A stretch of DNA of 32,000 nt, from contig NZ_LN831024.1 of the NCBI RefSeq assembly GCF_001457615.1, positions 2,340,001 to 2,372,000 on the forward strand, given 5' to 3'. The stretch is from Pseudomonas aeruginosa (lineage in GTDB: Bacteria; Pseudomonadota; Gammaproteobacteria; Pseudomonadales; Pseudomonadaceae). The first letter of the stretch is position 1. Each line of letters opens with the position of its first letter. This document shows positions 1 to 32,000 of the stretch, in pieces. The notes below the pieces were generated by a model, which made no database searches, was not told the origin of the DNA, and saw only the letters and a program-made list of their open reading frames with translations. The position numbers and the translations under genes are program-made.

Positions 1-267
1 CGGCAGAAAATCGGCCTGTTGCCCACGCTGGTGACCACCAATCCGGACATTACCCGTCTGTTGCAGTCGATGGGCTTCGATCAGGTGTTCAATATCGTCG
101 ATCGTCCGATTCCGTGCCCGGAATGCCTGTCCGACCTGCCGCCGCAGGACCAGTCGGAAGATGTGGTGCGCGACAAGGTCCTGGAGGCGCACCGCATCCT
201 GATGGGCCTCAACGAATCCAACCGCGAAGCCTTCCACGACCTGGTCAGCGCCCTGGAGCGCCATTAA
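1..267 (+). CDS. 3' part of a STAS-domain (anti-sigma-factor-antagonist-like) protein; the 5' end lies outside the window
   Basis: Frame 1 is open from base 1 (RQKIGLLPTLVTTNPDITRLLQSMGFDQVFNIV..., STAS-like C-terminal pattern). TAA stop at 265-267. GC-rich third codon positions. Confidence 0.5.
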   Translation, partial: RQKIGLLPTLVTTNPDITRLLQSMGFDQVFNIVDRPIPCPECLSDLPPQDQSEDVVRDKVLEAHRILMGLNESNREAFHDLVSALERH

Positions 268-316
268 CCGGTCGATCCCTTCCCGAATTCCTGCTGAATC
301 CTCCGCTGCGCCGGAA

Positions 317-341
317 CGGGACGCCCTGCATGCGCGTCCCG
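317..341. terminator. GC-rich hairpin between convergent genes (possible bidirectional terminator, no clear T-tract)
   Basis: cgggacgc (317-324) pairs with gcgtcccg (334-341) around a 9-nt loop. It sits between the stops at 267 (+) and 355 (-). Confidence 0.3.
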
Positions 342-354
342 CCGGCAGCGGCGA

Positions 355-1278
355 TCAGTGGCGGGTCGCCAACTGGTATTCGAGCTTTTCCTGGTCGCGT
401 GCGAACAGGCGGATGCCTTCGGCCAGCTTTTCGGTGGCCATGGCGTCCTCGTTCATCTGCCAACGGAAAGCGCTCTCGTCGAGCACCTGGCGCGGCTCGC
501 CTTCGCCCGGCAGCAGCAGGCGCGGCAGCTCGCCCTGGGCGTCAGCCAGTTGTTGCAGCAGGTCGGGACTGATGGTCAGGCGGTCGCAGCCGGCCAGTTG
601 CTCGATCTGGCCGAGATTGCGGAAGCTGGCGCCCATCACCACCGTCTTGTAGCCGTTGGCCTTGTAGTAGCGATAGATGCGCGAGACCGACTGCACGCCG
701 GGATCCTCGGCGCCGGCGTAGTCGCGGTTCTCGCTCTTCTTGTACCAGTCGTAGATGCGCCCGACGAACGGAGAGATGAGGAACACCCCGGCGTCGGCGC
801 AGGCCACCGCCTGGGCGAAGGAGAACAGCAGGGTCAGGTTGGTCTGGATGCCCTCGCGTTCCAGAATCTCGGCGGCGCGGATTCCTTCCCAGGTGGAGGC
901 GATCTTGATCAGCACCCGCTCGCGGTCGATGCCTTGTTCGTCGTACAGCTCGATCAGGCGGTGGGCGCGGGCGAGGGTGGCCTCGCTGTCGAACGACAGG
1001 CGCGCGTCGACTTCGGTGGAAATACGTCCGGGAATGACTCCGAGGATGTCCTTGCCGACTGCCACGGCGAAGCGGTCGCAAGCCAGTCCGGCGTCGCCGC
1101 CGCTACCCGCGGTAGCCTGTCGAAGGTGCTCGGCGTAGCGCGGCAGGGCGGCGGCCTTGAGCAGCAGCGACGGGTTGGTGGTGGCGTCCACCGGCTTCAG
1201 GCGGGCAATGGCATCGAAGTCGCCGGTGTCGGCGACCACCGTGGTGTATTGCTTGAGTTGTTCCAGCTTCGAAGTCAT
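355..1278 (-). CDS. tal: Transaldolase (class B)
   Basis: 307 aa. The N-terminus [24 protein letters not shown]...[11 protein letters not shown] and the KIASTWEGI Schiff-base lysine region are classic TalB. Confidence 0.95.
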
Positions 1279-1357
1279 GGCGAGGTCTTGTCAGGTGGGT
1301 TCTTGGGAAGAAGAATCCCCCGACCTTACCCGAGCCGCAGGCGCGGCTCAATGGGAG

Positions 1358-2356
<999 letters not shown>

Positions 2357-2948
2357 CGGGACTTCGGTAGGGGGAGCGGAGCAGGGCGAGGGATTTTATC
2401 AGGGATGGGGCCTTTGCCATATCGTCGGTAATGAGCAGTTCCACCCGCCCAGCGTCGGTGTCCGATAACCCGAGGCTTTCCAGCACGGCTCGTAGGCTGT
2501 CATCAGTACATCGATTCGGATGATGTCTCCATCAGCCTCTCGACCTGGGCCGCCACCGTTTTTCAGTCACTGACCAGAATCTCCGCCCCTGGTACATCTT
2601 TCGTGGGGATGGACTCGATCGCCATTTTCTGGGGCGCTGCCAGGCAAAATGGTTGCCAGACCCGAGGAGGTAGTCGTTACCCTCCACTGGGCCTCTCTAC
2701 ATGCGCTCGACGATAGTATCGAGCTCCCGGATCTTGAAAGCCTTTTGGCAGGGAGGCGGGTTCCAGCCCAAAGGAGCGCTCCCGGTGAGTGGCCTTGACG
2801 CTACTGATGGTCAGCTTCGATAGCCCCGAGGAGTCGCCGAGCACATCGCCGATGCTTTTATCGGAGGTGGGATCGAGCGAGGGAAGTTGCCAAGGGTCTG
2901 GGCGGCGGTACGCGGGAACGACCGTTGCTTCTGTATGGCTGGCGCACT
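2357..2948. other. Roughly 590-bp lower-GC spacer with only broken reading frames (probable decayed gene remnants) at the dusA 5' junction
   Basis: No ORF of 60 aa or more with a credible start and RBS. The minus-strand frames read as coding-like stretches interrupted by stops (e.g. ...SDKSIGDVLGDSSGLSKLTISSVKATHRERSFGLEP... and ...AVLESLGLSDTDAGRVELLITDDMAK...). Sampled 60-nt rows are about 57% GC versus about 66% in the flanks. Confidence 0.3.
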
Positions 2949-3542
2949 CTACATGCGTAGAGTTTTCGCCACTTCATCGATTTCGGTGATCGTGGCGTGG
3001 TCGGAAATGACTCTGGCCATGAGGTAGTCATGCAACTCTGCATCGCCATCGACACAGCCGTCTCTGAGCACAACCAACTGGTAGTCCAGATCGAACGCCT
3101 GGCGAACCGTCGTCAGCACTACGCCTGAGGTAGTGGCTCCAGCGATGAGCAATGTTTCAATATCATGCGCCCAGAGAAGCTCGTCCAGTTCCGTACCCGT
3201 GAAGGCGCCGACGCGACTCTTCGTAATGACCGGTTCGCTTTCGATCGGCTGCAAGGCGGCGGTGATCGCCAACCCGGGGCTTCCCGGTTCGATCAAGCCA
3301 CTTTCACGTAGCTCGCGGAATAGCCTGTTGCGCCTGTCCATTGGCGGACCATCGGGCGGGCAGCCCACCGTTACATGAACTACAAGCATATCGGTTTGCC
3401 GTACCCTGGAAAGAAATCTGGAGGTGCGGGCCACTACCTCGGCTGCGCGAGGTGCGGGCACGAAGTTGTTCAGCACGAATTCCTGGAAATCCATCAGCAG
3501 CAGGGCGGAATTAAAGGGAGATTCAAGCACGAGCTCAGTCAT
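2949..3542 (-). CDS. Isochorismatase-family (cysteine-hydrolase fold) protein, apparently lacking the nucleophilic Cys
   Basis: 197 aa. Has LLLMDFQ (catalytic Asp region), ITKSRVGAFTGTELDELL (Lys region) and LLIAGATTSGVVLTTVRQA where the family normally has T-N-x-C-V. RBS agagg lies 6 nt before the ATG. It starts 27 nt downstream of the MFS gene on the same strand. Confidence 0.8.
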   Translation of the reverse strand: MTELVLESPFNSALLLMDFQEFVLNNFVPAPRAAEVVARTSRFLSRVRQTDMLVVHVTVGCPPDGPPMDRRNRLFRELRESGLIEPGSPGLAITAALQPIESEPVITKSRVGAFTGTELDELLWAHDIETLLIAGATTSGVVLTTVRQAFDLDYQLVVLRDGCVDGDAELHDYLMARVISDHATITEIDEVAKTLRM

Positions 3543-3569
3543 GACGACCTCTGGGTGGTGGAAAACCGT

Positions 3570-4784
3570 CTAGCGGGTGGAGTGCCCAAGGGCTCGCCAG
3601 TTGAATAGCGCCCCTGCCAGCATCAACAGGCTGGTTACCAGGAAAACGCTGCGCATCCCGAACTGGCCACCGACGAACCCTCCGATTACCGGCCCGATTA
3701 CCTGGCCGGCGAATTGCGCGGATAGCGACCAGCCCATTGCCGAGCCGACGAATCGCTCCGGGACGCTATGGCGGATTACAGCGGCCATGCACGGAAGCAG
3801 GCCGCCAAGCGCCATGCCCATCAGGAAGCGCAGGGCGATGAGTTGCCACCCCGCATATACGAAAGCCTGGGGAATCAGCAGGACGGCCGCGACGCTCAGC
3901 GCGGCTATCATGATGACGCCGTAGCCAATCCGGTCGGCCACCTTACCCAGATAGGTCGCGGAGATGATGCTTCCGAGCGCTGCCGCCGACATGGCCAGAC
4001 CCGCCACAGACGTCACCCGCCTCGAGTCCTCGAGCAGCGTTTCGATATAGACGGTGATAATCGGTTCGACCGACATGTTGGCAATCATCAGCAGCAGGCC
4101 TGTCGCCAGCATGGCGAGGATCACCGCCTTGTTGGGCATATTCGACCAACCGACCTTGGGAGGTTCTTCGACGGCGGGGACGGAGGGGCGTGCAGTCTCG
4201 CGCAACATGAAGGTCGTGAAGACAAACGCAATGAAGATCAATCCACTGGCGCCCCAGAATGTGGCTCGTATGCCGATCAGAGGAGGCAGGAAGCCGCCAA
4301 CCAGCGGCCCTAACAGATTGCCGGCCATCACGCCCGAGGAAAGAAGACCCAATGCCCATGCCGAACGGGATTTCGGAGCTTGCACCGCGACCAGGATCGT
4401 TGCCCCCGACGAGTACCCGCCGGCGATTCCCGCTAACAAGCGCAAGCCGATGAATTGCCAGATATCGGAGGCCAGCCCCATCAGCAACATGGTGATCGCC
4501 ATTCCCAGGCTAGCTCGGACCAGCATGGGCTTGCGACCGTAGCGGTCGCCAAGCATCCCCCAAAGCGGTGCTACCAACCCGGCGGTGACGAAAGTGGCGG
4601 CGTAGGCGATACCTGACCACTGCACGATTGCAGCGTGGCCCGATACCCCGAGTTGACCTATGTAGACCGGGAGGAACGGCAGGATAAGTGTCATGGCGAA
4701 GACGGTGGTGAAGGCTCCAAACAAGCACACGGCGAGGTTGCGTTGCCAGCAGTCGATAGCGGGTTCGTTCATGTTGCCTTGCAT
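3570..4784 (-). CDS. MFS transporter (12-TM type)
   Basis: Contains MFS motif A GMLGDRYGRKPML and multiple hydrophobic helices. I prefer the ATG at 4784 (GGAG 7 nt upstream), with 4772 as an alternative. The 4850 start in the ORF track would leave no promoter space. Confidence 0.9.
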   Translation of the reverse strand: MQGNMNEPAIDCWQRNLAVCLFGAFTTVFAMTLILPFLPVYIGQLGVSGHAAIVQWSGIAYAATFVTAGLVAPLWGMLGDRYGRKPMLVRASLGMAITMLLMGLASDIWQFIGLRLLAGIAGGYSSGATILVAVQAPKSRSAWALGLLSSGVMAGNLLGPLVGGFLPPLIGIRATFWGASGLIFIAFVFTTFMLRETARPSVPAVEEPPKVGWSNMPNKAVILAMLATGLLLMIANMSVEPIITVYIETLLEDSRRVTSVAGLAMSAAALGSIISATYLGKVADRIGYGVIMIAALSVAAVLLIPQAFVYAGWQLIALRFLMGMALGGLLPCMAAVIRHSVPERFVGSAMGWSLSAQFAGQVIGPVIGGFVGGQFGMRSVFLVTSLLMLAGALFNWRALGHSTR

Positions 4785-4822
4785 CAGCAGACTCCGATCA
4801 GAGACACTCGATACCACACAGT

Positions 4823-4863
4823 CAATTTGGTATACCAATTTGGTATACATTGACGTTGGCCAA
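4823..4863. promoter_or_regulatory. GntR-type operator cluster in the divergent MFS/GntR intergenic region
   Basis: Tandem direct repeat caatttggtatac x2 (4823-4835, 4836-4848) containing the perfect 12-bp palindrome TTGGTATACCAA (4827-4838). A second TTGGTATAC lies at 4840-4848 and TTGGCCAA at 4856-4863. The GT-N-AC core fits the GntR/FadR-type operator pattern. Confidence 0.5.
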
Positions 4864-4888
4864 TGGATCTGTCAATCGGAGGCACCTA

Positions 4889-5545
4889 ATGACGGTCATT
4901 CAGCAGGCTGAAGAGCGGCTGCGCCGCTTGATTCTGGATATGGAGATCGGCCCTGGAGAGCGCCTGACGGAGCGCTGGCTCGAAGGGCAGACAGGGGCCT
5001 CGCGAAGCTCTATCCGCACGGCACTGGTTCGTCTTGAGGCTGAAGGTCTCGTTGCGAGGGAGGGCCGGGGATGGCTGGTGCCGCCCATCGATCTTCAGGA
5101 AATAGAACAATTGTTCGTATACCGGGAGATGCTTGAGGTAACGGCAGTTCGCCTCGGTGGAAAAGAGGCGGAAGAAAGCTATCTCCGGGAGGGGGAGGCC
5201 ATACTGGATGCGGTGCCGATAAATGCCTCGGCAGAAGAGACCGAGTCTGCCGGACGCCAATTCCACCTTTGGATTGCCGGTTTGGCCCGCAATGAATTCA
5301 TCAGTCGGGGGCTCGGCGAGGCCCTGACGCGCCTCCAGCGTGTCAGATGGTTGGAGAGCCAACCGGAACATCACGGCTGGGCCGAGCATCGCGCCATCAT
5401 CGCCGCCTTGAGGGCATGCGATATCGAACGCGCCGCGGGGATGGTCGAATCGCACGTCCGGGAGACAAGGGACCGGTTGCTGGAAACTCTCCGAAAAGAC
5501 CGGCGCAGTCTCAGGGCACGCGGAATCACCATTCTTCCTGAGTGA
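4889..5545 (+). CDS. GntR-family transcriptional regulator (FadR/FCD-type C-terminal domain)
   Basis: Winged-HTH region LTERWLEGQTGASRSSIRTALVRLEAEGLV followed by a helical C-terminal domain. The ATG at 4889 is preceded by GGAGG with 6-nt spacing. Confidence 0.9.
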   Translation: MTVIQQAEERLRRLILDMEIGPGERLTERWLEGQTGASRSSIRTALVRLEAEGLVAREGRGWLVPPIDLQEIEQLFVYREMLEVTAVRLGGKEAEESYLREGEAILDAVPINASAEETESAGRQFHLWIAGLARNEFISRGLGEALTRLQRVRWLESQPEHHGWAEHRAIIAALRACDIERAAGMVESHVRETRDRLLETLRKDRRSLRARGITILPE

Positions 5546-5811
5546 TGCCGGCCGGGCAGGGCGATTCGGTCTCGTTTCCCGAGGAGGGGCATGCCAGGCG
5601 GCGCCGATTCCGACGCCTGAAGGTCTGCAGCCGGTTGTGGGCAGTCTGATCGGGAGGAGCCGAACCAACGAGGGCCGGCGGGCCGTGGCAGCTCCTGGCC
5701 CTGCCGGTGTGCCCCTGCCGACCTAGTCCATTTGAAATATTGCGATCCTGGCATGGGCCAGTAAGATGGGCCGTTCGACGACCCGCACCAGCCTCTATCA
5801 AGGATCGATAC

Positions 5812-6852
5812 ATGAGACTGTCCCGTCCGCGTTTTACCCTTTCCGCCGCCTTGCTGCTTTCTCTTTCCCTTTCCGGTTGCGTGTCTGAACTCGATTCGGG
5901 CGCCTATGGCAGCATGGACGATCCGCGCAACGCGCAGATGCTGGACCTGGTGGACCAGGCGCTGAAGGGGAACATGGCCGTGGTACTGGTGGCCGACGTG
6001 ATGCCGCACAAGTCCCTGAGCGATGCCCTGACCATGACCCAGTGGACGCCAACGGCGATCTGGGAGTACGAGAAGGACCCGAAGGTGACCTTCGGCCGCA
6101 AGTTCCAGACCAACGCGCTGCAGCGGAAGCCCGACGAGACCTATCTGTTCAAGGCCTTCGAGGTGCATATCCTGCCGCCCGGCAAGTACCTGCTGACCGG
6201 CGGCGACGACTACCAGATCCATGGCTTGCTCGACCAGGTCGGCGCCCGCAGCGGTCCGCCCGGTTCGGGCCATGGCGCCAACGGCACCGCGTACCTGTCC
6301 CCCGAGCTGTATCGCGAGTACTACCGGGAAGAAGTCTGGAAAGATGCCACCTATGGCAGCGAGATCAAGACCGAGAAGGTCTGCACCGCCGTGCATGTGG
6401 CCTCGGGCGCCTGCGTGAGCTGGGGCGAGCAGCAATACACGCAGACGACCCAGGGCTCCCAGGCCGGCTATTACCAGCAGACCGATTCCCGCGACGTGCC
6501 CTCGATCAAGGTCCAGGCGCGCCTGCCGGTCGACAAGGCGCTGGCCAGCTTCACCGTGCAGGGCGGGCAATTGCTGCTGGCCCCGCGCATGCACCTGAAG
6601 ACCCCCGGCTACAAGTACCAGCAGTCGAAGTGCCGGGCGATCGATCCGAAGAAGATCGAATGCCCATTGGAAAACCTGACCGTCTATACCTGGCCGGCGC
6701 CGATGGACTTCAGCCAGTCCCTGATCGCCCAGCGGGCCCTGAGCGACAAGCACCGGCAACTGCTGTCCAGGCTCCAGCCCCTGCAGATCACGCCGCTGCG
6801 CAAGCAGGGCATGGAAGACCCGGTCTGGGGCGTGCCGCTGTCATTGAAATAG
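5812..6852 (+). CDS. Hypothetical lipoprotein (346 aa)
   Basis: MRLSRPRFTLSAALLLSLSLSGC is a lipoprotein signal with lipobox LSGC. RBS aagga lies 7 nt upstream. The upstream part of track ORF 5707 is not needed. Confidence 0.8.
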   Translation: MRLSRPRFTLSAALLLSLSLSGCVSELDSGAYGSMDDPRNAQMLDLVDQALKGNMAVVLVADVMPHKSLSDALTMTQWTPTAIWEYEKDPKVTFGRKFQTNALQRKPDETYLFKAFEVHILPPGKYLLTGGDDYQIHGLLDQVGARSGPPGSGHGANGTAYLSPELYREYYREEVWKDATYGSEIKTEKVCTAVHVASGACVSWGEQQYTQTTQGSQAGYYQQTDSRDVPSIKVQARLPVDKALASFTVQGGQLLLAPRMHLKTPGYKYQQSKCRAIDPKKIECPLENLTVYTWPAPMDFSQSLIAQRALSDKHRQLLSRLQPLQITPLRKQGMEDPVWGVPLSLK

Positions 6853-6932
6853 CGGGTGTTCGCTCAGGGGCGCGCCGGGTGCCGCCCCTATCCACGATCG
6901 GCAGGGAAGCATTTCCCCACAAGGAAGGTGAC

Positions 6933-7529
6933 ATGAACGTATATCGCAAGGTTTCCCGCAGTGCCGCGACTTGGCTGTGCGCCGCGCTGCTGGCCGCATC
7001 CGGCCATGCCTGGGCCGAAGACTGGTGGGTGGTACACAAGGGCGACGACCCTGCCGAGCTTGACGTGTTCCTGGCCGATGCCGATTCGCTGGCACCGGTG
7101 CCGGGTATCGAAAACGCCTGGCAGTTGCAGATCGCCATGCTGTTCGACTCCTTCCATCTGCTCAGCGCGCACCAGTACCGCTGCGATACGCGAGAGGTGA
7201 AGGTGGTCAACGCCAAGACCTTCTCCAACAACGGGCAACCCACGAGCCTCCAGTTCACCTTCGCCAAGGGCTGGACCCCGCTGCCCAACGAAAGCCATGA
7301 GGCTGTCCTCCAGTTCATCTGCGCGCCGCAGGAGCGCGAACGCAATGGCATGCGCTCCACCGGCAGGGGCGTGCCATTGCAGGCGGTGATCACCGCCGTC
7401 GGCATGGTCGAGATGGAGCGCGCCCAGGCCAATCTCGCCGAGGCCCGGCGCAAGCTCGAAGAGGCCAAGAGCGATCGCGTCATGGGCGAACTCGATCGTC
7501 TGCTCGGCAACGAACCCCGGAAGCCCTGA
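6933..7529 (+). CDS. Hypothetical secreted protein with C-terminal coiled-coil tail
   Basis: MNVYRKVSRSAATWLCAALLAASGHAWA|ED is a Sec signal peptide. RBS ggaagg is upstream. The C-terminus reads ERAQANLAEARRKLEEAKSD. The 495-aa track ORF (6042..7529) is an off-gene extension. Confidence 0.75.
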   Translation: MNVYRKVSRSAATWLCAALLAASGHAWAEDWWVVHKGDDPAELDVFLADADSLAPVPGIENAWQLQIAMLFDSFHLLSAHQYRCDTREVKVVNAKTFSNNGQPTSLQFTFAKGWTPLPNESHEAVLQFICAPQERERNGMRSTGRGVPLQAVITAVGMVEMERAQANLAEARRKLEEAKSDRVMGELDRLLGNEPRKP

Positions 7530-7622
7530 GCCGCTCTGACTGAAGCAGGGTGAGGCGAGGCGGATCGGGCCGTTTTCCGGAGCGATCGGCGTAGGTCCGG
7601 AAGGCGCGTCGGGAGGGTCTCG

Positions 7623-7913
7623 ATGAGGTGGTATAGCCGCATCAGCCTGGGACTCAGCCTCGCGGTCGCGAGCGCTTTCCTGGTGGCGTACTGGCGATCG
7701 CTCGTCAGCCATAACTATCCCAATATGAATGCGCCTGGGCTGATCGCCTACCTGCTGGTCTTTCCTGCCTGCGCCCTGTTGCTGCATTCCCCTGCGTTGG
7801 CATTCGTGCTCCAGCAGCGAAAGCTGGGAAGCGCTCGCGAAAGAGCGCTGCAATGGACGATCAACCTGGCGCTGTGGATGGCGCCGCTTTGTTTCATATT
7901 TGCCAGTCTTTAA
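7623..7913 (+). CDS. Small integral membrane protein (about 3 TM, 96 aa)
   Basis: RBS gggaggg lies 5 nt before the ATG. There are three hydrophobic segments. Confidence 0.6.
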   Translation: MRWYSRISLGLSLAVASAFLVAYWRSLVSHNYPNMNAPGLIAYLLVFPACALLLHSPALAFVLQQRKLGSARERALQWTINLALWMAPLCFIFASL

Positions 7914-8001
7914 TCAGGCACTCGCGGGTGTGTAGCTCGAGTAAGCGGACTGCTTTGACATCTCCTGCTGCGGCGGAATACAGGTGCGTCCTTTGAGTCG
8001 C

Positions 8002-8379
8002 TCAGCGCTTCGGCGCAAAGACCATCTTCACCGGCGCATCGTGCTTCAGGCGCGAGCCGTTCGGTTGGTTCCCGGGCTCGAAGCTAGGGTGCCAGGCCCT
8101 GAGTTCCGTATCGGACAGCCACTCCAGTTGCAATTGGTCCGCGGATGCGCGCAGGTCGAATTGCGCCAGCGACCGCACGACTGCATGGCACTTTTCCGAT
8201 TTCCCGGTTTCGAGGAGGGAGACCTGTATTTCTTCGCCCCAGGTGATCGAACCTTTCTCCGGGCATTTCCGAACCTCGACGTGGTATTGCCCGTTCGGCG
8301 ACGGCAGGTCGGAAATCAGCTTGTCGGGGCCGCACGCGGCGAGGAGTACGCTCAGTATCAGCAGGGGGCTTTTTTTCAT
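8002..8379 (-). CDS. Hypothetical small lipoprotein (125 aa)
   Basis: MKKSPLLILSVLLAACGPD is a lipoprotein signal (lipobox LAAC). RBS agagg is upstream of the ATG at 8379. Confidence 0.7.
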   Translation of the reverse strand: MKKSPLLILSVLLAACGPDKLISDLPSPNGQYHVEVRKCPEKGSITWGEEIQVSLLETGKSEKCHAVVRSLAQFDLRASADQLQLEWLSDTELRAWHPSFEPGNQPNGSRLKHDAPVKMVFAPKR

Positions 8380-8518
8380 CCATGACCTCTGTGGAAATCT
8401 CGGAAAGGAATTCCTCTCTTTTCCTGGCGGAAAATGGGCAGGAAGCGGGCCTGCCCATCCTACGCGCGGACTGCTGGATCTGCCCATGGGCGATCCACAG
8501 CTTCGTGCACGAGCGATA

Positions 8519-8611
8519 TCAGATGGCGCTGAGCGATTTCAGGATCAGATAGGTGCAGATGAGCACCCCTGCCATGGACAACAGGCCCAGGGCGACAATG
8601 CTGAGTTTCAT
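8519..8611 (-). CDS. Candidate 30-aa single-TM hydrophobic peptide
   Basis: MKLSIVALGLLSMAGVLICTYLILKSLSAI. The ATG at 8611 is preceded by gagga (caacgaggaaacccgATG). The longer 67-aa version in the track has a non-coding-looking N-terminus. Confidence 0.4.
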   Translation of the reverse strand: MKLSIVALGLLSMAGVLICTYLILKSLSAI

Positions 8612-8920
8612 CGGGTTTCCTCGTTGAACTGCGATGGGCTGCTGTATCAAGGAGGGGAGAGGCAGCAGGCGGGGGAAAGCCCCGGAGGGATGAGCGGCCC
8701 CCGGGGCTTTGGTGACCACCATAGGAGAAAGTCACATTGATAAGGCTAGCCCTGTTTCGCTGTGCGGCAAGCGAAGCGGCATCGCTTTTCCCGCAGGATC
8801 GGGAAAATGCCTAGCCATACCGCAGTGATGGCCACGGAGGGTCCATGCGCCTCGTCCATTTCCTGATTGCCCTTCCCGCCGCGCTGCTGGCTGAGCCTCA
8901 GATAACCGCGCGGCGCAGGT

Positions 8921-10000
8921 TCAGCGTTCGTCGCCGATCTCCAGTTCGATGAAGTCGATGACCCCTGCCGCGCGGTTGTCGAGGCGCTCAAGTTCCTGGC
9001 CGTCCAGCGTCTGCAACAGCGAGACGCCGTGTTCCAGACGCTCGCCGGAGGCATGCGAAGCGGCTTCGCGGGTAGGACTGAACAGCCAGGCGTGCGGATG
9101 TTGCGCGCGCCAGGCGGCGCGGGGTGAAAGGCTGACCTCGGTGCCTGCCGGGTAGTGCCAGGCGCCCAGTTGCAAGGCCTCGGCGAGGACCGTACCGCCG
9201 AGGCCGTACAGGCGGCGGTCGCGGTCGAAGGCCAGGGCGCCGCCGCTCAGCGCGATGCCGCGCACCGACACCCGTTGCCCGGTTTCCGGCATTACCCGCC
9301 AGCGCTCGGCGTCGCGGTAGCCGTCGGTGTAGACCATGCCATCGCTGGCGAACAATCGCGCACCGGCGGGGAAGTCGATGTCGTCGGCGCGGTTGCCGAT
9401 CGCCAGGCTACAGCCTTCGAAGGCGGCGGGACGCCCGTCGCGCTCGCTGGCGAAGGCGATTTCCTGGCTGGCGTCGCAACGCCAGCCTTCGATCTCGGCG
9501 ACTCCCTCGCCACGCAGGCGCAGCGAAGTGGGATGGACGCCGGTGGTTTTCCATGGGTCCTGCGGGTTGTCCTGCTCGCTCTGCAGCCAGCGTTGCAGGT
9601 GGCGGGTGGCGACGCCGCGGATCGTCACCGGGGTGGGGAATTCGGCTTCTCGGAAGCTTTCCGGCTGGTGCTTGAGTTCCAGCTTCAGCCGGGTGCCGGC
9701 AGGCATCTCGATGCCTCCGAGGCGGGTGGGGCGCTCGAGCACGGCGCTGTGCGCGGCTTCCTCGCGTGCACGTTCGCGCTCGTACTGCCAGAGACCGATC
9801 TCCAGCCAGGCGCGCAGTCCCAACGGGATCAGCAGGAGCAGCATCAGCAGGCCGCGGCTCGGCCAGCGGCGGCGCAAGCGCTGGCGCGCGCGCGGGCTGA
9901 AGGCCAGGAGCGATAGCCAGACCAGCAGCCAGATGCCGGCGACGAACGACGACAGGTAGATGAGCGGGACGATCAGGGGAATAGGGGCGACGGGGATCAC
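8921..10000 (-). CDS. Membrane-anchored hypothetical protein (359 aa) with a three-fold internal PAG[TA] repeat
   Basis: GTG start at 10000 with aagga upstream. Two N-terminal TM helices. The motifs IEMPAGTRL, IDFPAGARL and WHYPAGTEV recur. Confidence 0.75.
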   Translation of the reverse strand: MIPVAPIPLIVPLIYLSSFVAGIWLLVWLSLLAFSPRARQRLRRRWPSRGLLMLLLLIPLGLRAWLEIGLWQYERERAREEAAHSAVLERPTRLGGIEMPAGTRLKLELKHQPESFREAEFPTPVTIRGVATRHLQRWLQSEQDNPQDPWKTTGVHPTSLRLRGEGVAEIEGWRCDASQEIAFASERDGRPAAFEGCSLAIGNRADDIDFPAGARLFASDGMVYTDGYRDAERWRVMPETGQRVSVRGIALSGGALAFDRDRRLYGLGGTVLAEALQLGAWHYPAGTEVSLSPRAAWRAQHPHAWLFSPTREAASHASGERLEHGVSLLQTLDGQELERLDNRAAGVIDFIELEIGDER

Positions 10001-10243
10001 GCGGGCGTCCTTGCGGGTTGGGTTCCATGACGTCTCCGGCGCGGCGTGCCGGGTACCTGCCAGAGTTTACAGGGCGCGTCCCGATGCCGCAGCGGCAAAC
10101 TGTCTTCAGGCCTTGTCCGCCGGGGGCCACGCCCTGGAGAGGGAGGCGCTCGGGGATGGAGTCGGCGAAGTGCCGATTCAAGCCCAGGCGCGACGGGCCG
10201 ATGGGGTGGTTATCGGTTTCTGTAGTCCAGTGGGGAAAAACCA

Positions 10244-11839
10244 ATGAACGAAAGCGTCGCCAGGGTGTTCGATCGGATTCTACGGGGGCTCGGTTTGAAG
10301 ACCCTGAACGCCCAGTTCCTGCTGTCCTATGCACTGATGTTCGGCCTGGCCGCCTGCGCCTCGGTGGCGTTGTACCTGAGCATGTCGATCTCGCCGGAAA
10401 CCATCAACGTGGCCGGCGCGCAGCGCATGCTCAGCCAGAAGATGGCCCGCGAGGCGCTGCAATTGCGACTCGGCGCCGGCGACCCAAAGGCCCTGGCCGC
10501 GACCATCGCCCAGTACGAACGCTCGGCCGCCGACCTGGATGCGGGCAATGCCGAGCGCAACGTGAGCCGGATGGGCGCGCCGGAGATCGCCGCCCAGCGG
10601 CAGAAGGTGGCGCAGATCTGGGGCCGCTACCGGGCCATGCTCGACCAGGTGGCACAGCCTGCCAGCCAGGTCGATCTGCGCGGCTTCTCGCAGTATTCCA
10701 CCGAGCTGTTGGGCGAGCTGAACAACCTGGTCTCGCTGATGAGCGCGCGCGCCGACAGTGTCCAGCACACCCAGATGTGGATCGCCTTCGGTTGCCTGTT
10801 GGCGATCCTGGTGCTGGTGGTGCTCGGCCGGCAGTTCGGCCTGGCGCCGCTGATGCGGCAGTTGCGTGGGTTGGAAGTGGCGCTGACCGAGGTCGGCGCG
10901 GCGAACTTCACCCATGCCCTGGCGGCGGGCCATGCGGACAACGAGATCGGCCGCATCGTCGCTGGCTACGAGCGGATGCGCCAGGACGTCAGCGGTTTGC
11001 TGGCGAACGTCAAGCGCAGCGCGGCAGAGACCGACAAGGACGTGGCCGAGGCCCTGGAGCAGGCGCTCGGCGCCGGCGACCAGGTGGCGCGCCAGCACCA
11101 GGACCTGGACCAGGTGGCCACCGCGATGAACGAGATGAGCGCCACCGTGGCCGAGGTCGCCCGCCACGCCAACCATGCGGCGCACTCCACGCGCGACGCC
11201 GCGGCCCTGGCCCACGAGGGACGGCGTCTGGTGGAGCACGCCAGCAGCCAGACCGGTGCGTTGGCGGAGGAACTGGAGCAGACCGCCCTGGCGCTGAACA
11301 CCCTGCACCAGCATGCGGGCAGTGTCGGCCAGGTGCTTACGGTGATCAGCAGCATCGCCGAGCAGACCAACCTGCTGGCGCTCAATGCCGCCATCGAGGC
11401 GGCGCGGGCCGGGGAGGCCGGGCGCGGCTTCGCCGTGGTGGCGGACGAAGTGCGTTCGCTGGCCAACCGTACCCAGCAGTCGACCCAGGAGATCCAGGGG
11501 TTGATCGAGCAGTTGCAGGACGGCGCCAACGATGCGGTCGCCGCCATGCGCGGTAGCGCCAGCCATGCCCAGAGCAACCTCGTCGAGGCCGACAGCGCGG
11601 CCCAGGCGCTGGGGCGCATCGTCGCCACGGTGGAAGAACTGGACGGCCTCAACCAGCAGATCGCGACCGCCGCCGAGGAACAGAGCCAGGTGGCCCAGGA
11701 CATCGACCGCAACATCACCAACGTCTCCGGACTCTCCGAGCAGGCCCACGAAGGGACCGCCGCAGTGCTTTCGGCCAACCAGAGGGTCAAGGAGCACATG
11801 GCTGGCTTGCGCGTGGTGCTCGGTCGCTTCCGTACCTGA
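10244..11839 (+). CDS. mcpN: Methyl-accepting chemotaxis protein with PilJ/NarX-type periplasmic sensor (nitrate chemoreceptor McpN, from memory PA2788)
   Basis: Sensor P-box-like [19 protein letters not shown], then a HAMP domain and the highly conserved MCP signalling hairpin [37 protein letters not shown]. Confidence 0.9.
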
Positions 11840-11860
11840 GGCTGGCTGCGGGCGTCGGCG

Positions 11861-13099
11861 CTAGTCGGCGGACAGCTCGCGGATCAGCGCCACCGTCAGG
11901 TACAGGCGGGGGGCGATGCTGGATAGTTCGAGGTATTCCGCCTCGCTGTGCAGGCCGGCGCCGACCACGCCGAGGGTTTCCAGCACCGCCGGTTTGTCGC
12001 TGCCGGGCACGTAGGCGTAGCCGGCGTCCGTGCCGAAGCGCATGGCGATCGGCTCGATGCGCTTGCCGATTCGGCCGTAGAGCGTCTGTGCGGTTTCCGC
12101 CAGGCGCTGCGAGGCGGGGTTCTTCACCAGAGGCGGACGACCCTTGTCGAGACGCAGACTGACTTCGGTATCGGCGACCAGGCGTTCGCCGGTCAGCTTC
12201 CGGGCGTCGGCCAGTACCCGCTCGCTCTCGGCCGGGTCCGAGTAGCGCATGTCGGCTTCCGCCGAAGCCTCGGCGGGAATGATGTTGCGCTTCTCGCCGC
12301 CCCTGGCGAGGGTCCAGTTCAGCGTGGTGCCTTTCGCCGGATCGCCGAGGTCCTTGAGACGCAGCAACTGGTGCGACAGTTCGAGAATGGCGTTGCGGCC
12401 TTGCTCGGGTGCCGAGCCGGCATGGGACGAGCGACCCTTCACCTCGAGCAGCAGGCCGTCGATGCCATTGGTGGCTACCGTCACTGCGTCCCGGTCCGGC
12501 GGCTCGTAGGAGAAGACGTAGTCCTGCTGCCGGGCCAGCTCGGCGATCAGTTGCTTCGAGCCGGCGGAGCCGGTCTCTTCGTCGGGATTGAACAGCACGG
12601 TGATCCGTCCGTAGTCCCTGAAGCCTTGCTGCCTGAGCAGCGCCAGGGCATGCAGCACCATCGCCACGCCGCCCTTGGCGTCGGCCACGCCGGGTCCGTA
12701 GGCGCGCTCCGCGTCCTCGCGGAACGGACGCTTCGCCGCGCTGCCGGCGGCGAACACGGTGTCGTAGTGAATCATCAGCAGGAAGCGCTTGCTGCCGGTG
12801 CCATCGAGGGTGGCCACCAGGTTGTCGCCGGCCGAGGGCGTCGCCGGTGCGCTGCGGACTTGCGCGCCGAGCGCCTGCAGGCGTTCGGCGAGCAGCGCGG
12901 ACAACTGGCCGAGGCCTTCGGCCTGGCCGGTACCGCTGTCCACCGCGACCAGTTGCCGGAGCGTGTCGAGGTAGGCCGGGCGTTCGGCTTCGGCCTGGCG
13001 CAGCAGCTCGGCGGCTGGCGTGTCGGCAGCGAAGGCGGCGGGCGAAAGCAGGAAGGCGAGGGCGAGCGGCAAGAGGCGGGGCAGGCGGCGGGCGTGCAC
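11861..13099 (-). CDS. cpg2: Peptidase M20 family, carboxypeptidase G2-like, exported
   Basis: Signal peptide MHARRLPRLLPLALAFLLSPAAFA. The motifs LLMIHYDTV, YGPGVADAKGG, FNPDEETGS and GRSSHAGSAPEQGRNA match my recollection of CPG2. Confidence 0.9.
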   Translation of the reverse strand: MHARRLPRLLPLALAFLLSPAAFAADTPAAELLRQAEAERPAYLDTLRQLVAVDSGTGQAEGLGQLSALLAERLQALGAQVRSAPATPSAGDNLVATLDGTGSKRFLLMIHYDTVFAAGSAAKRPFREDAERAYGPGVADAKGGVAMVLHALALLRQQGFRDYGRITVLFNPDEETGSAGSKQLIAELARQQDYVFSYEPPDRDAVTVATNGIDGLLLEVKGRSSHAGSAPEQGRNAILELSHQLLRLKDLGDPAKGTTLNWTLARGGEKRNIIPAEASAEADMRYSDPAESERVLADARKLTGERLVADTEVSLRLDKGRPPLVKNPASQRLAETAQTLYGRIGKRIEPIAMRFGTDAGYAYVPGSDKPAVLETLGVVGAGLHSEAEYLELSSIAPRLYLTVALIRELSAD

Positions 13100-13165
13100 G
13101 GAAGGTCCTCGTCTGGCGGGCGGAGGCGGCGCGGTTGTGCGCCGCGGTATCCGATTGACCTTAGG

Positions 13166-13633
13166 TCATGAGACGGTTTCCGCCAGCAGCGCCTCGACCT
13201 TGCGCCGCAATTCTTCCAGCAGGGCTCGTTCCTCGGCCGAATAGTCGCGCGGTCGGCTGTCGAGTACGCAGACGGTGCCGTACGGGGTGCCGTCGGGCGC
13301 ATGAACCGGATAGCCAAGGTAGTTGCTCAGGCCGAACTCGACTTCATCCTCGTTGCCGGCCCATTCCGTCTCCTGGCGCGAGTCGCGCACGTGCAACGGG
13401 GCGTCGCGGTCGACCACGCGTTCGCAGTAGAGGGGTTTGGCGCCGTCTTCATGGACGCTCTTGCGGCCTTCGGCGCCGATCGGGTAGGTGTCCTCTAGGC
13501 GTCCGGCGGAGGCCTCGACGCGCATGTGCCGGGGCAGGGAACGCATGATCAGCACCGACGGCACGTCGAGCCGGCGGGCCAGTGCGTCGATATCCCGGCG
13601 CAGGGATTCGAATCGTTCGGAGGATTTCGCCAT
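13166..13633 (-). CDS. GAF-domain protein (155 aa)
   Basis: LGYPVHAPDGTPYGTVCVLDSRPRDYSAEERALLEEL is a typical GAF C-terminal segment. The gene lies 66 nt upstream of cpg2 on the same strand. Confidence 0.75.
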   Translation of the reverse strand: MAKSSERFESLRRDIDALARRLDVPSVLIMRSLPRHMRVEASAGRLEDTYPIGAEGRKSVHEDGAKPLYCERVVDRDAPLHVRDSRQETEWAGNEDEVEFGLSNYLGYPVHAPDGTPYGTVCVLDSRPRDYSAEERALLEELRRKVEALLAETVS

Positions 13634-13747
13634 GCCCGGCCTCGCCCATGTCTGGTGGATGAACCGCGACTGTAGCGGCGAAAGGGGGCTTGGCCTAAAT
13701 ACCCTTTGGTGCGCTCCCCCTCGCTCGAGCGCATAAGCGCCCGGCTG

Positions 13748-13966
13748 TCACTCCTCGGTCGGGCCGGGCAGGTACTCCAGCAGGTCTCCCGGTTGGCACG
13801 CCAGGTAGGCGCAGATGGCCTCCAGGGTAGCGAGGCGAATGCCCTTTACCTTGCCCTGCTTGAGCAGCGACAGGTTCTGTTCGGTGATGCCGATGGCCTG
13901 GGCCAGGTCCTTGGACCTGGCCTTGCGCAGGGCGAGCATGACGTCCAGCCTGATTTCGATGGGCAT
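13748..13966 (-). CDS. Small XRE/YozG-like HTH transcriptional regulator (72 aa)
   Basis: MPIEIRLDVMLALRKARSKDLAQAIGITEQNLSLLKQGKVKGIRLATLEAICAYLACQPGDLLEY. Only the last 72 codons of track ORF 13748..14593 look coding. Confidence 0.85.
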   Translation of the reverse strand: MPIEIRLDVMLALRKARSKDLAQAIGITEQNLSLLKQGKVKGIRLATLEAICAYLACQPGDLLEYLPGPTEE

Positions 13967-13974
13967 GGCGGACC

Positions 13975-14532
13975 TCAGACGAACTGGCGGTTTTCCTCGG
14001 CGAGCAGGGCGGCCTTGCGCTGGATGCGCGCGATCACCATCACCGAGGCGGCGGCGAACAGGCTGACCAGTTCCGCCGAACCGAAGCTGAGACTGACGAT
14101 GCGTTGCCCCTGGGGTTGGAGGAAGGTGACCCAGACTGTCAGCAGCGGTTCCAGCAGGAAGTTCGCCAGCACCCAGCAAGCCAGGCACAGGCCGACCTTG
14201 CCGAGCAGCGCCGCGGCGTCTTCGCAGAAATACTCGCCGCGCCCGTAGTGCTGGAACAGCCTTCGCAGCGCCTGCAGTCCACTGGCCAGGACCAGCAGCG
14301 GCAGGCTCGACAGGAGGATGCCGCCGAGGGCCTGCCAGAGCGGCATGTCCCGCGCCACAACGCCGAGGTCGCCGGCGACACCGGTGGCGGTGAGAGCGAA
14401 ACCGAGGCCGTGCTCGCTGGCAAGGTCGGGGAAGATCCAGCACGCGGCGTTGAGCAGCAGCATGCCGGCGATCAACAGCAGGGTCAGGGTAGCCATCAGG
14501 CGGCTGTAGCCGGCCAGGCGGTCGCTTGTCAT
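13975..14532 (-). CDS. DUF2975-like multi-pass membrane protein (185 aa)
   Basis: Four to five hydrophobic helices. RBS aggag is upstream. The stop lies 8 nt before the HTH gene, which is the usual DUF2975 + YozG-type HTH pairing. Confidence 0.8.
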   Translation of the reverse strand: MTSDRLAGYSRLMATLTLLLIAGMLLLNAACWIFPDLASEHGLGFALTATGVAGDLGVVARDMPLWQALGGILLSSLPLLVLASGLQALRRLFQHYGRGEYFCEDAAALLGKVGLCLACWVLANFLLEPLLTVWVTFLQPQGQRIVSLSFGSAELVSLFAAASVMVIARIQRKAALLAEENRQFV

Positions 14533-14595
14533 CGGGGGTACTCCTGGGAAGGTGGGCAGGCCCCTCGGAAACGAGGGAAACCGAAGTGATCATAG

Positions 14596-14630
14596 TTTAA
14601 TAATAAATTATCGTAAAACGATAATTTCAA
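14596..14630 (-). promoter_or_regulatory. Promoter/operator of the DUF2975-HTH operon
   Basis: Perfect inverted repeat AAATTATCG-taaaa-CGATAATTT (14605-14627) in the only AT-rich patch of the region. On the minus strand a TTGAAA -35 element (14625-14630) is followed by TTTATT/TATTAT -10 candidates, so the palindrome fills the spacer. Confidence 0.5.
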
Positions 14631-14660
14631 GATCGCTGCATCCGGCCTGGAGCGCTCCGC

Positions 14661-14693
14661 AAAATCCCCCCCGTGCCTGCCGGGGGCACGGAG
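14661..14693 (-). terminator. Probable intrinsic terminator after mep72
   Basis: Minus strand reads ccgtgcc-cccggca-ggcacgg (14671-14691), extendable by two pairs, followed by GGGGATTTT. Confidence 0.4.
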
Positions 14694-14703
14694 GGGAAGC
14701 GTC

Positions 14704-16503
14704 CTACTTCTGCAGCAACTGGACGTTGTCGATGAACATCGACTCCTGCTGGTTACCGCTGAGGATCATCAGTTCAGCACGCTTGATCGGCCCCTTCGGC
14801 AATTGCACCTGGCCGCGCAGGCTGGCCCAGCGGCCATTCTCGACCACCTTGTAGCCCAGGGGCAGGTATTCGCCGGGCCGACCCTGGCTTTCCAGGTAGA
14901 GGTAGGCATAGGTCATGGCCTGCGAGCCGCGACCGTCGCCGACCCGCACGTCCGCGCTGAACGCGTAGGTCCGGCCTGCTTCCAGGTTGCCCAGCAGGCT
15001 GGTGCTCGCGCCGGTGCCGGCGTAGCGCCGCTGGTAGGCTTCCAGGGCCAGCCGCCCGGCGCTGGCGACGCGCGTGGCGCGGGTGCTGGCATGCACACCG
15101 CTCCAGCCGCCGATGCCGCTCTCGAAGTCGTAGGCGATGCGTTTCGGCGCCGGCGGTACGCTCGGCGGCGCGGACTGGGCTTCCTGCAGGTTCATCTCGT
15201 CGACCAGCAGGCTGGCGCCGCTGTCGCTCCAGACCGCCACGTAGAGGTTGCGCTGGTCGGCGGCGGGACGGTAGTCGAAGGTCTTCTCCAGGCGACTGAA
15301 CTCGTTGCCGCTGACCGACAGTTCGACGCTCTGCGCCGGGTTGTAGGCCAGGGCGCCATCGGCGCGTTCGCTGAGCAGCGCCATGCGCACGGTTTCACGG
15401 GTATTGGCGGCCTTGAGCATGACCTTGCCGCTCAGCCGGTAGCCGCTGCCGGCGCGCAGGGGGGCAATGGGGCGGACCAGCAGATCGAAGCCACGCACGT
15501 CGACCAGCAAGGCATTGTCGCGGCAGCCCTTGGCGACGTTCACCAGGCTCAGCTGGGCGTTGCCGGACCATGCGCGCCAGCCTTCCATGCTGGCGAACTC
15601 GCCATCGCCGAGCAGGCCGCCGAGCTTGGCTTTCGTGCACCATGGCAGGTCCGGCGGGGTCGGCGTGTCGCCGCCGGAGCCCGGGTTGACCGTGCCGGGT
15701 ACCTTGGTCGGGCGAAAGTCGGCGATCTGCGTGGCCATGCTGTTCAGCGCGCGTACGGCGTCGGCGTGTTCTTCGCGACCGCAGGGCTGGTTGGCGCATT
15801 CGGCGTTGACCAGGCGCGGGTTGGCGAAGAACGGTGCCTGCTTGTTGGTGCCGAAGGCATGCGGGTAGGCCATCACGGTGGCGAAGCGCCCCTGCACGCC
15901 GTAGCCGCGGCTCCATTCGTAGGTGCCGCTGTGGGCGTAGCGCGGATCGTAGTAGCTGGACTCCAGGTCCTGCTCGTAGGAGTGGCGCAGGCCCATGTTG
16001 TGGCCGGCTTCATGGGCGAAGGTGTTGAGCCCGCAGTCGACCCCGGTGAGGTTGTAGGCAATGTCCTTGGCGTTGCCGTGGAAGCGCCCGCTGTTCTTAT
16101 CGCCCGAGCCCATGTAGCCGATGCCGCAGGTGATGTAGCCGTTGCCGCTGTTCTGCGAGCGGTTGACCAGGCTGACCAGGTCGGCGCCGTACTGCTCGCG
16201 CAGGCGCTGCACCTGCGGGTCGCGCATGAAGCGATCGAGGTTGGTGCCGGTCACCGTCGGGTAGTCGGCCCAGTCCAGGCGCTGCTTGTGCACCAGACGC
16301 AGGCGCAGGTTGACGCCGCTCTTCTCGTAGGCGGTGTTGGCGAACTCGATGTAGCTGGCGATCCGCGCATCGATGTCGCGGCCATTTGCGGTCTGGGTCG
16401 CCGCGGGGGTGTAGAGGACCATGATGTCGACGGTCTTCGGCGCGGCCTGGGCGGCAGAGGCTACCGCCAGGGCTAGGGTGGAGCAGAGCAGGGATTTCTT
16501 CAT
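14704..16503 (-). CDS. mep72: Secreted metzincin (M72-type) metalloprotease with C-terminal carbohydrate-binding-like modules (Mep72, from memory PA2783)
   Basis: Signal peptide MKKSLLCSTLALAVASAAQA|AP. Zinc motif HEAGHNMGLRH (HExxHxxGxxH). Long beta-rich C-terminal half. I prefer the start at the ATG at 16503 over the track start at 16551. Confidence 0.9.
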   Translation of the reverse strand: MKKSLLCSTLALAVASAAQAAPKTVDIMVLYTPAATQTANGRDIDARIASYIEFANTAYEKSGVNLRLRLVHKQRLDWADYPTVTGTNLDRFMRDPQVQRLREQYGADLVSLVNRSQNSGNGYITCGIGYMGSGDKNSGRFHGNAKDIAYNLTGVDCGLNTFAHEAGHNMGLRHSYEQDLESSYYDPRYAHSGTYEWSRGYGVQGRFATVMAYPHAFGTNKQAPFFANPRLVNAECANQPCGREEHADAVRALNSMATQIADFRPTKVPGTVNPGSGGDTPTPPDLPWCTKAKLGGLLGDGEFASMEGWRAWSGNAQLSLVNVAKGCRDNALLVDVRGFDLLVRPIAPLRAGSGYRLSGKVMLKAANTRETVRMALLSERADGALAYNPAQSVELSVSGNEFSRLEKTFDYRPAADQRNLYVAVWSDSGASLLVDEMNLQEAQSAPPSVPPAPKRIAYDFESGIGGWSGVHASTRATRVASAGRLALEAYQRRYAGTGASTSLLGNLEAGRTYAFSADVRVGDGRGSQAMTYAYLYLESQGRPGEYLPLGYKVVENGRWASLRGQVQLPKGPIKRAELMILSGNQQESMFIDNVQLLQK

Positions 16504-16580
16504 GGGTTGCCTGTGTTCGGACAATAGGAAGCCATGGCGCCCCGAGGGCACCGCTGGGGAAACATGCTGGGAAGGTGGGC

Positions 16581-17240
16581 TCAGCCCTGGGCGGGCGGCG
16601 GCATCGGTGGCAGCTCGGCGAGCGGCGCGTCGACATGATCGCCATGCGGGTCGCTACGCGCGGCGATGTCGTTCTCGTCGATCACCCGGGTCTTGCCGCT
16701 GCGGTTGTCGACGATGATCGAGTAGCTGCCGTCGAGGGTGGCGACATTGATGTGGGTTTCCAGGCTGCCGCGCACCACGGTCAGGCTTTCCGCCTCGTCG
16801 CCGTCCACCAGGCCGCCGCGCCAGACCGGCAGGCCGGCGCTGTTATGGGTGCTGGCGAGGCGTGCCTGCAAGGGCCGCTCGCGACCCGGCAGGCTCATTT
16901 CCAGCACCTGGCCGAGCGCCAGCGTGTCGAGCAGGGCGGGTTCGACCTGCGCCAGGTATTCGGGAATGCCCTGGGCGCCTTCGCGGCTGCGCAGTTCGCC
17001 TTGCCAGAGCGTCACCCGCTCGCGTGGCGCGGGCGTCGTGACGGGGGTCGGGGCGAGCATGCGGGTAGCGTCCGCCGCCGGCGCCGCGAGCGCCGCTGTC
17101 GGGGCGGCGGCTGCCTGGGCGGCGGGGGACTGGCGGGCCTGCGGCGATGCCTCGGGCGGAGCCGGGTCGAGCAGCCAGCCGCCGATCAGCGCACCGCCGA
17201 TGGCGGCGGCCGAGGCTGCGTAGATCCATGTCTTGGCCAC
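16581..17240 (-). CDS. bamI: Membrane-anchored/periplasmic partner of Mep72 (BamI protease inhibitor, from memory PA2782)
   Basis: It lies 77 nt upstream of mep72 on the same strand. The GTG at 17240 is preceded by GAGGAG with 7-nt spacing, giving VAKTWIYAASAAAIGGALIGGWLL (an N-terminal anchor). The track start at 17306 is a TTG without an RBS. Confidence 0.8.
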   Translation of the reverse strand: MAKTWIYAASAAAIGGALIGGWLLDPAPPEASPQARQSPAAQAAAAPTAALAAPAADATRMLAPTPVTTPAPRERVTLWQGELRSREGAQGIPEYLAQVEPALLDTLALGQVLEMSLPGRERPLQARLASTHNSAGLPVWRGGLVDGDEAESLTVVRGSLETHINVATLDGSYSIIVDNRSGKTRVIDENDIAARSDPHGDHVDAPLAELPPMPPPAQG

Positions 17241-17426
17241 GTTGTTTCTCCTCTGAGTGAACGTGGCGCGGAGTCTAGGAAGAAGCCTCTCCCAGCGTGG
17301 CGGCAACCGTTCACATTTGCGCCAGGCCGCGCGCCGGCGTGACGAAACTGCGAATCAGGCCGGAGCGCTGCGGGCGCCAGGTCACGTGCGCTCTGTGCGC
17401 TGCGGCAAGGCTGGCGTTCGGCCGCC

Positions 17427-17703
17427 ATGCTGTTCGCGGCGGAAGGCTTCGGCGCACCTGGCCGTCCTCGCGCTTGAAGAACTGGACGAAGTTGCTCGGC
17501 TCGTCGAAGCCGATGCCATCGTCTACGGCAGCCCCACCTATATGGGCGGACCGGCCTGGCAGTTCAAGAAGTTCGCCGATGCCACCTCAAAGCCCTGGTT
17601 CGTCCAGCTGGCTTCGCTGACGCCTCGCGCCGGCTATGGGGTGTCGTCATCCCGGCCGACGGTGGCATGTTCGCTCATCTCCAGGCAACCCGGTACGGCC
17701 TCT
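17427..17703 (+). pseudogene. Remnant of a flavodoxin-like / NAD(P)H:quinone oxidoreductase (WrbA-type) gene
   Basis: Frame-1 segment 17473-17601 reads LEELDEVARLVEADAIVYGSPTYMGGPAWQFKKFADATSKPWF, the conserved core of the flavodoxin-like fold. The N-terminal FMN-binding loop and the C-terminal half are missing or out of frame. Confidence 0.45.
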
Positions 17704-17718
17704 AGCCGCGCCGGGGCC

Positions 17719-18060
17719 TCAGCCTCGCGCCAGTTGCAGGAGACGGGCGCGCTCCTGCATCAGCGGCCGGCAACTGCGGATGCCTTCGACGATGCTGTAG
17801 AGGCTTTCGATCTGCTGCTGGCTGAGGCTGTTGTTCTGGGCCCAGCCGAGCAACTGCAGCCAGGTCCAGCGGGCGATGGTCTCGCTCTGCGTCTCGGCCT
17901 TCCTGCGGTCGTCCCCGTCGCTCTGTCCGACCAGGGTCTCCACCAGCCCCGAGGCGCACAACGGCAGCAGCTCCCGGTACTGCTCCGGGTGCGTGTCGCG
18001 TAGGCGACGCAGGGCCATTATGGCGGTGGTTATCGAGTCTGAATCCAAGCTTTTGTTCAC
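17719..18060 (-). CDS. Hypothetical 113-aa protein translationally coupled to bswR (from memory PA2781)
   Basis: The GTG start overlaps the bswR TGA (GTGA). AAGGAG lies 6 nt upstream, inside the bswR 3' end. Codon usage is coding-like. I recognise no motif. Confidence 0.75.
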   Translation of the reverse strand: MNKSLDSDSITTAIMALRRLRDTHPEQYRELLPLCASGLVETLVGQSDGDDRRKAETQSETIARWTWLQLLGWAQNNSLSQQQIESLYSIVEGIRSCRPLMQERARLLQLARG

Positions 18061-18401
18061 AGTTCACTCCTTGTGCGTACAGGCTGGCGGCTGGTTGATC
18101 CCTGGGCCGCGAGCAACTGTTCGATGAAACGCGTCAGCTCTTTCTTGAACTCGGGTGTCAGGCTGGACACCTTGAGGATGAGCTCGGCCAGCTCGTCCTC
18201 GGGGCAATAGAGGTAGGCCATGGGGACCTGGAGGACCATGGCCAGCTGTTCGGAAGTCCGCATGTTGGGGGAGTGCCGTTCGCGTTCGTATTGGTTCATC
18301 CGTGCGCTGGCGGAAAACTCGTCCATTCCCACCAGCATGCCCAACTGTTTCTGCGAGTATCCCGCTCTGATTCTTGCGGCTTTTAGCCGGGTACCTAGCA
18401 T
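18057..18401 (-). CDS. bswR: XRE-family HTH transcriptional regulator (BswR, from memory PA2780)
   Basis: MLGTRLKAARIRAGYSQKQLGMLVGMDEFSASARMNQYERERHSPN is an XRE/Cro-type HTH. The ATG at 18401 has gggag 8 nt upstream. The track TTG at 18437 is an alternative start. Confidence 0.85.
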   Translation of the reverse strand: MLGTRLKAARIRAGYSQKQLGMLVGMDEFSASARMNQYERERHSPNMRTSEQLAMVLQVPMAYLYCPEDELAELILKVSSLTPEFKKELTRFIEQLLAAQGSTSRQPVRTRSEL

Positions 18402-18808
18402 CCATACAACTCCCGTCCCGTTGGCCCGCTCGCTCAAGGTTGGGCAAATCTGGACAAGATGGAAGCTCAGGAATCCTTAGTTTTCGCCGTGCCGGAGGCT
18501 CTGTCGTCCGGGGCGGCGCGCGGTTTCGACGCCGTGTACGAGGCTGCGGCGGGGATATGCGTCGATGTCGCCGAGATCGCGCATGCTCCGGTTTTCTCGC
18601 GGCGAGCCGGAGTATATGCGAATTGCATAAAGGCGGACGCCGTTTCGTCGCCTGGGGGCGGCGGGTCGTCGTCTCGCCAGAGGGGCGGGCATCGGCGCCG
18701 AGGCGGCGGAAAACGGCGATCGGGACGATACTCAGGAAAGGTGGGCGTTGCGGAACCAAGCCTCGCCTTCCAGGACTAATAGCCGGGTTTCACGCAGAGG
18801 TCATTCCC

Positions 18809-19207
18809 ATGAGAACAACAACAAGCATCCGCCGTGTCGCTGCCGTCCTGGCAGCGCTGCACCTGCTCACCTTCGCCGAGGTTCCGCTCGCCCAGGCAGC
18901 GATGATCGGTACTGCGGAAGTCATGCAGCAACAACAGCACAACCTCGATCGCCAGCAACTGCTGAAGATGCTCGACGACCAGGGCGTCCAGAAGAAGCTG
19001 GAGGCCATGGGCGTGCCCCGCGACCAGGTGGCGAGTCGCATCAACAGCCTGACCAACGCCGAGCTGGCGCAGTTCAACCAGCAGCTGGACCAGGCGCCGG
19101 CGGGCGGCATCATCGGCATCATCGTGTTGTTCCTGGTGATCTTCATCATCACCGACATGCTTTGCGCCACGGATATCTTCAGCTTCATCAAATGCATCAA
19201 TCGGTGA
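18809..19207 (+). CDS. Exported 132-aa protein of the PA2779 type: signal peptide, Gln-rich helical region, double-glycine-like motif, C-terminal hydrophobic Cys-containing segment
   Basis: MRTTTSIRRVAAVLAALHLLTFAEVPLAQA|AM is a Sec signal. The sequence then reads ...SLTNAELAQFNQQLDQAPAGG|IIGIIVLFLVIFIITDMLCATDIFSFIKCINR. Confidence 0.8.
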   Translation: MRTTTSIRRVAAVLAALHLLTFAEVPLAQAAMIGTAEVMQQQQHNLDRQQLLKMLDDQGVQKKLEAMGVPRDQVASRINSLTNAELAQFNQQLDQAPAGGIIGIIVLFLVIFIITDMLCATDIFSFIKCINR

Positions 19208-20169
19208 GGCGGCTGGCAGGGGCACTGCTGGTCTCCGCAATGCTCGGCGGCTGCGCGCAGCCGCCGAGACTGCCGCCGGAAAGCGCGGCGCTGCCCGCAC
19301 GGGTGGAGCTGCGCGAAGTGCCGTTCTTCCCCCAGGAAGCCTACCAGTGCGGTCCCGCCGCGCTGGCCACGATGCTTGGCCAGCGCGGCCTGGCGTTGAC
19401 GCCGGGGCAATTGAAGGACGAGGTGTTCATTCCCGGTCGCGAGGGCAGCCTGCAATTGGAGATGGTCGCCGCGGTGCGCCGCCACGGCATGCTGGTCTAT
19501 CCGCTGCAAGGCGGACTGGAGAGCGTGCTCGAGGAGGTCGCGGCGGGCAACCCGGTGCTGGTGTTACAGAACCAGGCTTTCTCCTGGTGGCCGCGCTGGC
19601 ACTTCGCGGTGGTGGTCGGTTTCGATCGGGAGCGCCGCGAACTGGTGCTGCGCTCGGGCATCACCCGGCGCTGGGTTACCGACTTCACCAGCTTCGAGTC
19701 GACCTGGAAGCGTTCGGGGCGCTGGGCGGTGCTGACCCTGCCGGGTGACCGCCTGCCGGCCACGGCAGCGGCGGTCCCGTGGCTCAAGGCCGCCAGTGAC
19801 AGCGAGGAAACCGGCCACCCCAAGGTTGCCCGGCGTGCCTACGAAGAAGCCGTGCGACGCTGGCCTGAGGACGCCTTCGCCTGGTTTGCCCTAGGCAACA
19901 GTCGCTACGCCGCAGGCGATTCCGCCGCTGCCGAACAGGCCATGCTCACCAGCGTCGAGCGTCGCGTGGATTTCGCCGCGGGTTGGTTCAACCTGTCCCA
20001 GTTGCTGGCGGAACGCGGTTGCGCGGCGCCGGCGCGCCAGGCGCAGGCCTGCGCGCGGGCATTGCAGCCTGGGGATGCCCGCTTCGCTGCGGCCTTGCCG
20101 CAGGCCGTCGCACCCGCGGCTCGGTGCGCCGAGCTGCCGGCCTGTCCCGTTGGCGCACCGCCCCGCTGA
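19192..20169 (+). CDS. Lipoprotein C39-like (papain-fold) cysteine peptidase with C-terminal TPR repeats (PA2778 type)
   Basis: MHQSVRRLAGALLVSAMLGGC has a lipobox. QEAYQCGPAALATML is the catalytic Cys motif and PRWHFAVVVGFD the catalytic His motif. The TPR-like tail reads AYEEAVRRWPEDAFAWFALGNSRYAAGDSAAAEQAM. The ATG overlaps the upstream gene by 16 nt. The 473-aa track ORF is an off-frame extension. Confidence 0.85.
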   Translation: MHQSVRRLAGALLVSAMLGGCAQPPRLPPESAALPARVELREVPFFPQEAYQCGPAALATMLGQRGLALTPGQLKDEVFIPGREGSLQLEMVAAVRRHGMLVYPLQGGLESVLEEVAAGNPVLVLQNQAFSWWPRWHFAVVVGFDRERRELVLRSGITRRWVTDFTSFESTWKRSGRWAVLTLPGDRLPATAAAVPWLKAASDSEETGHPKVARRAYEEAVRRWPEDAFAWFALGNSRYAAGDSAAAEQAMLTSVERRVDFAAGWFNLSQLLAERGCAAPARQAQACARALQPGDARFAAALPQAVAPAARCAELPACPVGAPPR

Positions 20170-20241
20170 GGCGGCCGAGCCGAAGGTTGTCGGAACCCCG
20201 TTCCAGCGAGACGGCTCTATACCTGGGAGGACCCCACTCAG

Positions 20242-21207
20242 GTGCAGAACATGGCCAACGACAAGCGGACTTCGCCCCCCACCCCCCGGCAACCGGCCAA
20301 GGGCGGTGCGGCGGGCAAGCGCCAGGGGCATGCGGCGGAGGGCACGCGCAAGCCGCGTGCGCGCGGCGAGGAGCGGAAAGAGAAACCGGCCGACGGACGT
20401 TCGGCCACGGCGCTGACCGCCAACGAGCGGCGGGAGATCGACGACAAGCAGCCACCGCGCGCCGCTGTCCTGCACGAGGTGATTCGCGTCCAGGGCGAAC
20501 ACGAGTTGCAGCGCACGCTGGCGGCACTCTGGTGGTCGGCGGTGGCCGCGGGGCTGACCATCGGCCTCTCGTTGATGGGCATGGGCCTGTTCCGCGCTGC
20601 CTTGCCCGAGCAGGAGTGGGCGATCATCGTCAGCAGCTTCGGCTATCCCATGGGCTTCCTGGCAGTGATCCTCGCCCGCCAGCAACTGTTCACCGAAAAC
20701 ACCCTGACCGCCGTGTTGCCGGTGATGACCGAGCCGACCCTGGAAAAGGCCTGGCAACTGTTGCGTCTCTGGAGCGTGGTGCTGTTCGGCAATATCGTCG
20801 GTACGCTGCTGTTCGCCTGGGCGGTGCTGCATCTGCCGATATTCAATGAAGCGGCCGACGCGGCGTTCCTTGAGATCGGCCGCGAGGTGATGCACAACGA
20901 CCTGGCGCAAATGTTCGCCAAGGGCATCGTTTCCGGCTGGATGATCGCCACCATGGTCTGGCTGATCCCGGCGGCGGAGGGCGCGAAGATCTGGATCATC
21001 GCGATGGTCACCTACCTGATGGCGCTGGGCAGCTTCACCCACATCGTGGTGGGCTCGGCGGAGGTAGGCTACCTGGCGTTCGCCGGGGAAATCGGCTGGA
21101 CCGAGTTCCTGCTGAAGTTCGCCCTGCCTACCCTGGGCGGCAACATCGTCGGCGGTAGCCTGATCTTCGCCCTGATCAGTCATGCGCAGATCCGTAGCGA
21201 AGGTTGA
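20242..21207 (+). CDS. Formate/nitrite transporter (FNT) family channel with a long basic N-terminal extension
   Basis: FNT-like helices and loops (LFTENTLTAV, GNIVGTLLF, FTHIVVGSAEV, LGGNIVGGSLIFAL). The start is the GTG at 20242 (GGGAGG 11 nt upstream) or the ATG at 20251. Confidence 0.85.
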   Translation: MQNMANDKRTSPPTPRQPAKGGAAGKRQGHAAEGTRKPRARGEERKEKPADGRSATALTANERREIDDKQPPRAAVLHEVIRVQGEHELQRTLAALWWSAVAAGLTIGLSLMGMGLFRAALPEQEWAIIVSSFGYPMGFLAVILARQQLFTENTLTAVLPVMTEPTLEKAWQLLRLWSVVLFGNIVGTLLFAWAVLHLPIFNEAADAAFLEIGREVMHNDLAQMFAKGIVSGWMIATMVWLIPAAEGAKIWIIAMVTYLMALGSFTHIVVGSAEVGYLAFAGEIGWTEFLLKFALPTLGGNIVGGSLIFALISHAQIRSEG

Positions 21208-21218
21208 GGCGCGGATGG

Positions 21219-21248
21219 AAAAAACGGCACCCCGGGGTGCCGTTCTGT
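21219..21248. terminator. Bidirectional intrinsic terminator between convergent genes
   Basis: Perfect 20-nt palindrome acggcaccccggggtgccgt (21224-21243) flanked by an A-run upstream and ttctgt downstream. Confidence 0.6.
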
Positions 21249-21257
21249 CGACGCGGA

Positions 21258-22541
21258 CTAGACCCCGAGCTTGTCGCGCAGGCTGTAGTACCAGGCGCCG
21301 ATGGCGGTGAACGGTACGCGGAACAGCTTGCCGCCGGGGAAGGGGTAGTGCGGCAGGCCGGCGAAAGCGTCGAAGCGCTCGGCCTGGCCGCGCAGGGCTT
21401 CGGCCAGGACCTTGCCGGCGACGTGGGTGTAGGTCACGCCGTGGCCGCTGCAACCCTGGGAATAGTAGATGTTGTCGCCGATGCGGCCGACCTGGGGCAG
21501 GCGCGAGAGGGTCAGCAGGAAGTTGCCGGTCCAGGCGAAGTCGATCTTCACGTCCTTCAGTTGCGGGAAGGTCTTGAGCATCTTCGGCCGGATGATCGCC
21601 TCGATGTCCGCCGGATCGCGAGCGCCATAGATCACGCCGCCACCATAGATCAGGCGCTTGTCGCCGGAGAGGCGATAGTAGTCGAGCAGGTAATTGCAGT
21701 CTTCCACGCAGTAGTCCTGCGGCAGCAGGCTGTGGGCCAGTTCCTCGTTCAGCGGCTCGGTGGTGATCACCTGGGTGCCGCAGGGCATCGACTTGGCCGC
21801 CAGTTCCGGGACCAGGCCGTTGAGGTAGGCGTTACCGGCGACCACGATGAACTTCGCCTTCACCTTGCCTTGCGGGGTATGCACCACCGGGCTGGCGCCG
21901 CGCTCGATGCGGGTCGCCGGGCTCTGCTCGTAGATTCTGCCGCCGAGCGACTCCACCGCCGCCGCTTCGCCGAGGGCGAGGTTCAGCGGATGGATGTGGC
22001 CGCCGCTCATGTCGAGCATGCCACCTATATAGTTGTCGGTCGCCACCACCTCGCGGATGCGCTTGGCGTCCATGATCTCCAATTGGTTGTGGCCGTAGCG
22101 TTCCCACAACTGTTTCTGCGCGCGCAGGTGATCCATCTGCTTCTCGGTGAAGGCGGCGAACACCCCGCCGTCCTTCAGGTCGCATTGGATACCGTAGCGG
22201 GCCACGCGCTCGCGGATGATGCGCCCGCCTTCGAAGGCCATCTCGCCGAGCAACTGCGCTTCGCGCTTGCCGACGGTGCGCTCGATCACGTCGATGTCGC
22301 GGCTGTAGCTGTTGACGATCTGGCCGCCGTTGCGCCCGGAAGCGCCGAAGCCGACCTTGGCGGCTTCCAGTACGGTGACCTTGAAACCATTCTCCAACAG
22401 GAACAGGGCGGTGGAGAGGCCGGTATAGCCGGCACCGATCACGCAGACGTCGGTTTCGACCTCGCCCTGGAGTTCCGGGCGGGGCGGCGCGGGATTGGCC
22501 GACGCGGCGTAATAGGAGGAGGGGTAGGGGGTGTGCGGCAT
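21258..22541 (-). CDS. pauB3: FAD-dependent gamma-glutamylpolyamine oxidoreductase (PuuB-like; from memory pauB3, PA2776)
   Basis: 427 aa. Contains the dinucleotide-binding motif DVCVIGAGYTGLSTA and DAO-family features. Confidence 0.85.
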   Translation of the reverse strand: MPHTPYPSSYYAASANPAPPRPELQGEVETDVCVIGAGYTGLSTALFLLENGFKVTVLEAAKVGFGASGRNGGQIVNSYSRDIDVIERTVGKREAQLLGEMAFEGGRIIRERVARYGIQCDLKDGGVFAAFTEKQMDHLRAQKQLWERYGHNQLEIMDAKRIREVVATDNYIGGMLDMSGGHIHPLNLALGEAAAVESLGGRIYEQSPATRIERGASPVVHTPQGKVKAKFIVVAGNAYLNGLVPELAAKSMPCGTQVITTEPLNEELAHSLLPQDYCVEDCNYLLDYYRLSGDKRLIYGGGVIYGARDPADIEAIIRPKMLKTFPQLKDVKIDFAWTGNFLLTLSRLPQVGRIGDNIYYSQGCSGHGVTYTHVAGKVLAEALRGQAERFDAFAGLPHYPFPGGKLFRVPFTAIGAWYYSLRDKLGV

Positions 22542-22673
22542 CTTGCACCTCTGTTTTTTATTTTTTACGGATGCCCGGATGCTACCCGAGTCGAAATCGG
22601 CCGGCTAGCCTCCGTGCAAAATTTTCAACGGACCCCCAGAAAATAAAAATTCCACTTTTTCAGAGAGTTAGCG

Positions 22674-22711
22674 AAAAAAAAGCTTGACGGTGTTTTTGGG
22701 GTCTGTAGAAT
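22674..22711 (+). promoter_or_regulatory. Sigma70 promoter of tRNA-Val with A-tract UP-like element and GC-rich discriminator
   Basis: aaaaaaaa (22674-22681), TTGACG (22684-22689), 16-nt spacer, TAGAAT (22706-22711), then gcgcgcc. The tRNA 5' end lies 14 nt downstream. Confidence 0.6.
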
Positions 22712-22724
22712 GCGCGCCATCAGC

Positions 22725-22801
22725 AGGCACGTAGCTCAGTTGGTTAGAGCACCACCTTGACATGGTGGGGGTCGTTGGTTCGAATCCAATCGTGCCTACC
22801 A
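22725..22801 (+). tRNA. tRNA-Val, anticodon GAC, with encoded CCA
   Basis: Cloverleaf read by hand: acceptor AGGCACG/CGTGCCT, D-arm GCTC-AGTTGGTTA-GAGC, anticodon stem CCACC/GGTGG with loop TTGACAT, T-arm GTTGG-TTCGAAT-CCAAT, discriminator A and CCA. Confidence 0.95.
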
Positions 22802-22833
22802 AACAAATCCCGCGCTGCTGGCGGGGCAAGAAA

Positions 22834-22859
22834 GGCGATCCGAAAGGGTCGCCTTTTTT
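22834..22859 (+). terminator. Intrinsic terminator after tRNA-Val
   Basis: ggcgatcc-gaaa-gggtcgcc followed by TTTTTT. Confidence 0.8.
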
Positions 22860-22971
22860 CGTTTGCGCCCCGAAAAAGGCCGCTCGGCCCGTGCTCGCCT
22901 GGGCTCGCGCTTCATCGCATAGCCGCTATTGACAGCGGGGGCGGTCTTTTCCGACCCTAGCGCCTTCACGG

Positions 22972-23430
22972 ATGATTCAGGCGACAAGGCTCATGACGAC
23001 CTCTTCCGGTTCGCGTATCGGCGGACTTCTTCACGCTTCCCTTTTTTCCCTGCTCGGACTCGGTCTCCTGCTCGCCGGCGGTTTCAAGACCGTCGAGCGG
23101 TACCATTTCCTGCGTACTGCGCAGGAAGCCCAGGGGACGGTCAGCGCCTTGAATGCCGGCGGTTCGCATCCGCAGATCGATTTCACCAGCGTTTCCGGCG
23201 AGCGGATTTCCTATCCCCAGGGCGGCTTCATCTTCGGCTACCAGGTGGGCGAGTCGGTTCGCGTCCTCTACGAGGCTGGGCGGCCGGCGGCCAGCGCGAT
23301 AGTCGACGATGCCGGCGCGCTCTGGGGAACCAGCGCTTTCCTCTGCGGCTTCGGCGCACTCTTCGGTATTGTCGGGTTCAGGGGATTGCTGGGCCTGCGT
23401 TCTTCCCAACCGACCTCAAAAGGACATTGA
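22972..23430 (+). CDS. tsi4: DUF3592-like two-TM membrane protein; immunity partner of the downstream toxin (from memory Tsi4, PA2775)
   Basis: TM helix (LLHASLFSLLGLGLLLAGGF), a beta-rich middle section and a C-terminal TM helix (SAFLCGFGALFGIVGF). The stop lies 4 nt before the next start. An alternative start is M8 (22993). Confidence 0.7.
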   Translation: MIQATRLMTTSSGSRIGGLLHASLFSLLGLGLLLAGGFKTVERYHFLRTAQEAQGTVSALNAGGSHPQIDFTSVSGERISYPQGGFIFGYQVGESVRVLYEAGRPAASAIVDDAGALWGTSAFLCGFGALFGIVGFRGLLGLRSSQPTSKGH

Positions 23431-23434
23431 AGTC

Positions 23435-24022
23435 ATGTCGCAACTTCCCATTCCCTTGCCCCTCAACGAGAGTCGCTGGCGCTACGTGACGGCCAGTGGC
23501 GGAGGCATGACCGTGGCCTTCCTGGCGGGTAGCGGCGGCTCCATCACGTTGCTCTCGCCGGAGGGTGAGAACGTGTCCTTCCGCTATGGCGGGGTGGGCG
23601 GCGGGATCGGACTGGGCATGCGCCTGCCGCGCTTCGGCAAGGTCAACCTCAATGTCAAGGGCAAGAGCGTTGGCGGGGCCGGTGCGCTGGAGGCGTTGCC
23701 GAGCACCGGAACCGTCTTGGTCGCGGACGGCCTGGTGGGGCGCGACCTGTCCCGCGGCGACTTCACCGGGCCCTGCATGTACGTCGAACTCGGCGCGGGA
23801 GTCATCGCCGGCGGTTCGGGCACGGCGATCCTCTTCGGCCTCGATCCCAAGCTGCTGGCGGCGGTGGCGCTGGCGAGCGCCTCGCCATTGACCGCCGCGC
23901 TGGGCGCCAGCATGTCGCGGCAATTACTGCAATCGTCCCGTGGCGCCCTGTTGATGGCCGGGGTCAACGTCGGTGCACAGTTCGGCGGCGGCGCGGCGGC
24001 TTACCTGGGGGCGTTGTTCTGA
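23435..24022 (+). CDS. tse4: Glycine-zipper-rich membrane-active toxin without signal peptide (from memory H1-T6SS effector Tse4, PA2774)
   Basis: 195 aa. Contains GGVGGGIGLGM, GAGVIAGGSGTAILFGL and AGVNVGAQFGGGAAAYLGALF (GxxxG-type repeats). RBS aagga is upstream. The track ORF from 23309 is an upstream extension. Confidence 0.7.
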   Translation: MSQLPIPLPLNESRWRYVTASGGGMTVAFLAGSGGSITLLSPEGENVSFRYGGVGGGIGLGMRLPRFGKVNLNVKGKSVGGAGALEALPSTGTVLVADGLVGRDLSRGDFTGPCMYVELGAGVIAGGSGTAILFGLDPKLLAAVALASASPLTAALGASMSRQLLQSSRGALLMAGVNVGAQFGGGAAAYLGALF

Positions 24023-24029
24023 TGCAGGA

Positions 24030-24056
24030 GGGCGATCCGGGAGGATCGCCCTTTTT
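24030..24056 (+). terminator. Intrinsic terminator after tse4
   Basis: Perfect 9-bp stem gggcgatcc-ggga-ggatcgccc followed by TTTTT. Confidence 0.85.
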
Positions 24057-24235
24057 ACCTTGCGCAGGCGTGCGGCGGCCAGGGCTCCGTTGAGTTCCAT
24101 GGCCAGCGGGGCGGTGGCGGAAATCGTTACCGGCGCGGGGAACGGTCGTCGGAGATTCCGAACCGGCGTGGATCGGTTCTTTCCAAACAAGCCCATCCAC
24201 TCGTTCGAGGTGTCGTGCTTGTGTCCAGGTTGATC

Positions 24236-24742
24236 ATGCCCGGAGGGCCGTTGTCGCAAGAATCCGATGTCCGGATCTTCTGTTCAGCCAAGGAGCGGCT
24301 GGACTTCTACCGGCGGGAAATCCACTACGAGACGGGCCAGCTATCCAGTCGGACCAACGCCTACCTGACGGCGCAGTCGTTCCTGGTCATCGCCTATGCC
24401 TCGTCGATGGCCAACCTGAACCCGGCCTGGGGCGAGCTGTTCACCCTGGTGGTGCCGGCGCTCCTGGCACTGCTCGGGATCGTCAATTCCCTGCATGCCT
24501 GGCCGGGCATCCAGGCATCCTCGGAGATCATCTGCCACTGGCAGTTCAAGCAGTCCTGCCTGTTGCACAGCGATCCGGAGATCGGCCTGGCCTACGATGA
24601 TTCGCCATTGTTCAGCGAACGCGAGGTCAACCGCGGCAGCTTCGAGAAAACCTTGCTGTTCTCGCGACGCGTGCCGTTCCTGTTCGCCGGCTTCTGGTGT
24701 GCGCTGGGCGTGTTTTCGCTCTGGTTGCAACTGGCCGGTTAG
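24236..24742 (+). CDS. Hypothetical 3-TM membrane protein with a cytoplasmic N-terminal helix
   Basis: MPGGPLSQESDVRIFCSAKERLDFYRREIHYETGQLSSRTNAYLTAQSFLVIAY... with three hydrophobic segments. The GTG at 24215 is an alternative start. Confidence 0.7.
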   Translation: MPGGPLSQESDVRIFCSAKERLDFYRREIHYETGQLSSRTNAYLTAQSFLVIAYASSMANLNPAWGELFTLVVPALLALLGIVNSLHAWPGIQASSEIICHWQFKQSCLLHSDPEIGLAYDDSPLFSEREVNRGSFEKTLLFSRRVPFLFAGFWCALGVFSLWLQLAG

Positions 24743-24834
24743 CGCTGGTGGCCCATCGCTTCGGCAAGGCTTGGCGTTGGCGGAGGCTTGCCGGCTCGAT
24801 AGGCGGGCGCCGTCGGATCCGGGAACGCCCGGCG

Positions 24835-25005
24835 TCAGGGCGCTGCCTGCTCGCAGAGATCGTTGCCGAGGAGGCGCGCGCCCAGGCCGCGAAGCAGGTA
24901 GGTCTCGACATGGCTGCCGTCCGGGCAGTCGACTCGGTAGCCGAGCGCCAGGCCGGCGGAAAGAAGAACGAACAGGAACAGGCCGATATGTTGCAGTTTG
25001 CTCAT
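24835..25005 (-). CDS. Candidate 56-aa exported mini-protein (below the ORF-track cut-off)
   Basis: Hand translation gives MSKLQHIGLFLFVLLSAGLALGYRVDCPDGSHVETYLLRGLGARLLGNDLCEQAAP*. It has a hydrophobic signal-like N-terminus, two Cys and about 80% GC at third positions. The RBS is weak. Confidence 0.4.
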   Translation of the reverse strand: MSKLQHIGLFLFVLLSAGLALGYRVDCPDGSHVETYLLRGLGARLLGNDLCEQAAP

Positions 25006-25208
25006 GGTGTTTTCTACGAAAGAGGCTTGAGGGCGCAGGCGCTGCGCCGGGCGATTCTAGTGCAATGAGGCAGGGGGAGGAGCCGATTTGCATGCCTAAG
25101 CGTTCTACATGGTCCAGGGCGCCCAGCGATTCGACAGTCGCCCTGCGCCGATCGACGGCGAGCCGGGGCGAATCCGGCTGCAACTGCGTCTGTACCTGGG
25201 TTGAGCCG

Positions 25209-25237
25209 TTGACGGGCGCTGTCGCTGCCTTTATAAG
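25209..25237 (+). promoter_or_regulatory. Near-consensus sigma70 promoter for the acidic mini-protein gene
   Basis: TTGACG (25209-25214), 17-nt spacer, TATAAG (25232-25237), about 30 nt before the ATG at 25269. Confidence 0.5.
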
Positions 25238-25268
25238 ACCGCCTCACGCAGCCGGCAGGCAGTCGAAG

Positions 25269-25490
25269 ATGAGCGACGAAGACGATATTCACGAACCCGA
25301 ACACGATCACCTGCTGGATAACGATTACCTCGAGGACGAGCGTGACGAAGATACGTTCGGCGCGCTCGACGAGCCCGATGCCTGCGGAACCGGCAGGCGA
25401 CGTTCCTGCGAATATTGCGACGCGGTCCAGGTCCCAGTCGATAGCGAGGGTTTCTCTATCTGCGCCGATTGCGCAGGGCTGGAGGACTAG
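25269..25490 (+). CDS. 73-aa very acidic protein with a C-terminal CxxC...CxxC zinc-ribbon-like motif
   Basis: MSDEDDIHEPEHDHLLDNDYLEDERDEDTFGALDEPD...SCEYCDAVQVPVDSEGFSICADCAGLED. Only the last 73 codons of the 331-aa track ORF look coding. It has its own promoter (previous feature). Confidence 0.6.
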   Translation: MSDEDDIHEPEHDHLLDNDYLEDERDEDTFGALDEPDACGTGRRRSCEYCDAVQVPVDSEGFSICADCAGLED

Positions 25491-25496
25491 CCCTGG

Positions 25497-26522
25497 TCAG
25501 ACGCTGACCACCCGGTTGCGTCCGGCACGCTTGGCGTCGTACAGCGCGGCATCCGCCCGGGCGAGTGCCCGTTCCGGTTCTTCGCCGCTGCCGGCCAGGG
25601 TACAGCCGGCACTGATGGTCACCGGCACGGACGTGCCGGCACAGTCGATCGGGGTCGCTTCCATCAGTTCGCGGATGCGATTGGCGATCATGGTCAGTTC
25701 CGTGGTCTCGCGGACCCGGACCATCGCCACGAACTCCTCGCCGCCGAAACGCGCCAGGAGATCTTCCGGCCGCAGCGCCGCGCGCAGTCGCGAAGCCGCC
25801 TCGCGGAGGACGCTGTCGCCGGCCCGGTGCCCCAGGGTGTCGTTGATACGTTTGAAATGGTCGATATCGCTGTAGATGATGCCGATGCGCTGGTCGCTGG
25901 CCCGCGCCAACTCCAGTTCATGCTGGTGCAGCGCGTGGAAGCCGGCCCGGTTCCACAATTGGGTGAGGGGGTCGAGCAGTGACTTGCGCTGCTCCCGGTC
26001 GATCTCCTGGCGCAGGAAGCGGGTGTGCTCGGTGAGGCTGCGTAGCTGGAGATATCCTTCGGCCAGGATCGACAGTCGATTGAGCTGGCGTCCTTCCCGG
26101 AGATCCAGCAGCCGCGGGCTCGGGTCGATCAGGCAGAGTGTGCCGATGGCCTGGCCATTGCTGGCGTGCAGGGGCTCGCCGGCGTAGAAGCGGATGAAGG
26201 GCGGCCCGGTGACCAGCGGATTGTCGTGAAAACGCGGATCCCTGGAGGCGTCCGTCACCATCAGCGGTTCGCTGGCCAGGATGGCGTGGCCGCAGAAGGA
26301 CAGGTCGCGCGGCGTCTGTTCGGCATCCAGGCCGATACGGGCCTTGAACCATTGGCGGTCGTGGTCGATCAGACTGATCAGCACGGTCTTCACCCCGAAG
26401 GTTTCCCGCGCCAGTTCCACCAGGGCGTCCAGGTAGTGTTCGGCGGGGGTGTCGACCAGCGCCATGTCGTCCAGGGCCTGCTGGCGCAGGGCTTCGTCGG
26501 GAGGGAGGGGGCAGGCGAGCAT
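25497..26522 (-). CDS. dcsbis: GAF-GGDEF diguanylate cyclase with I-site (from memory Dcsbis, PA2771)
   Basis: N-terminal GAF domain, then a GGDEF domain with RPEDLLARFGGEEF (an RxxD I-site five residues before GGEEF). Confidence 0.9.
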   Translation of the reverse strand: MLACPLPPDEALRQQALDDMALVDTPAEHYLDALVELARETFGVKTVLISLIDHDRQWFKARIGLDAEQTPRDLSFCGHAILASEPLMVTDASRDPRFHDNPLVTGPPFIRFYAGEPLHASNGQAIGTLCLIDPSPRLLDLREGRQLNRLSILAEGYLQLRSLTEHTRFLRQEIDREQRKSLLDPLTQLWNRAGFHALHQHELELARASDQRIGIIYSDIDHFKRINDTLGHRAGDSVLREAASRLRAALRPEDLLARFGGEEFVAMVRVRETTELTMIANRIRELMEATPIDCAGTSVPVTISAGCTLAGSGEEPERALARADAALYDAKRAGRNRVVSV

Positions 26523-26617
26523 ACTGGATCCTGATCACGGTGGAGACTTTCGGTATAGCTGCCGGACAGGCTGAAGGCCAGCCTGGCGTCCGCAGTCGGC
26601 GCAAGGGTGAAGAGGGC

Positions 26618-26650
26618 AAAAAAAATCCCGGCCGCGTGGAGCAGGCCGGG
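26618..26650 (-). terminator. Strong intrinsic terminator on the minus strand, located upstream (5') of the dcsbis start codon
   Basis: Minus strand reads cccggcc-tgctccacgc-ggccggg followed by ATTTTTTTT. On the plus strand this is A8-T then cccggcc (26627-33) ... ggccggg (26644-50). Confidence 0.6.
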
Positions 26651-26796
26651 AAAGGATCCAGGGATGTACAGCGCCCACAGCTTATGTCGGCGGCGGTTTC
26701 GATGAAGCTGCCGGATCTGGTAGGCGCGATTTTCGCGTCGATGTGTGACCCGCTTCGCCGACTATCCTGGCAAGTGGGGTCGCGAACCAATAGGAT

Positions 26797-27093
26797 TTGC
26801 GGGTTTTATTCAATCTGGGTGAATGCGTGCAGGAAATCTACTCTGAAGAACAGATGCGCAAGGCGCTGGGCCTTGCCGAAACGCGACCGAAAAAGGTCCG
26901 GACCGAGGCCAGCCAGCCGGTCCGCTACACCATCGTCGAACTGAGCGTGCGCAAGGGCGGGGCGGGATTGCCGCTGCGTTTCGAACATCGCTCGCGCTCC
27001 ATCAGCAAGGTCACCGCGCAACTGGAAGCGGAGAAGGAAGCCAAGCGCCAGGGTTACCAGGTCTGGGCGCTGCTGGATATCCGTCAGATCTGA
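26797..27093 (+). CDS. Small hypothetical protein (79-98 aa; start uncertain: TTG 26797, GTG 26827 or ATG 26854)
   Basis: The ORF has coding-like GC3 (...EEQMRKALGLAETRPKKVRTEASQPVRYTIVELSVRKGGAGLPLRFEHRSRSISKVTAQLEAEKEAKRQGYQVWALLDIRQI). I recognise no motif. Confidence 0.55.
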   Translation: MRVLFNLGECVQEIYSEEQMRKALGLAETRPKKVRTEASQPVRYTIVELSVRKGGAGLPLRFEHRSRSISKVTAQLEAEKEAKRQGYQVWALLDIRQI

Positions 27094-27179
27094 GCGAGGC
27101 GCCTGCGCGGGGCGCGGCATTGTCCTGGTCTCGGTCCGGCTGCTAAGGTGCGCAGCCCATCGATACAGGAGTCCGGAAC

Positions 27180-27959
27180 ATGGAACTGACGATCTTCCAG
27201 GTAGACGCATTCGCCGACAGTCCCTTCCAGGGCAATCCGGCGGCGGTCTGCCCCCTCGATGCCTGGCTGGACGACGAGCGCCTGCAGGCCATCGCGGAAG
27301 AGAACAATCTTTCGGAAACCGCCTTTGTCGTCGGCCGCGACGGCGACTATCGATTGCGCTGGTTCACGCCGCAGGTCGAGGTGGACCTGTGCGGTCATGC
27401 GACCCTGGCGGCGGCCTGGGTACTGATCCACAAGCTCGACGACGCTTCCCCGGTACTGCGTTTCGCCACCCGCAGCGGTGAGCTGAGCGTGCGGCGCGAG
27501 GGCGACTCGCTGGCGATGGACTTCCCGGCCAAGCGTCCGGAGCCTTGCGCGACACCGGACGGACTGCTGGAGGCGCTGGGTATTGCCGAGGCGGAAGTGC
27601 TGAAGACCGACGATTACCTCGTGGTGGTCGACGACGAAAAGATGATCGCCGCCCTGGCGCCTGACTTCGCCCGGCTGAAGGGCTTGCCGTGCCGCGGGGT
27701 GGCGGTGACCGCGCGCAGCCAGCGCTTCGATTTCGTCTCGCGCTGGTTCGGGCCCAACGTCGGCGTCAACGAAGACCCGGTGACCGGTTCCGCGCATACC
27801 TCCCTGGCGCCGTACTGGGCGCAGCGCCTGGGCAAGACCCGGCTGAGCGCCGAGCAGGGCGGGGCGCGCAAGGGGCGCCTGGAATGCGACGTGCGCGGCG
27901 AGCGGGTGGTCATCTCCGGCAAGGCGGCGTTGTACATGAGCGGTACGCTCCATCTCTGA
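27180..27959 (+). CDS. PhzF-family isomerase-like protein
   Basis: MELTIFQVDAFADSPFQGNPAAVC...NLSETAFV...RWFTPQVEVDLCGHATLAAA is typical of PhzF/YddE. RBS aggag is upstream. Confidence 0.9.
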   Translation: MELTIFQVDAFADSPFQGNPAAVCPLDAWLDDERLQAIAEENNLSETAFVVGRDGDYRLRWFTPQVEVDLCGHATLAAAWVLIHKLDDASPVLRFATRSGELSVRREGDSLAMDFPAKRPEPCATPDGLLEALGIAEAEVLKTDDYLVVVDDEKMIAALAPDFARLKGLPCRGVAVTARSQRFDFVSRWFGPNVGVNEDPVTGSAHTSLAPYWAQRLGKTRLSAEQGGARKGRLECDVRGERVVISGKAALYMSGTLHL

Positions 27960-27980
27960 TCCCGAAGCAGGAGTACGACG

Positions 27981-28391
27981 ATGCCGGCACCGCAGGTAGG
28001 CGTGGGTGTCCTGATCTTGCGGGACGGCAAGGTGTTGCTGGGGCGCCGCAAGGGCAGTCATGGCGCTGGCTGCTGGTCGGCGCCCGGCGGCCATCTCGAG
28101 TTCGGCGAGGCGGTGGAGGACTGCGCCCTGCGCGAAGCCCTGGAAGAGACCGGCCTGGCGCTGAGCGAACTGCGCCACGGCCCGTTCAGCAATGACGTCT
28201 TCGAGGGGCGCCACTACCTCACCGCGTTCATCCTGGCCGGTTGCGCGGAGGATGCCGAGGCGCGCCTCATGGAGCCGGACAAGTGCGACGGCTGGGCCTG
28301 GTTCGATTGGGCCGATCTGCCGGAGCCGCTGTTCGCGCCCCTGGCGAGCCTGCGCCGGCGGGGCTATTCGCCCTTCGACCCGAAGCGCTGA
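27981..28391 (+). CDS. Nudix hydrolase
   Basis: Nudix box GGHLEFGEAVEDCALREALEETGL. RBS aggag is upstream. Confidence 0.9.
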   Translation: MPAPQVGVGVLILRDGKVLLGRRKGSHGAGCWSAPGGHLEFGEAVEDCALREALEETGLALSELRHGPFSNDVFEGRHYLTAFILAGCAEDAEARLMEPDKCDGWAWFDWADLPEPLFAPLASLRRRGYSPFDPKR

Positions 28392-28400
28392 GCGACAGGC

Positions 28401-28434
28401 AAAAAAAATCCCGACCGCGGGGGAGCTGGTCGGG
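28401..28434 (-). terminator. Intrinsic terminator (minus strand) after the enoyl-CoA hydratase/membrane-protein operon
   Basis: Minus strand reads cccgacc-agctcccccgc-ggtcggg followed by ATTTTTTTT. It is sequence-related to the element at 26618-26650. Confidence 0.65.
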
Positions 28435-28541
28435 AAATACCCTTGGGGTTCGCACACACCGTGAGCATAGGCCAGTCCGCAACGGCATCAAGAGGAGCCT
28501 GTTCGAACTGCTAGGCCCCTTTGGGGGCCGTTCCACTGTCG

Positions 28542-29024
28542 TCACCTCCGCTCGACGGCGAGCGAAGGGGTTGCCCGCTTGCGTTGCGGTATCCAGAACA
28601 GCATCAGCGGCAGCAGCGAGGCCCAGCCCAGCAGGACATCGCCGGCCAGGTGGATGTGTTCGCCGGGCATCAACAGTCCCTGCAGGAACATCAGGCCGAA
28701 GTGCGCGGCATTGGCTGCCACGGTGAAGTCGATGAACAGCCGGTGGCGGAAGGGCTGGCTGGCGGCGCGCCAGAGGAATGCGCCCCAGACCAGGTAGATC
28801 GTCGAGATCATCAGCTCATAGTGCTGTCCGCCGCCTTGCTGGTCGCCCCAGCGAACCAGGCGGAGCAGCAGGCGCCCGGCGTCGGAGTCGAGCAGCGACT
28901 GGTCGAGCCGCAGGAGCAGCGTGGCCAGGGCCAGGCCGAAGAACAGCAGGAAGCCGCCGGCCATCAGGCGAATGCTCAGGGTCAGCCAAGGCGTGGCGGA
29001 AACCGGGGAAGGGGAGGCAGTCAT
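28542..29024 (-). CDS. Hypothetical 4-TM membrane protein
   Basis: There are four hydrophobic segments. The ATG at 29024 has aggtga 6 nt upstream. An alternative GTG at 29033 overlaps the upstream stop (GTGA). Confidence 0.7.
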   Translation of the reverse strand: MTASPSPVSATPWLTLSIRLMAGGFLLFFGLALATLLLRLDQSLLDSDAGRLLLRLVRWGDQQGGGQHYELMISTIYLVWGAFLWRAASQPFRHRLFIDFTVAANAAHFGLMFLQGLLMPGEHIHLAGDVLLGWASLLPLMLFWIPQRKRATPSLAVERR

Positions 29025-29029
29025 GCAGA

Positions 29030-29998
29030 TCACCTGTAGGCCATGTCGATGGCGTTGCCTTCGGTCAGGTCGTCAAAATCCGCACGGCGGAAAGGGCGCT
29101 CTTCCCGGGTGATGGTGCGCACCCGTTCGATGTATTCGCGCATGGCGCGGCGGGTATTGCCCTGGGAGGCGGCGGAGAGGAAGCCGGCCTTTTCGCTGGC
29201 CATGCCCTCCGTCCAGTCGCGGGAAGCCGCCTGGTAGATCGAACGCTTGATCAGGCGCACCGCTTGCGGTGAGCGCCGGGACAGGCGTTGCGCCAGCGCG
29301 TCGGCGGCTTCCAGTAGCTCCTCCGCTGGCGCCAGCCCTTTGACCAGGCCCAGCGCAAGGGCCTGGCGCGGCTCCAGCAGTTGCCCTTCCAGGCACAGCT
29401 CCAGGGCCCTGGCTACGCCCAGGCTGCGCGCCAGCATCTGGGTGCCGCCGCCTCCCGGTATCAGGCCGATGAGTACTTCCGGCTGGCCGAGGAAGCGTTC
29501 CACCTGGTCGTCCTCGGCCATCAGGCGCAGGTCGCAGGCCAGCGCCAGCTCGCAGCCGCCACCCAGGGCCAGGCCGTTGATCGCGGCGATGAACACCTTG
29601 TCCATGCGGCGCATGTGCGCGGTGACCTCATGGAACAGGTTCATGTCGGCGACGCCTGCCAGCAGGGTGCGCCGCAGCAGCTTCCTCGCCCCAGGCAAGT
29701 GGCGCAGGAGGCTTTCGCTTTCCAGCAGCAGGCGTGTCAGCCAGGCCGGCATGGAAAAGGTGATGGGGGCGACGGCGCGCTCGATCTCGTCGACGTCGAA
29801 GTGGGTCAGGAAGACCCCGTCCGCCGCTCCGGAAAGGATGACGGCGCCGATGTCCTGGCGTTGCTCAAGGTCTTCCAGCAGGTCGGCCAGCTCCTGCATC
29901 ACCGCCGTGGTGAGGAAGTTCGCCGGGGGATTGTCGAGCAGGACTTGCAGGACGCGTCCTCGTTGTTCTATGCGCAGGTGTCGCGGTGCTAGAGTCAT
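29030..29998 (-). CDS. Enoyl-CoA hydratase/isomerase (crotonase) family protein
   Basis: Crotonase fold motifs (FLTHFDVDEI, IAAINGLALGGGCELALACDLRL, PEVLIGLIPGGGGTQ). RBS gaggaag is upstream. Confidence 0.9.
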   Translation of the reverse strand: MTLAPRHLRIEQRGRVLQVLLDNPPANFLTTAVMQELADLLEDLEQRQDIGAVILSGAADGVFLTHFDVDEIERAVAPITFSMPAWLTRLLLESESLLRHLPGARKLLRRTLLAGVADMNLFHEVTAHMRRMDKVFIAAINGLALGGGCELALACDLRLMAEDDQVERFLGQPEVLIGLIPGGGGTQMLARSLGVARALELCLEGQLLEPRQALALGLVKGLAPAEELLEAADALAQRLSRRSPQAVRLIKRSIYQAASRDWTEGMASEKAGFLSAASQGNTRRAMREYIERVRTITREERPFRRADFDDLTEGNAIDMAYR

Positions 29999-30010
29999 TG
30001 CGGCTTCCTC

Positions 30011-30048
30011 ATTGGATAACGAGCGTTATATAAAGATCATTATCCAAT
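30011..30048. promoter_or_regulatory. Nested palindromes: candidate TetR operator in the divergent intergenic region
   Basis: ATTGGATAA (30011-19) pairs with TTATCCAAT (30040-48). An inner ATAACG-ag-CGTTAT lies at 30016-30029. The centre is AT-rich (tatataaag). Confidence 0.5.
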
Positions 30049-30085
30049 GTGACGACATCGTCTCCCCAACCAACGGATAGTCGGC

Positions 30086-30667
30086 ATGCGCTACAAACCG
30101 GAACAGAAACAGGCCACCCGCGCCCTGCTGTTGAGCAAGGCCGCTCCGCTGGTGAAGCGCCAGGGCTTCGCCAGCACCGGCCTGGACACCTTGATGAAGG
30201 CGGCTGGTCTTACCACCGGGGCGTTCTACTCGCAATTCTCCAGCAAGGCGGAGTTGCTCGAAGCGATCCTGCAGCGCGAGCTGAGCGCCCAGCACGATGC
30301 CTTTCCGCTGGACAGCCTGGAGCAACTGGCCGGCGCCACCCGTCTCTACCTCAGTCGCGGTCATGCGCAGCATGCCGACATGGGCTGCCCGATTCCGGCG
30401 CTGGCCGCCGAGGTGGGCCGGGCAGGGCCCGAGGTGCGGGAAACCTTCGAACGCGCCCTGGAACAGCGGCAACGGCGGCTGGCCGAACTGATGGGCGACG
30501 AGAACCGGGCCTGGGTGCTCACCTGCCTGTCGGTCGGCGCGGTGCTTCTCGCGCGTGCCCAGGCGAGCGAGGTGGCGCGCGACAAGGTCCTGGATGCGGC
30601 GCTGGAGCATGCGCTGGGCCTGCTTTCGGCGAGCGGAGCGGTTTCGCCGCAAGCGGACCGGGACTGA
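30086..30667 (+). CDS. TetR-family transcriptional regulator
   Basis: N-terminal HTH LLSKAAPLVKRQGFASTGLDTLMKAAGLTTGAFYSQFSSKAELL. The gene is divergent from the crotonase operon. Confidence 0.9.
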   Translation: MRYKPEQKQATRALLLSKAAPLVKRQGFASTGLDTLMKAAGLTTGAFYSQFSSKAELLEAILQRELSAQHDAFPLDSLEQLAGATRLYLSRGHAQHADMGCPIPALAAEVGRAGPEVRETFERALEQRQRRLAELMGDENRAWVLTCLSVGAVLLARAQASEVARDKVLDAALEHALGLLSASGAVSPQADRD

Positions 30668-30725
30668 TTGCACAACTGCAATGTTCGGCGTCTAGCGTCA
30701 GGCTTTCCCTCCGACAGGTAAGCCC

Positions 30726-30821
30726 ATGAACGCCCATCATCTCGAACTCGCCAAGGCCCTGCTGGTGTTTGCCCTTGCCGTCGCCGGCCTGGTGGTCGGT
30801 CTCATGCCGATGGAGTTCTGA
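30726..30821 (+). CDS. Candidate 31-aa single-TM peptide
   Basis: Hand translation gives MNAHHLELAKALLVFALAVAGLVVGLMPMEF*. GC3 is high and the RBS (aggt) is weak. It is below the track cut-off. Confidence 0.25.
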   Translation: MNAHHLELAKALLVFALAVAGLVVGLMPMEF

Positions 30822-31026
30822 GCGACGCAGGTCCGGCTTCGCGCTTTTCCCTCGTCTTCGAGTGGTCTCTGGCGTTGCACCGGTTTAGGATGCGCGGGTA
30901 TTTCGGAGCCGCTTCGCTTGGCGTCGCCCGCCGCTGCGCTCCGAAACCGAGCATTGCTCGAACCAGAACGAGATCGAAGGTGCATCGCCACGAGCGGCGC
31001 ACGGCCTGATGATAGATGGAGGCAAC

Positions 31027-31908
31027 ATGAGCGCGGCTCAGCCAGGCATTCTCACCCCGATTCCGGTGGTGGGTCGCTACCTGTTTTTCAGCATTTCCCA
31101 ACCCGAGCAGGTGGCCGCGACCTTGGCCAGCCTGGCCGCGGCCACCGATGGTTACCAGCTGGTGGTGGGTATCGGCCATTCGCTGATGCTCAGCCTCGGC
31201 AAGACCGTCGAGGGCATGAAGGACTATCCGGTGCTCGCCGCGCCCGGCATCGACCTGCCGTCCACGCCCTCCGCGCTGTGGTGCTGGCTGCGCGGCGAGG
31301 ATCGCGGCGAGGTGACGCTGCGCTCGCACGCGCTGGAACGGTCGCTGGCGCCGGCCTTCCAGCGGACCGGCGCGGTGGATGCGTTCCTCTACGGCGAGGA
31401 CCGCGACCTGTCCGGCTACAAGGACGGCACCGAGAACCCCAAGGGCGATGCGGCGCTCGAAGCCGCGCTGGTCTCCGGGCGCGGTGCGGGCCTGGATGGC
31501 GGCAGTTTCGTTGCTGTCCAGCAGTGGCTGCATGACTTCGACCGGATGCAGGCGATCCCCGGCGAGGAGATGGACAACATCATCGGCCGCCGCAAGTCCG
31601 ACGACGAAGAACTGGAAGACGCGCCGGCCTACGCCCACGTTAAGCGCACCGAGCAGGAAAGCTTCGAGCCCGCCGCGTTCCTCCTGCGGCGCGGCGCGCC
31701 CTGGTCCGACGAGCACCGCGCGGGGCTGTTGTTCGCCGCCTTCGGCCGCTCGTTCGAGGCCTTCGAGGTCCAGTGGCTACGGATGATCGGCGTGGAAGAC
31801 GGGGTGCTCGATGGCCTGTTCCGTTTCACCCGGCCGATCAGCGGCAGCTACTTCTGGTGTCCGCCCATGGCCGACGGCCGCCTCGACCTGTCCGCCCTCG
31901 GCCTCTGA
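31027..31908 (+). CDS. Dyp-type peroxidase family protein
   Basis: MSAAQPGILTP...RYLFF..., GYKDGTENP, and a C-terminal FRFTRPISGSYFWCPP typical of the Dyp family. The ATG at 31027 has ggagg upstream. Confidence 0.85.
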   Translation: MSAAQPGILTPIPVVGRYLFFSISQPEQVAATLASLAAATDGYQLVVGIGHSLMLSLGKTVEGMKDYPVLAAPGIDLPSTPSALWCWLRGEDRGEVTLRSHALERSLAPAFQRTGAVDAFLYGEDRDLSGYKDGTENPKGDAALEAALVSGRGAGLDGGSFVAVQQWLHDFDRMQAIPGEEMDNIIGRRKSDDEELEDAPAYAHVKRTEQESFEPAAFLLRRGAPWSDEHRAGLLFAAFGRSFEAFEVQWLRMIGVEDGVLDGLFRFTRPISGSYFWCPPMADGRLDLSALGL

Positions 31909-31915
31909 GCCCGCC

Positions 31916-31942
31916 GCGGCAGCAGGCCAGGCCTGCTGCCGC
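31916..31942. terminator. Hairpin between convergent genes (bidirectional terminator candidate)
   Basis: gcggcagcaggc-cag-gcctgctgccgc is a perfect 12-bp stem. Confidence 0.55.
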
Positions 31943-31955
31943 GTCCTGCGCGGCG

Positions 31956-32000
31956 CTAGTGGGCGGTGGCCACGGCGGCCTCGTCGATCAGCGCCGCTAC
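31956..32000 (-). CDS. Extreme 3' end of a minus-strand gene running out of the window (product not callable)
   Basis: CTA (the reverse complement of TAG) at 31956-58 is followed by an open GC3-rich frame to the window edge. Confidence 0.3.
   Translation of the reverse strand, partial: VAALIDEAAVATAH

Follow-up and report, generated by a model that had tools for sequence, protein, structure and literature searches.

The overlapping genes PA2779 and PA2778 of Pseudomonas aeruginosa lie within the 32,000-nucleotide stretch of chromosome analysed here (the window), and from their sequences they most likely encode a substrate and its enzyme, with the small protein PA2779 being clipped off its membrane anchor by the lipoprotein peptidase PA2778. 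More specifically, we propose that PA2778 would shed the ectodomain of PA2779 at a conserved Pro-Ala-Gly (PAG) loop and that the pair forms a self-contained envelope processing module, a model that we consider to have about an even chance of being correct. To our knowledge, nearly all that is understood about C39 peptidases concerns cytoplasmic domains of ABC exporters, where they remove double-glycine leaders, and FapD is the one studied periplasmic relative that we know of. PA2778 and PA2779 provide a minimal test system of one enzyme, one obvious substrate candidate and a single putative docking domain, found both fused and split, from which the recognition rules of periplasmic C39-like peptidases could be learned. 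Confirmation of cleavage would define a new enzyme class among dedicated C-terminal processing systems, and would assign biology to two widespread proteins that have family names only.

PA2779 and PA2778 are overlapping members of two protein families

PA2779 (positions 18809–19207, + strand; NCBIfam PA2779_fam, Pfam DUF6627) codes for a 132 aa protein, the proposed substrate or partner, and PA2778 (19192–20169, + strand; NCBIfam C39_PA2778_fam) codes for a 325 aa cysteine peptidase. PA2779 scores 140.4 bits against NF033919 (PA2779_fam; cut-off 40) and 123.6 bits against DUF6627 (PF20332; cut-off 27), and PA2778 scores 353.9 bits against the equivalog model NF033920 (cut-off 150) over profile positions 1–255 of 255, indicating that both are real genes and not chance open reading frames. 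The DUF6627/PA2779 family has approximately 1460 representatives when clustered at 50% identity. Starting from the ATG at 19192, PA2778 overlaps PA2779 by 16 nt, and an alternative GTG start at 19204 would give a 4-nt GTGA overlap. A promoter scan gave no match, and a terminator scan gave one intragenic terminator-like site, which is at chance level.

A first-pass annotation of this DNA had described the two reading frames and their 16-nt overlap exactly as we find them, and had noted both proteins as family names only; our literature search agrees, with no functional study of either PA2778 or PA2779 found. The profile searches that it had called for returned the NCBIfam family models, Pfam Peptidase_C39_2, and the TPR_16 and TPR_14 models, all at or above cut-off.

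A conserved small-residue loop precedes the C-terminal membrane helix of PA2779

The PA2779 translation begins MRTTTSIRR-VAAVLAALHLLTFAEVPLAQA/AM (the slash marks the predicted signal cleavage), continues through a Gln-rich helical middle to SLTNAELAQFNQQLDQAPAGG, and ends with IIGIIVLFLVIFIITDMLCATDIFSFIKCINR, bearing out the Sec signal and Gln-rich middle previously claimed for the 132 aa product. The signal peptide (aa 1–30, ending PLAQA/AM; 18809–18898, + strand) is read from a basic n-region, a hydrophobic core and an A-x-A motif; in the family conservation table Ala30 at the cleavage site shows 93% conservation, and the family also keeps A-(M/L/I)-(V/I)-(G/S)-T as the N-terminus of the mature protein. 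The predicted helical periplasmic ectodomain (aa 31–96; 18899–19096, + strand) has invariant Gly68 and Arg77 and near-invariant Glu85, and its helices appear in an AF2 model of low confidence (pLDDT 53) that is too poor for a fold search. Similarity of the ectodomain to CW_7 (5I8L profile) reaches an E-value of 5.6e-4 only when summed over three repeats, with an hhalign probability of 30% and Pfam CW_7 matching just 1 of 54 members; this is too weak to claim and homology to CW_7 was rejected.

Immediately beyond the ectodomain is a P97-A98-G99-G100 signature loop (19097–19108, + strand), which is the proposed cleavage site at the periplasmic face of the membrane and which the same AF2 model (pLDDT 53) places between a helix at 84–94 and another at 101–131. 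P97, A98 and G99 are conserved in 89%, 92% and 96% of the family alignment respectively, position 100 is G (49%), S (20%) or D (17%), and in the most distant (Delta) subfamily the small-residue pair persists as [GA][GA]. An internal small-residue motif, previously noted as a double glycine, is thus present, but what is conserved is P-A-G followed by G, S or D.

The C-terminal transmembrane helix and short tail (aa 101–132, ending ITDMLCATDIFSFIKCINR; 19109–19207 including the stop codon, + strand) are defined by hydrophobicity and conservation. The hydrophobic run at 101–115 is uninterrupted in PA2779, and the corresponding family columns are mostly 72–98% hydrophobic, with Gly at 103. The helix and tail carry Asp116 (92%), Gly119 (82%, Cys in Pseudomonas), Thr121 (95%) and Phe124 (88%), giving a T-D-x-x-G-x-T-D-x-F-P-F pattern in the main subfamily; the tail of the Delta subfamily follows a different conserved pattern, L-T-G-H-R-V-V-V-K, and a short-tail subfamily has only the membrane helix plus Arg and a plain tail such as GSVTLILLIIILIILLR. 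A basic residue, usually a single Lys or Arg, is present within the last 6 aa of 96 of the 118 sequences bearing a PAG motif. The predicted family layout of Sec signal, ~70 aa helical ectodomain, P-A-G-(G/S/D) loop, transmembrane helix and basic C-terminus is that of a dedicated C-terminal processing signal.

Two outcomes of processing had been suggested for this protein, release of the soluble domain from its anchor or liberation of a hydrophobic Cys-containing peptide, and the first of these fits the predicted layout across the family. The second would make the C-terminal hydrophobic peptide (~101–132) the functional product, freed from a long leader in the manner of a bacteriocin or pheromone core. 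Strong conservation of the helix and tail in the main subfamily and the separately conserved Delta tail are consistent with such a product, as is the classical role of C39 enzymes in freeing the C-terminal parts of their substrates. However, the two tail Cys are Pseudomonas-specific: of the aligned family sequences, 18% have Cys at position 119 and 20% have it at position 129. Because these residues are not conserved, a Cys-containing peptide fails as a general product. One whole subfamily has a generic membrane helix with a plain tail, a Sec stop-transfer helix would remain in the inner membrane, genes for export, immunity or modification are not conserved in the vicinity, and the sequence conservation across bacterial classes is unlike that of bacteriocins. 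We therefore consider a functional C-terminal peptide to be improbable.

The likeness of this region to the LSxxEL...GG leaders cut by C39 peptidases, also proposed previously, turns out to be loose. Curated double-glycine leader models from NCBIfam and Pfam gave no match to PA2779, even at E ≤ 10 with the isolated C-terminal half, which matches only PA2779_fam and DUF6627. Double-glycine substrates have an N-terminal leader and no Sec signal, whereas PA2779 has a Sec signal and its motif lies at 97–100 of 132 residues. With G99 as -1 (P1) there are hydrophobic residues at -4 and -7, and with G99 as -2 there are hydrophobic residues at -12 and -15, but no single register satisfies all four positions.

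PA2778 is a predicted lipoprotein with a C39-like catalytic domain and a TPR domain

The AF2 model of PA2778 (pLDDT 88.5, pTM 0.83) contains a papain-fold catalytic domain (aa 36–190; 19297–19761, + strand) whose nearest matches among solved peptidase folds are of the C39 or C39-like type. Foldseek matched the model to 3ERV with an E-value of 1.5e-5, to the ComA peptidase domain (3K8U) with a TM-score on target of 0.83, and to LahT150 (6MPZ) with a TM-score of 0.79, and the PA2778 profile matched the same three PDB entries with E-values of 1e-8 (3ERV), 5e-6 (6MPZ) and 3e-5 (3K8U). The domain scores 34.8 bits against Pfam Peptidase_C39_2 (PF13529; cut-off 24), and 21.6 bits against Peptidase family C39 (PF03412), just under the cut-off of 22.

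Catalytic motifs are recognisable in YQCGPAAL and WHFAVVVG. Cys53 (codon TGC at 19348–19350, + strand, within FFPQEAYQCGPAAL) and His137 (codon CAC at 19600–19602, + strand) align with the catalytic Cys and His of LahT150 and ComA, and Gln48 aligns with the oxyanion Gln of these domains; all three are invariant in 28 diverse family members. The earlier assignment of C39-type motifs is therefore upheld for these residues but does not extend to the third catalytic residue, as the Asp expected ~16 residues after the His is replaced by Ser155, a residue shared by at least 90% of the family. From these alignments, PA2778 looks like an active enzyme.

The lipoprotein signal peptide and lipobox L-G-G-C (Cys21; 19192–19254, + strand) are a family-wide feature, in agreement with the earlier description of PA2778 as a lipoprotein. 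By a strict rule the lipobox Cys is present in 60 of the 65 family peptidases, and of the other five, four have lipobox-like motifs by eye and one (L004) lacks a Cys in a reading frame whose start looks truncated. The residue following the lipobox Cys is A, S, T, V, L or Q in the family peptidases, and never D, which suggests possible placement of PA2778 in the outer membrane, away from the PAG loop. P. aeruginosa lipoprotein sorting is not readable from sequence (PMC6469965), and we found no PA2778 or PA2779 entries in the supplements of that study. The linker between the lipobox and the catalytic domain is 19–34 aa in length (median 26), and it is not obvious that this would let a peptidase anchored in the outer membrane act at the surface of the inner membrane.

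Beyond the catalytic domain is a six-helix TPR domain (aa ~194–299; 19771–20088, + strand), a proposed docking module that matches Pfam TPR_16 and TPR_14 at or above cut-off and whose helices 194–291 superimpose on TPR structures with an rmsd of 1.2–2.4 Å in the AF2 model. In Thermodesulfobacteriota and Nitrospirae the TPR part is encoded by a separate lipoprotein gene, giving a three-gene form in Thermodesulfobacteriota. The TPR repeats reported previously are thus present, but they constitute a separable third component and not a decorative tail.

The two genes are inherited together

Conserved synteny of the two families, set beforehand as a test of the pairing, was observed in both directions. 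The small gene lies directly upstream of the peptidase gene on the same strand in all 68 genome loci, drawn from Gamma-, Beta- and Deltaproteobacteria and Nitrospirae. In the reverse direction, a peptidase gene is downstream of the small gene in 76 of 80 metagenome loci, the other four ending at a contig edge; these loci were found with a close Pseudomonas-type alignment and, at 62–100% identity to PA2779, represent close relatives and not a diverse sample. Among distant small proteins of Thermodesulfobacteriota, seven of the eight looked up have a peptidase downstream, and one orphan lineage (L149–L153) has no peptidase within 4 kb. The small gene is also found as tandem duplicates, often in Thermodesulfobacteriota, or flanking the peptidase gene, of which there is a single copy.

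No other neighbour is conserved across the 68 loci, including any ABC exporter or transporter, as had been anticipated from the P. aeruginosa sequence. Likewise, no T6SS gene is conserved near the pair in these loci or is present among the annotated neighbours in the window. This bears on an idea arising from a TraDIS screen that lists PA2778 as a putative enzyme beside a small CDS (bioRxiv 10.1101/733030), in which PA2778 would be a T6SS toxin and the adjacent gene would encode its immunity protein. Transposon insertions in the small CDS were less frequent with an active H1-T6SS, although the authors of the screen did not follow it up (bioRxiv 10.1101/733030). The conserved lipoprotein signal indicates that PA2778 leaves the cytoplasm by Sec, a route not expected of a T6SS effector, there is no vgrG, hcp or PAAR gene conserved beside the pair in the 68 loci, and divergence across classes is low, unlike that of polymorphic toxin-immunity pairs. 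We regard a toxin-immunity role as very improbable and have rejected it, on the strength of the lipoprotein signal and the lack of T6SS linkage.

The strict adjacency suits an obligate complex equally well, and PA2779 might instead be an uncleaved, membrane-anchored anchor, adaptor, activator or inhibitor of PA2778, possibly bridging the membranes, with PA2778 cutting other envelope targets. The TPR module, fused or separate, is a protein-binding scaffold reminiscent of NlpI, a TPR lipoprotein reported to present MepS, an endopeptidase, to the protease Prc (PMC5686067, PMC11211486). The invariant Gly68 and Arg77, together with Glu85 and the conserved Asp116 and Thr121, point to a folded functional partner, and an outer-membrane location of PA2778, if the +2 residues are so interpreted, would also favour this arrangement. 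Nevertheless, no other candidate substrate is conserved nearby, and, leaving aside the ectodomain core, conservation in PA2779 is highest in a loop of small residues of exactly the type that C39 enzymes cut. Precursor genes are often duplicated beside one enzyme, and the tandem small genes beside a single peptidase are more typical of substrates. We consider an uncleaved partner to be a credible but doubtful explanation.

In P. aeruginosa the pair adjoins the gene for the motility and biofilm regulator BswR (PA2780), and the FNT transporter PA2777 is also a neighbour. Neither is conserved beside the pair outside P. aeruginosa, and a functional link to either was rejected.

A model for shedding of the PA2779 ectodomain

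In the preferred model, PA2779 would be exported by Sec, lose its signal peptide after Ala30, and be held in the inner membrane by the helix at its C-terminus, leaving ~69 aa of helical ectodomain exposed to the periplasm. PA2778, whose overlapping gene is probably coupled to that of PA2779 in translation, would be lipidated at Cys21, with its Cys53/His137 active site and TPR domain facing the periplasm; the export signals on both proteins imply a shared compartment. The TPR part could then dock the helical ectodomain of PA2779, and the peptidase would, like C39 enzymes, cut C-terminal to a small residue, here in the conserved Pro97-Ala98-Gly99-(Gly/Ser/Asp) loop that lies just beyond the membrane. 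The predicted products of the mature form, itself ~11.4 kDa, are a soluble fragment of ~7.7 kDa and a membrane-embedded remnant of ~3.7 kDa.

Several observations count against shedding. The PAG motif might do no more than break the helix and form a hinge at the membrane surface, and the membrane helix and tail (Asp116, Thr121, Phe124) are conserved to a similar degree as the loop, which a mere anchor would not need. The Ser155 substitution, the lack of a match to curated double-glycine leader models, the partial fit of the hydrophobic register to the C39 rule and the existence of the orphan lineage also argue against it.

Relationship to known processing systems

The C39 domains of ComA, LahT150 and PCAT1 share the papain-type fold of PA2778, and those of ComA and LahT150 also share the oxyanion Gln, the catalytic Cys in Q-C-G-P-A-x-L and the aligned His. 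As in substrates of C39 transporters, the proposed PA2779 site lies C-terminal to small residues, with an amphipathic helix ahead of it. PA2778 differs from the transporter domains in being neither fused to nor encoded near an ABC transporter, in its predicted periplasmic, lipid-anchored location rather than a cytoplasmic one, and in its Ser in place of the catalytic Asp and its sub-threshold PF03412 score; PA2779 differs from their substrates in having a Sec signal and a site near the C-terminus instead of after an N-terminal leader.

FapD, encoded in the Pseudomonas functional-amyloid (fap) operon, is a Sec-exported, stand-alone periplasmic C39-like peptidase that requires its catalytic Cys and whose target is still not known (PMC5557850). 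It resembles PA2778 in being stand-alone, C39-type and exported to the Pseudomonas periplasm, and thereby offers a precedent for a peptidase of this kind acting there. FapD belongs to a six-gene secretion operon that includes an outer-membrane pore, whereas PA2778 travels only with its small partner.

PA2779 also resembles the targets of the sortase/LPXTG, exosortase/PEP-CTERM, rhombosortase/GlyGly-CTERM and myxosortase/MYXO-CTERM systems, which have a signal peptide and a C-terminal motif followed by a transmembrane segment and a basic end. By the criteria that bioRxiv 10.1101/2023.06.07.544157 gives for dedicated C-terminal sorting of the one-to-one kind, PA2779 has the signature motif and helix of a tripartite signal, with the PAG motif preceding the hydrophobic run at 101–115 and a conserved Ala30 at the signal cleavage site, and the enzyme and target genes lie side by side in the 68/68, 76/80 and 7/8 loci described above. 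There are differences in that PA2778 is a lipoprotein with a soluble papain/C39-fold domain rather than a sortase barrel or an intramembrane enzyme of the polytopic type, and in that the basic cluster of PA2779 is often a single Lys or Arg and its membrane helix and tail are conserved in sequence. A more speculative extension, which we consider a long shot, is that PA2778 is a papain-fold counterpart of sortase that forms a thioester at Gly99/Gly100 of a 'PAG-CTERM' and passes the 69–70 aa ectodomain to an amine acceptor. One possible acceptor is peptidoglycan, potentially recognised by the ectodomain through its weak likeness to CW_7, and another is the conserved N-terminus of PA2779 itself (A-M-I-G-T), which could yield a circular protein. 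If true, this would represent a new class of enzyme dedicated to sorting or ligating proteins in the periplasm of Gram-negative bacteria.

NlpI-type adaptors are similar in their pairing of a TPR lipoprotein with a protease in the periplasm; in the PA2778 family the two are fused in Pseudomonas and separate in Thermodesulfobacteriota. NlpI, however, serves the PDZ-protease Prc and peptidoglycan hydrolases, and its likeness to PA2778 is that of generic TPR repeats. Among solved structures, the best structural and profile match to PA2778 is 3ERV, a putative C39-like peptidase (Peptidase_C39_2) of Bacillus anthracis; it differs in its Gram-positive source, in lacking a TPR domain and in having no known function or partner, and is itself a single-domain, non-transporter member of the C39_2 group.

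The PA2779 and PA2778 genes and their neighbourhood

The 132-aa protein and the overlapping lipoprotein gene described in the first-pass annotation are both real, and correspond to the ORFs of PA2779 (18809–19207, + strand) and PA2778 (19192–20169, + strand, 325 aa), which overlap by 16 nt. Homologues 98–100% identical mark the window as Pseudomonas aeruginosa DNA. An alternative GTG start for PA2778 at 19204 would leave a 4-nt GTGA overlap, but the ATG start is favoured because the N-terminus MH(K/Q)S... is kept in Pseudomonas relatives. Family-model searches matched PA2779 to the NCBIfam PA2779 family protein model (140 bits, cut-off 40) and Pfam DUF6627, and PA2778 to the NCBIfam PA2778 family cysteine peptidase model (354 bits, cut-off 150), bearing out the family names given in the first-pass annotation. 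Of the Pfam models, Peptidase_C39_2, TPR_16 and TPR_14 reach their cut-offs on PA2778, and Peptidase_C39 falls slightly short. Some public records (among them P0123; PMC3697988) give PA2778 as 292 aa (region concerned 19192–19290), a form without the lipoprotein signal; the 325-aa form is supported by the family-wide conservation of the lipobox.

The divergent gene for the XRE regulator BswR (PA2780; 18057–18437, − strand) lies upstream of PA2779, and a formate/nitrite-transporter family gene lies downstream of PA2778. A simple scan of the 371-nt bswR–PA2779 intergenic region (18438–18808) gave no match to the sigma-70 consensus; a Mot3 transposon insertion between PA2779 and PA2780 falls inside it (PMC3985676). 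Searching the literature for functional work on PA2779 or PA2778 returned none and only three incidental mentions, the transposon insertion being one. Clone CHA has a start-codon SNP at PA2778, given there as 292 codons (PMC3697988), and a TraDIS study listed PA2778 among candidates that might be T6SS toxins but took this no further (bioRxiv 10.1101/733030).

Co-inheritance and forms of the module

A peptidase-based scan of one genome per species yielded 68 loci, a sample biased to peptidases keeping FFPQEAYQ because the search patterns included this motif; these span Pseudomonas, Stutzerimonas, Methylophaga, Thioalkalivibrio, Saccharospirillum, Alcanivorax, Burkholderiales, Desulfobacterales, Nitrospirae and others, and a same-strand DUF6627 ORF lies just upstream of the peptidase in all 68. 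All-against-all clustering of the flanking ORFs at these loci found no third conserved family beside the pair. In the reverse search, from the small protein into metagenomes, a peptidase gene is downstream in 76 of 80 loci, all from close relatives of PA2779, and the other four end with the contig. The synteny on which the first-pass proposal depended is thus conserved. In some loci an additional gene separates the small gene from the peptidase gene, encoding a 155-aa putative lipoprotein in the Ectothiorhodospiraceae-type L032 (3473–3943) and L039 (3443–3910), and a 308-aa multi-pass membrane protein in L029 (2762–3688).

Eight Thermodesulfobacteriota DUF6627 proteins were looked up, and for seven the next two genes downstream encode, in this order, a C39 peptidase (~185 aa) and a separate TPR protein (150–185 aa), with tandem duplication of the small gene in three of the seven. 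This three-gene module is present in Thermodesulfobacteriota and Nitrospirae (loci L154, L157–L165, L061 and L064; for example L159:3001–4941), often with two tandem DUF6627 copies about 70% identical; a lipobox is present in the ~185-aa peptidase of L061–L064 and L159, and another in the separate TPR protein of L061, L064 and L159. TPR repeats are present in PA2778 as proposed; the supposed tail is therefore a conserved third component, fused or split by lineage. Sequence and comparison show joint inheritance of the two (or three) genes, which are probably also translated together. Orphan copies of the small gene also exist, since no C39-like peptidase is encoded within 4 kb of DUF6627 protein P0465 (gene at 4001–4393 in L149–L153), which occurs on many contigs; downstream of it come an unrelated gene for a putative lipoprotein of 170 aa and then a DUF3108 gene.

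PA2778 is a C39-like peptidase

The AlphaFold2 model of PA2778, for which 52 homologues were used, has high confidence (pLDDT 88.5, pTM 0.83); in it a signal helix at the N-terminus is followed by an alpha/beta domain (~36–190) and six TPR-type helices (194–291). Foldseek comparison with the PDB matched the peptidase domain to 3ERV, a 'putative C39-like peptidase' from Bacillus anthracis, to the peptidase domain of ComA (3K8U, TM-score on target 0.83), to LahT150 with leader peptide (6MPZ, 0.79) and to PCAT1, the rest of the top matches being TPR proteins; a sequence profile of 28 diverse family members matched the same structures (3ERV 1e-8, 6MPZ 5e-6, 3K8U 3e-5). In the profile alignments, which include ComA and LahT150, Gln48 aligns with the C39 oxyanion Gln, Cys53 (in Q-C-G-P-A-A-L, with D-C-G-P-A-V-L at the same place in ComA) with the catalytic Cys, and His137 with the catalytic His. 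None of the three varies among the 28 members, for His137 independently of the FFPQEAYQ search bias, and family comparison establishes an intact Cys/His site. The C39-type Cys and His recognised in the first-pass annotation are thus present, but the catalytic Asp is replaced by Ser155, which at least 90% of family members share, and PA2778 is therefore C39-like rather than canonical C39.

Essentially all family members carry a lipobox Cys ahead of the catalytic domain, with a linker of 19–34 residues (median 26) between them, and have A, S, T, V, L or Q, never Asp, at +2; inner versus outer membrane placement of P. aeruginosa lipoproteins is not readable from such sequences (PMC6469965). Four Cys in the C-terminal tail (C277, C287, C312 and C318; 20020–20145) are invariant within the Pseudomonas group and missing in distant relatives, which suggests lineage-specific periplasmic disulfides.

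Layout of the small proteins

An exhaustive representative search gave about 1460 PA2779-family clusters at 50% identity, every one a small protein. In an alignment of 219 members, the signal peptide ends at Ala30 (93%) and is followed by a conserved mature N-terminus, A-(M/L/I)-(V/I)-(G/S)-T, and a helical ectodomain with Gly68 and Arg77 invariant and Leu64, Val69 and Glu85 near-invariant. The signature is Pro97 (89%), Ala98 (92%) and Gly99 (96%), with G, S or D at position 100 (49, 20 and 17%), and beyond this PAG loop come a hydrophobic helix and a tail with Asp116 (92%), Gly119 (82%), Thr121 (95%), Asp122, Phe124 (88%) and a final Lys/Arg. The two tail Cys flagged in the first pass are not a family feature, as Cys occupies these positions in only 18–20% of aligned sequences, and the other residue at position 119 is Gly. 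In one subfamily PAGG is followed only by a plain hydrophobic run and Arg (e.g. PAGGSVTLILLIIILIILLR), and the most distant (Thermodesulfobacteriota, Nitrospirae) has L-K-V-[GA]-[GA]-D-D-G-L-G, a TM helix and then L-T-G-H-R-V-V-V-K; common to all are therefore a signal peptide, ectodomain, small-residue loop, TM helix and basic end. In a poor single-protein AlphaFold2 model (pLDDT 53), residues 95–100 form a loop between helix 84–94 and a terminal helix 101–131.

Asp116, Thr121 and Asp122 are polar residues conserved inside the hydrophobic tail (19109–19195), and this TM region weakly matches Pfam MS_channel_TM1 in 12 of 54 family members. The ectodomain motif L-x-x-x-G-V-D-P-x-x-A-x-x-R-V-x-x-L-T-D-x-E-L (residues ~59–91; 18980–19080) bears a weak likeness to CW_7, the repeat with which the Cpl-7 phage lysozyme binds peptidoglycan (E 5.6e-4 against PDB 5I8L summed over three repeats; hhalign probability 30%). 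Pfam CW_7 matches only 1 of 54 members, and we treat the likeness as a lead, not a finding.

A model for the proposed processing of PA2779

Sequence and comparison place both proteins among exported products, and PA2779 should become a type I membrane protein whose ectodomain faces the periplasm. We propose that the TPR module would bind this ectodomain and that the C39-like domain would cut within the P-A-G-(G/S/D) loop, giving a soluble piece of ~7.7 kDa and a ~3.7 kDa remnant that stays in the membrane; we regard this as the likeliest of the readings considered, at about even odds. The layout of PA2779 agrees with most published criteria for dedicated one-to-one C-terminal processing signals (bioRxiv 10.1101/2023.06.07.544157). 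C39 enzymes recognise a small-residue site with an amphipathic helix before it, and in PA2779 taking Gly99 as P1 puts hydrophobic residues at -4 and -7, whereas taking it as P2 puts them at -12 and -15. No one register gives both pairs, so the match to a canonical leader is partial. No curated double-glycine leader model matches PA2779. The conserved TM helix and tail, and a possible outer membrane location of PA2778, speak for the main rival, in which PA2779 is an uncleaved partner or regulator of PA2778, and which we think rather unlikely. Overall, the first-pass interpretation of a periplasmic processing module is partly supported.

Should cleavage at the PAG loop occur, the pair would resemble a 'dedicated sortase' pair as well as a C39 peptidase that has its own precursor, without being a full member of either. 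PA2778 departs from C39 in lacking the catalytic Asp and an association with an ABC transporter and, narrowly, in scoring below the Pfam threshold, and lies outside all known sorting-enzyme classes. Among proteins that have been studied, the closest in kind is FapD of Pseudomonas, likewise a Sec-exported C39-like peptidase; amyloid secretion requires its catalytic Cys (PMC5557850). The genes themselves are not new, their families being already named in NCBIfam and Pfam; new are the strict pairing now documented in several classes, the finding that the TPR component can be fused or split, the PAG-TM-basic architecture shared throughout the small-protein family, the Ser-for-Asp active site, and the testable model that follows from them.

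Elsewhere in the window, a 615-aa exported protein (14704–16551, − strand) combines an M12B reprolysin-like metallopeptidase domain with two carbohydrate-binding domains of the CBM_4_9 type, and a tRNA-Val(GAC) gene (22725–22801, + strand) is the sole Rfam/ARAGORN match.
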